NCBI GenBank assembly: GCA_020725175.1
Contig: DYFM01000007.1
Location: 1,054-65,053 of the forward strand
Direction: 5' to 3'
Length of the DNA: 64,000 bases
Source of the DNA: Candidatus Paceibacter sp.
Lineage (GTDB): Bacteria; Patescibacteriota; Patescibacteriia; Magasanikbacterales; UBA922
A program made the position numbers and the translations under genes. This document shows positions 1 to 64,000 of this stretch, piece after piece. The notes beneath the pieces were generated by a model. The model was not told the DNA's origin and made no database searches. It saw nothing but the letters and a program-made list of their open reading frames with translations. Within the stretch, counting starts at the first letter, position 1, and each line of letters opens with the position of its first letter.

Positions 1-1
1 A

Positions 2-349
2 GATGATGCTGGGGTGTTTATGTATCGCTTTATCAGCAAACTCCGCATCGATGGTCAGGTGGAGCTCGTCCTTTTCAAGCAACGGCAAGATAATCGTAAA
101 GAAATTCTTGATGAACTCACTTTTCCGGAGGTTGAATTTTTGGGTATGGTACAGGAGATTCGTCAAAGTATTTGGCAACGTTATCCAGATGCTAGGATTG
201 AAGTCATGGATATGAATGACATTCCGGCGGATAAAGTCCATACAGTAAAAAATACGTTCTTCGGGCATGTTCGTCTGTATGTTTATTGGTTTTTGAGTCG
301 GGTTTCTTTGCTGTTGAGGCGTGTTTGGCGGTGGTTTCGTATAGATTGA
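2..349 (+). CDS. Hypothetical protein, probably 5'-truncated by the window edge
   Basis: Frame is open from position 2 to TGA at 347-349; no recognisable motif. Confidence 0.5.
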   Translation, partial: DDAGVFMYRFISKLRIDGQVELVLFKQRQDNRKEILDELTFPEVEFLGMVQEIRQSIWQRYPDARIEVMDMNDIPADKVHTVKNTFFGHVRLYVYWFLSRVSLLLRRVWRWFRID

Positions 350-401
350 TCTTAGGTTGGAATGAATTCTCGGAAATTCAAAAAAATATAGTATACTTTT
401 T

Positions 402-998
402 ATGTCAAATTCAAAAGACACCGTGGAAAGACCTTACGGTCAAAAGAAATATACGCGAGACATAGGAAATTCTCCCGAACAGATCCATGGATTACTTTTT
501 GAAGTTTCAGTTGAACTCAGTAAAACTATTCCTGAAAAAGCATTGTGCGATAGAACGATAGGAGAGTTATTTGCCTTTAAGGAATATTTGCCACTAGTAC
601 AGCGGGGTGTGCCGGATGTGCGTGTTTTGGTTCCAGATGAAAAATTTTCACCACAGGAGAGAAGACTTTTGATGGATATTAGACGTGCTCGAGGGCATAA
701 TGAGGCTACACTGACCGGAGAGAGTGATATCTGTGAGCGTGAACATCAATTGCGGGAAAAAGAAGTTTCTCTCCGACAACAGCACCTGGTTGAACTAACA
801 AAATTATACCAAGCTCATTATGGGTTGAGTAATTTTGAGGCTCAACAGTGGATTCGCCGTCAGCCGTACACTATTTTTACTTTGAGAGGTTTGCCGGTGT
901 TTACGTTTATGATTTCTGCTGGAAGAGGTCCATTTGAAACTGATATATTGCAGTTGGAGGCTCGGGTACGAGAGAAGAGTAGGGAGTTTGGGGTGTGA
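402..998 (+). CDS. Hypothetical protein
   Basis: 198 aa ORF with ATG after an AT-rich leader; no motif recognised. Confidence 0.6.
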   Translation: MSNSKDTVERPYGQKKYTRDIGNSPEQIHGLLFEVSVELSKTIPEKALCDRTIGELFAFKEYLPLVQRGVPDVRVLVPDEKFSPQERRLLMDIRRARGHNEATLTGESDICEREHQLREKEVSLRQQHLVELTKLYQAHYGLSNFEAQQWIRRQPYTIFTLRGLPVFTFMISAGRGPFETDILQLEARVREKSREFGV

Positions 999-1117
999 AC
1001 TATTTTATATATTGTTAAAAGAATAGCTTAATACTGTCTAAAATTAGTGTTTTTGTTCTTTTTCTCTTCTTTATACACAGAATATGCTATTGACATATTC
1101 TAATTTAAATGGTTTAC

Positions 1118-1143
1118 TTTGAATATAAATTGTTATATTCAAA
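1118..1143. promoter_or_regulatory. Perfect 11-bp inverted repeat, putative operator of the fic-hsd operon
   Basis: TTTGAATATAA-attg-TTATATTCAAA ending 1 nt before the fic ATG; TTGACA at 1090-1095. Confidence 0.6.
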
Positions 1144-1144
1144 T

Positions 1145-2281
1145 ATGAAATCCTCTGAATTTGTGGCTGGAAGCTATAAACAGCAGTACCAGTATAAGAG
1201 TTTTTTGCCCACACTCATCAACAAGCCATTTATTTGGAAAGATCAGCGCATTGATCTATTGTTGTCTGAGGCTATGCGGTATCTTGGTGAACTCAATGCC
1301 TACTCACAGTTGATACCTGATGTGGATTTTTTTATCAAAATGCATGTGGCAAAAGAAGCAAATGTTTCAAGTAAAATAGAAGGCACCAAGACGGAACTGG
1401 ATGAAGCATTTATGAAAGAAGAAGAAATTGATCCCGAACGACGTGATGATTGGGAAGAGGTTCAGCAATATGTCAAGGCAATCAATTATTCCGTTGCTGA
1501 GCTTGCACATCTCCCCTTATCAATACGTCTCATAAAAAACGCACATAATATTCTTCTGTCCGGTGTACGAGGATATAGTAAGCAACCTGGTGAAATTCGC
1601 ACTAGTCAAAATTGGATCGGCGGAGCGTCTTTGCAAGATGCGTATTATATTCCACCGCATTATAATGATCTTCCCGATCTTCTCACAGATTTGGAAAAAT
1701 TTTGGCATAATCAAGAACTGCAAATTCCAGCTCTCATAAAAATTGCCTTGGGTCATTATCAGTTTGAGACGATCCATCCATTTTTGGATGGGAATGGTCG
1801 TATTGGTCGTCTGATAATTACTTTGCATCTCGTATCTCTTGGTTTTCTCAAAAAACCATGCTTGTATTTGTCCGACTATTTTGAAAAAAACCGAAGAGAT
1901 TATTATGATGCGCTTGACAGACCACGACAAAATAATGATATTGAGCATTGGATCCGTTTCTTTTTGAACGGAGTTTTGGAGACCGCGAAACAAGGGACAG
2001 AGACCTTTGAAAAGATTATTGATCTGCGACAAGAGTACGAACAAGCGATTGATGGTGGTGTTGGTTTGCGACGACAAAAGAATGCAAAACGGTTGTTACT
2101 TGAATTGTTTTCAGATCCGGTAGTTACTGTAAAAGATATTGAGGAGAAACTATCGTGTAGCTTCCAGACTGCTAGTGTCCTTGCGGCTGATCTTGAACAG
2201 ATTGGATTGTTTTCAGAAAAAACCGGGTATTCTCGGAATCGTATTTTTGTATTGCATAAGTATCTTGATCTCTTTAAATAA
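1145..2281 (+). CDS. Fic family protein (Fic_N + Fic + C-terminal wHTH)
   Basis: [12 protein letters not shown] Fic motif, SSKIEG inhibitory motif, C-terminal TGYSRNRIF wHTH-like end; start moved to ATG 1145. Confidence 0.93.
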
Positions 2282-2287
2282 TAATAT

Positions 2288-4303
2288 ATGACAAACTTTA
2301 GCGAAAAAACCTCCCTGATTTGGTCAATTGCAGATTTGCTTCGTGGTGGATGGAAACAACATGAGTATCAAGATGTAATACTTCCATTGGTTGTACTCAA
2401 ACGGCTTGATGATGTACTCAAAGACACAAAACAAGATGTGTTATCTCGATACAATTCTCTGCAAGGACAAGTTGATGTGGATCCAATCCTCAAAAAAACA
2501 AGTAAGGTTGGTTTTTATAACATTTCTGAATACGATTTTGATAAGCTTCTCGACGCACCAAATGATGTAGCAAAAAATCTCCGTCACTACATGAATAGCT
2601 TTAGTAGAAATGTTGAAGAGATCATTGAAAAATTTGATTTTGAAAATCAGCTCTCACGTCTTGAAGGTGGGAATCTTCTTTATCTCATTATCAAAGAACT
2701 CAACAAAGTAAACTTGCATCCAAGTGCAGTAAGCAATCACGAGATGGGTTACATTTTTGAAGAGCTTATCCGAAAGTTTGCAGAAATGAGCAACGAGACT
2801 GCGGGAGAGCACTACACGCCCCGTGAAGTAATACAAATGATGGTGGAGGTATTGTTTACTCCTGATAAAAACAAGCTGAAGCAAGAACATATCATCAAAA
2901 CGGTATACGACCCATGTTGCGGTACGGGAGGTATGTTGACGGTTTCAAAAGATCATATCATCAACACTATCAATAAAGACGCGAGCATTTACCTCTACGG
3001 TCAAGAGCTCAACTCCACTACTTACGCCATATGCAACGCAGATATGCTGATCAAGGGTGAAGACCCCGACAAAATAAAAGGTGGAGAAAAAGACCACTCT
3101 GTGGCAAGTACACTTTCAAATGATCAATTTGAAGGGCAAGCATTCGATTACCTCCTCACGAATCCTCCGTTCGGAGTCGAATGGAAAAAAGACAAAGAAG
3201 CCGTAGAACGCGAAGCCGAGCGTGGCTTTGCCGGACGTTTTGGTGCCGGACTGCCGAGAATTTCCGATGGGCAACTCTTGTTTTTACAACATCTCATCTC
3301 AAAAATGAAAAATCCGATTGATGGAGGTAGTCGTCTTGGTATTGTCATGAATGGTTCTCCCCTCTTTACCGGCAATGCTGGTGGTGGTGAAAGTGAAATC
3401 CGCCGGTGGGTGCTTGAAAACGACATGCTCGAGGCTATTATCGCGCTCCCTGATCAACTCTTTTACAACACCGGCATTTATACTTATGTTTGGCTACTGT
3501 CAAACAACAAATCAAAAGAACGAGAAGGAAAGGTACAACTCATCGACGCACGCACATTCTACAAAAAAATGCGCAAATCACTCGGCAACAAGCGCCATGA
3601 AATTTCTGATGAAGACAAAAACAAGATTCTCAAACTCTACGAAGCGTTTGAAGAAAATGAACACTGCAAAATCTTTCCAACAGAGCACTTTGGTTACCGA
3701 CAAATTACTATCGACAGACCGCTTCGACTTAATTTTCAAGTTTCTCCTGAACGCATTGAAGCGCTCAAGCTTGAATCACAATTCACCAAACTCACAGAAA
3801 GTAAAAACGCCAAGAAAATTGAAGAAGGACAAGCGTTGCAACAATCTATCCTCGTTACACTCACTACGTTTGACAGTACGCTGTACAAAAATCGTGACGC
3901 GTTCATGAAAGTTTTTGATGAGAAGTTCAAAGCAATCAAGCTGTCCGTACCGCTCAAAAAAGCAATATTGAACGCGCTTTCTGAACAAGACGAGACGGCT
4001 GACATCTGCACCGACAGCAAAGGCAATCCAGAGGCAGATAGCAATTTGCGTGATACAGAAAATGTCCCACTTGGTGAAGACATCTATAAATACTTTGATC
4101 GTGAAGTGAAACCGTATGTGTCAGATGCATGGATTGATGAAAAGAAAAAAGATGCGAAAGATGGCAAGGTTGGTATTGTCGGGTATGAAATTCCACTGAC
4201 GCGATATTTTTATACATATGAACCACCACGAGCGCTCGAGGAGATTGAAAGTGAGATTGAAGAGGTGGAGAATGAGTTGCTTACCCTGTTAAAAAGTCTA
4301 TAA
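2288..4303 (+). CDS. hsdM: Type I restriction-modification methyltransferase subunit M (m6A type)
   Basis: GEHYTPREV, YDPCCGTGGML (motif I), NPPFG (motif IV). Confidence 0.96.
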   Translation: MTNFSEKTSLIWSIADLLRGGWKQHEYQDVILPLVVLKRLDDVLKDTKQDVLSRYNSLQGQVDVDPILKKTSKVGFYNISEYDFDKLLDAPNDVAKNLRHYMNSFSRNVEEIIEKFDFENQLSRLEGGNLLYLIIKELNKVNLHPSAVSNHEMGYIFEELIRKFAEMSNETAGEHYTPREVIQMMVEVLFTPDKNKLKQEHIIKTVYDPCCGTGGMLTVSKDHIINTINKDASIYLYGQELNSTTYAICNADMLIKGEDPDKIKGGEKDHSVASTLSNDQFEGQAFDYLLTNPPFGVEWKKDKEAVEREAERGFAGRFGAGLPRISDGQLLFLQHLISKMKNPIDGGSRLGIVMNGSPLFTGNAGGGESEIRRWVLENDMLEAIIALPDQLFYNTGIYTYVWLLSNNKSKEREGKVQLIDARTFYKKMRKSLGNKRHEISDEDKNKILKLYEAFEENEHCKIFPTEHFGYRQITIDRPLRLNFQVSPERIEALKLESQFTKLTESKNAKKIEEGQALQQSILVTLTTFDSTLYKNRDAFMKVFDEKFKAIKLSVPLKKAILNALSEQDETADICTDSKGNPEADSNLRDTENVPLGEDIYKYFDREVKPYVSDAWIDEKKKDAKDGKVGIVGYEIPLTRYFYTYEPPRALEEIESEIEEVENELLTLLKSL

Positions 4304-4307
4304 GCAT

Positions 4308-5570
4308 ATGAGTTTGAAATTAACCAAAACCTACACCCCCTACGACCGCTATACCGATAGTGGTGTTGCTTGGCTTGGGCAGGTGCCAGAGGGGTGGGAG
4401 GTTTTAAAGTTGAAATCAGTAGTTAACATTTTAAATGGTGCAACTCCAAAAAGTGACAGCCTCGAATATTGGGATGGGGATATCAATTGGGTTACTCCTG
4501 TAGATTTAAGTAAGCTGAAATCAAAATATATAACTGATACTCTTAGAAAGATCACAAAACAAGGATATTTATCCTGTGGAACAAAGATAATTCCGCAAGG
4601 TAATATTATAATGTCTTGCAGGGCCCCAATTGGTTTATTGGCAATAAACAGTGTAGACAGTACCACAAACCAAGGCTGTAAGGGGCTTGTGATAAGAAAA
4701 AAAACTAATACAGAATATTTGTACTATTTACTTTCTTCACTAATTCCAGTTATTCAGTTTCATGGCAATGGAAGTACTTTTTCAGAGATAAAAAATAATG
4801 ATCTAGGATCAATTGTTATTTCGCTTCCACCCCTCCCTACCCAACAACGCATCGCCACCTATCTCGATGAAAAGACTGAAAAAATTGACAGGATTATTGA
4901 TAGTAAAAAAAGGTTGGTGGAGTTATTGGAGGAGAAGAGAAAGAGTGTGATTAGTGAGGCGGTGGAAAGTGTTAGTGATGTGAAACGGGAGAAGTTGAAG
5001 TTTGTGTGTTCTATAAATATAGAAACGTTACCAGAAACTACTTATCCTGATTTATCTATTAATTACATTGATATAGGAAATGTAAATAATAAAGGTAAAA
5101 TTATAGATAAAGAGATTGTCAACTTTTCAGATGCTCCTTCTCGTGCGAGACGTATTGTACAAAATGATGATGTTATTATCGCTACGGTACGTACATACCT
5201 AAAAGCAATAGCATATTTTGAAAATCCAGAAGATAATACTATCGTATCTACAGGTTTTGCTGTACTTACTCCCACAAAGAAAGTGCTTGGAAAATATCTT
5301 TACTACAAAATACTATCAAAAAGATTTGTTGACTTGGTTGTAGCTCATTCTACTGGCGTTAGTTATCCAGCAATCAATCCTACGCAATTGGGAAATTTGT
5401 TTTTAGAATATCCGTCCATTGAAAGACAGAAACAAATTGTTGCTGAAACTGATAAAAAAATTCAGGAAATAGAAAAGGTAATCAAAAAAGTAAAACAATC
5501 AATCAAATTATTAACAGAATATAAATCTTCTCTGATCTCGCATGTGGTGACGGGGAGGGTGAGGGTGTAG
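4308..5570 (+). CDS. hsdS: Type I R-M specificity subunit S
   Basis: DSGVAWLGQVPEGW start, two TRDs, PPLPTQQRIA and YKSSLISHVVTG conserved helices. Confidence 0.94.
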   Translation: MSLKLTKTYTPYDRYTDSGVAWLGQVPEGWEVLKLKSVVNILNGATPKSDSLEYWDGDINWVTPVDLSKLKSKYITDTLRKITKQGYLSCGTKIIPQGNIIMSCRAPIGLLAINSVDSTTNQGCKGLVIRKKTNTEYLYYLLSSLIPVIQFHGNGSTFSEIKNNDLGSIVISLPPLPTQQRIATYLDEKTEKIDRIIDSKKRLVELLEEKRKSVISEAVESVSDVKREKLKFVCSINIETLPETTYPDLSINYIDIGNVNNKGKIIDKEIVNFSDAPSRARRIVQNDDVIIATVRTYLKAIAYFENPEDNTIVSTGFAVLTPTKKVLGKYLYYKILSKRFVDLVVAHSTGVSYPAINPTQLGNLFLEYPSIERQKQIVAETDKKIQEIEKVIKKVKQSIKLLTEYKSSLISHVVTGRVRV

Positions 5571-5571
5571 T

Positions 5572-6654
5572 ATGAAATATATATTCATAGACAGCAATCA
5601 ATATAGACATCTTTTTTCTATAAATCAACAGTTCTCAGATGACCTTGTTGAACTTTTATGTAAATTGGCTAATAACGAGCAAATCCAAATTTTGATGCCA
5701 CAGCAAACAAAAGATGAAATTACAAGAAACCGCTGGTGTGATTGGCATTACTCAGAAATAAAAACTCTCGAATCTAAGATAAATGGCTACGAAAAAAAAC
5801 TGGAGGATCTGCAAAAAAATTATCAAGAGTTTGAGTCAGATTATAAAAAACTTAAAAAAGCTATCCAATCGAGAAAGTCAGCTTTTGAAAAGGAAAAGTC
5901 TAAATTAAAAACAAAATTTCTCAGTAAGAGAAGTAGGCAGAATCAAAATTTGAAAAAACTGTTTGAAGCATGCACACACATTCCTGAAAATGAATCACTT
6001 TATGAAAAGGCTCGTTTAAGATTTGATAAAGGTAACCCTCCGTATGACAGTAAAATTGGCGACTCACTCATATGGGAGTCTATTTTGGAACATATAAATA
6101 CTAACTCGACTAATAGACCGACCTTGCTTCTAATTGTGTCTAATGACAAAAAAGCATTTGGGGATGGCAGCATAGATCCGTGGCTAGAAGAAGAATTTAA
6201 GGACAAAACAAAAGGTAAAGACATTACGTTAGTACATAGGTTGTCTGATATACCTGAGTTTACAAAAGAAGAAAAAGATAAAATAGAACTTGAAGAGTTG
6301 GAGAGTATTAAAATGACTGCGGTTGAAGAATTTTGCAATAGTGAAAGTTTTGTATCTGCTGGTGATAATGCTAAACGTCTTTTAGATATACAAAATTTAC
6401 TAACGACCGATGATTTTAAGAAAATATTAGAAGCCAGTACAACAAATCATGAAATTTATCGTTCTTTTTTTACATCTACACCACTATACATGCTACTGTT
6501 TGATGAAACAGGATATCTAAGAAAAGAAATACAAGAAATTGAACAAAGTCTCTGGGAGAATTTCTGTGAAAAATTTGGTTTTCAAATTAGTGAGAGACCC
6601 ATAAAGTCTAAGATAGAAAATACGAACATAACAATTAATGATATACCATTTTAA
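5572..6654 (+). CDS. PIN-domain protein (DUF4935-like) with coiled coil, inserted in the hsd operon
   Basis: N-terminal IFIDSN, GDSLIWES, VSNDKKAF PIN-like acidic motifs; AT-rich; ends in DIPF. Confidence 0.75.
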   Translation: MKYIFIDSNQYRHLFSINQQFSDDLVELLCKLANNEQIQILMPQQTKDEITRNRWCDWHYSEIKTLESKINGYEKKLEDLQKNYQEFESDYKKLKKAIQSRKSAFEKEKSKLKTKFLSKRSRQNQNLKKLFEACTHIPENESLYEKARLRFDKGNPPYDSKIGDSLIWESILEHINTNSTNRPTLLLIVSNDKKAFGDGSIDPWLEEEFKDKTKGKDITLVHRLSDIPEFTKEEKDKIELEELESIKMTAVEEFCNSESFVSAGDNAKRLLDIQNLLTTDDFKKILEASTTNHEIYRSFFTSTPLYMLLFDETGYLRKEIQEIEQSLWENFCEKFGFQISERPIKSKIENTNITINDIPF

Positions 6655-6655
6655 T

Positions 6656-9634
6656 ATGCCAACAAACCTAAAAGAATCCGGCTTTGAAGAGTCAATCGAA
6701 CAATACCTCGCCGAACAAAACGGCTACCGTACCCGCAAACCTGCAGAGTACGACAAACAGCTCTGCATGGACACCGAGCTCATGCTTGAGTTTATTAAAT
6801 CTACCCAACCAAACGCTTGGGAAAAACTGGCAGAAAAACATGGCGATGCAGTAGATCAAAAAGTCCAGGCACGCATTGATGAAGAGATCAGCAGCCAAGG
6901 CGTGCTTGCGGTACTCCGAAACGGTGTCAAAGATCGTGGTATCAAACTCGACCTCGCCTACTTCCGCCCAGCTAGCAGCATGAACCCCGAAACACTCGAA
7001 CTGTACAATAGCAATATCCTCAGCGTCATGCGCCAAGTCAAATATAGTGAGGACAATGAAAACAGTATTGATATGGTGCTGTTCCTGAATGGCCTTCCTA
7101 TCTTTACGACTGAGCTCAAAAACCAGCTCACCGGACAAACAGTACAAAATGCGATTCGTCAGTATCGCAGCGATCGCGATGCAAAAGAAAAGCTCCTCAG
7201 CTTCAAACGATGCCTCGTGCATTTTGCGATTGATACCGACCTCGTCTACATGACGACGCGCCTTGCGGGCAATAGCACCTACTTCCTCCCCTTCAACCGC
7301 GGAGAACACGGATCCGCAGGAAACCCGACCAATCCGAATGGCTACAAGACCGCGTATATGTGGGAGCAGATCTGGAGCAAAGATACGGTGCTCGAGCTCA
7401 TTGGAAACTTCATCTGCCTGACCGTAGAAGAAAAAGTAAACGCAAAGGGTAAAAAGTACAAAGAAGAAAAACTCATCTTCCCTCGCTATCACCAGCTCGA
7501 TACCGTGCGTCGCATTGTTGCCGATGCAAAGGAAGTTGGGGCTGGGAAAAATTATCTTATTCAACACAGTGCCGGATCTGGAAAGTCTAATACTATTGCA
7601 TGGATTGCGCATCATTTATCAAGTTTGCATGATGCTGACGATAAAAAGGTGTTTGATAGTGTGATTGTTGTAACCGATCGGCGTGTCCTGGATAAAATGT
7701 TGCAAGACATTATTAAGCAATTTGAAAAAACAAGGGGTGTTGTTAAGGCCATTGATGAAAATTCGCAACAGCTAAAGATAGCCTTGGAGAGTGGAGAAAA
7801 AATTATTATTACCACCATTCACAAATTTGGAGTAATTGATGAGGTTGTTGGTAGTCTTCCGGGTAAAAACTTTGCCGTGATTATCGACGAGGCGCACTCT
7901 TCTCAAAGCGGTGAAGCATCAAAGAGTCTGCGAGATGTACTGATGATAGATAGCAAAGATGAAGAAAAACAACTTGAAGAAGCAATAAAAGAAGACAAAG
8001 AAACAGAAGAGTCGCCGGAAGAATTTATCTTGCGACAAATGAAGGCGCGCAAAGCGAAGACAGATAACATTAGCTTCTTTGCCTTTACTGCAACACCAAA
8101 ACAAAAAACACTCGAAGTATTTGGCACACAAAGTCCACTGGATGGAAAGTTCTATCCATTTTCGCTCTACTCCATGAAGCAGGCTATCGAAGAAAAGTTT
8201 ATTCTCGATGTGCTAAAAAATTATACACCATACAAGGTACACTTTGCCTTGCTCAAAAAAGTGGAAGACGATCCGGAGTTCAAGAAAAAGAAAGCGCAAC
8301 AGTTGTTACTCCAATATGTTGAACGCCACGAACATGCGATTGGGAAAAAAGTAGAAACCATGGTGGATCACTTTGATAAGTTCATTGCACAAAAATTAAA
8401 TGGAAAGGCAAAAGCCATGATTGTAACCAAATCTCGCCTGCATGCGGTGCGGTACAAACAAGCATTTGATAGTTATTTGAAAGAAAAAGGCCTTGAGTAC
8501 AAAGCAATGGTCGCTTTTTCTGGTACAGTAAAAGATGCAGGGGCAGAATACACTGAAGGGGGTATGAATGGTGTATCAGAAAAAAGTACGGCTGAAGAGT
8601 TTAAGAAAGATGCATATAAATTCATGATTGTAGCAGAGAAGTTTCAGACTGGTTTTGACCAGCCACTCCTCTCTGTGATGTATGTAGATAAAAAGTTGAG
8701 TGGTGTGAATGCAGTACAGACACTCAGCCGACTGAATAGAAGTGCATCAGGCAAAGAAGAAGTCTATGTACTTGACTTTGTAAATGATACGGATGATATT
8801 ATCAAAGCGTTTCAACCATACTATACGACGACGGTTTTATCGGAAGAAACTGATCCAAATGTTCTGCATAACTTGGAACGAGATGTACTGAAATTTAAGT
8901 TGTTTGGTTCTGATGAAGTGGATCACTTTGTTGAGGCATTTTTTAAAAATGCCAAGCCGGATAGCTTAAATAGTATGATAGATGGGTATGTCAATCGGTT
9001 TTTACAAACAACCGAAGAAGAGCAGAATGATTTTCGTGAGGTCTTGACTGATTATATTCGTAAGTATGCCTTTATTTCACAGATTATCGATTTTGAAGAT
9101 ACCGATCTTGAGAAGTTGTATGTATTTGGAAAGTATTTGAAAAGGAAGTTACCAATCAGAAAAGAGTCGCTACCAACAGAAGTTCTTGAAAGTGTAGATA
9201 TGGATTCTTATAAGTTGGTTAAAAAAGAGACCCAGGCACTGCTTCTTGAGGATGAAGATGGAACGATTGAACCGATCTCAAAAGGGTCTGCGGGAAATTT
9301 TGAAGATGAGTATGAGAATCTGTCGAGTATTATCAAAGATGTGAATGATAAATTTGGCACGGATTTTTCACAGGAAGATCGGGTTATATTGAATAGCTTG
9401 AGTCTGAGGTTGCTTGAAGATTCTTCTGTTGCTGGTGCAATTCAAAATAATACGCGAAGTGCAGCAAAAATTAAGTTTGATGATGTTTTCAATGATGAGC
9501 TGGTAAATATGGTCAATAATCATTTTGACTTATATAAGAAGTTGGATAAAAATAAAGATGCTAAAGAGTATGTGCGAAGTCGGATTTTTAACTTTTTGTT
9601 GCGGAAGGTGGGGAAGAAAGAAAAAGTTAAGTAG
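6656..9634 (+). CDS. hsdR: Type I R-M restriction subunit R
   Basis: D-x-ELK nuclease motif, HSAGSGKS Walker A, DEAH, FTATP, QTLSRLNR. Confidence 0.96.
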   Translation: MPTNLKESGFEESIEQYLAEQNGYRTRKPAEYDKQLCMDTELMLEFIKSTQPNAWEKLAEKHGDAVDQKVQARIDEEISSQGVLAVLRNGVKDRGIKLDLAYFRPASSMNPETLELYNSNILSVMRQVKYSEDNENSIDMVLFLNGLPIFTTELKNQLTGQTVQNAIRQYRSDRDAKEKLLSFKRCLVHFAIDTDLVYMTTRLAGNSTYFLPFNRGEHGSAGNPTNPNGYKTAYMWEQIWSKDTVLELIGNFICLTVEEKVNAKGKKYKEEKLIFPRYHQLDTVRRIVADAKEVGAGKNYLIQHSAGSGKSNTIAWIAHHLSSLHDADDKKVFDSVIVVTDRRVLDKMLQDIIKQFEKTRGVVKAIDENSQQLKIALESGEKIIITTIHKFGVIDEVVGSLPGKNFAVIIDEAHSSQSGEASKSLRDVLMIDSKDEEKQLEEAIKEDKETEESPEEFILRQMKARKAKTDNISFFAFTATPKQKTLEVFGTQSPLDGKFYPFSLYSMKQAIEEKFILDVLKNYTPYKVHFALLKKVEDDPEFKKKKAQQLLLQYVERHEHAIGKKVETMVDHFDKFIAQKLNGKAKAMIVTKSRLHAVRYKQAFDSYLKEKGLEYKAMVAFSGTVKDAGAEYTEGGMNGVSEKSTAEEFKKDAYKFMIVAEKFQTGFDQPLLSVMYVDKKLSGVNAVQTLSRLNRSASGKEEVYVLDFVNDTDDIIKAFQPYYTTTVLSEETDPNVLHNLERDVLKFKLFGSDEVDHFVEAFFKNAKPDSLNSMIDGYVNRFLQTTEEEQNDFREVLTDYIRKYAFISQIIDFEDTDLEKLYVFGKYLKRKLPIRKESLPTEVLESVDMDSYKLVKKETQALLLEDEDGTIEPISKGSAGNFEDEYENLSSIIKDVNDKFGTDFSQEDRVILNSLSLRLLEDSSVAGAIQNNTRSAAKIKFDDVFNDELVNMVNNHFDLYKKLDKNKDAKEYVRSRIFNFLLRKVGKKEKVK

Positions 9635-9648
9635 GTAGGTAGACTTTT

Positions 9649-10386
9649 ATGAACACCTTTAAACAATCAGCAATTGAAATATTGAAAAAGACAGGAACGC
9701 CTTTGCATTATACCGAAATCACCCGGTTGGCTTTGGAATCAGGCATACTGGAAACCGAAGGCGCGACGCCGGAAGCAACGATGAGCGCCCAAATTGTAGT
9801 GGATATCAAGAACAAAGGCGAGGGCTCGAGTTTTGTGAGGACCGCGCCTGGAACTTTTGCGCTCAATCCAAACAAGAAAGAAATCAAAGAAACACCAAAA
9901 ATTATTGAAGCAGAAAAAGAGGAAGAAGAAAAAATTGTTATTGCCGGAGGATTTACCGGAAAAGCCGGTGAGCATCTTGTTTGCTCGGAACTTCTTTTTC
10001 GTGGTTTCAACGCCAGTATCATGAGTGTAGATGTGGGGATGGACATTGTGGCGGTCAAAGAAAATCAATTGTTTGGTATACAGGTCAAAACTTCAAATCT
10101 CAATCGTTTTGATACGTATGTTTTTGATATTCGCAAAGTATCTTTTGAACGCCACAGTAACGGAAATATTTATTACATTTTTGTTTTGCACGGCGAGAAG
10201 AAAAACAATTTTTTGATTTTGCCATTTCACGAAGTTGAAAAGAAGGTTCACGAAAAAGCAATTTTGGAGGTTGGATATGGCAAACGCTATCGGGTAAATA
10301 TAAAATTTAGAGATGAAAAGGTATATCTTGGAAATATGGAACACGAAATGGGCTATTTTCTGAATAATTGGGGTTTAATAAAATAA
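9649..10386 (+). CDS. HARE-HTH (HB1/ASXL-type) fused to a PD-(D/E)XK endonuclease
   Basis: AIEIL..PLHYTEIT..GATPEATMSAQI..F.RTAPGTFAL wHTH; GE..V..ELL, D..MDIVA..IQVKT nuclease core. Confidence 0.8.
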   Translation: MNTFKQSAIEILKKTGTPLHYTEITRLALESGILETEGATPEATMSAQIVVDIKNKGEGSSFVRTAPGTFALNPNKKEIKETPKIIEAEKEEEEKIVIAGGFTGKAGEHLVCSELLFRGFNASIMSVDVGMDIVAVKENQLFGIQVKTSNLNRFDTYVFDIRKVSFERHSNGNIYYIFVLHGEKKNNFLILPFHEVEKKVHEKAILEVGYGKRYRVNIKFRDEKVYLGNMEHEMGYFLNNWGLIK

Positions 10387-10497
10387 TGTTCTCGTTTATA
10401 ATAAGTGAAAGAGTGCTTGGCTACTGTACCATTCGTTAAAATATTTATGTGTAATATTTTTTGGTCATCAAGCATTAAGAAACATTTAAAAGGCCGT

Positions 10498-10974
10498 ATG
10501 CCCCTCACCAACCCCCTCAAACTCACCATCACCATCCTCCTGTCCCTCTCCGCCGGGTTCATTGGTTCTTTTTTCACTGCTTCATCTGTTCGAAACTGGT
10601 ACACAACGATTGAAAAACCGGCCCTCAATCCACCAAGCTGGGTCTTTGGTCCGGTGTGGACGATATTGTTTATTCTCATGGGGGTTGCGGCCTATTTGGT
10701 GTGGAAAGAAGGGTTGGAAAAGAAACGAGTCAAGGTTGCGTTGGGGATATTTCTTGGGCAACTCGTTTTGAACACGCTTTGGTCCATTCTCTTTTTTGGT
10801 TTACAAAATCCAGGGACAGCACTTATTGAAATCATCATTCTTTGGCTTGCTATCGTAGTGACAATGGTGGCTTTTTATCGAGTCTCCAAACTGGCGGCGT
10901 GGCTTCTCGTTCCTTACATTCTCTGGGTGAGTTTTGCGAGTTATCTGAATTATATGATTTGGGTGTTGAATTAA
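10498..10974 (+). CDS. tspO: TspO/MBR tryptophan-rich sensory protein
   Basis: WY..IEKP.LNPPSWVFGPVW, LVPYILWVSFA. Confidence 0.93.
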   Translation: MPLTNPLKLTITILLSLSAGFIGSFFTASSVRNWYTTIEKPALNPPSWVFGPVWTILFILMGVAAYLVWKEGLEKKRVKVALGIFLGQLVLNTLWSILFFGLQNPGTALIEIIILWLAIVVTMVAFYRVSKLAAWLLVPYILWVSFASYLNYMIWVLN

Positions 10975-10980
10975 TTGCAT

Positions 10981-11718
10981 ATGAATTCGCCTGTTTATGA
11001 TTTAAACAAAATAAAGTTTAGTACCGACCCGGCAACGTATGAGCGAGCGGTGGGATTAATCCAAAATGGAAAGGTGCGAGATGTAAAAGAGAGCTTGAAT
11101 GGGTTTCAAGCAACTGTTATTGGTACTGAACCGTATCGTGTGGTGGTTGGATATCGACAGTATGAGGATGGGGATTGTACGTGTTATCTCGGGGAGCGAG
11201 GTGAGGTGTGTAAACATATGGTAGCGTTGGCTCTGTACGTGGTGCTTCAGGGTGCGCCCGTGTCCGCTGAAGACATGCGGCAATATACAAAAGCAGTTTG
11301 CAGTAAAAAGATTGGTGAACTATCTAACAAAGAATTACTTGATGTAAAACAACAGATTACCGTGGCGCTCAAATATATCAAACCTTATGATGGTCCGTCA
11401 CGTATTTGGTTCCGTTATCAATCATCGTTGTCAGAAGGGTGTGCACGTATAACAGCCCTCGCGTCAGAATTGCCGGTAAGTAAGCAGACAGCAAAAATAT
11501 TGGTTGATCTTCTTATCCGAATGGAACGAAAACTTATGAATGGTGTTGATGATTCCGACGGGACTGTGGGAAGTTGTATGGAAGAGTTGGTTTTGGTGTT
11601 GAATGATTTTGCTATACTGTCTTCGGAATGCATAGAATGTTTTGGGGTTTTTTGCGGAATGCAAACGTCTTTTGGTTGGGAAGAGTCGTTGGTCCGCCTT
11701 TATACTACTTCTAACTGA
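10981..11718 (+). CDS. SWIM zinc-finger protein
   Basis: CTC-x7-CKHMVA SWIM motif; DDSDG acidic motif. Confidence 0.8.
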   Translation: MNSPVYDLNKIKFSTDPATYERAVGLIQNGKVRDVKESLNGFQATVIGTEPYRVVVGYRQYEDGDCTCYLGERGEVCKHMVALALYVVLQGAPVSAEDMRQYTKAVCSKKIGELSNKELLDVKQQITVALKYIKPYDGPSRIWFRYQSSLSEGCARITALASELPVSKQTAKILVDLLIRMERKLMNGVDDSDGTVGSCMEELVLVLNDFAILSSECIECFGVFCGMQTSFGWEESLVRLYTTSN

Positions 11719-11742
11719 TATTATTTTTTTAGCCCGTTTTAT

Positions 11743-12480
11743 ATGAAGCAAAAGAAAACAAATGTAGCATCAAAAACAAGTAAAAGACAATCTAAAAAAA
11801 GTATTGATTTTTCAGCAGTAGACATGCCACAACTTATCGATTGGGCGCATGAGGGAACCAAAGATTCACTTGATAAACTGACTTCGTTTATCATAGAGAC
11901 AAACAATACGGAGCTACGAGAATTTGCCAATATCGCTTATGGGGAAGCGGAATATTTTTACTATAGCCCAAAAAATAAACAAGAAGAACGTGATCTTGAA
12001 TTGGCATTTTTAATTCATGAACGAGAAGAACATCTGATTAAATTGTTAGCAGAAGCTGATCGATTGAGTGTATTGATAAAAAAAGATAAGTTGGAACAAG
12101 AGATTTATGACAGTCTCATGAAAAAGCAAAACACCAAAAAGAAGGTAGAATGGCAATATCGATATATGGGTGATATACATGGTTGTCAGGCTCGTTTGCA
12201 GGAGGTGGAAGAGGACATAGAGTATGAGAGTGCTTGGCTCAAAGAAGCACTAGGTATGATGAAAACAAAGCGATACGAGAATCTACCTGAAAGTGTTTTT
12301 GAACATATGCGCCTCAGTGAAAGTGGCTCGTTTTGGATAGATGATATGGGTGGTTTTGCGGAGAATTGTTGTGACATCTCTTGTCCTCATTGCGGATCGC
12401 ATAATACGGTTGAGATAGATGATCAGGTTCATCCAGTTGGAAATTTTCATAAGTCAGAGATCGAAGATATACCGTTTTAA
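11743..12480 (+). CDS. Hypothetical coiled-coil protein with C-terminal CPHCGS Zn knuckle and EDIPF tail
   Basis: 245 aa ORF; CPHCGS; ends EIEDIPF. Confidence 0.7.
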   Translation: MKQKKTNVASKTSKRQSKKSIDFSAVDMPQLIDWAHEGTKDSLDKLTSFIIETNNTELREFANIAYGEAEYFYYSPKNKQEERDLELAFLIHEREEHLIKLLAEADRLSVLIKKDKLEQEIYDSLMKKQNTKKKVEWQYRYMGDIHGCQARLQEVEEDIEYESAWLKEALGMMKTKRYENLPESVFEHMRLSESGSFWIDDMGGFAENCCDISCPHCGSHNTVEIDDQVHPVGNFHKSEIEDIPF

Positions 12481-12493
12481 TCCGCCCACAGCC

Positions 12494-12612
12494 CCACCTC
12501 CACCTCCACCTCCACCTCCACCTTCACCCAAGGCGGATAAACAAGGCGGATAAACAAGACGGATAAACAAGACGGACAGGTAAGACGGACACGTGCGGCG
12601 GGGAAATTCATT
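12494..12612 (+). repeat. Compound tandem repeat element, copy 1
   Basis: (CCACCT)x5, five 13-mers of CAAGRCGGAYAAA type, tail TGCGGCGGGGAAATTCATT; second copy at 52666-52753. Confidence 0.9.
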
Positions 12613-12746
12613 AAAAAGTAGTTACTCATTAAAATATTGCATAAATTGGAAAGTATTGTAAAATACATAGTGACGATTGATGGGGTGAATTTGTTGTACA
12701 AATAAAAAAACTATGTCTTACAACTTTTATTCTTAACAAAAATTAT

Positions 12747-13133
12747 ATGAAAGGCTACATCACCAACATTGAACAAGCAACTATTGAAAACACCGATTAT
12801 CGTAGAGTTCTCTATACGAGTAAACATAGTCAGTTGGTTCTCATGAGTCTCAAACCGGGAGATGAGGTTGGAGAAGAGGTGCATGACTTGGATCAGTTTA
12901 TCCGCCTAGAGCAGGGGACAGCCAAAGTAACGCTCGATGGAGTGGAGCACACGTTACGTGCTGACGACGCAGTTGTTATTCCTGAAGGCACAAGACATAA
13001 TGTGGTCAATATCGGGGAAGATGAGTTGAAGCTCTATAGTGTGTACTCTCCTCCGGAACATAAAGATGGTATTGTTCAACCTACCAAAGCGGATGAATTT
13101 GATGAACACTGGGATGGGGTGACGAGTGAGTGA
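12747..13133 (+). CDS. Cupin domain protein
   Basis: SQLVLMSL..G.EVGEEVH..DQF, IPEGTRHNV, YSPPEH. Confidence 0.9.
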   Translation: MKGYITNIEQATIENTDYRRVLYTSKHSQLVLMSLKPGDEVGEEVHDLDQFIRLEQGTAKVTLDGVEHTLRADDAVVIPEGTRHNVVNIGEDELKLYSVYSPPEHKDGIVQPTKADEFDEHWDGVTSE

Positions 13134-13234
13134 GGGTAGTATTTAGTGTGATAGTTGTAAGGAGTTAGTAGCTAGTAGCTAGTTGCTTGTAATTAGTGAA
13201 CGCAGTATGGCGGTAAGTATGTAATTACACATGC

Positions 13235-13755
13235 ATGGGTAAATTATCTACCTCCTTTTTTCAGAGGTAAGTTCTAACAGTAGCACCGGAATTGATCGGT
13301 AAGGTGTTGGTTCGTCGTTTGCCGGATGGAACGTTGTCTCAATCTTTTATTACTGAAGTAGAAGCATACGATGGGGAACAAGATCTTGCGTGTCATGCGT
13401 CAAAAGGCAAAACACCTCGAACGGCAGTTATGTATGAACCGGGTGGAGTGTGGTATGTGTATTTGGTGTATGGTATGTATCATATGCTCAATATTGTGAC
13501 ACGAAGTGCCGGGTATCCGGCAGCAGTGCTGATTCGAGGCACTTCCGGTATTTCTGGTCCCGGAAGATTGACGAAACACCTTCAAATAGATCGAACGTTA
13601 ACTGGGATGAAAGCGAAGAAAACAGTGGACTGTGGATTGAGGATCATGGTATTGCAGTTCCATCGAATGAGATTATTCAGACGCTGAGAATTGGAGTTGA
13701 TTATGCTGGTCTGTGGGCGAAGAAAGAGTATCGGTTTGTGTGGTATAATAGTTGA
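13235..13755 (+). pseudogene. mpg: DNA-3-methyladenine glycosylase (MPG/AAG family), disrupted
   Basis: [39 protein letters not shown] motifs; in-frame TAA at 13268-13270 plus a frameshift near 13612. Confidence 0.85.
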
Positions 13756-13780
13756 GAAATAGAGTTTTAACATTTTATAT

Positions 13781-16543
13781 ATGCCAAATGATGGGTTAGG
13801 TAAAAGAAGAAGAAGATTGGTTCGGGATATTGAAGAAGAAAGGCGCTCTTCCGATGAACCAACAACTAAGGGTGAATCTTCTCCAAAAGTACCACCAGCA
13901 GAGAATAGTGGTACTAAAGGTGCTCGTATAGAAAAAAGGCAAAGAACTGCCACTAAAGAGCTACCAGAAAAAAAAGTTGTGCCTTCTGTAAAAGAACAGC
14001 TTGAAGAAGGAGTGCTACGTCTTTCTGAAGTCTCTGGAGACGAGACACTTTATTCTCACCAGGAAGCTATCATGGTTGATGTCGTAGATTATCTTCGTGA
14101 AATAATTAAGAGAAAAAAGAAACCATCTTTGGACACAGAATCATTCCATTACGCACGAATTGTAGCCGCACCAAGAACAGGTAAAACGCGTATTGCCGCT
14201 GAAATAGTTCGTCGTACTGGAGTAAGAATTGTATACTTAGTTCCTGCTCTGAATTTAGTAGAACAAGCAATAAAAGAGTTTCGAGACCATTTAGGGACAC
14301 AGATAAACATTGCAGCTTATACAGGTAGAGATAAAAAAGATGTTTCGGGGGCTCATATTATCATTGGCACGTATCAAAAAGCACAAAAACAAGGAGAAAT
14401 AGGTAAAGATCTTCCCGAAGAATTTCACCAAGCAGGTATTGTTTTTCTTGATGAGGGGCATACATCGACTACCGAACAGCGAACAGAAATGCTACGAAAA
14501 GCGTTTTCTCCCGAAGCTGTTAAAATAGCTTTAACCGGCACACCCGACTATAGTGAAGAGCGACTACTTGAAAGGTATTATCCTGTTTTAATACATGAAC
14601 TTAGTATTCCAGAAGCGTATGAGTTAAATATGTACGCTCCTTTTCAATACAGTATTATCGAAATGGATCGAGATGCCTCGCATGTATCATCTGAGGGAGA
14701 GGATTTTAATTCAGAAGAACTAGGTGAAATATATACTCAAATTCCTGTACTAGAATTGGCATACCGTTTACGTAAGATAACCCAGACAATGGCTAATACT
14801 CCAGCTCTTATAACATGCGCCAGTGTAAAACAGGCTAATTTACTACAGCAGTACATGGAAGAAAAAGGTATTTTGTCTGAGCTCATTACTGGAACGATAG
14901 ATAAAAATCATAGAAAAAAAATTCTTGATAAATTTGATAGAGGTGAAGTTGATACTCTTATTACTGTTAAAGTTTTAACACAAGGATGGGATTCTCCGCG
15001 ATGTAAGTACCTTATTGATCTAGCACCAACTTTTTCACCTGTTTTGGCCCAACAAAAATATACACGACCACTCACTAAAACTGATAATAAACAGATAGCC
15101 ACTATTGTTACGGTTGTCCCAAAAAACCTTCCGGTTGAACCGATTTTTCCAGGAGAGGTTTTTTCATTAGAGGAAGATATTGTTTTGCCACCTGGAAGAA
15201 TCATGTCACCGGATAAAGAGATTCAGAAACCCCAAAACGAAGAATATCAATTACCTTCAATTGATAATCTTACGGTTCGATTAGTGGCTGATCTACAAGA
15301 TTTTCACTTTATGGCAAGAAAAGAATTGGTAGCTTCACCCCACACTTTACGATCAATTTTGGAGACCGGATTAAGGCAATTTTCCAGAAATGCTAAAGAA
15401 AAAAAACTCATGCTTATTGCACTATTAGCGAGTCGTTTCAATTTTAATAGAACGCACTTTTCTCACGAGTCATTTGTTGGTAGCGGTCGAGTTTTGTTGA
15501 GGAGATTGGGATTTAAGAGTACTGATGAAGGGTATACGCAGTTTTTGTATGCTTTTTTTCCTGAGGAAGCAGCTACAATTTTTCTTTTTAAAGATCAACT
15601 ACAAAACTATCGTTTTCTTTCTACTAATCGACTGATGCGATTATTAAGACAAGAAGAGAGTGTTAATTTGCGTTCTACTACAAGTGATTTGATGACTATT
15701 AATCGGGGATTACTGAGTGGTGATCAAAAAGTTAGAAATAATGCAGCAGCGGCAATGGAAATCCTTTCTCAGGGTGGTAACGAAACTCATTTGTATTCAA
15801 ATCGTGCAGAAAGTTTACTTGATCCAGAACATCCTGCTGAGGATTTGTTTGTTCAACATACGCTTCTTCCAACGGTAGTTAATGATTTGGGTGAAAGGGA
15901 TATGAAATATCTAAGAGAAAGGGTACTGTTAGGTAAAACATTAGATGAAACCGGAAAAGTACTGGATGTTTCACGTGAGAGAGTGAGACAGAGAGTTGCA
16001 ACTCTTCTGTCTAGAATGAAACATAGGTTAGAGTTGATGATGAAAGCATCTTCTGAGATAAAAAGTGATCAGGTTGAAAGTTTCCAACTGAAAAAAACAT
16101 GGTCCGAAAATTTTTTGTTTATAGGAAATTTTATGCTTGAAGCAGGTAGAGAATTGCATCATATTTTTAATGAACAGCTGCCTGATCATGAAGTTTTATT
16201 TTTCCATAATGAGTTTAGTAAGACTGTTAAAAATGTAATAATGTTTATGAATGAGATTGGTAGTTTATCACTTAAAATTGCCGAACTATATGAGAAAGAA
16301 AATATTTCTGATTATTATCAAGAATTAAGGGATAAACTATTTACTTTACAAAATTTGATGAGTGAAATGCAGAAACAAGAAGAGATATTACAAATAAAAG
16401 TGCAAAGTGTTATTCAGCAAAAAAACTATCCCTGGGTATTGGCTCTGCACGTAGAGATGCAGAAGTTTTTTTCTCAACAAAAAAAAATCAAAAATTTATT
16501 TCTGCAAGTTTGGTCTCGTTTATATGAAGCGCGTAACCTATAG
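13781..16543 (+). CDS. SF2 (ResIII/DEAD-like) helicase with C-terminal sigma70 region-4-like HTH
   Basis: APRTGKT, DEGH, LTGT, QGWDSP motifs; KTLDETGKVLDVSRERVRQ HTH. Confidence 0.8.
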   Translation: MPNDGLGKRRRRLVRDIEEERRSSDEPTTKGESSPKVPPAENSGTKGARIEKRQRTATKELPEKKVVPSVKEQLEEGVLRLSEVSGDETLYSHQEAIMVDVVDYLREIIKRKKKPSLDTESFHYARIVAAPRTGKTRIAAEIVRRTGVRIVYLVPALNLVEQAIKEFRDHLGTQINIAAYTGRDKKDVSGAHIIIGTYQKAQKQGEIGKDLPEEFHQAGIVFLDEGHTSTTEQRTEMLRKAFSPEAVKIALTGTPDYSEERLLERYYPVLIHELSIPEAYELNMYAPFQYSIIEMDRDASHVSSEGEDFNSEELGEIYTQIPVLELAYRLRKITQTMANTPALITCASVKQANLLQQYMEEKGILSELITGTIDKNHRKKILDKFDRGEVDTLITVKVLTQGWDSPRCKYLIDLAPTFSPVLAQQKYTRPLTKTDNKQIATIVTVVPKNLPVEPIFPGEVFSLEEDIVLPPGRIMSPDKEIQKPQNEEYQLPSIDNLTVRLVADLQDFHFMARKELVASPHTLRSILETGLRQFSRNAKEKKLMLIALLASRFNFNRTHFSHESFVGSGRVLLRRLGFKSTDEGYTQFLYAFFPEEAATIFLFKDQLQNYRFLSTNRLMRLLRQEESVNLRSTTSDLMTINRGLLSGDQKVRNNAAAAMEILSQGGNETHLYSNRAESLLDPEHPAEDLFVQHTLLPTVVNDLGERDMKYLRERVLLGKTLDETGKVLDVSRERVRQRVATLLSRMKHRLELMMKASSEIKSDQVESFQLKKTWSENFLFIGNFMLEAGRELHHIFNEQLPDHEVLFFHNEFSKTVKNVIMFMNEIGSLSLKIAELYEKENISDYYQELRDKLFTLQNLMSEMQKQEEILQIKVQSVIQQKNYPWVLALHVEMQKFFSQQKKIKNLFLQVWSRLYEARNL

Positions 16544-16653
16544 TTATTCACATTTTTCTCGGTACTGAATAATTTTTGTGGTATACTTTGTAAGTCTAAA
16601 GCTCACTTTAGGCATATAACGTAAGATATTTGATTTATTATTTAACAACCCAT

Positions 16654-17268
16654 ATGCAGGAGGCACAATCCAAATCATTTTTTCGGTCCAGCTTGTTTTA
16701 CTGGATTGTTTTGTTTCTCGTCGTCGTTCTCGTCGGCGGTTTTTTTTATTGGCAATATCAGAAAGAAGATCCGGTGCTGAAGAGTTTGAGCGCTGATTTG
16801 CAAGGTGATGTAGATAGTGTGGGAAATCCTTTGCCACCGGGGGTTGAGGTGATTGAGGAGGGGGGGAAGAAAAGGGTGAAAAATCATTTGGATGGTTATT
16901 CTTTGTTAACATCATTAAGTTCTAGTGTAGGTTATGAAAAAGGGGTTCTTACCATTAACGAAGAAATTAAAAAAAACGTAGAAATTGAAGGGGGTGCGGC
17001 TTTACCACAATATAAAATAGTTGTTTTATATGAAAAAAAGAATCTCGAGGATTGGGTTAAGGAATGGGTAGAAGAGCAAGAATATGGTTTGGAATATACT
17101 ATTACAAGTCAAACCTACCCTAATCTTGGTGAAGTATTTTTAATAACTGTCCCGAGTTTTGGATATTTAGAAAGACATTTGGTTTTTAGGATAGAAGATA
17201 AAATTTATTTTATTGATTACTTTCTAAAGGATCCTGAAGAGATAATCTCAGGCTTAACTTTTAATTAA
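16654..17268 (+). CDS. Membrane-anchored hypothetical protein
   Basis: N-terminal TM helix; 6 nt upstream of the M23 gene. Confidence 0.7.
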   Translation: MQEAQSKSFFRSSLFYWIVLFLVVVLVGGFFYWQYQKEDPVLKSLSADLQGDVDSVGNPLPPGVEVIEEGGKKRVKNHLDGYSLLTSLSSSVGYEKGVLTINEEIKKNVEIEGGAALPQYKIVVLYEKKNLEDWVKEWVEEQEYGLEYTITSQTYPNLGEVFLITVPSFGYLERHLVFRIEDKIYFIDYFLKDPEEIISGLTFN

Positions 17269-17274
17269 TCTATT

Positions 17275-20200
17275 ATGGGAGGGTATGTAAAAATCTTAAT
17301 AACTATTTTGTTTTTTTTGTTTCATCCTAGTTTTGTTTTTAGTGTAGAGTTAAAGCCATTTGATTATCCTTTATATCAGAAATTGGTACAAACTGTTCGC
17401 TTAGGAGGTAGTTGGAGCAAGTATTACGGTCACTTAGGTGAAGATTATGGTGCTGATCCAGGTGATACAGTATATGCTGTAGCAGATGGTGTTGTAGAGT
17501 TGGTGAAAAATTGGCCTTTGTGTGATAAATTTGAAAAAGTTAATGGTGAGTTAAAGAAAGTTGATAGTGCAAGAGGTTGGGGAGGTGTTGTCATCATAAA
17601 ACATGATTTAAAAGGGGAGGGCAATTTTTTTACGAAGGATCTATATCTTCCTAATTCTCCAGTAGAAGAAAATCCGGAGGTTGTTTTTAGTCAATATGGA
17701 CACTTAACAAACTTAACTGTTACGAATGGGCAGGTTGTTAAAAAAGGAGAAAAAATAGGAGAAATTGGAAAAATGTGTAAGTGGATACCACATCTACATA
17801 TTGAAATTAAAGATAAAAATGCTTTAGAGAACGAAATTTTAGACGGAGTTGGTAGTGGTTACTCTGGTAAACATGATCATGCCCCACATAGATACAAAAT
17901 TTTAGCTTTTATAGAAAAAAATTCTTACTTGAGTCTTTCGGATGATCCCCAACAAAAACCTGCTTCAAACAACCTGGCAAGTCCCATCATTCTTTCTCCA
18001 TTTACAAATCCACAATTCCTCTCCAACTTCTGGTCATCAAATAAGGAGACTGCCGTCTTTGCTGAGCAGTCTCCTTTTTTATTGGAAAATGTCATTGAGC
18101 AGATGAAGAAACCGAAACCAGATAATGATGTTCCGACAAAGGATGCTGGTGAGCCGAAGAATAATCTCGAAAAACCAAAAGAAGTCGTCGAGAACGGCAC
18201 ATATACCGCTACGCTGGTTGGTTCGCCAAAAGAAGTTCAGGTACTAAAAGGGACGAAGACGGTAGAATTGAAGCTCGAAGCAAAAAATAGCGGAACTGTA
18301 GCTTGGAAAAAGAAGGATATTTCGGTGAATGTCGTCGGAGGAAAAGCAAAAAATAGCAAGTACGTCACTGAAAGTTGGTTTACCAAATTGCGACCGGCTC
18401 TCCTTGATCAGGAACAGGTTTCTCCTGGTAGTATAGGAACATTTACGTTTGTCATTGCAATTCCTGAAGATGAAACTTCCATTACCTTACCGTTCATGAT
18501 TGTACGACAAGACGTACAAAACAATTTTTATCAAGTGGGAAATCAGCAATACATATTTCAAATTAAACAAGTGGACAGTTTACCCCTCGTTCAAAATGAA
18601 GAACCAGCTGGAACCGGTGGTCCAACAGATATCGACGATCCAAACTTTTTTGCCGACATATACAACGAAACAAAACAGGTAGTCAAAAAAACAGTTAAGA
18701 AAACTACGGACACAGTGAAAGACATCACCTATGATACTATTGATGTTATTAAAAACATACCACAATACTTTTCCGGTGGTGGGGGATCTTCTATAAATGA
18801 GGGTCAATACGAAGATGATAATTCTGTTGATACAGGAAATGAAAACAATAATGACATTGATATCGATGCTAACATTGAAAGTCCAACCAGCACTCCTAAA
18901 GAAGATGAACAGGTAGAAGAAACCGAAGACGAGCAAGTAGAAGAGCAAATTTCCATTCTTGAACCGGATCACACGCCGTACATTACCAACGCAAATCCAA
19001 TCATAATAGCAGGTGAACGAACGAGTGGGGTGGCAAGTGTTTCGTTGGTGGGAATGGACGCTGAGGTGGAATATCCTACAAGTACCGGTTGGCTTTTGCG
19101 GTTCAATCTATCGGAAGGTGAGCAGATGATTCAGGTGCAGGGGAAAAATGCCGCTGGAGCAGTGGTTGCGACTACAAGCGTTGGGTATGTATTTGACGTT
19201 ACGCCACCAGATACTCCTGGTGTAACAATTACCCAAACCGGAACAGATCCGACGTATGTTTCGGTGTCGTGGATTTCTTCGGATACGTTGAGTGGAATAA
19301 TGTCGTATGACGTAGAGCGAAAGTTGATGGGGAACGAAGCAAATGAGTGGGAACGTGTGCTTACAGATACGGCGGAAACAGAATATAATTTTGAAGCGTA
19401 TCTTGGTGATATATATGCGATTCGAGTTCGCGCACGGGATCGGGCGTACAATATTTCGGAGTGGAGTGGTGGAGAAGAAGGGGAGACGTATTATGTTGAT
19501 TATACAAAAGAACTAGTGATCAATGAAGTAAACTGGATGGGGACGATGAATAAGGCAACCGGTGGATGTCGAGATCATGAGTGGATTGAACTCTACAACC
19601 CAACAGAAAATCCGATCGACTTGACCGGTTGGACAGTGACGATTGAAAACAAATCCGGACAGATGAATACGCTTACACCGACCGGTTCTGTTTCTCCGCG
19701 GTCATATTACCTTTTGGCTCGAAAAGCATCAAGCCGTTCAGCTGTGATAGACCTTCCGATTGATCATGAATACCAGAATATTGTTTTGCCAAATGATGGC
19801 GCACGGTTAACGTTACGGAATAGCGTGGGTGAAATAGTCGACGAAGTGAATTTTGTTGACAAATGGCCGGCAGGTACACAAACTGGTGGACCAAGTAAAA
19901 ATTTCTATCGTTCCATGGAACGGGTGAGTTCGTATTTGCCGGGAAGTTTGACTGACAATTGGCGGACGAATCAACATATTCCGGTTCTTGGGAGAACAAA
20001 TAATTGTGGTGAATTATTTGGGTCACCGCGCCAACCAAACAACGGACACTGGTTGTTGCGTGCACCGGACTTTTATTATGCTGATGTGTTTGATGCTTCC
20101 GGTACGTTAACACTTTCAAACCGTTTCAGTCCATATGTATTGGACATTGGAACAATAATTCCGGCTGGAAAAACATTGGTGCTCGAGCCGGGGGTAGTGG

Positions 20201-21639
20201 TGCTTGGGAAGGGTAAAGAGAGTTATCTCGAAGTTTCAGGAACGCTGATGGTCAATGGAACAGCAGAGGCACCGGTTATCTTTACCTCAAGCCGAGATAG
20301 GGTAAACGCCGGATCGGTATACTGGGCAAACATCGGCGAACCGACAGCTGGAGATTGGTCGCGGATTCAAGTGGTAAAGGGTGGTATGGCAACAGTTAAT
20401 AACGCAAAATTTTATTACGGTGGGTATCCAGACTCAAAAACATTGACTGTTTTCAATAATCTCGAAGCAGCCAATGTCATTCGAAATATTGACAGTACGC
20501 TTACAATTACCAATAGTGTATTTTCAAACACCTATCTCCCAGTGACAGACCAATCTTATGGAGCAGTGGTTTGGACGGAAAGTACTCCGGGAAAAACAGC
20601 TGAAACACATATTACCGGCTCCACATTCATCAATGGACGGTATGGGTATAAACAAAAAGGAACAGGGGTGGTGAGTAGTATTAAGAATTCTTCATTTCAA
20701 CAGTTTGTAGGACCGGAAGGACCGATTGTATTGTGGAATGCCTGGAGTTTGTTGGGTCAAAACATACTGCAAAACAACAGGAGTAATGCAATTTCTTTGC
20801 GGAATATTTCTTTTGTATCAAGTACGACATTGACCGCTGAGCACCCGTACGTAGTTGACGGATTAACTGTGCAGCCGGGAGTAACAGTAACCGTTGATCC
20901 GGGTACGGAACTCAAGATGACCACCAACAGCGGTATTATCGTTGATGGAACATTTGAGGTTGGTGGGGTAGGTGGACAGCCGGTTATCATTCACGGATTG
21001 AATGGTGCTGCTTGGAATAGAATTGTCTTTAACAATTCTACATCTCGGATACAAAATACAACTATCTCCGGTGGAAATCATGGGGCACTCACATCACAAA
21101 AAGGCGGAATGATTTTATCTAATAATTCCGAACTTACGTTTGAAGACGTATCATTTTCTACCAGTAAGATGAGTGGAAATCTCATTGAAGGATATGGGTC
21201 AACTATTGCGGTTCGTGATAGTGTCCTTCGTTTTGATGAACTGCAAACCGATCCGAGCCACAAAACAGCTGGTATATATGTTGAAGGTGGAATGGTGACA
21301 GTGGAAAATACAACCTTTCAAAACATGGTGTATGGGGTGATGGCCAAGCTCGGGGCGGTGGTATCGTTTTTACGCATGGGTATTGAACATTTTATCAACA
21401 CCATTGCTAGTTGGTGGCCGCTTGAACTGTTTACCTTTGAACCAGAACCGGTGGTGGAAGAAGTGGTGGAAGAGTTACCAGAGCCGGTAGAAGTGCTTGA
21501 AGTAAATAAGGAATTGATTGAAGAAACGCCTGTGATTGTTGAAGAGATAGCTGAAGAAGTGGTGGTACCGGAAGAGAATGAATCGTTAGATGAGAATGAT
21601 ACAGGGGAGGAGGTTTTTAAAATTAGTGAAGGTATATAG
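17275..21639 (+). CDS. Large secreted protein: M23 peptidase + Ig-like/FN3 + lamin-tail domain + beta-helix repeats
   Basis: Signal peptide; HLGED (HxxxD) and HLH; RVRARDRAYNISEWS FN3; LVINEVNWMG..EWIELYN LTD; acidic tail. Confidence 0.85.
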   Translation: MGGYVKILITILFFLFHPSFVFSVELKPFDYPLYQKLVQTVRLGGSWSKYYGHLGEDYGADPGDTVYAVADGVVELVKNWPLCDKFEKVNGELKKVDSARGWGGVVIIKHDLKGEGNFFTKDLYLPNSPVEENPEVVFSQYGHLTNLTVTNGQVVKKGEKIGEIGKMCKWIPHLHIEIKDKNALENEILDGVGSGYSGKHDHAPHRYKILAFIEKNSYLSLSDDPQQKPASNNLASPIILSPFTNPQFLSNFWSSNKETAVFAEQSPFLLENVIEQMKKPKPDNDVPTKDAGEPKNNLEKPKEVVENGTYTATLVGSPKEVQVLKGTKTVELKLEAKNSGTVAWKKKDISVNVVGGKAKNSKYVTESWFTKLRPALLDQEQVSPGSIGTFTFVIAIPEDETSITLPFMIVRQDVQNNFYQVGNQQYIFQIKQVDSLPLVQNEEPAGTGGPTDIDDPNFFADIYNETKQVVKKTVKKTTDTVKDITYDTIDVIKNIPQYFSGGGGSSINEGQYEDDNSVDTGNENNNDIDIDANIESPTSTPKEDEQVEETEDEQVEEQISILEPDHTPYITNANPIIIAGERTSGVASVSLVGMDAEVEYPTSTGWLLRFNLSEGEQMIQVQGKNAAGAVVATTSVGYVFDVTPPDTPGVTITQTGTDPTYVSVSWISSDTLSGIMSYDVERKLMGNEANEWERVLTDTAETEYNFEAYLGDIYAIRVRARDRAYNISEWSGGEEGETYYVDYTKELVINEVNWMGTMNKATGGCRDHEWIELYNPTENPIDLTGWTVTIENKSGQMNTLTPTGSVSPRSYYLLARKASSRSAVIDLPIDHEYQNIVLPNDGARLTLRNSVGEIVDEVNFVDKWPAGTQTGGPSKNFYRSMERVSSYLPGSLTDNWRTNQHIPVLGRTNNCGELFGSPRQPNNGHWLLRAPDFYYADVFDASGTLTLSNRFSPYVLDIGTIIPAGKTLVLEPGVVVLGKGKESYLEVSGTLMVNGTAEAPVIFTSSRDRVNAGSVYWANIGEPTAGDWSRIQVVKGGMATVNNAKFYYGGYPDSKTLTVFNNLEAANVIRNIDSTLTITNSVFSNTYLPVTDQSYGAVVWTESTPGKTAETHITGSTFINGRYGYKQKGTGVVSSIKNSSFQQFVGPEGPIVLWNAWSLLGQNILQNNRSNAISLRNISFVSSTTLTAEHPYVVDGLTVQPGVTVTVDPGTELKMTTNSGIIVDGTFEVGGVGGQPVIIHGLNGAAWNRIVFNNSTSRIQNTTISGGNHGALTSQKGGMILSNNSELTFEDVSFSTSKMSGNLIEGYGSTIAVRDSVLRFDELQTDPSHKTAGIYVEGGMVTVENTTFQNMVYGVMAKLGAVVSFLRMGIEHFINTIASWWPLELFTFEPEPVVEEVVEELPEPVEVLEVNKELIEETPVIVEEIAEEVVVPEENESLDENDTGEEVFKISEGI

Positions 21640-22101
21640 ACCTTCGGATGAAACGGATTTAACCGATTAAAGCTGATTTTTTATGCTGAAACATGAAGCG
21701 CTAACAAATGAAATAATTCGTTGTTATTATGATGTGTACAATGAGCTGGGGTTTGGATTTTTGGAAAAAGTATATGAGAATGCCTATGTTATTCGTTTGC
21801 AAGAAAAAGGAATACATGGAAAACGTCAGGTTCCAATAAAAGTTTTCTATCATGAGCACGATGTAGGGTTATACTATGCTGATATTGTAGTAGAAGACGT
21901 GATTATTATTGAGATGAAAGCGGCTGAAAATTTATGTTTAGAACATGAGTTACAATTAAAAAATTATCTTCGTGCAACAGATAAAGAAATAGGATTCTTG
22001 TTTAACTTTGGTATCAAACCGGAATTTCGACGTCAGTATTTCGAAAACCAATACAAAAGATCAGTTCAAACTAGTTAAATCCGTTTTATCCGAAGATCTA
22101 T
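21636..22101. mobile_element. Putative inverted-repeat-bounded element carrying a GxxExxY gene
   Basis: ~47 bp arms at 21636-21682 and 22055-22101; outer 28 nt match 26/28; internal 9-bp NNNNCGGAT periodicity. Confidence 0.65.
21683..22078 (+). CDS. GxxExxY protein (PD-(D/E)XK-like, PDDEXK_3 family)
   Basis: GFLEKVY signature, YADIVVE..IIEMKA, QLKNYLRAT..G.LFNFG. Confidence 0.93.
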   Translation: MLKHEALTNEIIRCYYDVYNELGFGFLEKVYENAYVIRLQEKGIHGKRQVPIKVFYHEHDVGLYYADIVVEDVIIIEMKAAENLCLEHELQLKNYLRATDKEIGFLFNFGIKPEFRRQYFENQYKRSVQTS

Positions 22102-22164
22102 CAATTATGTAGTGCATACTGGCTTGTCGCCTGGAGTCCAATATGATATTATCAAGCATATTCT

Positions 22165-24331
22165 ATGCTCGATCTTCTCAAACACCACTTTGGCTACGAT
22201 ACCTTCCGCCCCATGCAGGAAGATATTATCAAGACAGTCCTGAACAAACAGGATTGTTTGGTTTTAATGCCGACCGGTGGAGGGAAATCGCTCTGTTATC
22301 AGCTTCCGGCACTAACGCTTGGCGGTATCACACTAGTCGTTTCTCCGCTTATCGCTCTTATGAAGGATCAGGTAGACGCACTGAGGACAAACGGCATAGC
22401 AGCGGCATATATCAATAGTAGTTTGTCATATGAAGAACACCGTCAGATTCAGGAGCAGGTAAAAAATAACCAGCTCAGCATTCTTTATATTGCTCCAGAA
22501 CGATTTGCGATTCCTTCTTTCCAACAGTGGTTGAAACATTTACCGATTCAACTCATTGCCATTGATGAGGCCCATTGTATCTCGGAATGGGGACATGATT
22601 TTCGCCCGGACTATCGAAATTTAAAAGTATTACGCTCGGAATTTCCCACTGTTCCGGTGATTGCTCTCACTGCTACAGCTACGAAACAAGTGCGTGAGGA
22701 TATAATAAATCAGCTATCTTTGCATGACGGAAAAATTTTTACCAGTGGCTTCAATCGACCAAACCTATCGTACATTGTTGAACCGAAAGGAGAAACGTTT
22801 TCTCGGCTCTGTTATTGGTTGAATAGATATAAAGGAGAGCCAACTATTATTTATGCCTTTTCTCGAAAAAACACCGAAGAGTTGGCGGCTGATCTGAATC
22901 GGGAAGGGTTTAATGCGCTGGCATATCATGCTGGTCTTGATCCTGAGACCAGACGGTATACCCAAGAACAATTTGTGCGGGACAAAGTTTCTATTATTGT
23001 CGCGACCATTGCTTTTGGTATGGGAATTGATAAGCCGGACGTGCGGTTGGTCATTCATGCTGATCTCCCAAAGTCAGTGGAAGGGTATTATCAAGAAACC
23101 GGACGTGCCGGACGTGATGGGTTGCCGAGTGACTGTGTTCTTTTTTACTCTCCGGGTGATATCCGTAAACATCGCTATTTTATTCAGCAAATCGAAGATG
23201 ATGCCGAGCGGCAGCGTGCCTCAGAAAAATTGTCTGACATTGTGACGTACTGTGAGCGGGGAGCCTGTCGAAGAACGTTTTTACTGGAATACTTTGGTGA
23301 TCAGTATCATGCCGATGAGTGTGGTAATTGTGATGCTTGTTTAACTCCGAAAGAAACATTTGACGCGACTGAAATAGCCCAAAAAATTATCTCAGCGATT
23401 CTAAAAAACCGGAGAAAAATATGGGGGTAGCTACATTGTTGAGGTGTTAAAAGGTTCTCGTATAAAAAGTGTACGTGAGCGAGGGCATCAAGATTTATCC
23501 GTATTTGGAATTGTCGGTCGAGAATATTCCAAGGAAGATTTGAAAGTACTTATTCGACAAATTGAACAAGCTGGATTAATCTTGAAACAAGATGGAGAAT
23601 ATCCTACATTGTACTTAACTCCGCAGGGGAGAGAATGGTTGATGCGACGTGATTCTTTAGAATTGGTCCGCCCGGCGAAAAGAAACGCTTCGACTGCTTC
23701 CGAACATGCTGAGCCGGTTGACGTTGATCATACTCTCTTTGAACGGTTACGCGATTTGCGTAAACAACTGGCTGATGAAGCTGGTGTTCCGCCGTTTGTA
23801 ATTTTTGGAAATCAGTCACTTATGGAAATGGCAACTTATTTTCCTACTGATCTCGATCAGTTTTCCAAGATTACTGGGGTAGGAGATCAAAAGTTGGTGC
23901 AGTTTGGTGAATCGTTTACTTCACATATTAAAACATATTGCATTGAAACCGGTAAACAGGCAAAGCCAATTCCTCGTCGAATAAAAACATCCACTGAACG
24001 GCGAACCATCAAAACCGATTCGACGTACCAGATTACTAAAAGTCTTATTGAACAAGGAAGAACTATTGGAGAGGTCGCCAAAGAACGACGAATGGCAGAA
24101 TCAACCGTTATGTCACATATTGAAAAACTGTTGCGTGCCGGAGAAACTGTATCGTTGAATCATATTGAGTTTAGGGCTGACCGCTTTCAAGTTATCAAAC
24201 AGGCATTTCAGCGAGCGGGAGACAGCAAACTCACACCGGTTAAGGAACTGCTCGGAGATGAATACTCTTATGACGAGTTGCGGTTAGCACGATTACTGAT
24301 AATTTCACATTCGAGTTTAGCTCATAGGTAA
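22165..24331 (+). CDS. recQ: DNA helicase RecQ, split by one extra A in an A-run near 23403-23408
   Basis: MPTGGGKSLCYQ, DEAHCISEWGHDFRP, QETGRAGRDG, Zn Cys, RQC, HRDC; removing one A gives continuous ILKTGEKYGGSYIVEVLKGS. Confidence 0.92.
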
Positions 24332-24341
24332 ACAAATTTTT

Positions 24342-24369
24342 ATCTTCCGTACATACGGAAGATTTTTTT
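24342..24369 (+). terminator. Intrinsic terminator after recQ
   Basis: ATCTTCCGTA-ca-TACGGAAGAT followed by a T-run. Confidence 0.75.
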
Positions 24370-24459
24370 CTCGTAAAACATATGCTATACTATGAGCGTT
24401 AATTCTTATTTACCGCTTTGCAATAATACCGGCAAAGTCGTAATAGTGTGTGTTTCGAT

Positions 24460-24864
24460 ATGAAAACAGTTCTTTTGTCATACGGGTCAGCGCTACTATC
24501 TCTATTGATTATCGATGGAGTTTGGTTAGGAATCGTTGCCAAGCGTTTTTATGCTTCGTCAATAGGACACCTTATGGCTGCGACACCAAATTGGTACGCT
24601 GCCGGACTATTTTATCTTCTTTATACCGCCGGGTTGGTATATGTAGTCATTTTTCCAGCCATAGAGCAGTCTCATTCAGTGGGACGCGTATTTTTTATGG
24701 GCGCTGTAGTTGGAGCTTTGGCATACGGGACATATGATCTGACAAATTTGGCAACGCTCAAAGATTGGCCAATTGCCATGACGGTGATCGATATGCTATG
24801 GGGAGCTTTATTGACCGGGCTGGTGTCGTATGCTGCGGTGACGATAACACGTATTGTTTTGTAA
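24460..24864 (+). CDS. DUF2177 family membrane protein
   Basis: DGVWLG, YGTYDLTNLATLKDWP, DMLWG. Confidence 0.88.
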   Translation: MKTVLLSYGSALLSLLIIDGVWLGIVAKRFYASSIGHLMAATPNWYAAGLFYLLYTAGLVYVVIFPAIEQSHSVGRVFFMGAVVGALAYGTYDLTNLATLKDWPIAMTVIDMLWGALLTGLVSYAAVTITRIVL

Positions 24865-24865
24865 T

Positions 24866-25648
24866 ATGGAAATAAACATTTTTCAAACAATTGGAGTGAG
24901 TGCGCTGGCCATTTTTGGTTACATGACCGTATGGTTTTTCATTTCACTCCTACGGAAACGAAATGATAGTGCCGATGTTGCTTGGGGTATTGGGTTTGTG
25001 CTGGCGGCCATAGTCCCGCTTGTTTTTCATCAGCCGTTTAGTGATCGTGCATTATTGGTAACGGTCTTGGTTGCGATATGGGGAATTCGGCTGGCAAGTC
25101 ATATCTATTTTCGACAACGTGGAAAGCCGGAGGATTATCGATATCAAAAGTGGCGTGAAGAATGGGGGAAATGGTTTGTTGTTCGTTCATACGTTCAAGT
25201 ATATATATTGCAAGGTTTCTTGCTCCTTTTGATTGTTTCACCGGTTTTGGTGATAAACACGTATCAGGGGTTTCGTTTTTGGTGGCTTGATCTCTTTGGG
25301 GTGCTGGTTTGGTTGGTTGGATTTTTCTTTGAAGTGGTTGGTGATTGGCAGTTATCTCAGTTTTTAAAAGATCCAAACAATAAAGGGCACTTGATGCGAA
25401 ACGGATTGTGGCGGTATAGTCGTCACCCAAACTATTTTGGAGAAGTAACTCAATGGTGGGGAATATGGATCATTGCTCTGTCTGTTCCCTTTGGATGGTT
25501 GACCGTTATCGGACCGATAACAATTACCGTACTTATTTTGTTTGTTTCCGGTGTACCACTACTTGAGAAAAAAATGAAGGAACATCCGGAGTTTGAGGCA
25601 TATGCTCGGCAGACGAGTCGGTTTTTTCCATTACTTCCCAAAAAATAA
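24866..25648 (+). CDS. DUF1295 / steroid 5-alpha-reductase-like membrane protein
   Basis: D.AWG, EDYRY, GLWRYSRHPNYFGE. Confidence 0.9.
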   Translation: MEINIFQTIGVSALAIFGYMTVWFFISLLRKRNDSADVAWGIGFVLAAIVPLVFHQPFSDRALLVTVLVAIWGIRLASHIYFRQRGKPEDYRYQKWREEWGKWFVVRSYVQVYILQGFLLLLIVSPVLVINTYQGFRFWWLDLFGVLVWLVGFFFEVVGDWQLSQFLKDPNNKGHLMRNGLWRYSRHPNYFGEVTQWWGIWIIALSVPFGWLTVIGPITITVLILFVSGVPLLEKKMKEHPEFEAYARQTSRFFPLLPKK

Positions 25649-25653
25649 AACAT

Positions 25654-26361
25654 ATGATCACAGCCATAAAACATGCAATTGTCAGTGCTGCTGACCCCAA
25701 ACGGGCGGAAGTGTATAGGTGGTTTTTTAAAACCGGAAAAGGACAGTATGGTGAAGGTGATCAGTTTCTAGGGATTGTTGTTCCAAAGTGTCGAAGTATC
25801 GCAAAGGAGTATCATAATCTTTCTTTCAAAGAAATACAGACATTGTTGCACTCATCAATTCATGAAGAACGATTGATTGCGTTATTGATACTGGTGTCCC
25901 AGTTTCAAAAAGGAAATGAAAAAACAAAAGAAAAAATATTTCGCTTTTACCTTCGTTCCACCAAGTGGATCAATAACTGGGATTTGGTAGATCTTTCGGC
26001 TGATAAAATTGTAGGGGCGTATTTGTTACCGTGCAAACAGGAGCGATCGGTGTTGACGGAACTGGCCCGTTCATCCTCTCTTTGGAAACGGCGAATTGCT
26101 ATTGTTTCCACGTTTGCGTTTATTCGGGAAAAACAATATACCGATACTATCAACATTGCCAAACTGTTGTTGCGCGATTCTCATGATTTGATTCATAAAG
26201 CCGTGGGCTGGATGCTCCGAGAAATGGGAAAGCGAGATATTGCAACCTTGGTACAGTTTCTTCAGCCGCGCTATAAAATAATGCCTCGTACCATGCTTCG
26301 ATATGCCATTGAAAAATTTCCCGAAGAAGCGAGAAAGGCGTATTTACGAGGGGAGGTTTGA
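25654..26361 (+). CDS. DNA alkylation repair protein (AlkD family)
   Basis: NNWDLVD, HDLIHKAVGWMLRE, PRTMLRYAIEKF. Confidence 0.9.
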   Translation: MITAIKHAIVSAADPKRAEVYRWFFKTGKGQYGEGDQFLGIVVPKCRSIAKEYHNLSFKEIQTLLHSSIHEERLIALLILVSQFQKGNEKTKEKIFRFYLRSTKWINNWDLVDLSADKIVGAYLLPCKQERSVLTELARSSSLWKRRIAIVSTFAFIREKQYTDTINIAKLLLRDSHDLIHKAVGWMLREMGKRDIATLVQFLQPRYKIMPRTMLRYAIEKFPEEARKAYLRGEV

Positions 26362-26450
26362 GTTGGCAAGTCGGCAAGTTAACAAGTTGGTAAGTTAACA
26401 AGTTGGTAAGTTAACAAGTTGGTAAGTTAATAAGTTGGTCAGTTGGTAGG
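26356..26450. repeat. 8-bp periodic repeat arm (AAGTTAAC/AAGTTGGT); inverted partner at 27849-27883
   Basis: Tandem 8-mers directly visible; outer 16 nt match the partner 15/16 in reverse complement. Confidence 0.85.
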
Positions 26451-26524
26451 TGTGTTGGTTATTTCGATGTGGGGTGACAAGTTTGCGCTCGAGTGTTTTT
26501 TAAGTGTTTAACTCACTTTTTGGT

Positions 26525-26995
26525 ATGAAAAAACAATACTTTTTATATTTACTTTCTTTGTTCCTTCTTTTGGGTTCTGTTATTGCATGGGTAACAAATG
26601 TTCAGGGGTTTCGGGTATTTTATGATTTAGAGGGAACAATTTTTAAGTTTCAGGATTGCGTTATTACCAATCCATTTCTTACGCCATGTTTTTGGGGTGC
26701 GACAGCTTTTGTCGTGTTGTTTGTCTGGTCACTATTTCTTCTTCGTAAGTCTAATCAGAACAAACAACAAAAACATCTTTCGCTTCTTTTACCGATATTG
26801 TTTGGTTGTATGCTCTTTGGTTGGGGAAATGTAGTCATAGAGGCGGTGCGATTTTACGGCAATCCTCCGGGTGTAATAACTGGTTGTGGCGGGAAGCCAC
26901 TTCTCAATCCATTTACCTCAAGCTGTTTTTTCGGCTCTATTTTATTTACTCTTTCTTTTTTTCTGGTGTTGTGGTTGAATAAAAAGAAGGGTTAA
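26525..26995 (+). CDS. Four-TM membrane protein with duplicated C..NPF...CF.G motif
   Basis: CVITNPFLTPCFWG and CGGKPLLNPFTSSCFFG. Confidence 0.7.
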   Translation: MKKQYFLYLLSLFLLLGSVIAWVTNVQGFRVFYDLEGTIFKFQDCVITNPFLTPCFWGATAFVVLFVWSLFLLRKSNQNKQQKHLSLLLPILFGCMLFGWGNVVIEAVRFYGNPPGVITGCGGKPLLNPFTSSCFFGSILFTLSFFLVLWLNKKKG

Positions 26996-27011
26996 TGTAA
27001 CATCGATAATT

Positions 27012-27788
27012 ATGGACAGAAGAAAATTTTTGGAGATGCTTACACTTGGCATGTTTACTGTAGTGACAGGTGAAGCATGTACCTCTTCATTGAGGGGTAT
27101 GTCATATGAGGAATTAGACAATCTGCTACCAAGGCCAGAAGGTAGAGATGAAGACCCTCATGAATACACAAAACTGTTACAAGAAGGGGAATATGTGATC
27201 CCTGATGAGGTATTTGATATTTATTCTCAAACCATTGACCCAAGAATTAATGAATATAATCCTGCGCTTGGTGGATATATAGATAAAAACCGACTGAATT
27301 CACCAGAAAAAAGAAAAACCTTTCAACAAAGGATGAGGGGGATTGGAAAAACAGAGGAAGAAATTGAGAAATATTTTCGATTATTTGAGACAACCAATAT
27401 CATTTTGTTTCGAAAAAAAGTTTTGCAAAGTGAACGGTTTCCAGAATTACTTGATCATGAGCGGGTACATCAAATCATTACGAATCTTCCGGTTGAGGTA
27501 CAAAGACAAATGAGGGATGTGGCAAATAAAATGTTAGAAATGCGCGAGAATGGGGCGGAAGACAGAGAAGTTTTAAGAGAAAAAGGAAGGGATAAGATCG
27601 GGCGGGGCGGTCTGTTTCGTGCCAGTGTTGAAAGTAACTGGCAAGAATTTTATACGTATTTATTGCAAGGAAAATGGTCGGAAATCACCGTGAACGTTTT
27701 TAGGGATAATTTTCCGCAAGAATATGCAAGGGTACAGGAAATACAAAATGAGTTAATAGACAAAAAACAGCAGAAGAACTCAAAGTAA
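27012..27788 (+). CDS. Hypothetical protein with twin-arginine-like leader and HExxH motif
   Basis: MDRRKFL...EAC leader; HERVH. Confidence 0.65.
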   Translation: MDRRKFLEMLTLGMFTVVTGEACTSSLRGMSYEELDNLLPRPEGRDEDPHEYTKLLQEGEYVIPDEVFDIYSQTIDPRINEYNPALGGYIDKNRLNSPEKRKTFQQRMRGIGKTEEEIEKYFRLFETTNIILFRKKVLQSERFPELLDHERVHQIITNLPVEVQRQMRDVANKMLEMRENGAEDREVLREKGRDKIGRGGLFRASVESNWQEFYTYLLQGKWSEITVNVFRDNFPQEYARVQEIQNELIDKKQQKNSK

Positions 27789-27885
27789 GTTATGCTATTA
27801 CACACACTTTTACAAAGTAAACTCATACCAAAACGTATTTATCGACAGTAAACATACCAGCTTATAAACTTGCCAACTTAAACAT

Positions 27886-28248
27886 GTGAACAACCTTACT
27901 CCCGAAGAACAATTCATCATCGAACAAAAAGGCACTGAGCCGCCATTTTCCGGTGAATATGATAATCATTTTGCGGATGGTATGTATGTTTGTCGTAAAT
28001 GCAATACGCCACTGTATGACTCAAAAAGTAAATTTCATTCCGGTTGTGGCTGGCCGAGTTTTGATGAGGAAGTTCCGGGAGCGGTAAAGCGAGAGGTAGA
28101 TGCGGATGGAATTCGAACTGAGATTATCTGTGCCAATTGCGGAGGGCATCTTGGGCATGTATTTATTGGTGAGCAGTTTACCGAAAAAAATACTCGACAT
28201 TGTGTGAATTCATTGTCGATGAAGTTTATTCCGAGAAGTACCATTTAA
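27886..28248 (+). CDS. msrB: Methionine-R-sulfoxide reductase
   Basis: GTEPPF, GCGWPSF, HLGHVF, RHCVNS. Confidence 0.96.
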   Translation: MNNLTPEEQFIIEQKGTEPPFSGEYDNHFADGMYVCRKCNTPLYDSKSKFHSGCGWPSFDEEVPGAVKREVDADGIRTEIICANCGGHLGHVFIGEQFTEKNTRHCVNSLSMKFIPRSTI

Positions 28249-28345
28249 TAGATCATGTTTGCCCGCTTTGAGTGAGGATTTATCGGATGGAACGGATCTA
28301 TACGGATCCGTACACATCCGTTTTATCTGTTTGATCTGTGGTCCA
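28249..28345. repeat. ~97 bp gene-less copy of the GxxExxY-flank hairpin element (family A)
   Basis: TAGATC start, CGGAT 9-mers, ATCCG mirror arm, degenerate nested TTTGCCCGCTTTGAGTGAG. Confidence 0.8.
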
Positions 28346-28359
28346 TTTACTTATAATAT

Positions 28360-28902
28360 ATGAATAAAGTAACTGATGTCATTACGTTCGGTGGTGGTTG
28401 TTTCTGGTGTACAGAGGCGGCTTTTTCTCGTATACGCGGAGTTGTGTCGGTTGTTCCTGGGTACGCTGGAGGAGATACGCCAGATCCGACATATGAGCAA
28501 GTATGCGCCGGGACTACCGGACATGCGGAAGTGGTGCGGGTGGAATATGATCCAAATCAAATTTCACTATCAGCACTTCTTGATGTCTTCTTTACTGTTC
28601 ATGATCCAACTACACTTGATCGTCAGGGAAATGACGTGGGTCCACAGTACCGATCAATTATTCTTTATTCTTCTGAAGATCAGCGACAAACAATTGAGCA
28701 ATACATTAAGAATTTAACAAAAGAACAGGTCTTTCCTCATCCAATTGTTACTGTTGTGAAGCCGTTGCAGGTATTTTATTTAGCAGAGTCGGAGCACGTG
28801 AGATATTTTGAGCGAAATCCGGAGAAATTGTATTGTCAGTTGGTTATATACCCAAAGTTACTCAAGCTCAAAGAACGGTATAAACAGTTATTGCAGGAAT
28901 AG
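28360..28902 (+). CDS. msrA: Peptide methionine-S-sulfoxide reductase
   Basis: GGGCFWCTE, HDPTTLDRQGNDVGPQYRS. Confidence 0.96.
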   Translation: MNKVTDVITFGGGCFWCTEAAFSRIRGVVSVVPGYAGGDTPDPTYEQVCAGTTGHAEVVRVEYDPNQISLSALLDVFFTVHDPTTLDRQGNDVGPQYRSIILYSSEDQRQTIEQYIKNLTKEQVFPHPIVTVVKPLQVFYLAESEHVRYFERNPEKLYCQLVIYPKLLKLKERYKQLLQE

Positions 28903-29002
28903 TTATCCACAGATAAAATAGCTTAATATAGAAGAAAAAAAGGATTTTTGCTATACTAATTGTATCAAAGGTCGACTTATTCATTTATAACGTTTTTATC
29001 GT

Positions 29003-29206
29003 ATGAAAATGAATTGGTTAAGTTGGCTCGCCTTCGTGCTCGTCGTGGTAGGCGCGCTCAACTGGGGACTCGTTGGAGTTTTCAAGTTTGACCTCGTAGC
29101 TGCTATTTTTGGCGACATGAGTGCCGTGTCTCGAGTGGTATATACCCTTGTCGGACTTGCTGCACTCTATATGTTGGCAATGGCTCCAAAAATGAACAAA
29201 GCATAA
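29003..29206 (+). CDS. DUF378 small membrane protein
   Basis: VGALNWGLVG..FDLVAAIFG, VY.LVGLAA. Confidence 0.9.
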   Translation: MKMNWLSWLAFVLVVVGALNWGLVGVFKFDLVAAIFGDMSAVSRVVYTLVGLAALYMLAMAPKMNKA

Positions 29207-29238
29207 ACACTGCTCAACAATTGTTTGGCAGTGTTTTT
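29205..29238 (+). terminator. Probable terminator hairpin
   Basis: AAACACTGC...GCAGTGTTTTTT. Confidence 0.6.
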
Positions 29239-29305
29239 TAAGCACTGCCTAGAGAATTGTGGAGATTAATGATATATTGAGTTTCTTACATAGAGTATAG
29301 AGTTT

Positions 29306-29830
29306 ATGGATGTTTTATCGCACGGACTTTGGGGAGGTGTGAGTTTTTTTCTAAAAAGCGAAAAGCGATTTTGGTTGGCTTTTGGTTTTGGTATGGCGCC
29401 GGATATTTTTTCTTTCGGTATATTCATGGGATTGTCAATTCTCGGGCTGGTCTCCGGTCCGGATTGGTCAATGGTCCCGCCGGATATTACACTGATACCA
29501 AATTATGTACATGTTTTATATAGTATTACCCATAGCTTGTTTGTGTTTGTTTTTGCGTTTGGTTTGGTATGGTTCTGGCGAAAAAAACCACTATATGAAA
29601 TGCTAGCTTGGCCACTGCATATCTTTATGGATATCCCGACTCATTCAACGTCTTTTTTTGCAACGCCTTTTTTGTGGCCCATTTCATCTTATCGTCTGGA
29701 CGGTATTCCGTGGTCACATCCGATTATCCTTTTTGGAAATGCTTTTCTTTTGTTGACTATTTATGGTGGATTGCTTTATAGAAGAAAGAAGAAAATGATT
29801 ACCCGAAATACTAAGGATTTTGAAAGATAG
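29306..29830 (+). CDS. Membrane-bound metal-dependent hydrolase (YdjM-like)
   Basis: SHG, APD, THSL, HIFMD..TH motifs. Confidence 0.75.
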   Translation: MDVLSHGLWGGVSFFLKSEKRFWLAFGFGMAPDIFSFGIFMGLSILGLVSGPDWSMVPPDITLIPNYVHVLYSITHSLFVFVFAFGLVWFWRKKPLYEMLAWPLHIFMDIPTHSTSFFATPFLWPISSYRLDGIPWSHPIILFGNAFLLLTIYGGLLYRRKKKMITRNTKDFER

Positions 29831-29900
29831 ATAAACAATTCTTTTTTGCAAAAAGGTAAACGTATGTCTGAAGGGTTACTATTACCCGAAATTTATACTT

Positions 29901-30917
29901 ATGAAACGAAACACTATACAAATTTTTAGTATTTTGATTGCGATAATGGTTCTTTCTTTTTTATTTGTTCGTGGTGGATATTTTGATGAAGAAACCGGAC
30001 GATATTATCCGGTATTTGGTTTTGAAACACAGTCGCCGGAAGAGTGTTATTACGGTGAATCATATGATCCGGTAGAGCAACTATGTTATATTCGATGTTC
30101 TTCCTATGAAGAATGTGAAGCAATGGAAGCGGATATTATCAGGCGAGCTGAGGAGCTTTATGAAGCGGAACAAGGTTTATTGGAACTTGATGCTAGTGAA
30201 GAGGAGTTGACCGAGTTCGCACGCTATGTTGTTACGTCTGGTAATGTACAGCCGGTAGAAACCACTACTGATACGGCGGATCAGGTCCTTCATGATACGG
30301 AAAAACATCTTGAGCTCTGGCGTCTGTTTCAAACCTTGTTTCCAAAAGTGTACAGTAAGCAAGTTGCTGAGTTATTAATTGTGTCTGACGGGCGAGCCAA
30401 TACGTTGGCGGCTGTTGAGCCGGCTGACGAAGAAGGGGCATGGCGGCTCCTTATTGATATTGTTGACGCGTATCCGGACGGGGAGGTATTGGATCGAGAC
30501 GGGGTTATTTATTCGTTGATACACGAATTTGCGCATCTCGTAAGTCTTGATTTACAGCAAGTGGAATGGATATCTCCGGTCTGGCAAGGTCGTTATGACT
30601 GTGGTGGTCGATATGCCGCTGAAGATGTTTGTGCCAATGAACATTCGTATCTCAACACATTTTATCAGCGATTTTGGGTAAACACATTTCCGGCGTATGA
30701 TTTAGAAAATCCGGAAAGTCGCTATGCTTCGTATCCGGGTGAATTTGTTTCCGAATACGCGGCGACCAATCCGGAAGAAGATTTTGCGGAAAGTTTTACC
30801 GCCTTTGTTCTCACTGATCAACCAACCGGAGCGAGTGTAAGCGATAAAAAAATACTCTTTTTTTATGAGTATCCCGAATTAGTGCGCGTACGATTTGCGA
30901 TTTTACAACAGATATGA
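29901..30917 (+). CDS. Secreted putative zinc metallopeptidase
   Basis: HEFAH and FVSEYAATNPEEDFAESF. Confidence 0.8.
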   Translation: MKRNTIQIFSILIAIMVLSFLFVRGGYFDEETGRYYPVFGFETQSPEECYYGESYDPVEQLCYIRCSSYEECEAMEADIIRRAEELYEAEQGLLELDASEEELTEFARYVVTSGNVQPVETTTDTADQVLHDTEKHLELWRLFQTLFPKVYSKQVAELLIVSDGRANTLAAVEPADEEGAWRLLIDIVDAYPDGEVLDRDGVIYSLIHEFAHLVSLDLQQVEWISPVWQGRYDCGGRYAAEDVCANEHSYLNTFYQRFWVNTFPAYDLENPESRYASYPGEFVSEYAATNPEEDFAESFTAFVLTDQPTGASVSDKKILFFYEYPELVRVRFAILQQI

Positions 30918-30927
30918 TGTTTTTTGT

Positions 30928-31209
30928 TTACGCTTCCGGAGTTTTTTCTACCGCCAGAATGACATCGTTGAGAGCTGATAACGCCGCCTCATTTTCTTCC
31001 AAACCAAACTGTTGCAATCGTTCCAGTGCTTGTATTATCGCTTCCCACCTCTCTTGAAAATGTTCAGGTACGTTACGGTACAACCTCTCAGCATGTTCTT
31101 TGGCAGTCATGAGTTGACGAAAATAATCTTCATATTCTTTTTCAACAGTAAATTGATTTCTCATTTGATGGAGAACGGAAAGAATTTCTTGTTTTTCTGT
31201 GATTGCCAT
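30928..31209 (-). CDS. Hypothetical helical protein
   Basis: 93 aa ORF with ATG start. Confidence 0.6.
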   Translation of the reverse strand: MAITEKQEILSVLHQMRNQFTVEKEYEDYFRQLMTAKEHAERLYRNVPEHFQERWEAIIQALERLQQFGLEENEAALSALNDVILAVEKTPEA

Positions 31210-31264
31210 AAGACATATAACTCATTATTGTAAAGAATAGTTTCACGTAAAATGCTTAGTAAAC

Positions 31265-31326
31265 AAGCCGGATAGATAACAGTATGGATTCATAAGGTAG
31301 TCAAAAAAGAGGTATCTATCCGACTT
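31265..31326. repeat. Intergenic inverted repeat
   Basis: AAGCCGGATAGATA ... TATCTATCCGACTT (13/14). Confidence 0.6.
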
Positions 31327-31384
31327 CGTATTTACATAATATGGTCATAAACCAAATCTGAAAAATGGTAACTTGGCACATCTC

Positions 31385-31615
31385 TTAATACATCATTTTT
31401 CTTCTGTTTTGAATTTTACGATATGTGCTAATGCCGGCAAGAATCGCACCGACTCCGGCTAACAAGGAAACGGTTTTTCTTTTTTTTGCCGGATCCATTT
31501 TTGCTACTCGCTTTTTGATATCTTGCAATTGTCCTATAATTTCATCGGACATATGGGAAATTTTTTCCCGTGTTTCTTTTTTCATTGTTGGTTTGGTGGT
31601 TGTGGCCATACTCAT
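31385..31615 (-). CDS. Small basic protein with C-terminal TM segment
   Basis: 76 aa ORF, tail-anchor-like. Confidence 0.55.
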   Translation of the reverse strand: MSMATTTKPTMKKETREKISHMSDEIIGQLQDIKKRVAKMDPAKKRKTVSLLAGVGAILAGISTYRKIQNRRKMMY

Positions 31616-31948
31616 AAACGTTAGATAAAGTAAAAGTGTTCTGAAAGAAAACGGGCAGGTTCCTGTTTTCTTTTAGATTGTGTTTTGTGTAAAACACGTA
31701 CGTATATGTTTAGTATAAGAATCTTTTTTTCGATTTGTCAAATAGAGGAAAACACCGTCTTTTCTTTCTCATATTCATTTATTACTGAAAAAAAACTCAT
31801 TCCATGCGGAAGAGTGTTACTTTTTTGCTTGTGCTACGTATTATATATGGATACGGTTTTCCAACAGTGGTAGTTTGTATTTTTATGAATATATGCTTAT
31901 ACTAATAAGAGAAATGCCTTAGATAATTTTCGCTTTTTTCTGGTTTAT

Positions 31949-32170
31949 ATGAATGAACAGTTATTTTTATCAATATTTGAGCAGTGGTGGATTGTCTTCG
32001 TGTTGGTATTGATTTGGTCGATTATCTGGAAAGGAATGGCACTGTGGCATTCTGCTCGGCGTCAGCAGATTGGGTGGTTTATAGTATTTCTCTTAGTGAA
32101 TACAATTGGGATATTGGAAATAATGTACCTGTTCTATATAAAAATCACAAAACAAAGCAAAAAAGAATAA
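31949..32170 (+). CDS. DUF5652 family small membrane protein
   Basis: WKGMALWHSARR.Q..WF...L.VNT.GILEI.Y. Confidence 0.85.
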   Translation: MNEQLFLSIFEQWWIVFVLVLIWSIIWKGMALWHSARRQQIGWFIVFLLVNTIGILEIMYLFYIKITKQSKKE

Positions 32171-32230
32171 AGTCTAGCGTCACAAGACAGTCATTCTGTC
32201 GTTTTACTTGTATATTTTAACTTTTCTTTT

Positions 32231-33226
32231 ATGAAAAAGAACCCGCTATTTTACGTAGTATTTGCCGGGGTGCTCATATTAGTTATCCTAGGTATTTGGT
32301 TTTTTACTCGAAATACTGACGATTCAAACGGAACCACCGTATCTTCCTTTGAGGAGTGTGTCGCAGCCGGGTATTCAGTAATGGAATCATATCCTCGACA
32401 GTGTCGTACTCCGGATGGACGGTTATTTACCGAAGAGATTGATGTTCCTACCACCACTCCGAATGGTGACATACCAGATGGAGATGGGGCTGTACAGGCT
32501 CCGATTAGTATTTCCAAGCCTTCTTCCGGGAGTACTATCTCATCACCACTTTCGGTAAGTGGAGAAGCACGCGGCACCTGGTACTTTGAAGGATCATTTC
32601 CGGTTCGGGTGGTAGATGCCAACGGTACGGAGCTTGGGGTTGCTCCGGTTCAAGCCGAAGGAGAATGGATGACCGAAGCATTTGTGCCATTTTCTGGTAC
32701 GATTACTTTTTCCACGCCAACCACAAAAAACGGCTTTGTTGTGTTTGAAAAAGATAATCCGTCCGGATTACCAAGTCAGGGTGCGGAAGTGCGAGTGCCA
32801 GTAACCTTTGCAGTGGTTTCTGAGGAAAAGAAACCGATAAATGTGCAAGTGTATTTTTATAATTCAACCCTTCTTAATGATCAGCAAGATGAATGTACGA
32901 CTGTGTTTGCTGTTACAAGAACCATCCCATATACTCAGGCCGTTGCGCGAGCGGCATTGGAAGAGCTTCTCAAAGATGCGACACCGGAAGAGCGGAGTCA
33001 GGGATATGGATCAGCTATCAATACCGGAGTCAAGATTCAGAAGTTGACGATTGAAAATGGTACTGCGTATGTTGATTTCAATGAACGTATTCAGGAGCAG
33101 GTGGGAGGGTCATGTAAGGTATCCTTGATACGTCGACAAATCACAGAAACATTAAACCAGTTTCCAACTGTTGATGAGGTGGTGATTTCGGTAAATGGAA
33201 ATGTGGAAGAGGCCTTGCAACCATAA
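32231..33226 (+). CDS. Gmad2 Ig-like + GerMN domain protein
   Basis: SFEECVAAG..VMESYPRQC, ARGTWYFEGSFP, GGSC....R.QI.ETL.QFPTV. Confidence 0.88.
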   Translation: MKKNPLFYVVFAGVLILVILGIWFFTRNTDDSNGTTVSSFEECVAAGYSVMESYPRQCRTPDGRLFTEEIDVPTTTPNGDIPDGDGAVQAPISISKPSSGSTISSPLSVSGEARGTWYFEGSFPVRVVDANGTELGVAPVQAEGEWMTEAFVPFSGTITFSTPTTKNGFVVFEKDNPSGLPSQGAEVRVPVTFAVVSEEKKPINVQVYFYNSTLLNDQQDECTTVFAVTRTIPYTQAVARAALEELLKDATPEERSQGYGSAINTGVKIQKLTIENGTAYVDFNERIQEQVGGSCKVSLIRRQITETLNQFPTVDEVVISVNGNVEEALQP

Positions 33227-33240
33227 TATTTTGAAGTGCT

Positions 33241-34164
33241 ATGTTTAAACTCATGAAATCGATTCTGTTTGTATTGATAATAGGAATAGTGGTTATTTTT
33301 TCGCATGAGTTTTTTACAACTGATCCGGAGAAAGAAAACACTCAGTCCGTGGCCTCAAATTTTGCGGTAGGAAGTATTTCCGAAAGTATCAAAGAATTGT
33401 TTCAAAAGGATATCGCTGAAAAAATACATCAAAATATTGTTCAGGTCGAACCTTTGAAACGGTTTTTGGACGATCAATCTTCCTCGTCGGGTGAATTGAC
33501 TATTGCCGGAACGGTGCAAGCAACCAATGCGGAACGGGTAAAGAGTGGGCTTTCACCGCTTGTCTACAACGCAAAACTAGAAGCTGCTGCTCAGGCTAAA
33601 GTCAATGACATGTTTACGCGACAATATTTTGCTCATGATGCGCCTACCGGGGAAGGACCGTCGGACTTGGCGACAGATGCCGGGTATGCATTTGTGATCG
33701 TGGGAGAAAATTTGGCCCTCGGGCATTTTGTGGACGATGTGGACTTGGTCACTGCTTGGATGAATAGTCCCGGACATCGGGAAAATATTATGAGTACATC
33801 ATATACCGAAATAGGTGTGGCGGTAGGAAAAGGAATGTACGAAGGGCAAGAAGTGTGGTTGGCAGTTCAAGAATTTGGCACACCATTATCTGCCTGTAAC
33901 GCGCCGGAAGATGGTACAAAAGCAGCACTTGATACGCAAAAAAAACAGCTAGACAACATGGATGCAGAATTGTCGAAGTTGAAAGCTGAAATTGAAGAAC
34001 AAAAAAACGCGTTGCCACCGGAAGAATACAATAAAAAAGTGAATATCTATAATGCAAAAGTGGCGGAGTACAATATTCTTCTTGAACGGTCAAAAAAAGC
34101 TATGGCGGCGTATAATGTTGAGGTGACGGCGTTTAATGAGTGTGTGGGAAAGTATACGAAATAA
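33241..34164 (+). CDS. CAP/SCP domain protein with C-terminal coiled coil
   Basis: YFAH, GENLA, WMNSPGHRENI. Confidence 0.9.
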   Translation: MFKLMKSILFVLIIGIVVIFSHEFFTTDPEKENTQSVASNFAVGSISESIKELFQKDIAEKIHQNIVQVEPLKRFLDDQSSSSGELTIAGTVQATNAERVKSGLSPLVYNAKLEAAAQAKVNDMFTRQYFAHDAPTGEGPSDLATDAGYAFVIVGENLALGHFVDDVDLVTAWMNSPGHRENIMSTSYTEIGVAVGKGMYEGQEVWLAVQEFGTPLSACNAPEDGTKAALDTQKKQLDNMDAELSKLKAEIEEQKNALPPEEYNKKVNIYNAKVAEYNILLERSKKAMAAYNVEVTAFNECVGKYTK

Positions 34165-34344
34165 AGGCTTCCAAGGCACTTGAGGCTTACGACGCTTACA
34201 AGGCTTTGCGTGTGATAGTTAAGTGATGAGTAACAGTTCGTCATGAGAGAAAACAAAATTTTTGTTATTGGAGAGTTTATATGTTTCATTTCTTAGAACG
34301 GGGCGGCAAGGTCAGGGGAGTTCCCTTGCCGTTCTCCTTGACGA

Positions 34345-34563
34345 TTATTTCTCTCCCACCTCCTTCTTTGACCACTCCGCTTGTGTTGACGAGAACTTGA
34401 TCGGATCACTAAAGCGAACCGTGCATGAGGGACACTCGAAGTAGTCCCAGAACATGTCACTGTCTTGTCCAATTGCAGACGGGCTGGGCTCACCTTTCAC
34501 AGTGTCTTTGTGTTGACAGTAACGGCAGGTGAACCCAGGCAGTTTTATTTTATCGTACCACAT
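34345..34563 (-). CDS. Small zinc-ribbon protein
   Basis: CRYC...CPSC; 72 aa. Confidence 0.5.
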   Translation of the reverse strand: MWYDKIKLPGFTCRYCQHKDTVKGEPSPSAIGQDSDMFWDYFECPSCTVRFSDPIKFSSTQAEWSKKEVGEK

Positions 34564-34775
34564 TGTAGACCTCTTATTTCCCCTGCCTAAAAAATGAAAA
34601 CAGTAGAGAGTCTAGCAAAGAGAGAGATTGCAAGGTCCAATGTGGATACTTAAAAAATTGTTCTTAATAGTGCCATGTGCTATAGTGTAAACAAACTTTC
34701 TAGTTCATATGTTCGTATTGCCTTCGGAGGTTTGTACGTATAGAACATGCTTGTGTCTCTAACTGTCGTATCACT

Positions 34776-35654
34776 ATGCCAAAAGATAAATATTCTGCCG
34801 TCTGGGTATCACACACGTCAATTAGCGATTTTTTGAAGTGTCCTCGTGGCTATTATTTGAAAAATGTTTATAAAGATCCCAAAACCAATCACAAGATAAA
34901 ATTGATGAGTCCGCCGTTGGCTCTGGGGCAAAGTGTTCATGAGGTTTTGGAATCATTATCCAAGCTGAGAAAAGAAGAACGTTTTTCCGAACCGCTGCCA
35001 GTGAAATTTGATCGGGCGTGGGAGAAGGTGAGTGGGAAAAAGGGTGGTTTTTTTGATACTGACTCTGAATATCGCTATAAACAGCGTGGGCTAGAAATGT
35101 TGAAGCGTGTCTGGAATAATCCCGGACCGATTAAACGTTCGGCCGTCAAGATTCAACAAGATTTGCCATACTATTGGATTTCAGAGGAAGAAAATATTAT
35201 CTTGTGTGGAAAAGTGGATTGGTTGGAATATTTGGAAGCAACGGATAGTATTCATATTATTGACTTTAAAACCGGGAAAAATGAAGAGGAAGAAGGGTCG
35301 CTTCAGTTGCCAATTTATCATTTATTAGTTGCCAATACTCAGAAACGCCAAGTAACAAAGGCAAGTTATTGGTATCTCGATCATGATGATGAATTGACAG
35401 AAAAAACTCTTCCGTCACTCGAAGAAGCGCATGATCGAGTACTGGCGGTGGCTCAGCAAATGAAGTTGGCACGTCAGCTGGGTCGTTTTAAGTGTCCGGA
35501 GGGTGAACGAGGGTGTTTTCACTGTCTTCCGATGGAGGATGTTGTCAATGGAAAAGCGGAATTTGTTGGTCTTGATGATTATTCGGCCGATGTATATATT
35601 ATGGATCGGACGAAATTGGTTGAAGAAGAAATGGCGGATAGTATCATTTTGTAG
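34776..35654 (+). CDS. PD-(D/E)XK nuclease (RecB/AddB-like, PDDEXK_1)
   Basis: S.TSISDF..CPR, G..VH..LE, GKVD, IIDFKTG, QL.IY. Confidence 0.88.
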   Translation: MPKDKYSAVWVSHTSISDFLKCPRGYYLKNVYKDPKTNHKIKLMSPPLALGQSVHEVLESLSKLRKEERFSEPLPVKFDRAWEKVSGKKGGFFDTDSEYRYKQRGLEMLKRVWNNPGPIKRSAVKIQQDLPYYWISEEENIILCGKVDWLEYLEATDSIHIIDFKTGKNEEEEGSLQLPIYHLLVANTQKRQVTKASYWYLDHDDELTEKTLPSLEEAHDRVLAVAQQMKLARQLGRFKCPEGERGCFHCLPMEDVVNGKAEFVGLDDYSADVYIMDRTKLVEEEMADSIIL

Positions 35655-35888
35655 TTCTTATGCACGCGAGGTGAAATCAGAGGGTAGAATGGTAAGTTTG
35701 TTACATACTACAAAAAACATTCATTTTTGAAATATTGATTGGTATATTATTGTAGATGGTGATCCATACAATAAAATACTCTTAGCCAAAATTTTTTCTC
35801 AATGTATAGAAAGTACGGTATGACTGTACTTTTTTATTTCTTGTGGCATACTACAAAGGAAGTTAGAACTTTTTAAACGAAACAGCCT

Positions 35889-36800
35889 ATGCGATCAACA
35901 CTGAAAGTATTTTCTGTTGGGGCCGTACTGGGAATACTGGCGGCAGTTACTATTTATTATGTTGTAGAACCAAAACCAGAGGTTCCGCCAACTGAAGAAG
36001 AACGTGCTCCGGCAGTACTCCCGGAAACTGACGCGGTGCCAACGAGTTCGCCGGTTACGGATTCTTCTCCCCAGCCACCAATAATGGTGCCAACAACAAG
36101 TCAACAGGTACTGCCAGATTCTGAGGAAAAAGATACGCCAACACCACCATTAGTACGGGAATCAGAGCCTCCCACTACAACGCCGATTAAAAAAACTCCC
36201 CAACAAACCACTTCCTTGGTTCAGCTGGACGTGCCATTTCTTTCGCAAGCACCATTTCGAGAATGGAAAGACCCACGACAACAGGATGGATGCGAAGAAG
36301 CTTCCGTGATCATGGTCATGGCGTGGGTAAACGGTGAGTCTGAAATATCAAAGGAAGCTGGGAAACAGAAAATTTTAGCAATTTCGCACTATACTGAAGA
36401 CACGTATGGTGAATATCGTGATACATCGATCAAAGATACGTTTGAATGGATATTGAGAGACTTCTATGCATATTCCGGTGAAGCGCACGTACTGGAAAAC
36501 GTTACCGCGGCAGATATCAAAGCAGAGCTATATGAGGGAAATCCGGTTATTATTCCGGCCAATGGGCAAACACTTAATAACCCCTATTTTACCCCACCCG
36601 GACCGGTAGTACATATGTTGGTTATTATCGGCTACGATCCAAAAACAGATGAGTTTATTACCAATGACCCGGGAATAGGTCGAGGAGCTGGATATCGCTA
36701 TCCGGTACAGACCATCATGAATTCCATTCGTGACTATGAGACCGGATATCATGTGCCAATTGATCATGTGGAGAAACGGGCGATAGTGGTGCGGAAGTAA
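35889..36800 (+). CDS. C39-like peptidase with Pro/Thr-rich linker
   Basis: VPFLSQAP, QDGCEEAS, HMLVIIGYD, ITNDPG. Confidence 0.88.
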   Translation: MRSTLKVFSVGAVLGILAAVTIYYVVEPKPEVPPTEEERAPAVLPETDAVPTSSPVTDSSPQPPIMVPTTSQQVLPDSEEKDTPTPPLVRESEPPTTTPIKKTPQQTTSLVQLDVPFLSQAPFREWKDPRQQDGCEEASVIMVMAWVNGESEISKEAGKQKILAISHYTEDTYGEYRDTSIKDTFEWILRDFYAYSGEAHVLENVTAADIKAELYEGNPVIIPANGQTLNNPYFTPPGPVVHMLVIIGYDPKTDEFITNDPGIGRGAGYRYPVQTIMNSIRDYETGYHVPIDHVEKRAIVVRK

Positions 36801-36808
36801 TATTGTTT

Positions 36809-36899
36809 TCATCAGCGGAAGAAACGGAAAACAAGCGGAGTAAAACGAAAAATATTTTCGTTACTTTCTGCTTGGTTTTCGTTTCCTCCGTTGACTCAA
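36809..36899. repeat. Periodic hairpin element family B (CGGAA-type)
   Basis: TCAGCGGAAGAAACGGAAAACAAGCGGAG...mirror arm ending TCCGTTGA. Confidence 0.75.
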
Positions 36900-36908
36900 A
36901 AAAATACC

Positions 36909-37457
36909 ATGTCTCCTCATCTCCCTTTCTCTTTTACGCTTAAAAAACACCCGCGCGCCAAACGACTTCGTATCGCTGTTTCTCGCGCGGGAAAAGTAAC
37001 GGTTACCATGCCGCGCCGAGTTTCAGAAAAAACGGCGTTGGCTTTTTTGGCGAAATCAAAACCATGGGTGGAGCAACAGTTGAAACGGATAGAAGAGCAA
37101 AAAAGCATATTACCAAAAATTCCCACTGGACATCGTTACGAGATGTACAAAGCTCGCGCAAAGAGACGGATTATGGAGCGAGTGCGAGTAATCAATCTTC
37201 AGTATCGGTTTACTTACCATAAGGTAACGATAAAAAATACTTCCACCCGATGGGGAAGTTGTTCGACAAAAGGAAATTTGAATTTCGCGTATCAGCTGTA
37301 TTTTCTACCGGAACATCTCATTGATTATGTGGTGGCACATGAACTGTGTCATTTGAAAGAAATGAATCACTCGACACGGTTTTGGAAATTGGTAGCGGAA
37401 GTTGTTCCGGATTATAAAGTGCGACGAGCCGAGATAAAAAAATATCATTTGTTGTAG
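36909..37457 (+). CDS. YgjP-like (M48/SprT-like) metalloprotease
   Basis: RWGSCS, DYVVAHELCHL, NHS.RFW. Confidence 0.9.
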   Translation: MSPHLPFSFTLKKHPRAKRLRIAVSRAGKVTVTMPRRVSEKTALAFLAKSKPWVEQQLKRIEEQKSILPKIPTGHRYEMYKARAKRRIMERVRVINLQYRFTYHKVTIKNTSTRWGSCSTKGNLNFAYQLYFLPEHLIDYVVAHELCHLKEMNHSTRFWKLVAEVVPDYKVRRAEIKKYHLL

Positions 37458-37458
37458 C

Positions 37459-37543
37459 GTTGGGTCAGCAGAGTGAGCGGAATCCAGGTGGAAAACATTT
37501 CCGTTCAATTCTGCTTCATCTTTGTTTGTTCCGCTGAGTCAAC
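37459..37543. repeat. Periodic hairpin element family B
   Basis: GTTGGGTCAGC...GCTGAGTCAAC ends. Confidence 0.7.
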
Positions 37544-37551
37544 CGATATTG

Positions 37552-37992
37552 TTATTTCATCTGAACTTCCTCCAATTCTCCGGTCAACGGCACATAAAAA
37601 AACCGAATTCTTCGTCCCGGGTAAGCTGCGGTTAAATGTTTCTTCAGTATTGGAAAGTACTCTTGGTGCTTCAGTTCATCATCAGCTCGATCAAGTCCTT
37701 TTGGAATCGTATTGTCAATTGTATACCCGTCACAATCTTGATGATCAACAAAAATGATCTCATGAGGATTATGGAGACGAATGGATAGTTCGAGTTGTTC
37801 TCCGGCGACAATTCCATCTTCTCGTTTTGCCGGACATACAAAATCTCTGGTCCCACCGGCGAGAGAAATGATATCGGAAAGATCGAGATAGTGATGTTTT
37901 TCAAGATAGGTATAAATTTTTTTTTGAAATCGAAAATCAACACACGTAATCACGCACGCCCGAGCTTTGACTTTTTTTGATACAGTATACAT
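37552..37992 (-). CDS. Beta-carbonic anhydrase-like protein
   Basis: CVDFR and HQDC zinc-ligand motifs. Confidence 0.8.
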   Translation of the reverse strand: MYTVSKKVKARACVITCVDFRFQKKIYTYLEKHHYLDLSDIISLAGGTRDFVCPAKREDGIVAGEQLELSIRLHNPHEIIFVDHQDCDGYTIDNTIPKGLDRADDELKHQEYFPILKKHLTAAYPGRRIRFFYVPLTGELEEVQMK

Positions 37993-38113
37993 ATAACAAG
38001 AGTGTCAAGTATAGCAAAATACAAACAAAAATACTACTTGTATCGGTATTCTTGCTTTGTAGGCAATTTGTCAATTGACGAATTATCTATTGGTAGGTAT
38101 TATGATGGTGTTT

Positions 38114-38998
38114 ATGAAAAAAACTGAGTTTTTTCAACATATAACACAAGTGCGTCGATCTGTTTTGAACTGGTACCGGAAGAACCGGCGAGATTTACCA
38201 TGGCGACACACTCGTGATCCGTATTGTGTTTTAGTCAGTGAAATCATGCTGCAGCAGACGCAGGTGAGTCGGGTACTGATTAAATACCAAGAATTCTTGA
38301 CTACTTTTCCATCGGTACAAGATTTAGCGGACGCAAAACCCTCAGAAGTTATCAAAGTTTGGGCCGGTTTGGGGTACAATCGACGGGCACTGTATCTACA
38401 GAAAACAGCCAAAGCGGTTGTTGCAACATATCATGGTATGTTTCCCTCTGATCTACAGCAACTCAAACAGTTGCCGGGTATTGGAGACTATACTGCTCGA
38501 GCGATTCTTTCGTTCGCGTTTGGTAAATCACTTCCGATGATGGATACCAATCATCGTCGGTTTTATCAGCGAGTACTATTTGGCATGAATAGCAAAAAAG
38601 ATGCGGAACTTCTATTGGCGGCTGAACACGTGTTGCCAAGGAAACGGGCGTATGATTGGAATCAGGCACTTATGGATTTTGGGTCGTTGGTGTGTTTGAC
38701 TGGAGAACCACGGTGTGAGGACTGTCCGCTGCAACGATATTGTAAGGCATATCCAAGCGTGTTAAAAATCAAAAAAACCAAAAAACCGCATACCAAAAAA
38801 TCAATTCCTTTTCGCGAAACAGATCGATACATACGAGGAAGAATAATTGAACAATTGCGACAAGTGGATGTGTGTAGCTTGCTTGATTTGTTACAAATAT
38901 TTCAGGAGTTTAATGATGTACGGGTACGTCGGATCATTGAAGATTTGGCTCGAGAAGAGTTACTCGTAAAACGTGGAAATAGGATACAATTACCATGA
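38114..38998 (+). CDS. mutY: A/G-specific adenine glycosylase
   Basis: RDLPWR, VSEIMLQQTQV, GLGYNRRA, LPGIGDYTA, CL..PRCEDCPL..C. Confidence 0.9.
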   Translation: MKKTEFFQHITQVRRSVLNWYRKNRRDLPWRHTRDPYCVLVSEIMLQQTQVSRVLIKYQEFLTTFPSVQDLADAKPSEVIKVWAGLGYNRRALYLQKTAKAVVATYHGMFPSDLQQLKQLPGIGDYTARAILSFAFGKSLPMMDTNHRRFYQRVLFGMNSKKDAELLLAAEHVLPRKRAYDWNQALMDFGSLVCLTGEPRCEDCPLQRYCKAYPSVLKIKKTKKPHTKKSIPFRETDRYIRGRIIEQLRQVDVCSLLDLLQIFQEFNDVRVRRIIEDLAREELLVKRGNRIQLP

Positions 38999-38999
38999 T

Positions 39000-39596
39000 A
39001 TGCGAAAAGAGTTTTTACAAATTGCTAAAGAATTAGAGGAGCATGATCTTTGGTTTCGGGATGTGTTATCAAAAAAAACTACCATTCCAACAGAACAAGA
39101 AAGTTGGTCAGTGAGACGAGACGTAGCTCTTAAGCTGTATAAATTGGTACAAACGCATCGACCGAAACACATTCTTGAAGTAGGAACATCACTTGGGTTT
39201 TCGACCATATGGATCGCCGAAGCGACACGGGAATATGGTGGAATTGTGGATACGATTGAAGTGGAAGAATCAAAAGTAAAAAAAGCGAAGGAAACATTTT
39301 TGCGATTGGGATATGAGAACGTGTGTACACATCTTGGCGATTCACTACAGATTCTTTCTCGTTGGCAAAGACCGATTGACCTTCTGTTTCTCGACGCAAG
39401 AAAACGAGACTATGTGCATCAGTTACGCTTGGCTGAACAGCACTTTTCCAAGGGTGCAATTATCGTCGCTGATGACGTGACAGAATGGCGGCGGAAATTG
39501 GATGAATTTTTTGATTATTTGGATGGGAATGGTGCGTATAGATATGAGGTTTTGGGACTAGGACATGGATTGTTGGTTGGGAGGTTTTTGGGTTGA
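39000..39596 (+). CDS. Class I SAM-dependent O-methyltransferase
   Basis: LEVGTSLGFS, LFLDA, IVADD. Confidence 0.88.
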   Translation: MRKEFLQIAKELEEHDLWFRDVLSKKTTIPTEQESWSVRRDVALKLYKLVQTHRPKHILEVGTSLGFSTIWIAEATREYGGIVDTIEVEESKVKKAKETFLRLGYENVCTHLGDSLQILSRWQRPIDLLFLDARKRDYVHQLRLAEQHFSKGAIIVADDVTEWRRKLDEFFDYLDGNGAYRYEVLGLGHGLLVGRFLG

Positions 39597-39683
39597 AAAG
39601 TGAGCTGTTTATGATATACTTAGGATGTGGTATCGATAAATCATCTGCTAGATGTTATCCGTAGCAGTGTTAATACTATTTTT

Positions 39684-40025
39684 ATGAAACTCCTCCTCCG
39701 CTGGTTCATCAGTGCTGCCACCCTCATGTTACTGGCTTTTTACTTGCCGGGAATTGGTGTGAGTGGTTGGTACGCGGCGTTTATTACCGCCCTCGTGTTG
39801 GGGTTGGTAAATGCCGTTATTCGCCCGGTTTTGGTGGTTTTGACCTTGCCGATAAATATTGTAACCTTGGGATTGTTTACGCTGGTGATCAATGGCTTAC
39901 TGTTTTGGTTTGTGGGGAGTGTGGTAGATGGATTTGAGGTTGCTGGTTTCTGGCCGGCATTTTGGGGTGCCCTTATCATGTCAATTGTGAGTTGGATGGT
40001 GGGGAGTTGGTTGAAAAAAGACTAG
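39684..40025 (+). CDS. Holin-like membrane protein (YvlD/Phage_holin_4_2)
   Basis: LGLVNAVIRP..LTLP..TLGLF.LVING. Confidence 0.9.
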   Translation: MKLLLRWFISAATLMLLAFYLPGIGVSGWYAAFITALVLGLVNAVIRPVLVVLTLPINIVTLGLFTLVINGLLFWFVGSVVDGFEVAGFWPAFWGALIMSIVSWMVGSWLKKD

Positions 40026-40027
40026 CT

Positions 40028-40141
40028 TCCGAATTTATGAATTACTCGAATATGGCGAATACCTGGAACATTCGTGGATTCGTAAATTTGTAGATTGCTG
40101 CCTGTCGGTAGGTACAGCGGATAAATGTTTATAGATTCGGA
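40028..40141. repeat. Periodic hairpin element family C (CGAAT/TACAAAT) with nested CTGCCTGTCGGTAGG mini-palindrome
   Basis: TCCGAATTTAT...ATAGATTCGGA ends. Confidence 0.75.
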
Positions 40142-40333
40142 GTCAAAATTTGTAGTATGAAAAAATATTCTTCCAATCGAGCGCAAAAAGGAAAAACAGC
40201 TTATCGTACACCGAGTCGATTTAAGGTACAACAGTCGTTGTATCAAAAAATGGAAAGTGTGCAAACGGGAAAAAAGAAGCAATTATCTTATTATTCACAA
40301 AAGCAAAAACAATCGTAATATCTTTTATTATTT

Positions 40334-41026
40334 ATGGCACAACAATCAATAAAGATTTTATCAGTCGGAGGATCAATTATCATTCCCAAAACCGGTTTTG
40401 ATATTCCATTTTTAAAACAATTTCGTACATTAATTTTGTCGGAAATAAAAAAAGGTCAGAAGTTTATTATTACTATTGGAGGAGGGGCAACTTGTCGACA
40501 GTATCAAGAGGCCGCTCGACAGGTAAATCAACCAAACAACGAAGATTTGGATTGGATTGGTATTCACTCAACGATATTCAACGCGCAATTTGTGCGTTTT
40601 TTGTTTAAAGATGTTGCGCATAAAGATATTATCACTGATCCGACCAAAAAAATTAAAACTAACAAATCTTTGATTATCGCCGCTGGTTGGAAACCGGGGT
40701 GCTCGACTGATAATGATGCGGTATTGCTCGCCAAAACCTATGGCGCGAAAGAATTGTATAATCTTTCCAATATCGAACGAGTTTACGATAAAGATCCAAA
40801 TGTGTTTTCTGATGCTAAACCAATTGAGCAAATAGATTGGAAAACATTCCGAAAAGATATAGTAGGAAATGATTGGGATCCGGGAAAAAGCGCCCCATTT
40901 GATCCAATTGCTAGTAAAACTGCCGAAAAAATGAAGTTGCAGGTCAAAATTTTACAGGGGACAAATTTACCGGAAGTCCGAAAGGCTTTGGCTGGTAAAA
41001 AGTTTATTGGGACGATTATTGGTTAG
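40334..41026 (+). CDS. pyrH: Uridylate kinase, archaeal-type
   Basis: SVGGS, GGGATCRQY, DWIGI, PGCSTD, PFDPIA. Confidence 0.9.
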   Translation: MAQQSIKILSVGGSIIIPKTGFDIPFLKQFRTLILSEIKKGQKFIITIGGGATCRQYQEAARQVNQPNNEDLDWIGIHSTIFNAQFVRFLFKDVAHKDIITDPTKKIKTNKSLIIAAGWKPGCSTDNDAVLLAKTYGAKELYNLSNIERVYDKDPNVFSDAKPIEQIDWKTFRKDIVGNDWDPGKSAPFDPIASKTAEKMKLQVKILQGTNLPEVRKALAGKKFIGTIIG

Positions 41027-41040
41027 AAATGATACCATAT

Positions 41041-41110
41041 AGCTCAGGTCTTCAGGCCTGTGGTCTCATGGTAAGGTGAAAGTAAGTGTTCAGGCCTGAA
41101 GCCTTGAGCT
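41041..41110. repeat. REP-like inverted repeat
   Basis: AGCTCAGGTCTTCAGGCCTG ... CAGGCCTGAAGCCTTGAGCT (18/20). Confidence 0.75.
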
Positions 41111-41175
41111 GCGTGTTTCTTTATTACTTGATAATTTCATAGAACAGAGTTATAGTAACCCTATAACTCTTTTGT

Positions 41176-42279
41176 ATGTCGGAATCTCGATATCAGTTGT
41201 ATTCAAGTACCAAAGAGGCCTGGGAAGGTCTTTTTTCTGCTATCCAAAGTGCAAAAAAAAGCATCTATTGGGAGTTGTATATCTTTCTCGATGATGAGAT
41301 TGGAACGAAATTTTTTGATGTTCTTGAAGAAAAATCTCGAGCAGGTGTTGATGTGAAATTAATCGTAGATTCACTGGGAAGCTTTTGGATCCCGAGAAAG
41401 CGCGTGCAGTCGTTGAAAGAAAGTGGTGTTGATATTCACTTTTTTTATGATCGAACGAAGCGGATTCGTAGTTGGTGGAAAAGAATCTGGCACCGAACCC
41501 ATCGTAAGGTACTCATTGTTGATGAGCAGATAGGATTTATCGGTGGAGTAAATATAGATAAAAACATGGAAGACTGGCCGGACCTGCAAATTCGGATGGA
41601 AGGGCAGATAGTTCGTACGCTTCTTCGGTTTTTTGCCAAATCGTACATTATCTGCGGCGGACATCGAGAAAAAGTAGCACGGTTACTCAAGTACAAGTAT
41701 CGGGTAAAACATGCTGCCGACGGAGTGGAGTTAGTTTTTGATAAAGCCGGGAGTAGACGCTCAAAAGCCAGACAGCTCTACACCAATGCGCTGTTGAAAG
41801 CGAGAGAACGAGTGATTCTTTTTTCACCGTACTATGTGCCGGACAGAAAATTTTTGTATGCACTGTGGCAGGCGAGAAAACGAGGGGTACGGGTGGATTT
41901 TCTTATTCCGTTTCGGAGTGATTTACGGATTGTGACCTACGCAGCCTATGGTTTTTTTTCTCTCATGCAACGATATGGCGTACATATACACTTATCTGAT
42001 AAAATGATCCATGGAAAAGGGGTAGTGGTGGATGATGAATGGGCGATGATTGGGAGTAGTAATTTGGAATACACCAGCTTCAATGACAATTACGAGGCAA
42101 ATGTGAAGCTGTCTGATAAGCAGTTGGTGAAACAGCTCAAAGAAAAAATTAGCGAATGGTTTCGCTATACTCGTCCGTTTGATCAAGAGAAGTGGAAAAA
42201 AAGAAGTTGGCTCCATCGCGTAAAAGAAGTGGTAGCGATGTGGCTGTACCGTTTGTGGCACTGGCGAGCGAAAGAGTGA
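41176..42279 (+). CDS. Cardiolipin synthase-like phospholipase D
   Basis: Two HKD motifs: HRKVLIVD and HGKGVVVD. Confidence 0.9.
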   Translation: MSESRYQLYSSTKEAWEGLFSAIQSAKKSIYWELYIFLDDEIGTKFFDVLEEKSRAGVDVKLIVDSLGSFWIPRKRVQSLKESGVDIHFFYDRTKRIRSWWKRIWHRTHRKVLIVDEQIGFIGGVNIDKNMEDWPDLQIRMEGQIVRTLLRFFAKSYIICGGHREKVARLLKYKYRVKHAADGVELVFDKAGSRRSKARQLYTNALLKARERVILFSPYYVPDRKFLYALWQARKRGVRVDFLIPFRSDLRIVTYAAYGFFSLMQRYGVHIHLSDKMIHGKGVVVDDEWAMIGSSNLEYTSFNDNYEANVKLSDKQLVKQLKEKISEWFRYTRPFDQEKWKKRSWLHRVKEVVAMWLYRLWHWRAKE

Positions 42280-42305
42280 TGTGATGAACAGTGAACAGTG
42301 AAATT

Positions 42306-42722
42306 CTATTCAAGGTCTGGTAGGATGGAGAGGAAAAACTTTTTATCTTTTCGATGTGTCAAGAGGTCGGCAACATCTTCTTTTTTTACCCATCGAGCCT
42401 CAGGGTTATATGGATCGCGTGGTTGGAGCTCCATTTGGTTCGTCCGAAAGAGAAACATGGTAATTTTCTTTTTAGGGTGCTTCGTGTCATCGCCTCCGTC
42501 TAGTGCGGTTCCATATCGTTCATACTCACCCAGTTTTTTTATGAAATCCAGTTGTGAAACTCCTGTTTCTTCAAAAATTTCTCGTTTGGCTGCTTCGAGA
42601 CTTTCTTCACCCGGATCAATACCTCCTTTGGGGAGTGACCAGCTAGTTCTTTTTTGATTTACTACAAGTACCTCTTGTTTTTCATTGAGTACCACCCCTC
42701 CTGCTGTCAGTCTTAATTCCAT
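42306..42722 (-). CDS. NUDIX hydrolase
   Basis: GGIDPGEESLEAAKREIFEETG. Confidence 0.92.
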   Translation of the reverse strand: MELRLTAGGVVLNEKQEVLVVNQKRTSWSLPKGGIDPGEESLEAAKREIFEETGVSQLDFIKKLGEYERYGTALDGGDDTKHPKKKITMFLFRTNQMELQPRDPYNPEARWVKKEDVADLLTHRKDKKFFLSILPDLE

Positions 42723-42727
42723 AGTTG

Positions 42728-43165
42728 TTACATTTTTTGAAGGGTAATCGTTCTTTCTTGTTCGGCGATGTGCTCAAAATATACGTTTATCACTTGTTTG
42801 TTTATAAGTAGCTCTTGTATTTTTTCCGGCCATTCAATGAAGCAAATCGTATCCTTTTTTCCTAGATAATCTTCAATCCCGATATCTATCAAATCTTCTT
42901 CGTTTTCTAATCGATATGTATCAACATGAATTATGTTTAGGATATCAGATTTAGGATTTTTGATTTCGTAAGCGTTCATGAGGGTGAAGGTGGGGCTGAC
43001 AACATCATCTGTTATACCAAATGCTTCTGCAATGCCTTTCACAAACGTTGTTTTTCCGGCCCCAAGATCGCCATGAAGTAATACAATATCTCCACCGGTT
43101 AATGTGGAAGCAAATTCCTGGGCAATTTTTTTGGTTTGTTCGGGGGAATTGGTGGTGTGGGGCAT
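42728..43165 (-). CDS. tsaE: tRNA t6A biosynthesis ATPase TsaE
   Basis: GDLGAGKTTF, SPTF, H.D.YRL, IEW. Confidence 0.95.
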   Translation of the reverse strand: MPHTTNSPEQTKKIAQEFASTLTGGDIVLLHGDLGAGKTTFVKGIAEAFGITDDVVSPTFTLMNAYEIKNPKSDILNIIHVDTYRLENEEDLIDIGIEDYLGKKDTICFIEWPEKIQELLINKQVINVYFEHIAEQERTITLQKM

Positions 43166-43175
43166 ATTTTATGAT

Positions 43176-43669
43176 ATTCTACTCGGCTTTAGTCGAGGTT
43201 TGGTTGACCTTTAGGTCATAAACTTTTAACAGCCAGCTCCTTAAAGCCCGTTGAACTATCTTGTTGACGGGAAAAAATGAAAGAATCTATTTCACCGATG
43301 ACAATTTCCGCTGTTGTGTAAACAATGCAACCTCCTTTCATGTGACCACCAATTGTATTCCCTTTTTCATCAGATAACGAAACATGAAGATGACAACCCT
43401 CGGGCGAAAGTGTGCCAACGAGTGAGACTATTTCAAATTTTTGTTCAAAAGTCTTTGTGATATTTTCATCAGCCAGACGAAGTGTGGCTTTTGTAAGACT
43501 TCCGACGCAGGTGAGAATAACTCCAGCTTTAATACCATGTTCATTGACAAAGTGAACTATTGTTTCCTTCAAATCCTGCTCTGGCAAAAGACGGAAAGCG
43601 TGATACCTCATATTTTTTGATTAATTTTGACCTAAAGGTCAGTGAACCTCGGCTAAAGCAGAGTAGAAT
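43176..43669. mobile_element. REP-like inverted-repeat cassette enclosing a DUF296 gene
   Basis: ~43 bp arms at 43176-43218 and 43628-43669, each containing a CTCGGCTTTAGYCGAGG-type palindrome and TGACCTTTAGGTCA. Confidence 0.6.
43216..43611 (-). CDS. PPC/DUF296 domain protein
   Basis: EIVSLVGT, HLHVSLSD..G...GGH, TTAEIV. Confidence 0.92.
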   Translation of the reverse strand: MRYHAFRLLPEQDLKETIVHFVNEHGIKAGVILTCVGSLTKATLRLADENITKTFEQKFEIVSLVGTLSPEGCHLHVSLSDEKGNTIGGHMKGGCIVYTTAEIVIGEIDSFIFSRQQDSSTGFKELAVKSL

Positions 43670-43671
43670 GA

Positions 43672-44943
43672 TTATGATGGCAACAGAAATGAGCCACACA
43701 TTTCCTTCACCTCTGCATGAATTGTGTTCAACGTCGTATCATCACCAACACTCTGTAACGCTCGATCAATAAAACCGGCAATTGTTTTCATTTCAGATTC
43801 CTTCATTCCACGAGTTGTTAGTGCCGGAGTGCCAAGCCGAATTCCTGATGGGTCAAAGGGTTTTCTGGGATCATGAGGAACGGTATTTTTGTTTACTGTT
43901 ATACCGGCTTTTCCGAGTGCCAATTCAGCTTGGGTGCCAGTAATTTGTTTGTTGGTCAAATTTATCAGCATGAGATGTGTTTCTGTACCGCCGGTGACCA
44001 GGTTGTAGCCTTTTGTCATAAGTTCTTCTGCAAGTACTTTGGCATTGGTGACTACTTGCTCAGCATAAACTTTAAACTCTGGCTGCATAGCTTCTTTTAG
44101 AGCTACGGCAATAGCGGCTGTTTGGTGGTTGTGTGGACCACCTTGGATTCCAGGAATAATGGCTCGGTCTACCAGAGTCGGAATATTCTCTTTGGTGCGT
44201 TCTACTGACTGGAGTGGGGTAGATGGGTTACCATTGGCAAGAATAATCGCACCACGAGGCCCACGGAGTGTTTTGTGGGTCGTGGTAGTAACCACATCAG
44301 CAATACCAACCGGATTTGGATGAACTCCACCAGCCACTAGTCCGGCAACGTGGCTCATGTCAGCCAGTAAAAACGCACCAACTTCGTCGGCAATTTCTTT
44401 GTACTTTGCCCATTCATAAGTACGAGCATAGGCACTACCGCCGGCAACGATAAGTTTTGGCTTGTGTTCGAGAGCTAGTCGGCGCATTTCGTCGATATCA
44501 ATATAACCATCTTCTCGACAGCCATATTGAATACTGTTAAAAAAGGTTCCAGAAAAATTGACCTTGAGTCCGTGGGTCATGTGTCCGCCGTGGTACAGTT
44601 TGAGTCCCATAAGAGTATCTCCCGGATTCAGTAGTGCAACATATACTGCAATATTTGCTGGACAACCCGAATGTGGTTGAACATTGGCGTGCGTTGCACC
44701 AAAAAGCTGTTTGGCCCGATCGCGCGCCAGGTTTTCTACTACGTCAACATTTTCGCAACCGCCATAGTAACGCATGCCCGGATAACCTTCGGAATATTTA
44801 TCGGTTAGTCGTGAGCCAAGTGCTTCGAGTACTGCTTGGGACGTATGATTTTCGGAGGGGATCATTTCTAGTCCTTCGGATTGGCGAGTGATTTCTTTTT
44901 GGATGAGATTATATATTTCTGGATCTTTTTGTTGTAAATTCAT
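43672..44943 (-). CDS. glyA: Serine hydroxymethyltransferase
   Basis: [40 protein letters not shown]. Confidence 0.97.
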
Positions 44944-44958
44944 ATGGGTAAAATAAAA

Positions 44959-45055
44959 TAGACCACGCCTGCCCGCCTTGGGAGGGGATTAAACGGATTG
45001 AACGAATCAAGACGGATCCGTTAGAATCCGTTTTATTCGTCTAATCCGAAGTCTA
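44959..45055. repeat. ~97 bp gene-less family A element with nested CCTGCCCGCCTTGGGAGGG
   Basis: TAGACC...GTCTA ends; CGGAT/ATCCG 9-mers. Confidence 0.85.
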
Positions 45056-45078
45056 TTTAAATTCTAAGGACTCGAAAA

Positions 45079-45491
45079 TCATAAAGTATTTTTATATTCT
45101 TCAATAACCGCCTTCACATTCGGTGCTGAGTCTTCCGGTAAATTATCAATATCAAACCAATCCCATCCCATTCAACAATATTTGCACCCGGAGTCACTTC
45201 GCCAATTCTGTTCGCAAGGTAATGTATCAAAATTGCAATTTTGTCTGGTGTATCCGGTCTGTATACCAACATTGGTTTTAGTGGTCTCAAAATTTCTACC
45301 TCAAGTCCCATTTCTTCCATTACTTCGCGTTTGCAGGCTTCTTCAAGAGAAATATCAAACCGCTCAACCTCTCCACCAGGAAACAGCCAGGGTGTGATAC
45401 CGTTTGGTTTTTGTTCTTTGTTGAGTAGAACTTTATTATTCTCAACAATAACCGGTCCGGAGGCGATGATGGAGTTTGGGGGGAGGATCAT
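45079..45491 (-). pseudogene. NUDIX hydrolase frameshifted by a 5-bp duplication
   Basis: NUDIX box GG..E....LEEACKREVMEEMG; TCCCATCCCA at 45161-45170; a single copy restores EWDWFDIDNLP...EYKNTL*. Confidence 0.75.
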
Positions 45492-45499
45492 GTGTTGAA

Positions 45500-45570
45500 A
45501 GACAAAAGTTATAAGTCTAAAGTTCTGCAATTGTTACGGCTGACTTATGACTTTAGACTTTAGACTCAGT
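45500..45570. repeat. Heptamer periodic hairpin (AAGTCTA/TAGACTT)
   Basis: AAAGTTATAAGTCTAAAG...GACTTATGACTTTAGACTTTAGACT; same unit at 59676-59707. Confidence 0.7.
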
Positions 45571-45628
45571 TTATTTACATCATTTCACACCCATGATACC
45601 ATGGAACTATTCCTCTGACAAACAACTT

Positions 45629-46882
45629 ATGAACAGTCTAAAATTAGCCAAAAATCACGTTCCTTTAGCCGATCGGATGCGACCGAGGAATTTTGCTGAA
45701 TTTGTGGGGCAAGAAGAGATCGTGGGAGAAGGAAAATTGCTGCGGCGTTTGATTGAGCAGGGTACATTGCGTTCTGTTATCTTTTGGGGGCCTCCTGGAA
45801 CAGGAAAGACAACTCTAGCCAATATTATTGCTCATGAAACTGAATCACAGTTTGTATCTTTGTCGGCGGTTACTGATGGCAAAAAAGACTTGTTGAGGGT
45901 TGTTAAAGATGCTGAAGAACTACTAAAAACAGGGGGTAAAAAAACTATCCTTTTTATTGACGAAATCCATCGCTGGAGCAAAGCTCAGCAAGATGCTCTA
46001 TTACCTTACGTGGAAAAGGGGATTGTGACGCTGGTTGGGGCGACGACTGAGAATCCATCGTTTGAAATCATTGGAGCGTTGTTGTCTCGTTCACAAGTGT
46101 TTATTTTAAAGCATTTGGATGAAAAACATCTTACACAATTAATTCAGAACGCACTCGAAGATAAAGAACGAGGGGTAAAGAAAGATAGTGATATCAATAT
46201 CGATATCAATACGGAGACTATTGAGTTGTTGGCTGGCCTGTCTGGTGGCGATGCTCGTCAGGCATTGAATGCGCTCGAGATTGCGGTGTTGTCAAAAGTG
46301 AATGTTCAGACAAAGAAGTCTATTTATATCGCTAAAGATGATATAAAAGAGGCATTACAAAGAACACATTTGGTGTTCGATAAAAAAGGGGAGGAATTTT
46401 ATAATCTTATTTCGGCATTGCACAAATCCATGCGGGGGTCTGATGCAAGTGCATCATTGTACTGGCTTGCTCGGATGTTGGAAGGTGGGGCAGATCCGCT
46501 ATATGTTGCTCGGCGGGTGCTTCGGTTTGCGAGTGAGGATATTGGTATGGCAAATAGTGAAGCAATGATTCAGGCCAACGCGGCGTATGATGCTTGTCAT
46601 AAACTTGGGATGCCGGAGTGTGCTGTTCATCTTGCACAAGCCGTGGTTTATTGTGCAAAATCAAAAAAATCAAATGTGCTATACACTGCGTATGGAAAAG
46701 CTGCTCGGGATGCCAAGGAAACTTCGCACTTAGGTGTTCCGTTGCATCTGCGAAATGCACCGACAAAATTTATGAAGGATATTGGATATGGAAAGGACTA
46801 TAAGTATAATCCGGATTTTAATGAGCCGGTGGAGCAGGATTATTTGCCGGAAGATTTAAAAGGTAAAGATTATTTGTCGTAG
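45629..46882 (+). CDS. rarA: Replication-associated recombination protein A (RarA/MgsA)
   Basis: PLADRMRP, GPPGTGKTT, DEIHR, ISALHKSMRGSD, VPLHLRNAPT. Confidence 0.96.
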   Translation: MNSLKLAKNHVPLADRMRPRNFAEFVGQEEIVGEGKLLRRLIEQGTLRSVIFWGPPGTGKTTLANIIAHETESQFVSLSAVTDGKKDLLRVVKDAEELLKTGGKKTILFIDEIHRWSKAQQDALLPYVEKGIVTLVGATTENPSFEIIGALLSRSQVFILKHLDEKHLTQLIQNALEDKERGVKKDSDINIDINTETIELLAGLSGGDARQALNALEIAVLSKVNVQTKKSIYIAKDDIKEALQRTHLVFDKKGEEFYNLISALHKSMRGSDASASLYWLARMLEGGADPLYVARRVLRFASEDIGMANSEAMIQANAAYDACHKLGMPECAVHLAQAVVYCAKSKKSNVLYTAYGKAARDAKETSHLGVPLHLRNAPTKFMKDIGYGKDYKYNPDFNEPVEQDYLPEDLKGKDYLS

Positions 46883-46883
46883 T

Positions 46884-47414
46884 ATGAAAAAGTTCCTCCT
46901 TCACGTCTGTTGCGGACCGTGCAGTATCATTATTCTACAAGAACTTCAAAAACAGTATGATCTCACTGTTCATTTTTATAATCCCAACATTCACCCTCGA
47001 GAAGAATACGATATTCGCCGAGATGAGTTGGTTGCATTATGTGAAGAAATGAAGATCCCGGTGGTTGAGGAAGAATACAATGTTGATGAATGGTTTAGGA
47101 GGACGAAGGGCTTGGAAGAAGAGTCTGAAGGTGGAAAGCGTTGTCGAGTTTGTTTTCACATGCGTCTTGATCGGGTGGCTCGGTATGCCAAGGAACATGA
47201 TTTTGATTTGTTTAGTACCAGCCTGACCATGGGGCGAAATAAAAAAGCGGAGGTCATCAATCCCCTTGGCATTGCTTTAGGAAAAGCACATGGGGTTGAA
47301 TTTTATGTTGAAAACTGGAAGAAAAAGGGGAGAATCGATCTGGCGACTGCTATTACGAAAGAACGAGGGATGTATCGGCAGGAGTATTGTGGTTGTGTGT
47401 ATTCAGATAAGTAG
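46884..47414 (+). CDS. queH: Epoxyqueuosine reductase QueH (DUF208)
   Basis: LLHVCCGPCS, YNPNIHP, RC.VC, YRQEYCGC. Confidence 0.92.
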   Translation: MKKFLLHVCCGPCSIIILQELQKQYDLTVHFYNPNIHPREEYDIRRDELVALCEEMKIPVVEEEYNVDEWFRRTKGLEEESEGGKRCRVCFHMRLDRVARYAKEHDFDLFSTSLTMGRNKKAEVINPLGIALGKAHGVEFYVENWKKKGRIDLATAITKERGMYRQEYCGCVYSDK

Positions 47415-49095
47415 TACTACTCTTCTTCACCATATAACTCCCAACCTTCCGATACCCTAACTTCCGATAATACCCACGAACTCCCACTCCAGAAATAACG
47501 GCAACTTTCGAGAAGCCGTTTTTTTGCGCGATTTTTTCCGCTTCTGTCATAAGTTTTTTTCCATACCCTTTATGTTGAGTAGCCGTACTATCCTTGTCGC
47601 CTATTTTTACCAACTGACCATACACATGCAATTCCCGAATAAAGGCACAGTGTTTTATTTCAGGCATGAGTTTGAATAATTGTTTTCTTTGTTCTACCTG
47701 TTTGGGATCTTTGATAAGTGATAGGTTTGGAAGTCTCAATCGTAGGAAGCCATATACCGCAATTCGGTTTGGATCTTCAAGAGTAATAAAATACTCTATT
47801 CCGCCATCAGTTTCGTAGGTATCTACAAAAAGTTCTGGTTCAGTTTCTTGAGGAAGGTATTTTTCTTGTCTGGTAATTTCACGACAGCGCAAGCAAACAC
47901 ATTTTTTTCCTTGTTTTTTTAGTTCGTGCTCCAGAACCTCCCGTAAATTGGTCACGATATTGCCATCTTCAATTTCCGTAGCCGGAATATCTCTGATCAG
48001 ACGAGAGATACGGCAGTAGCGTGGTGTAGCCAGTTTCATTTCAAGTAGAGCATGAAACAACGCTTCATCGCCGTATGATTTATACCGTCCATCGAGAAAC
48101 CACTGATACAGCTCGGCTGATTTGATAACCGTGTTTGGGTATATCTTCACCATGTCCGGACGTAATCCAGGGTCTTCAAATAAAAATTTGTACATCTCCA
48201 CATCATGTTCTGGTGTTGTTCCGGGTAGATCGGGCATGAAATGTAGGTCAACTTTAAAACCAGCTTCACGGAGCAGCCAAATGGCATCTTTAAATTGCTG
48301 AACCGTGTGTCCTCGTTTTACAAGATCGAGAATTTGATCATCTGGGGCTTGAAGTCCTAGTTCTACCCTGGTACAACCTTGTCTACGCATATGGTAAATG
48401 GTTCGCGGTGAAATTGCGTCTGGTCTAGTTTCTAGTGTGATACCAATAATGCGATGCTTGGCTGATTCATTGTAGCGCTGTTCTATTTCCACTGCTTGCT
48501 GTAGTTCTTCTATTTGTTTATTATTCCAATGTGATTCTTTGGTGGGAGGAGTAGGTTTTCGACGGGAAAAATTATTACACGCCTTGAATGATTCAAGAAT
48601 GTACCAGTACTGGTATTTGAGTGGATAGGCGTTCCATGTACCACCTTTGGTGATGTACTCAATTTTGTCAGTGGGATGACCATTGGATTCAAGCATTTCG
48701 ATTCGTTTTTGCATCAGAAGATATGGATCAAAATCCAGCCGAAGAGAACGAGCTGCTGCTGGTTCAGAGGCTATATAACTTTTCGGCATGCGTGTTTCGG
48801 TTGGACAGTAGATACACTTACCTGGACAGGTATACGGTTTTAGAAGGGAAGTAATTACAGCTATACCCGAAGTGCTACGAACGCCGGCTTTTCGGAGAAA
48901 CATTTCCACAGCTTCGCTTTTTTTAACCCTTTTCATTTTCAGTAATTTCTGATAGGATTGCATGAGCTCTTTATTGGTTGGTTGAGAAATGCCGAGCTGA
49001 CTACAAAATTTGTTCTTCAACCGTTCAAAAGCAGCCCGATCCTTTGGATTGTGCTCTATAATAAGAGAAATTATTTGATCAAAATTACTGTTCAT
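47353..49095 (-). CDS. elp3: Elp3 tRNA U34 carboxymethyltransferase (radical SAM + KAT)
   Basis: CPGKCIYCP, PKSY...EPA, GGT, ETRPD, KIYP, RLIRDIP, RELHVYG, QHKGYG, ISGVGVRGYY. Confidence 0.93.
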   Translation of the reverse strand: MNSNFDQIISLIIEHNPKDRAAFERLKNKFCSQLGISQPTNKELMQSYQKLLKMKRVKKSEAVEMFLRKAGVRSTSGIAVITSLLKPYTCPGKCIYCPTETRMPKSYIASEPAAARSLRLDFDPYLLMQKRIEMLESNGHPTDKIEYITKGGTWNAYPLKYQYWYILESFKACNNFSRRKPTPPTKESHWNNKQIEELQQAVEIEQRYNESAKHRIIGITLETRPDAISPRTIYHMRRQGCTRVELGLQAPDDQILDLVKRGHTVQQFKDAIWLLREAGFKVDLHFMPDLPGTTPEHDVEMYKFLFEDPGLRPDMVKIYPNTVIKSAELYQWFLDGRYKSYGDEALFHALLEMKLATPRYCRISRLIRDIPATEIEDGNIVTNLREVLEHELKKQGKKCVCLRCREITRQEKYLPQETEPELFVDTYETDGGIEYFITLEDPNRIAVYGFLRLRLPNLSLIKDPKQVEQRKQLFKLMPEIKHCAFIRELHVYGQLVKIGDKDSTATQHKGYGKKLMTEAEKIAQKNGFSKVAVISGVGVRGYYRKLGYRKVGSYMVKKSSTTYLNTHNHNTPADTSLVLS

Positions 49096-49104
49096 ACTAG
49101 TACA

Positions 49105-49248
49105 TATAATCCAAATCTACACTTCTGAATCTACAAACATGTATCCGAATCTTCGAATTAACGAATCAACGAATCAACGAATGTTTACGGCATTTGTAAC
49201 ATTCGGAGATTTGTAGATTCGGATACAAATTCGTAAATTAGGATGATA
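49105..49248. repeat. Periodic hairpin element family C
   Basis: ATCCGAATCTTCGAAT..ACGAAT repeats with mirror ATTCGGAGATTTGTAGATTCGGAT. Confidence 0.8.
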
Positions 49249-49250
49249 CT

Positions 49251-49943
49251 ATGATCTCCCCAAGACAAATTATTGAACAAAACAGAAAGGTGTATAATGC
49301 CATTGCTGCCCATTTTTCGCAAACTCGGGAGTTTGTTTGGGCTGACCTGAAACCGCTCGCGAAGTATACCAGAGATGGGGATACTGTACTAGATCTGGGA
49401 TGCGGGAATGGTCGATTATATCAAATTTTCGCAGATTTGCAAGTTCGGTACGTAGGAATCGATCAAAGTGAAGAACTGATTGCTCTTGCGAAGAAAAAAT
49501 TTCCAGAAGCGCGTTTTTTGGTGGGAAACATGCTTGATACGAGAGTTACCGAACAGTCGGTCGATGTGGTATATTGTATTGCCGCGTTTCAGCACATTCC
49601 GACAACAGAACTTCGTCTACAAGTACTTCGAGAAATTAAGCGGGTGTTAAAACCAGGAGGAACGCTCATTATGACCAATTGGAATTTATACAGTGACTGG
49701 GCACGTAAAAAGTATACGGGAGATGAACAAGGAGATTATTATATTCCTTGGAAAACCTCATTTGGAAAAAATCTCGGGACACGGTATTATCATGGTTTTT
49801 TGTTGGAAGAACTCTTGGATTTGACTGAACAGACAGGTTTTGAGATGTGTGAACAGTATTATGTAAAACGGGGAGAAGTGGCAAGTATTGGAAATGGGAA
49901 CAATATTATTTCTATTGCTAAGCCTGTGGAAAAGTCAGATTAG
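49251..49943 (+). CDS. Class I SAM methyltransferase, Trm9/ALKBH8-like
   Basis: VYNAIAAHFSQTR..W, DLGCGNGR, IAAFQHI..R...L.EI.RVLKPGG, RYYH.F..EEL. Confidence 0.8.
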   Translation: MISPRQIIEQNRKVYNAIAAHFSQTREFVWADLKPLAKYTRDGDTVLDLGCGNGRLYQIFADLQVRYVGIDQSEELIALAKKKFPEARFLVGNMLDTRVTEQSVDVVYCIAAFQHIPTTELRLQVLREIKRVLKPGGTLIMTNWNLYSDWARKKYTGDEQGDYYIPWKTSFGKNLGTRYYHGFLLEELLDLTEQTGFEMCEQYYVKRGEVASIGNGNNIISIAKPVEKSD

Positions 49944-50064
49944 ACGGATGTGTTTTCACGTGTTATGCTAAAAAAGGCGATATATATCAGCCTTTTTTAT
50001 TTTTCTTTTTACTGCACCTACATTACTGTTTATTACAGGTAAAACGATATTAGGTATCTTTCCT

Positions 50065-50637
50065 ATGTTTCTCGAGCTACTTGAAATGTATCGGTATCCA
50101 ATTTTATTTATTGGAATGTTGTTTGGCGGCGAAACGTTTTTTGTACCGGCCATCTTTTTATCATTTACCAACGTATTATCGTTGCCGGCGGTCATCGGGA
50201 TAGCACTTCTCGCAACAGTCATTTCTGATTCCGTTTGGTATTATATCGGTATGAAAATACCGGTTGACACAATGCAAACAAAAAAATGGTATCAAAAAAA
50301 TCGTGAAGCGTTTGAAAAAGGGGGAAAATTATTCGATCATCATGGTCCGGTGGTTATTGTCGCTTCAAAATTTGTCTATGGCACCCGTATTGCTGCCCAA
50401 GTGCTAGCCGGAATGAGACGAATGGGATATTGGCGCTATTTATTCGTTAATATATTAGCCATATTGCTTTTGCAAGCGGTGATTGTTCTCATGGCGTATG
50501 TTGTAAAAGGTAGTGTTGAGCAGGTGGCTGATATCTGGAGAGCAACGGAACTTGCCTTTCTGGTTTTTGTGATTATTCTTGTACTATTACATCTATGGGT
50601 AAAGAAATATGTCGACAAGAGATGGTTTCGGCAATAG
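50065..50637 (+). CDS. DedA family membrane protein
   Basis: GE.F, SD.VWY.IG, KFVYGTR. Confidence 0.85.
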   Translation: MFLELLEMYRYPILFIGMLFGGETFFVPAIFLSFTNVLSLPAVIGIALLATVISDSVWYYIGMKIPVDTMQTKKWYQKNREAFEKGGKLFDHHGPVVIVASKFVYGTRIAAQVLAGMRRMGYWRYLFVNILAILLLQAVIVLMAYVVKGSVEQVADIWRATELAFLVFVIILVLLHLWVKKYVDKRWFRQ

Positions 50638-51371
50638 TGCCAGCCTGGAACGAGGCGGCATATATTGGCGCTGTATTATCGGTTCTCTGTTCTCATCCTC
50701 AGATAGATGAGGTGATTGTGGTAGATGATGGATCTACGGATGACACGGTAAGTCAAGCTCAGCGATTTCCGGTTCAACTTATTACATTGCAGAAAAATTA
50801 CGGAAAAGCAAAAGCTATGGATGTGGGAATACGAACTGCTAAGAATAATATTGTTTTGTTTTGTGACGCGGATATTACAGGGTTACATGATAAGATTGTT
50901 TCCACCATGATCAATCCGGTGTTAGAAGGAAGTGTTGATATGTATATAGCCTTAATAGATCAGTGGAGCTATAGACTCAATCAGTGGTTTCATATCTTTC
51001 CCTTGATAGGCGGTGAGCGTGTTCTTCGAAAATCTGTTTGGTTTGATGTACCGGATCCATACAAAAAGAATTTTCAAATTGAAATTGCTCTCAACTATTT
51101 TAGTAAAATTCACGGAAGACGAATGAGTTTTTCTTTGGAAACATTATCTCATGTACGAAAAGAAAAAAAATACGGATGGGTTGTTGGTTCCATCCGGCGA
51201 ATTGGTATGATGTATGATATCGTAGCGATTAGTGTTCGGCTATATGTATTGTATACACTGTATGAATATTTGCGATACAGTAGAACATTGTTTCAAGGAA
51301 GGTACAGTAAATACAAACTGTTGTTTAAGCGTGCAAAAACAAATATAGTCATCCCGTTTAAGGACCGGTAA
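50622..51371 (+). CDS. Glycosyltransferase family 2
   Basis: IVPAWNE, VVDDGSTD, DAD. Confidence 0.9.
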   Translation: MVSAIVPAWNEAAYIGAVLSVLCSHPQIDEVIVVDDGSTDDTVSQAQRFPVQLITLQKNYGKAKAMDVGIRTAKNNIVLFCDADITGLHDKIVSTMINPVLEGSVDMYIALIDQWSYRLNQWFHIFPLIGGERVLRKSVWFDVPDPYKKNFQIEIALNYFSKIHGRRMSFSLETLSHVRKEKKYGWVVGSIRRIGMMYDIVAISVRLYVLYTLYEYLRYSRTLFQGRYSKYKLLFKRAKTNIVIPFKDR

Positions 51372-52242
51372 TTAATGCAACGATGACACCTTCCCAAGAA
51401 TAGCCTTGTTGAACCGCTTTTTTTATTCCAGCTACCGACAGGGCACTGGTATATGAAATTGATAGTCCGGTCGTTTGTTTTACGAGTGTCTGAGCCGATT
51501 GTATTTCATCATTGGAAATAACCCAGCCACTACCATGCGTTTGCTCAATCGTTTGTATTACGGCTATTTTCCGGTGCGCGACATTGTCTACTATTGCTCC
51601 GGCTAGTGAGGTTTCCTCGGTGGTATAGTTTGGGTCAAAATGTTTGGCAATGGCATGACAAACTGTTGTCTGAACGATGTGAACTTGGATGTCTCTGTCT
51701 AATTCCTGAAACGTGTGAGCGAGTGCGAGAGCAGTGGTACCGGATGATGTAGGAATAAAAACTGCCGAGAGGTTGGGGAGTTTTGCAATCTCATTTCCTA
51801 GTTCTTTATATCCGATCAAGGCAAGATCATCGGTTGACTGTCGAAGGTTTACTACTCCTTCTTTTTTTTCTTCCAAAAAAGCTGCTTGTTTTGGTCGTTC
51901 GGTCTGAATAATGGTGATACTGGGATATTGTTTGGCTTTTTGGGTGAGATCTTGGTACTTATTAGGATCAATTCGACTGCCTATGTAAATCGTAAGTTGA
52001 ATAGGGGCCTTCGCATTATTTTGATAATATTTCTCTACAAACGTAGCGGCTGCCCTGGCGGCGTTTCCGGATGAGGAGATAACAAAGTGATGGATACCTT
52101 GTTTGATGTATTCTTTCATCATAAGAGGGATTGACCGTCCTTTGTGCGAACCATAAGGGTGTAAGTCTTCCCGCTTGAGGTATAGTTCTTTTATACCAAG
52201 TGCTTCGGCTAGCTTTGGATATGGTTGTTGGGGGGTCTTCAT
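51358..52242 (-). CDS. PLP-dependent fold-type II enzyme (threonine synthase/dehydratase-like)
   Basis: KREDLHPYGSHKGR (PLP lysine), SSSGNAA, PTSSGTT. Confidence 0.85.
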   Translation of the reverse strand: MKTPQQPYPKLAEALGIKELYLKREDLHPYGSHKGRSIPLMMKEYIKQGIHHFVISSSGNAARAAATFVEKYYQNNAKAPIQLTIYIGSRIDPNKYQDLTQKAKQYPSITIIQTERPKQAAFLEEKKEGVVNLRQSTDDLALIGYKELGNEIAKLPNLSAVFIPTSSGTTALALAHTFQELDRDIQVHIVQTTVCHAIAKHFDPNYTTEETSLAGAIVDNVAHRKIAVIQTIEQTHGSGWVISNDEIQSAQTLVKQTTGLSISYTSALSVAGIKKAVQQGYSWEGVIVALITGP

Positions 52243-52256
52243 AATTTCACAATAAT

Positions 52257-52370
52257 GTATCATCCGAATTTACGAAGGTATTCGAGTCTACAAATCTACG
52301 AATATAACCAATACGCTATAGAATCTTCAGCCAATTCGTATTATTCGAAGATTTGTAGATTCGGATGTGC
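52257..52370. repeat. Periodic hairpin element family C, inverted relative to the 49105 copy
   Basis: GTATCATCCGAATTTACGAA is the reverse complement (19/20) of 49230-49249. Confidence 0.8.
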
Positions 52371-52435
52371 CTACTCTTGATTTATCTTATATGTTCTGAT
52401 ATCCTACTACAATCGTATTCTTAAATCAAGAACGT

Positions 52436-52597
52436 ATGAAATTAGTATGTTTGGAATGTAAAAATGATATTGAGCTAAGAGAGGATCAAGCGAAGCCGGA
52501 GCAGGTGGTGGAATGTGCTATGTGTGGGATTACTTTGTTAATTACTGCGGTGGACAAAGAGGTTGTTGAAGCGGAAATTTTGGATGAAGGAAAGTAG
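52436..52597 (+). CDS. LysW-like small zinc-ribbon carrier protein, 53 aa (absent from the ORF track)
   Basis: MKLVCLECKNDIELREDQAKPEQVVECAMCGITLLITAVDKEVVEAEILDEGK; two CxxC and an acidic tail. Confidence 0.8.
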   Translation: MKLVCLECKNDIELREDQAKPEQVVECAMCGITLLITAVDKEVVEAEILDEGK

Positions 52598-52623
52598 TTG
52601 AAGTTAGTTTGATAAATTCGAAT

Positions 52624-52655
52624 CGCATAGTCTGAATATGGCTATGCGTTTTTTT
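52624..52655 (+). terminator. Intrinsic terminator after the LysW-like gene
   Basis: CGCATAGTC...GGCTATGCG followed by a T-run. Confidence 0.7.
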
Positions 52656-52665
52656 GTTTTTGAGT

Positions 52666-52753
52666 CCACCCCCACCCCCACCCAAGGCGGGTAAACAAGG
52701 CGGGTAAACAAGGCAGACAGGTAAGGCGGGCACGTGCGGCAGGGAAATTCATT
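52666..52753 (+). repeat. Compound tandem repeat element, copy 2
   Basis: (CCACCC)x3, four 13-mers of CAAGGCGGGTAAA type, tail TGCGGCAGGGAAATTCATT. Confidence 0.9.
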
Positions 52754-52755
52754 GT

Positions 52756-52851
52756 GTTGAGGACAGCGGAAGAAGCGGAATCTAAACGGAATTGAACTGA
52801 AAAAGTATTACAACATCTCCGCCTGATTTTTGCTTTTTCTGCTGATTCAAC
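52756..52851. repeat. Periodic hairpin element family B
   Basis: GTTGAGGACAGCGGAAGAAGCGGAA...GCTGATTCAAC. Confidence 0.7.
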
Positions 52852-52877
52852 TATCAATCTACGTGAAGAATGTTTTA

Positions 52878-53483
52878 CTACTTTTTACATCGTTTCAGCT
52901 CGGAAAGTCTGGTTGGTTGAATTCCTTTTTGGGTATTTTCTTGGTTGGTGTAATATTCTGATGGTGAAAATGTATAACAACCAACTCTCAGCCAAGTTTG
53001 CCCGGCATCTTTTGTTTCATAGCGCACGAGAGCAGGTGGTTCTTTTTTGGGAAACTGTTCTTTGAGATCAATAAAAATCGATCCGGTTTCATCCGTATAC
53101 ATTCCCACCGGAATAAATGGCTTGGAGAGTTTTTTGGGAAGAGTTAGTTTGGAAGTGTCGAGAAATGGTTCCCATGATTTACCACGGGTAGTACTGAGAT
53201 ATACTGTGCTATTATTGTCTGTTGATGTAGAAAAAGCAAATAAAAACAAAGCTCGATTTAGTTCATAGGTTGAATCAACGTCTTGAGGTGGTACATTTTT
53301 TGGGTATAATCGCTCCGGAAAATTGACAAAATATTGAATTTGTTGTTTGAGTGGAGCGATGGTTTCAGGGGCGAGTGATTCTCGTTCTTTGGGGATTGGT
53401 TTTGTTGTTATTTTTGAGGATGATAAAGAACAGCCTGATATTAGGAGTAGGGATGTGATTAATATTACTAATTTTTTATGCAT
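52878..53483 (-). CDS. Putative lipoprotein with BNR/Asp-box-like motifs
   Basis: ISGC lipobox; STTRGKSW, TKDAGQTW. Confidence 0.7.
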   Translation of the reverse strand: MHKKLVILITSLLLISGCSLSSSKITTKPIPKERESLAPETIAPLKQQIQYFVNFPERLYPKNVPPQDVDSTYELNRALFLFAFSTSTDNNSTVYLSTTRGKSWEPFLDTSKLTLPKKLSKPFIPVGMYTDETGSIFIDLKEQFPKKEPPALVRYETKDAGQTWLRVGCYTFSPSEYYTNQENTQKGIQPTRLSELKRCKK

Positions 53484-53490
53484 ATTGTTA

Positions 53491-53590
53491 ATAGACCGCG
53501 GATTTAACGGATGAAACGAATTTTTACTGATCTGTTATTATCCGTTCAATCGGTTTAATCCCCACCCAAGGCGGGCAGGCGTGTTCCTAT
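53491..53590. repeat. ~98 bp gene-less family A element, inverted relative to the 44959 copy
   Basis: ATAGACCGCGGATTTAACGGATGAAACG...AATCCCCACCCAAGGCGGGCAGGCGTGTTCCTAT. Confidence 0.85.
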
Positions 53591-53603
53591 TATCTTTTAT
53601 ATG

Positions 53604-54167
53604 TTATTCAAAAAGCATTTTCTTAAATCCCTCAAACTTTTCCGGAAACAAAAACCGCATGCGCAGTAACTCAAACGCAAATTGTTTTTCTACAAAATCA
53701 TCGGATGCTGCAATATTAAGAAATTCATCAAACGTGAGTGCGAGAGGAACAATTTTTTCGCCGGAGTCTTGATTTGGCGCACTTACTTGTTGACAGTCTC
53801 TAGCAATATAGGTGTAGACGGTAAAATCCATTTTGTCAGATGGTTCGTACGTAGAAAAAAGCGTGAGAGATTGTGGAACAAAGCCGGTTTCTTCTTTGAG
53901 TTCACGAAGCGCGCATTCTTCTGGCGTTTCGTTTTCTTTATCTTGTCGGCCACCAAAAAATCCATAAAATTCTTTTGTTTTGACTCCAGATTGCTGCTCT
54001 TTTGCTATGATAATATTGTTTCCTTGTGTTGCTAGAACGCGAATGGAGTTTACGCGCTTCAACATTTCAAATGTTGCCGTCGAGCCGTCAAATAGTTCTT
54101 GCTCCCATTGGTAAGTATCATAAATGATTCCTTGAAAAACTCGTTTTGCATGGGGAGGGAGTTGCAT
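53604..54167 (-). CDS. NUDIX hydrolase (ADP-ribose pyrophosphatase-like)
   Basis: GGRQDKENETPEECALRELKEETG. Confidence 0.88.
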   Translation of the reverse strand: MQLPPHAKRVFQGIIYDTYQWEQELFDGSTATFEMLKRVNSIRVLATQGNNIIIAKEQQSGVKTKEFYGFFGGRQDKENETPEECALRELKEETGFVPQSLTLFSTYEPSDKMDFTVYTYIARDCQQVSAPNQDSGEKIVPLALTFDEFLNIAASDDFVEKQFAFELLRMRFLFPEKFEGFKKMLFE

Positions 54168-54168
54168 A

Positions 54169-54747
54169 TTATATCATTTTCTTTGGTAAAACAAGAATGT
54201 AAACAATGCTGAGTAGGCAGAGTGTTGCCATAACAAGAAACAATGTAGAAAAACCGGCGTTGGTGGCAATAAAACCGCCGATAAGGGCACCGACTGCCAG
54301 AGTAAAATAATTCATTGCTTCCCATGCCCCCCACTCTTTTCCTTCGCTGTGACCATCGAGATGTTTGGAGTATAATGCATCAAAAGCCGGAGAAGCAATC
54401 GCTTCACCAAGACCAATAAGTATCTGAACAAGTAGGAGTTGCCAGATAGAATCAACGAGCGTGTAGAGAAAAAATGATATACCGATAAACAGATACCCAA
54501 CCACCAGAATATATGCCGGTCGTTTTACCTGATCAACTGCTCGTCCGGTGAGTAGGACCGTAATTCCGGCGACAATAGCGAGTGTGGCTCCAGCAAGACT
54601 TGCATCTAGCAGACTTCCGCCTACTTGTTCTACAAACAGGGCATAAATTGGTCCAAGCATGGCAGCGGAAAGACGAACAAGCGCGTTTGTCAAAAGTAAC
54701 GTCTTGATGGCACGGTTGAAGTGCTTTTTTCGATGGAGGAGGAGCAT
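54169..54747 (-). CDS. Half-size (about 6 TM) MFS-like protein
   Basis: MFS motif A-like G..VD..KR; 192 aa. Confidence 0.75.
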   Translation of the reverse strand: MLLLHRKKHFNRAIKTLLLTNALVRLSAAMLGPIYALFVEQVGGSLLDASLAGATLAIVAGITVLLTGRAVDQVKRPAYILVVGYLFIGISFFLYTLVDSIWQLLLVQILIGLGEAIASPAFDALYSKHLDGHSEGKEWGAWEAMNYFTLAVGALIGGFIATNAGFSTLFLVMATLCLLSIVYILVLPKKMI

Positions 54748-54849
54748 AAAACGAAAACGTATAAAACTTCTAAAACGTATAAAATAGTGAAAAGAGAAAT
54801 TTGAGAGTTATATCGATGCGAAAAATTGATTTGATCTTGGTATTGAACC

Positions 54850-56259
54850 TCATGACAAACTCGTCACCACGTCTTCAATCATTCCACGGAATCCGTGGGA
54901 ACCTAAGAACACAATCACATCACCAACTTCAGCGCGAGACAGAAGGTGGTCGATGAGCTGTTCATCGTTTTCAATATGTGTGACAGCCGGATGAGTTTTG
55001 GCAATGACTTCTGCCAGCTCCGGACCTTGTACTGGTTGTTCCGGATCTTTCACGTCGATTTTTACTTGAGTCAAACGCGGAATGATGACTTCAGTAGCGT
55101 CAACAAAGGCTTTGTCATAGCCCGGAAATGAGGCCGGCTTTCGATTGCCGGTGTTTGGTTCAAAAACAGCTAAGATTTTTCCCTTGTACACCGAGCGAAG
55201 CGTTGAGAGAATCGATTTTACTTTTTCCGGAGAATGCGCAATGTCGTCAATGACGGTAATGTCTCCGGTAAAGCGTTTTTCCAAGCGTCGTTTTGTGCCT
55301 CTGAATGTTTGGATTGCTTGAATAATTGTTTCGGGATCAATGCCGGCTTCATGTGCAAGCGCAAAACATCCGGTAATATTTTTTGCATTATATTCTCCAA
55401 GCAATGATGTTTCAATGTGGTGTGTTTGGTCAAGATGAAAAATATCAAATGATGATCCATGTTCATGTGTGGAAAAATCACGATATTCATATTCATTATC
55501 AAAACCCGAGCCATAGTGAATAATTGGGCACTTGGCGGCTTTTTCAATATCAATTCCAATTGGAGAATCTGAAGGGATGTCGTCTGAGAGAACGAGAAGA
55601 CCGTTTGTTGGAAGTGAGCCTACTAGGTCGATAAACGCCTGTTGATAGCTCTTCTCTGTTGGGTAGACATCGGCATGATCCCATTTGATGGCACTGAGGA
55701 GAAGGTGAGTGGGTTTGTAATGAAAAAATTTGGCTTTTGGGTCCCAGCGAGCGCTTTTGTATTCATCACCTTCTACGATTGATATGGTGGAGTCGGAAAG
55801 CGCTGCTGCCGGCAATCCATTTGCGCTGAGACCGCCAAACATATATGATGGGTCTTTTTTTGCTTGCGTAAAAATCCAACTGAGAAGCGTGGTGTTACTG
55901 GTTTTACCATAGGTTCCGGTACAGACGATGGATTGCTGTTTGATGAGGTATTGTTCTATGAGTTCGGGGTAGGAGACATACGGAAGTTTATTGACTTCTA
56001 CATACTTCCACTCTGGATTTGTTGACCCGGCCACGTTTCCGACTACCACTACATCGGGTGCGCCACCCTCAATCATTTTTTCCGGATGCCAGCCGGGGTA
56101 GTAGTTTATGCCGGCTTCTTTGAGGTGAGTAGAAATTGGTGGATAAAACCCAACATCACTGCCGGTGACTCGCCAGCCTTTTTTGTGGAAAGCTATAGCA
56201 AGCGCGCTCATAGCGACACCACAGATGCCGATGAAGTGGATGTGTTTTGGTGGAATCAT
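54850..56259 (-). CDS. Mur ligase family protein (Mpl/MurC-like)
   Basis: HFIGICGVAMS, GTYGKTS, VEGDEY, DHAD, DDIAHSP. Confidence 0.9.
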   Translation of the reverse strand: MIPPKHIHFIGICGVAMSALAIAFHKKGWRVTGSDVGFYPPISTHLKEAGINYYPGWHPEKMIEGGAPDVVVVGNVAGSTNPEWKYVEVNKLPYVSYPELIEQYLIKQQSIVCTGTYGKTSNTTLLSWIFTQAKKDPSYMFGGLSANGLPAAALSDSTISIVEGDEYKSARWDPKAKFFHYKPTHLLLSAIKWDHADVYPTEKSYQQAFIDLVGSLPTNGLLVLSDDIPSDSPIGIDIEKAAKCPIIHYGSGFDNEYEYRDFSTHEHGSSFDIFHLDQTHHIETSLLGEYNAKNITGCFALAHEAGIDPETIIQAIQTFRGTKRRLEKRFTGDITVIDDIAHSPEKVKSILSTLRSVYKGKILAVFEPNTGNRKPASFPGYDKAFVDATEVIIPRLTQVKIDVKDPEQPVQGPELAEVIAKTHPAVTHIENDEQLIDHLLSRAEVGDVIVFLGSHGFRGMIEDVVTSLS

Positions 56260-56305
56260 ACATCTAAAATTCTAACTCCTAAATCTTAAATCTTCATTCA
56301 GAATA

Positions 56306-57427
56306 TTATTTGCTATTGCCATATTTTTTAATTGTGACTACTAAAAGTATTACACCCCTGAAAAACCATTCAATTGGCTTTAGAAAAAAATAGCAGATTA
56401 CGGCTCGAATCGGATGCTTGTTAATCTGACTAGCAATTTTTGGTCCAATGATGTCGTAGAGTCTGCGAAACTGAGTATGAGATCTCGGAAATGTATTTTT
56501 CCAAAGAAATTCAAAGGACTTCATATATAGGAGTTGGGTTGGAATTTTTTCATTGCTGTCTAGTAATTGCGTATGAGAAATATAACGTTGATTTGTACGA
56601 CAGGTGGCAGTAACAATAAAGCAGTCTGATTTTTGTTCAGGCAACGAATTGTACATATTCTCTGCCCAAATAATCGCGGCCAGAACAAATGGTGCGTGGA
56701 TAAGACTGTCTACTGTTAGTACTTTTTTTGTAGGTATTTCACTTTTGTTCAGCTTATTGGCACTATGTGCATACCAGGCAATAACAAGTCCGGGGGATAT
56801 CATTGCAGCTATCATGAAAATAGAACCATTGATAAGAGCGATTATTTCAATGATATTATTTCCGCTATATGACACATATGCGAAATTACTAAATATAAGA
56901 ATAAGAATTGTCGCAATAAAAATTAGGACGCCCAAAAAAATACTTACTTGAAGCCAGTTTATTCGAATTTTATCTTTTATACCAATTGTTTTATTATCTT
57001 GCCATCTAATTAATTGTCTTATGAAAAAGTATGGAAGAAGATTAAAGAGGCATACAAGAAAGATATACCAAACAGAGCCATTGTCAGGATTAGTTAGAAG
57101 GAAGAGAAGAGACATGCCTGCGGTAATGGCTCCAGCATAGAGGCCAAAGACACGAATTTTTTTGAATTTGTCTTCATGAATTACTACAACATTGGTAAAA
57201 AAGAAACTGATGGTTGCCCACAGCACAACAGGTATAAATACTAATTTCGTGTATAAAAGCAGAGAGAGCCAATTATAATCAGCAGCTTCTTTTGATTCTG
57301 GTGCTAAAGCTCCGGAAAAGCAAAAAACATAAACCGGTAATAATATCCCTGTGAAGAAAATAATAAATCTAACAGCAATTTTCTTTAGTAGTGGCTTGTT
57401 TGTACTTAATATGGGCATAATTTCCAT
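56306..57427 (-). CDS. Polytopic membrane protein with C-terminal CFI-box-like domain
   Basis: Multiple TMs, then CFIVTA...YDIIGPKIA...LKP; AT-rich. Confidence 0.65.
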   Translation of the reverse strand: MEIMPILSTNKPLLKKIAVRFIIFFTGILLPVYVFCFSGALAPESKEAADYNWLSLLLYTKLVFIPVVLWATISFFFTNVVVIHEDKFKKIRVFGLYAGAITAGMSLLFLLTNPDNGSVWYIFLVCLFNLLPYFFIRQLIRWQDNKTIGIKDKIRINWLQVSIFLGVLIFIATILILIFSNFAYVSYSGNNIIEIIALINGSIFMIAAMISPGLVIAWYAHSANKLNKSEIPTKKVLTVDSLIHAPFVLAAIIWAENMYNSLPEQKSDCFIVTATCRTNQRYISHTQLLDSNEKIPTQLLYMKSFEFLWKNTFPRSHTQFRRLYDIIGPKIASQINKHPIRAVICYFFLKPIEWFFRGVILLVVTIKKYGNSK

Positions 57428-57467
57428 TATTACGTTGACATAAAGTATGATTGAGGAATTACTGTCA

Positions 57468-58169
57468 TCACTTCTGTGGTGTTTTTTTATATATATCCCT
57501 CAATTTTTCAACATCACCACTCCACCTCTCCCCATCAAACCACTCCAACCCAACAAACTGCAACTTATACACATCACTCGGTCGTTGAAATGAACCAAGG
57601 TAAATGTATTTTTTACTATGCTCTTTTGCATAGATAATCGCCCGAAGCATCATGCCCATACCAAAATTGGAAACATTGACAGAGAGATCGTAGAATGGGT
57701 AACTGTAATGAATGAGTTCGTTTGTTTCGAGTGTTATACAATAACCAACAACACAACTCCCAATTTCCAATTTCAAATTTCCAATTTCATTATGTTCATT
57801 CACCGCATACACAAATAACCGATTAAAGTTACCCTCTTCCGAAGTCAACAATTCCCGAACTTTATTCGCACTAAACGTCCCATCGCCAAATTTCTCAGTA
57901 TAAAAATCTTTCGCCATTTTTCCGATTGACCAGTGATAATTATCATAAGGAAGGTTGGCTAGAGAAAATTGTATTTCATCGGTTTTGCGTAAAACTCTGC
58001 GATTTTCACTCGATAAATTAAATTTTGAGAGATCAATTCGCAAACTTCTCGTCTGGTTCATCAATCCTTTTTTGATACGAGTAAAAACATAGCCGTTGTG
58101 GTAGGCATGGTTAATTGTGTTGTCGGAAAAGTCGGAGATGGTTTGTTCGTTCCAGGATAAATAGCTCAT
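57468..58169 (-). CDS. Arginyl/aminoacyl-tRNA-protein transferase-like GNAT protein
   Basis: RSLRIDL..F.LSSENRRVLRK, YPFYD, G.GMML.AI..AK...KYIYLG, YKLQF. Confidence 0.7.
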   Translation of the reverse strand: MSYLSWNEQTISDFSDNTINHAYHNGYVFTRIKKGLMNQTRSLRIDLSKFNLSSENRRVLRKTDEIQFSLANLPYDNYHWSIGKMAKDFYTEKFGDGTFSANKVRELLTSEEGNFNRLFVYAVNEHNEIGNLKLEIGSCVVGYCITLETNELIHYSYPFYDLSVNVSNFGMGMMLRAIIYAKEHSKKYIYLGSFQRPSDVYKLQFVGLEWFDGERWSGDVEKLRDIYKKTPQK

Positions 58170-58250
58170 AAGCAGAGTAAGCAGGTTAGGCAGAGTAAGC
58201 ACGTGTTTCATTGCTTATTCTGCTTACTCTGCTTACAACCCTACTCTGCC
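58169..58250. repeat. 9-bp periodic hairpin (TAAGCAGAG/CTCTGCTTA) filling the mraY-GNAT spacer
   Basis: Four units, a short loop, then mirrored units. Confidence 0.8.
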
Positions 58251-58253
58251 AAA

Positions 58254-59387
58254 TTAGTAGAGTGCCACCCAAATACCGAGCATCACAACGGCCGCGTGCA
58301 TGATCCAAAAGCGCATCACAGTTTTTTCTTCACTCCAACCGCGGAGTTCAAAATGATGGTGTAATGGTGCCATGCGGAAAATTCTTCTTCCTAAAAAGGT
58401 TCTGCCAAACACTTGAATCAACACACTAGCGAGTTCAAGGTAAAAAATAAAACCAAGTAAAGGAAGAAGGAGCATGTTGTTCATCACGATCACGTTGATA
58501 GCGAGAAGTGCACCTAACCCAAGTGAGCCCACATCTCCCATTTGAAATCGGGCTGGTTTGACATTGAAATACGTATAGGTAATCAGTGCCCCTACGGTGG
58601 TTGCATTGAGAATGGTGATTTCGTGTAGTCCCTGCATCCAGCTGAGAAGTGTAAGTGCGGAAAACGTGATGATGAGAGAACCGCCGGCAAGCCCATCCAT
58701 ACCGTCGGCAATATTGACAGCGTTCGCGGTTGCCATGACAAACAGAATAATGAGTGGGATAATCCAAATGCCGATATTGATAAACCCATCAAATGGGATA
58801 TGGATTTCACGCCATGATTCACCGAGTTTAAAATAGATCCAGTAGGCCGTGAGTGCTCCGGCTGCGAATTGTGTGAGTAATCGCTCATGAACATGCAGTC
58901 CCTTCCCAGGATGAGATCCAAGCCAGAGGGAAGACCTTTGAAATGCCGCCCAAGGCAGCGTAATGGTCAGCCAGACTCTCGTCCACCAGCTTTTGTGGAC
59001 GCGAATAAGGCGAAGTACGTGGCTAAGATTACGAAGACGGCGTTTTTTACCGTAGACATTGTTCAGAATATCGTCAATACCGCCGAGGAGAGCCGCTAAA
59101 AGCATCACACCAATTGGGACCCAGGTAAACCGTCGTTCCCAGTTGAAAAGATAGGTAAGCACCGCGACTGTGAGGATAATGAGAAGTCCTCCCATGATTG
59201 GAACACCTCGTTTTTCTTTTCTTGCCCCCATGGCCAAGGTCGCGTCGTATTCTGAGCGGCGGGTAATGTTGAATTTGTATAGCAATTTGGTCAAGAGAGG
59301 TGCCCAAAGGAAGCTAAGAAGGCAAGAGAGGAGGGCAAATCCGATAGCATGACGGATGAGTTCTAGGGATTCTGGGGAGAGATTCAT
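58254..59387 (-). CDS. mraY: Phospho-N-acetylmuramoyl-pentapeptide transferase (MraY family)
   Basis: P.MGG, G.DD, NAVNIADGMDGLA, MGDVGS, MAPLHHHFE. Confidence 0.88.
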   Translation of the reverse strand: MNLSPESLELIRHAIGFALLSCLLSFLWAPLLTKLLYKFNITRRSEYDATLAMGARKEKRGVPIMGGLLIILTVAVLTYLFNWERRFTWVPIGVMLLAALLGGIDDILNNVYGKKRRLRNLSHVLRLIRVHKSWWTRVWLTITLPWAAFQRSSLWLGSHPGKGLHVHERLLTQFAAGALTAYWIYFKLGESWREIHIPFDGFINIGIWIIPLIILFVMATANAVNIADGMDGLAGGSLIITFSALTLLSWMQGLHEITILNATTVGALITYTYFNVKPARFQMGDVGSLGLGALLAINVIVMNNMLLLPLLGFIFYLELASVLIQVFGRTFLGRRIFRMAPLHHHFELRGWSEEKTVMRFWIMHAAVVMLGIWVALY

Positions 59388-59610
59388 ACGTGTGACAGGG
59401 ATGAAAATGAAAATGATTTATTAGAAATTGTTTTCAAGAAACCAATAAAGGGTGGTAGAAGAGAATTATTTCTCTCAATGTAGGTAAATTTGTTGAAATG
59501 TCATGTCGGATTCTGTAGACAAAGAAGCGCTAGTATATTACGCCAAAATAACGAAAAAATCAAGCAACAGGAGCGTATTTGTGAATATCCCCATACGTAC
59601 GTATCATGCC

Positions 59611-59639
59611 TTGACAAAAGTGAAAAAAATAGGTAGTAT
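59611..59639 (+). promoter_or_regulatory. sigma70-type promoter for rpmG
   Basis: TTGACA-17 nt-TAGTAT. Confidence 0.65.
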
Positions 59640-59712
59640 ATGCGCACGTACTATTCAAGATTATTACCCAGAAATTTTAGACTTAAAACTTTAGACTTTA
59701 GACTTACCCCGT

Positions 59713-59868
59713 ATGTCCCAAGATAACATGATCAAGCTCGAATGTACCGAGTGCAAAACGACCAATTACTTTTCAAAAAAGAACAAAAAGAAATTGAAAG
59801 ATCGATTGGAAGTAAAAAAGTTCTGTCGTACGTGTTCCAAGCATACATTGCACAAGGAAACAAAATAA
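59713..59868 (+). CDS. rpmG: 50S ribosomal protein L33, zinc-binding type (absent from the ORF track)
   Basis: [51 protein letters not shown]. Confidence 0.96.
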
Positions 59869-59877
59869 GCTACAATA

Positions 59878-59905
59878 CACCCTGGATTATCCGGGGTTTT
59901 TCTTT
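59878..59905 (+). terminator. Intrinsic terminator after rpmG
   Basis: ACCCTGGATTATCCGGGGTTTTT. Confidence 0.7.
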
Positions 59906-59972
59906 GGCAATTGTCCTAACGCTTACATTGTCGCGTAGAGAGAGCGTGAACTTGTTTCTAATGTATTTTCCT

Positions 59973-60863
59973 ATGTCATTTTTTTCAAACATCATACAAA
60001 GTACCTACAATGTCGCATGGTTGCGTTCCCAAAAAGATGAACTCAAAAAAGCGTGGATTTATTTTTTTCCGTTTATTTTTTTGATAGCCATGCTCAATGT
60101 CTTGCCATTGTTGTGGATCGTTCCTAGTAGTATCTCTTCCGCATCTGCTTGGATACGTGACAATACGGAAGATTTTACCGTCCAGTTTTCCAGTGGTGAA
60201 CTCACTATTGAGGGGCTGGAGCAACCGTTTGAATATACTATAACTGATGAAAACGACACCACGACTCGTGTGTTTATTGATACCCGGGCTACCACAACGC
60301 CGTCTATAAAAGAGCGACTCAATCCAGAAACAGAAGAGGGGATACTTATTACACGAAATGCTATAGAACTATACGACTCATCACTTCAAACAACTGAGCG
60401 ACAAGAATTTTCCAGTATTCCTGACGCGACTATTACGAAAGAAGGGTTGTTGCAAGCAGCTGAGCGAATTACCGGCGGTCTGAAGTATTGGGTGTTTGCG
60501 TTTTTTGCGCTTGGGGTATATCTCATGTATTTGATTGCAAAATTACTGTACGTTCTTTTTTACTCCCTAATCTTTTTGTTGGTTAGTAAGTTGACAAAAC
60601 GAACTTGGGAGTTTCGACAAATATTTACCGTAAGTTTGTTTGCAGTAACACTGCCAAGTCTTGTTGCGTTGGTTTTGAAATATTTGGGAGTGTACATTCC
60701 GTATGTTCCAACACTGGCGTTTATATTGCTAGTTGGGATGATCTTGTTTCAACGTTTGAATTCTGATCCGTCTGCTACAATTGAAAAGAATGGTTTGGGG
60801 GAGAAAAATGATGATACAACCCCGACATCCATCGAAGATGGAAATAACGAAATAAAGAAATAG
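59973..60863 (+). CDS. DUF1189-like membrane protein
   Basis: N-terminal TM, soluble domain, three C-terminal TMs; start moved downstream of rpmG. Confidence 0.7.
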   Translation: MSFFSNIIQSTYNVAWLRSQKDELKKAWIYFFPFIFLIAMLNVLPLLWIVPSSISSASAWIRDNTEDFTVQFSSGELTIEGLEQPFEYTITDENDTTTRVFIDTRATTTPSIKERLNPETEEGILITRNAIELYDSSLQTTERQEFSSIPDATITKEGLLQAAERITGGLKYWVFAFFALGVYLMYLIAKLLYVLFYSLIFLLVSKLTKRTWEFRQIFTVSLFAVTLPSLVALVLKYLGVYIPYVPTLAFILLVGMILFQRLNSDPSATIEKNGLGEKNDDTTPTSIEDGNNEIKK

Positions 60864-60963
60864 CGAAATCAGTCTCCGCTGCGCTACGCCTGACAAGTTG
60901 CGAAATAACGATACAGTGAAACAATTACATGTATTTGATCTTTTGGAAAAAATGATGAATACA

Positions 60964-60998
60964 AAAAACCGTCGGCTGAATGCTGACGGTTTTGTTTT
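60964..60998. terminator. Bidirectional terminator between convergent genes
   Basis: AAAACCGTCGGC...GCTGACGGTTTTG. Confidence 0.75.
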
Positions 60999-61008
60999 TG
61001 TGTTATTT

Positions 61009-62559
61009 TTATTGTACTGGGAGTATGCGTACTTCAGGAAGTGGAGCTGGTTCAGTGGTGACAGTGTCATCGGTTTTTACATCATCCATGATGTAGACTG
61101 GACCATCTGGAATGTTTTTATGTTTTTCGAGAATATCTTTTACTAACGGTACTACGACGTGTGTGTTGAGATACGGTGCATCTTTTGGCGCATCAATGAT
61201 TGGGAAGAGGAGTGCTGGAATAAACAGTTCGTTGGTTCGCATTCCGTCATAGTCACTGTACTGAAGAAGTACTTGTGAAGGCGTGCCTACAGAAACTTCT
61301 TTTACTGTCTGCTCTGTTCGAAGGTATGGCATATATCCATAGAGTCCACCGCGTTGTACTACATTCAAAATTTCATCTGCACTTGTGACACCGGTATAGT
61401 CGGATTTTTCAAACCGTTGTGGTATGAGATTCCAGAGACCCATTGCTGTGTTGTTGCGAATGTTCACATTTACTCTCAGACCACTTGGTCGACCACTCGG
61501 ATCATATACGGTTTGTCCATCTACGGTAAATGGGAAGACAACAGTGAGTGCGTCCGGAAAATAGTATTCTGATTTATTTTCCATTTGTTCGTACCAGCGT
61601 TTCCAGTCATTTTCAACAATTGCTTGTCCGTAGTTTGAAGTATCGACTCCGTAGTCCCGAAGAAAATTAGTCGCGATTGCAATTACTTCTTCATCACTCG
61701 GCATATCGGAAAGCTGAATTCTAGGTAACTCAGGACAAATACCATTTTTACAGTTGTTTTGTTCTGCCCACCACCATTGGTTTGGGTTGACGGAAATCAT
61801 TGATTCTTCCATATTCACGTCAATCATGTAGCCTTTTTTATCTGTATCAGCAAGTTGAAAATTGGTGAGTTTGGTGGAGCCAAATTTTTTGAGGTCTATC
61901 ATGTCAGAACCAAGTCCGGCCAAGTATTGGCCAAGCTCTTGTTGTGTGGCAGTACCTTTGATGCGTTTGTAAACTGAGACGGTATCTGTAAGTCCACTTA
62001 TTTCTTCTCCTTTATAGATGTATTTGTACGTTACTTCCGGAGCAACGATCATTTTGCTTGAGGCAGCTGTTCCACCGCCACCAAAACCGGCGGCTTGGTC
62101 GGCTCTATCACCGCCCATTCCCTGAGGACTAGACGCTGCTTCAGATGAGCCAGCTGGAACGTTGAGCTCACCAAAAGCCTGTTTTTTTACCGCGGTTATG
62201 CTTGGTGCGGCAAATAACGCGGCGATAGAATCACTTGATCCTCGAAGTTCTTTTGGAGTGTTGGTCGAAAGGAGTGGTACAAGTACCAAGCTCATAATAA
62301 CCGCACCGCTGAGAAGTGCCGGTAATGAGCGGGTTGAAAAGAGCGAAGAAAAAAACGAGTTCTTAGACTGCTCGGCCTGTCTTTCCATAAGGAGTACTTT
62401 TAGTTTGGCAGCAAATTGTTCGTTGAATTCAGTATCCGGCTTATTGGCGATAAGCTCACGAAGAAGTTCTTTTAGTTTTGCTTCATGTTCTTGTAAGCTG
62501 GGATCAATGTTGTACAGTTCTTCAAGAAGAACGGTAAGGTCGGTTTGTTTGAGAGTCAT
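61009..62559 (-). CDS. Putative anti-sigma factor / membrane-anchored extracytoplasmic protein
   Basis: Directly downstream of the ECF sigma; small N-terminal domain (KPD..F...L), one TM, large external domain. Confidence 0.65.
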   Translation of the reverse strand: MTLKQTDLTVLLEELYNIDPSLQEHEAKLKELLRELIANKPDTEFNEQFAAKLKVLLMERQAEQSKNSFFSSLFSTRSLPALLSGAVIMSLVLVPLLSTNTPKELRGSSDSIAALFAAPSITAVKKQAFGELNVPAGSSEAASSPQGMGGDRADQAAGFGGGGTAASSKMIVAPEVTYKYIYKGEEISGLTDTVSVYKRIKGTATQQELGQYLAGLGSDMIDLKKFGSTKLTNFQLADTDKKGYMIDVNMEESMISVNPNQWWWAEQNNCKNGICPELPRIQLSDMPSDEEVIAIATNFLRDYGVDTSNYGQAIVENDWKRWYEQMENKSEYYFPDALTVVFPFTVDGQTVYDPSGRPSGLRVNVNIRNNTAMGLWNLIPQRFEKSDYTGVTSADEILNVVQRGGLYGYMPYLRTEQTVKEVSVGTPSQVLLQYSDYDGMRTNELFIPALLFPIIDAPKDAPYLNTHVVVPLVKDILEKHKNIPDGPVYIMDDVKTDDTVTTEPAPLPEVRILPVQ

Positions 62560-62620
62560 ATTGTTGATGTAAGTGGTGGGTAAATAAAATTGGAAAAATG
62601 TTTTTTGGTTACTTGTTATC

Positions 62621-63214
62621 TTATGAAGTAATTAAGAACCAAAGAAATAAAGTAAGCGGCATTACACGTCGTAGTTCTTTTATTCCTCGAGAAAATATCA
62701 TTTTACAGTTGGCTTCACTTTTATCCATGATAGCGGCAATTTCTTGGTAGCTCAGTTCTTGCCAGACGCGCATCATGATGATATCGCGCTGTTCAGGAGT
62801 GAGTTGATTGAGGTGTGATCGGACTTGCTCCAAGCGAAGCACTGCGTCGGTGGCGGTGTGCATATCACTATGATCAGTTAGGGTGCGTTCTATTGTCTCG
62901 TCGTTAATATTCACGCTATGATGTTTATTTTTTCGGAAGAAATCAATCATGGTGTTGCGAGCAATTTGGTAGAGCCAGGTGGTAAATGATGCTTTGTGCG
63001 GTTTGTATGTTTGAATTTTGTCCAGTGCTTTCATGAAGATTTCACTGGTGAGATCTTCCGCAGTTTGACGATGCATGGTTTTGTAATATACAAAATCATA
63101 TATTTTACGAACATGTTGATCATAGAGAACTCCAAAGGCGGTACTGTCACCCTTTTGAGACGCTATGACGAGTTGTGTTGTTTCCTCGGTGGAGGTTGTG
63201 GTCGACATACTCAT
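62621..63214 (-). CDS. ECF RNA polymerase sigma factor
   Basis: AEDLTSEIF, F.TWLYQIARN, L..EQR.II.MR..QELSYQEIA. Confidence 0.93.
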   Translation of the reverse strand: MSMSTTTSTEETTQLVIASQKGDSTAFGVLYDQHVRKIYDFVYYKTMHRQTAEDLTSEIFMKALDKIQTYKPHKASFTTWLYQIARNTMIDFFRKNKHHSVNINDETIERTLTDHSDMHTATDAVLRLEQVRSHLNQLTPEQRDIIMMRVWQELSYQEIAAIMDKSEANCKMIFSRGIKELRRVMPLTLFLWFLITS

Positions 63215-63434
63215 ATGAGAGTCAGGAGTAAGAATTCTTTCCTGCAATAATATACGATTTTGTTTGAAAAAGGTAACAAACAGCCGTAGTATAGGATAAT
63301 TTTGTTTGCTTGACTAGGGGGTATATTTCGATTTGACGATCTCGGGTCATGTTTATATAGTAACTATACGGATATATCTTCATAAAAGGTATGTTCGTCC
63401 TGTTGTACGGTATTGAATTCTTAATTATATTCTT

Positions 63435-64000
63435 ATGAACAAGCTACATTCTTTTTCATCGTCTTTATTACAACGGATCGGTATGGGTGTTGCTGCGATA
63501 GTATTGATTGGGGCGATCATCGGTGTTACCTCAATCGTTCGGGCACAGCAAGGTCAGAGTGTCAACGGTCAACAAGCTGGACAGTATAAGCATACATTCG
63601 AAACAAACCTTACCGGTCAAGCAGAGGTACCGGCGGTGCAAACAAACGCCCGTGGTTCCATGACACTTCAGGTTCCTCAAAATGAGGAAACACTCCGTTA
63701 CACGTTGCGAGTGCAAAATGTATCGCAAGTGACCGCGGCTCATCTGCACTGTGGAAAGCGAGATCAAAACGGTCCGGCTATTGTCACGCTGTATTCTACC
63801 TCCCGACCACAAAATGTTTCCGGTGTATTATCGGAGGGTACTATAAACGCGGATGATATTATGGCGGCTGGAGAAAACTGTGAGCCTCGAATCGACACCA
63901 TGGCACACTTGGTACAAGCTTTGCGTGAAGGTCGGATTTATGTTAATGTTCACAACCGCGCGCATCCAGATGGAGTCATTCGAGGGCAATTGACCTTTGG
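63435..64000 (+). CDS. Secreted CHRD-domain protein, truncated by the window end
   Basis: Signal peptide; LTGQAEVP, AAHLHCG, YVNVH...HPDG.IRGQL. Confidence 0.85.
   Translation, partial: MNKLHSFSSSLLQRIGMGVAAIVLIGAIIGVTSIVRAQQGQSVNGQQAGQYKHTFETNLTGQAEVPAVQTNARGSMTLQVPQNEETLRYTLRVQNVSQVTAAHLHCGKRDQNGPAIVTLYSTSRPQNVSGVLSEGTINADDIMAAGENCEPRIDTMAHLVQALREGRIYVNVHNRAHPDGVIRGQLTF

What the first reader, a model, noticed from the sequence alone, without database searches (positions are those of the whole stretch)
21636..22101. GxxExxY nuclease gene inside periodic terminal inverted repeats, with gene-less copies nearby: candidate new mobile element family
Seen: the GxxExxY ORF is bracketed by ~47 bp inverted arms (ATAGACCTTCGGATGAAACGGATTTAAC.. 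/ ..GTTAAATCCGTTTTATCCGAAGATCTAT, 26/28 at the ends) made of 9-bp NNNNCGGAT units. The left arm starts on the upstream stop codon and the right arm overlaps the gene's last codons. Three ~97-98 bp elements with the same TAGAYC ends and 9-bp units but no gene occur at 28249, 44959 and 53491. Known: GxxExxY proteins are PD-(D/E)XK-like and of unknown function, and an autonomous-plus-MITE or RAYT-plus-REPIN relationship has this layout. Inference: GxxExxY may be the mobilising or homing enzyme of a non-transposase element. No target-site duplication was evident.
Basis: partly seen in the sequence, partly recalled or inferred. Interest (0 to 1): 0.82.

Follow-up and report, generated by a model that had tools for sequence, protein, structure and literature searches.

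The report
Nuclease cassette with gene-less hairpin offspring
A small predicted nuclease gene sits inside mirror-image repeat arms, and about fifty gene-less copies of those arms sit between genes of the same genome, which likely marks a family of mobile DNA hairpins, not found in the papers searched, that this nuclease would help to spread.

Summary
The GxxExxY gene (intact predicted PD-(D/E)XK site) lies inside 47-bp inverted arms of 9-bp units. This 1.24-Mb genome holds 52 gene-less copies or remnants, mostly between a stop and a start codon. Inverted arms flank 92 of 132 homologues (shifted control 3 of 329). Arm type follows the protein tree (rho 0.50). The hairpin family was abundant only in genomes carrying the gene. 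Orthologous junctions are filled, empty or internally deleted across relatives. So gene plus arms is an insertion unit, and the hairpins are likely its non-autonomous offspring. Four-helix-bundle (IVP) genes have the same arm design, with their own hairpin families, even in a 99%-complete genome with no GxxExxY found. And no recent movement was seen: no near-identical copies, no empty allele in a related strain, no target duplication. GxxExxY as the arm-specific mobilising nuclease is my best reading (about 0.5), untested. Not found in nine paper searches; this scan noted the family before, on other genomes and other pieces of this one.

The parts
21636..21682 (.). Left arm: terminal cap plus four 9-10-bp units; starts on the upstream gene's stop codon and ends at the GxxExxY start codon; its cap defines end-type A
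21683..22078 (+). GxxExxY gene, 131 aa; predicted minimal PD-(D/E)XK nuclease with invariant E32, D67, E77-x-K79, Q91 and near-invariant Y95
22055..22101 (.). Right arm, inverted copy of the left; overlaps the last codons and stop of the gene; 63 nt before recQ
28248..28346 (.). Gene-less hairpin between msrB and msrA, 99 nt, GC-rich insert in the left arm; starts on the msrB stop codon
44958..45056 (.). Gene-less hairpin between a NUDIX gene and serine hydroxymethyltransferase (both on -), 99 nt, GC-rich insert in one arm
53491..53590 (.). Gene-less hairpin between two co-directional unnamed genes (on -), about 100 nt, GC-rich insert in one arm

Best explanation
Gene plus arms is a discrete insertion cassette at stop-to-start gene junctions, and the gene-less hairpins are likely its non-autonomous offspring, which the GxxExxY protein would recognise by their repeat units and likely cut to start their spread. 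Shown: the anatomy, the match between each gene's arms and a hairpin subfamily in the same genome, filled and empty orthologous junctions, one internally deleted cassette, and an intact predicted active site. Inferred: (1) deleting the gene brings the arms together into an 80-82-nt hairpin; (2) this unit was then copied as a whole, since geometry is fixed and both ends stay of one type; (3) several protein copies, probably dimers, bind the spaced units on a folded single strand or cruciform and cut near the base of the stem; (4) host repair, not the nuclease, joins the piece into a new site, because this fold hydrolyses and is not known to do strand transfer alone (established knowledge, recalled); (5) copies survive at junctions because the ends supply or spare stop and start codons and the stem folds the insert out of the mRNA; the promoterless gene is read from the host operon. 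In this genome the process is old or slow.
For: Arms at 73 of 100 loci against 3 of 329 shifted windows, 92 of 132 in the wider set. Arm similarity tracks protein identity, rho 0.50, 0 of 999 permutations; in 20 of 25 cases the nearest protein in another genome has more similar arms than distant paralogues in the same genome. Arm pattern counts 60, 58, 21, 9 in the four genomes with a copy at 58% identity or more, 5 in one with distant copies, 0-2 in the other 36 of 41. In 120 phylum genomes no close copy and at most 3 pattern hits. 23 of 24 typed hairpins have the same end type on both sides; types A and B are the ends of the two close GxxExxY genes of this genome. Filled/empty junctions: gatC-gatA 5 of 29 filled, all five in genomes with the gene; leuS-comEC 4 of 19 hold the cassette; an Anaerolineales genus shows 4 filled, 1 internally deleted, 3 empty of 14. 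Left arm starts a median 2 nt from the upstream stop, 54 of 72 within 25 nt; gene co-oriented with its upstream neighbour in 105 of 113. Catalytic residues invariant in 106 sequences; PD-(D/E)XK fold; tandem two-domain forms exist; protein conserved while fourfold sites are saturated.
Against: IVP four-helix-bundle genes have periodic arms too (6 of 9 in this genome score 15 or more; 15 of 18 in five relatives), and G029, with no GxxExxY by HMM, has 14 periodic hairpins in 240 kb, close to this genome's density. Nearest gene-less copies share only 49-55 of 64 inner bases. Four hairpins and the left junction of the focal cassette are filled in related-strain contigs of one other study. No target duplication was seen. 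Co-variation is weak inside the close clade (rho 0.12, 28 of 999) and physical linkage alone would give much of it. G012 has 5 pattern hits with only distant genes found; G007's close gene copy has a different arm unit from its 21 hits. End-type C has no matching gene in this assembly. Repeated independent insertion at one site is not proven: filled genomes are not one clade on LeuS or iscS but monophyly is not rejected on ComEC or mnmA. No binding, cutting or expression data.
Confidence: 0.5

Rival explanations
1. GxxExxY and IVP are cargo or specificity adaptors. One shared, unidentified factor (a host enzyme or a RAYT-type HUH transposase) moves all periodic hairpins.
For: Two unrelated folds share one arm design. 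Periodic hairpins abound in G029 with IVP only and number 0 in 400 kb of three genomes where neither gene was found. All 8 genomes with a GxxExxY match also have IVP. This genome has 4 Y1_Tnp matches, and REP-type hairpins use the same junctions and nest inside periodic hairpins.
Against: The focal arm type tracks the close GxxExxY clade, not IVP: ten genomes with IVP and no protein-query match have 0-2 hits. The Y1_Tnp genes here are flanked by a different, non-periodic repeat or none. A passive cargo would not need invariant catalytic residues. G029 may have lost the gene.
Confidence: 0.25
2. The unit acts as RNA, like rRNA intervening sequences: the arms pair in the transcript, RNase III or GxxExxY itself cuts the stem, and spread goes through reverse transcription.
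For: The cassette RNA is predicted to fold arm to arm, z -4.07. Position at stop codons and co-orientation. IVP genes occur in rRNA insertions. PD-(D/E)XK RNases are among the fold neighbours.
Against: G-U and A-C mismatches are equal on the transcribed strand, 71 against 79, 13 elements each way. Reverse transcriptase matches do not track the gene: 2 of the 8 gene-bearing genomes have none, and many without hairpins have one. No Rfam match.
Confidence: 0.13
3. The hairpins are now kept by the host as REP-like mRNA control elements at operon junctions, or as part of an addiction module; movement has largely stopped.
For: Unit core positions are conserved at 787 of 806 while linkers are near random, though no two copies are young siblings. 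One hairpin is shared at the same junction by two congeners at about 70% gene identity. Inner linkers are mismatched more than chance, 27 of 155 against 49 +/- 5.6.
Against: Most relatives lack the elements at the same junctions and unrelated hairpins replace one another there. It does not explain the first spread. No defence-system profile matched better than E 0.001. It can hold together with the best explanation.
Confidence: 0.1
4. The arms arise in place by slippage and strand switching in AT-rich spacers and have no link to the gene.
For: Units are short and of low complexity; one tandem array in the window varies in length between strains.
Against: Fixed 80-82-nt geometry in 31 copies, pure end types, near-zero shuffled controls, absence from relatives of like composition, and co-variation unchanged among pairs of like GC.
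Confidence: 0.02

Closest known systems
REPIN-RAYT systems (Bertels and Rainey 2011, PMC3116915; abstract and Discussion read)
   Same: Extragenic hairpins of two inverted arms, a cognate enzyme gene flanked by the same repeats, several gene-repeat pairs per genome, long co-evolution.
   Different: The gene is a PD-(D/E)XK protein, not a Y1/HUH transposase. Arms are arrays of 9-bp direct units, not short REP palindromes. The gene sits inside the hairpin loop in most loci and is multi-copy. Copies hug stop and start codons.
Insertion sequences with MITEs (Correia, ERIC, RUP; recalled)
   Same: Autonomous form plus internally deleted form with the same inverted ends; repeated sites in the ends recall multi-site transposon ends.
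   Different: No DDE, HUH, serine or tyrosine recombinase domain; no target duplication seen; the short form is almost all arm.
rRNA intervening sequences carrying the IVP (PF05635) gene (10.1101/2024.02.27.582315, passages read)
   Same: A small gene in the loop of a long stem; IVP genes in this genome share the periodic-arm design.
   Different: These copies lie between protein genes, not in rRNA; no strand bias for RNA pairing was found; RNase III processing untested.
Free-standing homing endonucleases, including PD-(D/E)XK types (recalled)
   Same: Small nuclease gene found at the same junction in scattered relatives, with empty alleles.
   Different: Dozens of unrelated sites, gene-less copies, and arms that co-vary with the protein; no cut site in an empty allele was identified.
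Cyanobacterial STRR heptamer repeats (recalled; one search returned no paper on them that I read)
   Same: Short periodic intergenic repeats, often inverted.
   Different: No link to a cognate gene is known to me; homology not tested.

Membership tests
GxxExxY / PDDEXK_3 protein family | Match above the curated cut-offs of PF13366 and TIGR04256 | tested here: met
   129 bits against 22; 119.6 against 35
PD-(D/E)XK nucleases | Core fold with conserved acidic and E-x-K catalytic residues | tested here: met
   Model pLDDT 92.7; top structural matches are restriction-like nucleases, best Z 8.0, rmsd 3.6, 100 aligned, none standing out; E32, D67, E77, K79, Q91 invariant
PD-(D/E)XK nucleases | Measured nuclease activity | not testable with these tools
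   No assay; no solved relative by sequence
REPIN-RAYT | Cognate gene is a Y1/HUH tyrosine transposase | tested here: not met
   The gene is PF13366; the genome's 4 Y1_Tnp matches do not carry these arms
REPIN-RAYT | Extragenic inverted doublets forming hairpins, sharing repeats with the cognate gene | tested here: met
REPIN-RAYT | Excision intermediates in population reads | tested here: inconclusive
   Only assembled contigs could be laid; no listed joint skips an element
IS with MITEs | Terminal inverted repeats shared by full and deleted forms | tested here: met
IS with MITEs | Recognised transposase domain | tested here: not met
   Pfam and NCBIfam give only GxxExxY
IS with MITEs | Target-site duplication | tested here: inconclusive
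   None longer than 2 nt visible; empty alleles too diverged to fix the ends to the base
rRNA intervening sequences | Located within an rRNA gene | tested here: not met
   Window copies lie between protein genes; no Rfam match in 21000-54500
rRNA intervening sequences | Stem cut out of the RNA by RNase III | not testable with these tools
   No RNA holder listed
Homing endonuclease genes | Cuts the empty cognate allele and spreads to that one site | tested here: inconclusive
   Patchy occupancy of two sites, with tree tests split: p-AU 4e-155 and 0.037 upstream, 0.31 and 0.17 downstream; cutting untested

The most novel reading that the evidence does not exclude
A new class of mobile DNA: minimal hairpin cassettes in which a 130-residue PD-(D/E)XK nuclease, and in a sister system a four-helix-bundle protein, each read their own periodic arm code and spread gene-bearing and gene-less copies to stop-to-start junctions without any known transposase, across many phyla. 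It would give two large families of unknown function one shared role.
Probability: 0.4. Interest if true: 0.9.

Novelty: categorically new. Interest (0 to 1): 0.74.

Why it matters
GxxExxY is a large family listed as of unknown function with many transfers (PMC3424549, table passage). This gives it a concrete candidate substrate and a cheap test: six genes with different arms in one genome allow cognate versus non-cognate binding and cutting assays. It would also explain a large share of the intergenic DNA of some small Patescibacteria genomes (85 periodic hairpins in 1.24 Mb) and tie rRNA intervening-sequence genes to a wider element class. A small nuclease with changeable repeat specificity could be a tool.

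Tried and rejected
Strain-level empty alleles: contigs of related strains laid on two regions showed none; tables were cut and cover was patchy. No RNA holder listed, so expression is open. Congeners G023/G047 gave swapped or shared hairpins, no clean empty site. Focal site: recQ homologues in 3 of 5 relatives have no arms upstream, but the upstream gene was not found beside them. msrB-msrA is adjacent in 2 of 15 relatives, with gaps of 38 and 181 nt. G-U strand bias: none; the p value printed is wrong because my counter double-counted one class (true counts 71 and 79). Reverse-transcriptase co-occurrence: not supportive. GxxExxY-IVP fusion: none among 76 longer forms; IVP within 3 of the loci scanned. 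Phage or plasmid vehicle: 0 of 50,697 phages, 4 of 72,556 plasmids, 2 viral contigs. Solved relatives by sequence: none; atlas added nothing. Complex prediction for a dimer was not available; the Foldseek PDB search was not run. Bias to co-directional junctions is weak: 44 of 53, p 0.02 by length and 0.11 by count, on crude gene calls. The protein query misses distant copies (G013 found only by HMM), so 'no gene' means not found with that query. A genome-wide count of the Anaerolineales arm type was not made. Chance and slippage rejected by controls.

Full report
Observation. The ORF at 21683-22078 encodes a 131-aa GxxExxY protein, above the cut-offs of PF13366 and TIGR04256. Arms at 21636-21682 and 22055-22101 pair at 38 of 47 positions, 26 of the outer 28. 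The left arm starts on the stop codon of the 1454-aa upstream gene and ends at the start codon; the right arm covers the gene's last codons. The three gene-less copies are real but are 99-100 nt: a standard hairpin plus a GC-rich insert. The genome is 1.24 Mb in 33 contigs; homologue names point to Patescibacteria, which is my inference.

The family in this genome. An arm profile gave 91 hits against 2, 0 and 0 in shuffles. They form 56 candidate elements; I dropped 2 as false, leaving 2 gene-bearing and 52 gene-less copies or remnants. 31 are complete hairpins of one geometry, four units per arm. Of 53 with both neighbours, 44 lie between co-directional genes, usually within about 20 nt of a stop and a start codon; the excess over background is weak. 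Neighbours are housekeeping genes such as sufB-sufS-sufU, gatC-gatA and rpiB-rpe (gene names read from the Pfam families). Three end types exist; 23 of 24 hairpins typed at both ends are pure, and types A and B are the ends of the two close GxxExxY genes. All six GxxExxY matches have inverted periodic arms, the four distant ones with other units, and some of those have their own gene-less hairpins (output partly cut).

What is conserved. Unit core positions match in 787 of 806 cells. Linkers vary. In gene-less hairpins the inner linkers pair less than chance (27 of 155 against 49 +/- 5.6) and outer positions more; 19 hairpins from other loci repeat the innermost mismatch (7 of 57 against 16.9). 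In gene-bearing cassettes linkers of the two arms match (77 of 116 against 46.7). G-U and A-C mismatches are equal on the transcribed strand (71 and 79). So the constraint is on spaced sequence motifs and a looped stem, with no sign that RNA pairing is favoured. The nearest copies share 49-55 of 64 inner bases: no recent burst.

Across genomes. Of 118 loci, 100 had full flanks; 73 show arms, against 3 of 329 shifted windows and 113 of 988 cross-locus pairs. In a wider set 92 of 132 do, including 13 of 26 distant copies. Arm similarity rises with protein identity (rho 0.50; 0.52 among pairs of like GC; 20 of 25 nearest-neighbour tests), weakly inside the close clade (rho 0.12); kin are not independent and linkage alone gives part of this. 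The stronger test is the unlinked copies. Among 41 relatives, 8 have a gene match; pattern counts are 60, 58, 21 and 9 in the four with a close copy, 5 in one with distant copies, 0-2 in the rest. Among 120 phylum genomes, 17 have only distant copies and none has more than 3 hits of a stricter pattern. Two exceptions are noted under the best explanation. The left arm starts a median 2 nt from the upstream stop and the gene runs with its upstream neighbour in 105 of 113 loci. Longer homologues are tandem two-domain forms or fusions to unrelated proteins, three of which show arm-like low-complexity linkers.

Filled and empty sites. At gatC-gatA, 23 of 29 family genomes have gaps of 28 nt or less, 5 hold periodic elements of different types, all in genomes with the gene, and 1 holds an unrelated hairpin. 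At leuS-comEC (19 syntenic of 30), 4 hold the cassette, 3 another insert and 12 a short gap. In a 14-genome Anaerolineales genus one junction holds the cassette in 4 (one seen on one side only), a deleted cassette keeping both arms and 21 codons of the gene in 1, other arm types in 5, nothing in 3, and is unresolved in 1 (the flanking names iscS and mnmA are my recall from the translations). Whether filling was repeated or ancestral is unsettled; LeuS falls into two deep lineages and may not follow the species tree. Congeners G023 and G047 share one hairpin and differ at three other junctions. Related-strain contigs from one other study bridge four hairpins, all filled, and cross the focal left junction.

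The genome has 9 IVP four-helix-bundle genes; 6 score 15 or more for arms and 2 more show them by eye. In five relatives 15 of 18 scored IVP loci have arms, 10 of 12 in the four genomes with no GxxExxY by HMM. G029 (99% complete) has 14 periodic hairpins in 240 kb, six resembling its IVP arms by eye; G030 has 3 in 160 kb; three genomes where neither gene was found have 0 in 400 kb; this genome has 85 in 1.24 Mb (only parts of the relatives were scanned). So periodic hairpins can be abundant without a detectable nuclease gene. Either each protein family serves its own arms, or both serve a shared mover. IVP's likeness to the Avd nucleic-acid-binding pentamer is recalled, not tested.

Protein. 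The model is confident (pLDDT 92.7) and matches restriction-like, Cas4/RecB-like and Hjc folds at Z 5-8 with no standout. Catalytic positions are invariant. At the leuS site the four proteins keep 63-78% identity while fourfold sites are saturated, which indicates purifying selection.

Mechanism. I commit to GxxExxY as the arm-specific nuclease of a slowly spreading hairpin element, with host repair finishing insertion (0.5). Rivals: shared unknown mover (0.25), RNA-level element (0.13), host-kept control element (0.10), slippage (0.02).

What is known. It works like REPIN-RAYT (PMC3116915, abstract and Discussion read) but fails membership on the enzyme; it fails IS-MITE on the transposase and rRNA IVS on location. 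PMC3424549 (passages) lists PDDEXK_3 as unknown with multiple transfers. 10.1101/2024.02.27.582315 (passages) reports IVP genes in rRNA insertions of this radiation. 10.1101/2021.01.26.428298 (one passage) mentions a GxxExxY gene beside a reverse transcriptase; PMC12085832 was seen only as a listing. Nine searches found no description of arms around GxxExxY genes; subscription papers and all supplements were unseen and may bear on this. Earlier notes of this scan describe the same family; they are leads, not support.

Verdict. Observation confirmed; interpretation partly supported; the family is real, widespread in my sample and not found in print; the enzyme's role is testable and unproven. 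Interest 0.74.

Noticed in passing
window 23403: recQ is split by a frameshift here; contigs of two runs lack one base at this place, so it is likely an assembly error.
   Followed up: partly
window 28248-28346, 44958-45056, 53491-53590; G000 C3:11897, C6:63770: A GC-rich piece of about 16-19 nt, itself a small hairpin, sits at the same point of one arm; 7 copies genome-wide at up to 2 mismatches. Could be a nested tiny element or one hairpin subfamily.
   Followed up: partly
window about 36801-36906, 49128-49239, 52280-52366, 58169-58235: Further periodic hairpins of other unit types in the window.
   Followed up: no
window 26376-26441: A tandem 8-mer-like array; related-strain contigs skip 32 nt of it.
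   Followed up: no
G000 C25, C27, C2, C4, C6, C22, C29, C8, C1: Nine IVP four-helix-bundle genes, most with their own periodic arms and gene-less hairpin families.
   Followed up: yes
G000 C6:66423 and C29:103669: Y1_Tnp (RAYT-like) genes flanked by REP-type hairpins, a separate repeat system.
   Followed up: partly
G000 C30:8951-9271 and C31:9811-10065: One GxxExxY copy is fused in frame behind a DHH-family (RecJ-like) gene through its translated left arm; another appears frameshifted.
   Followed up: no
L203, L212, L214-L216: 'Inside-out' junctions, right arm followed by left arm, as if neighbouring genes were each bracketed by arms.
   Followed up: no
L184, L169, L172, L191 and many GxxExxY and IVP loci: A Shine-Dalgarno-like purine run just after the start codon of comEC, GxxExxY and IVP genes; in G044 the GxxExxY start resembles the usual comEC start.
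   Followed up: no
L077, L083, L084, L085, L089, L093, L136: Second layout: a complete hairpin on each side of the gene, as for RAYT genes.
   Followed up: no
L319-L330 (G029), L332, L336 (G030): REP-type sequences appear nested in the loops of several periodic hairpins.
   Followed up: no
P0133, P0138, P0150: A 266-aa family with one GxxExxY domain and a second, degenerate copy.
   Followed up: no
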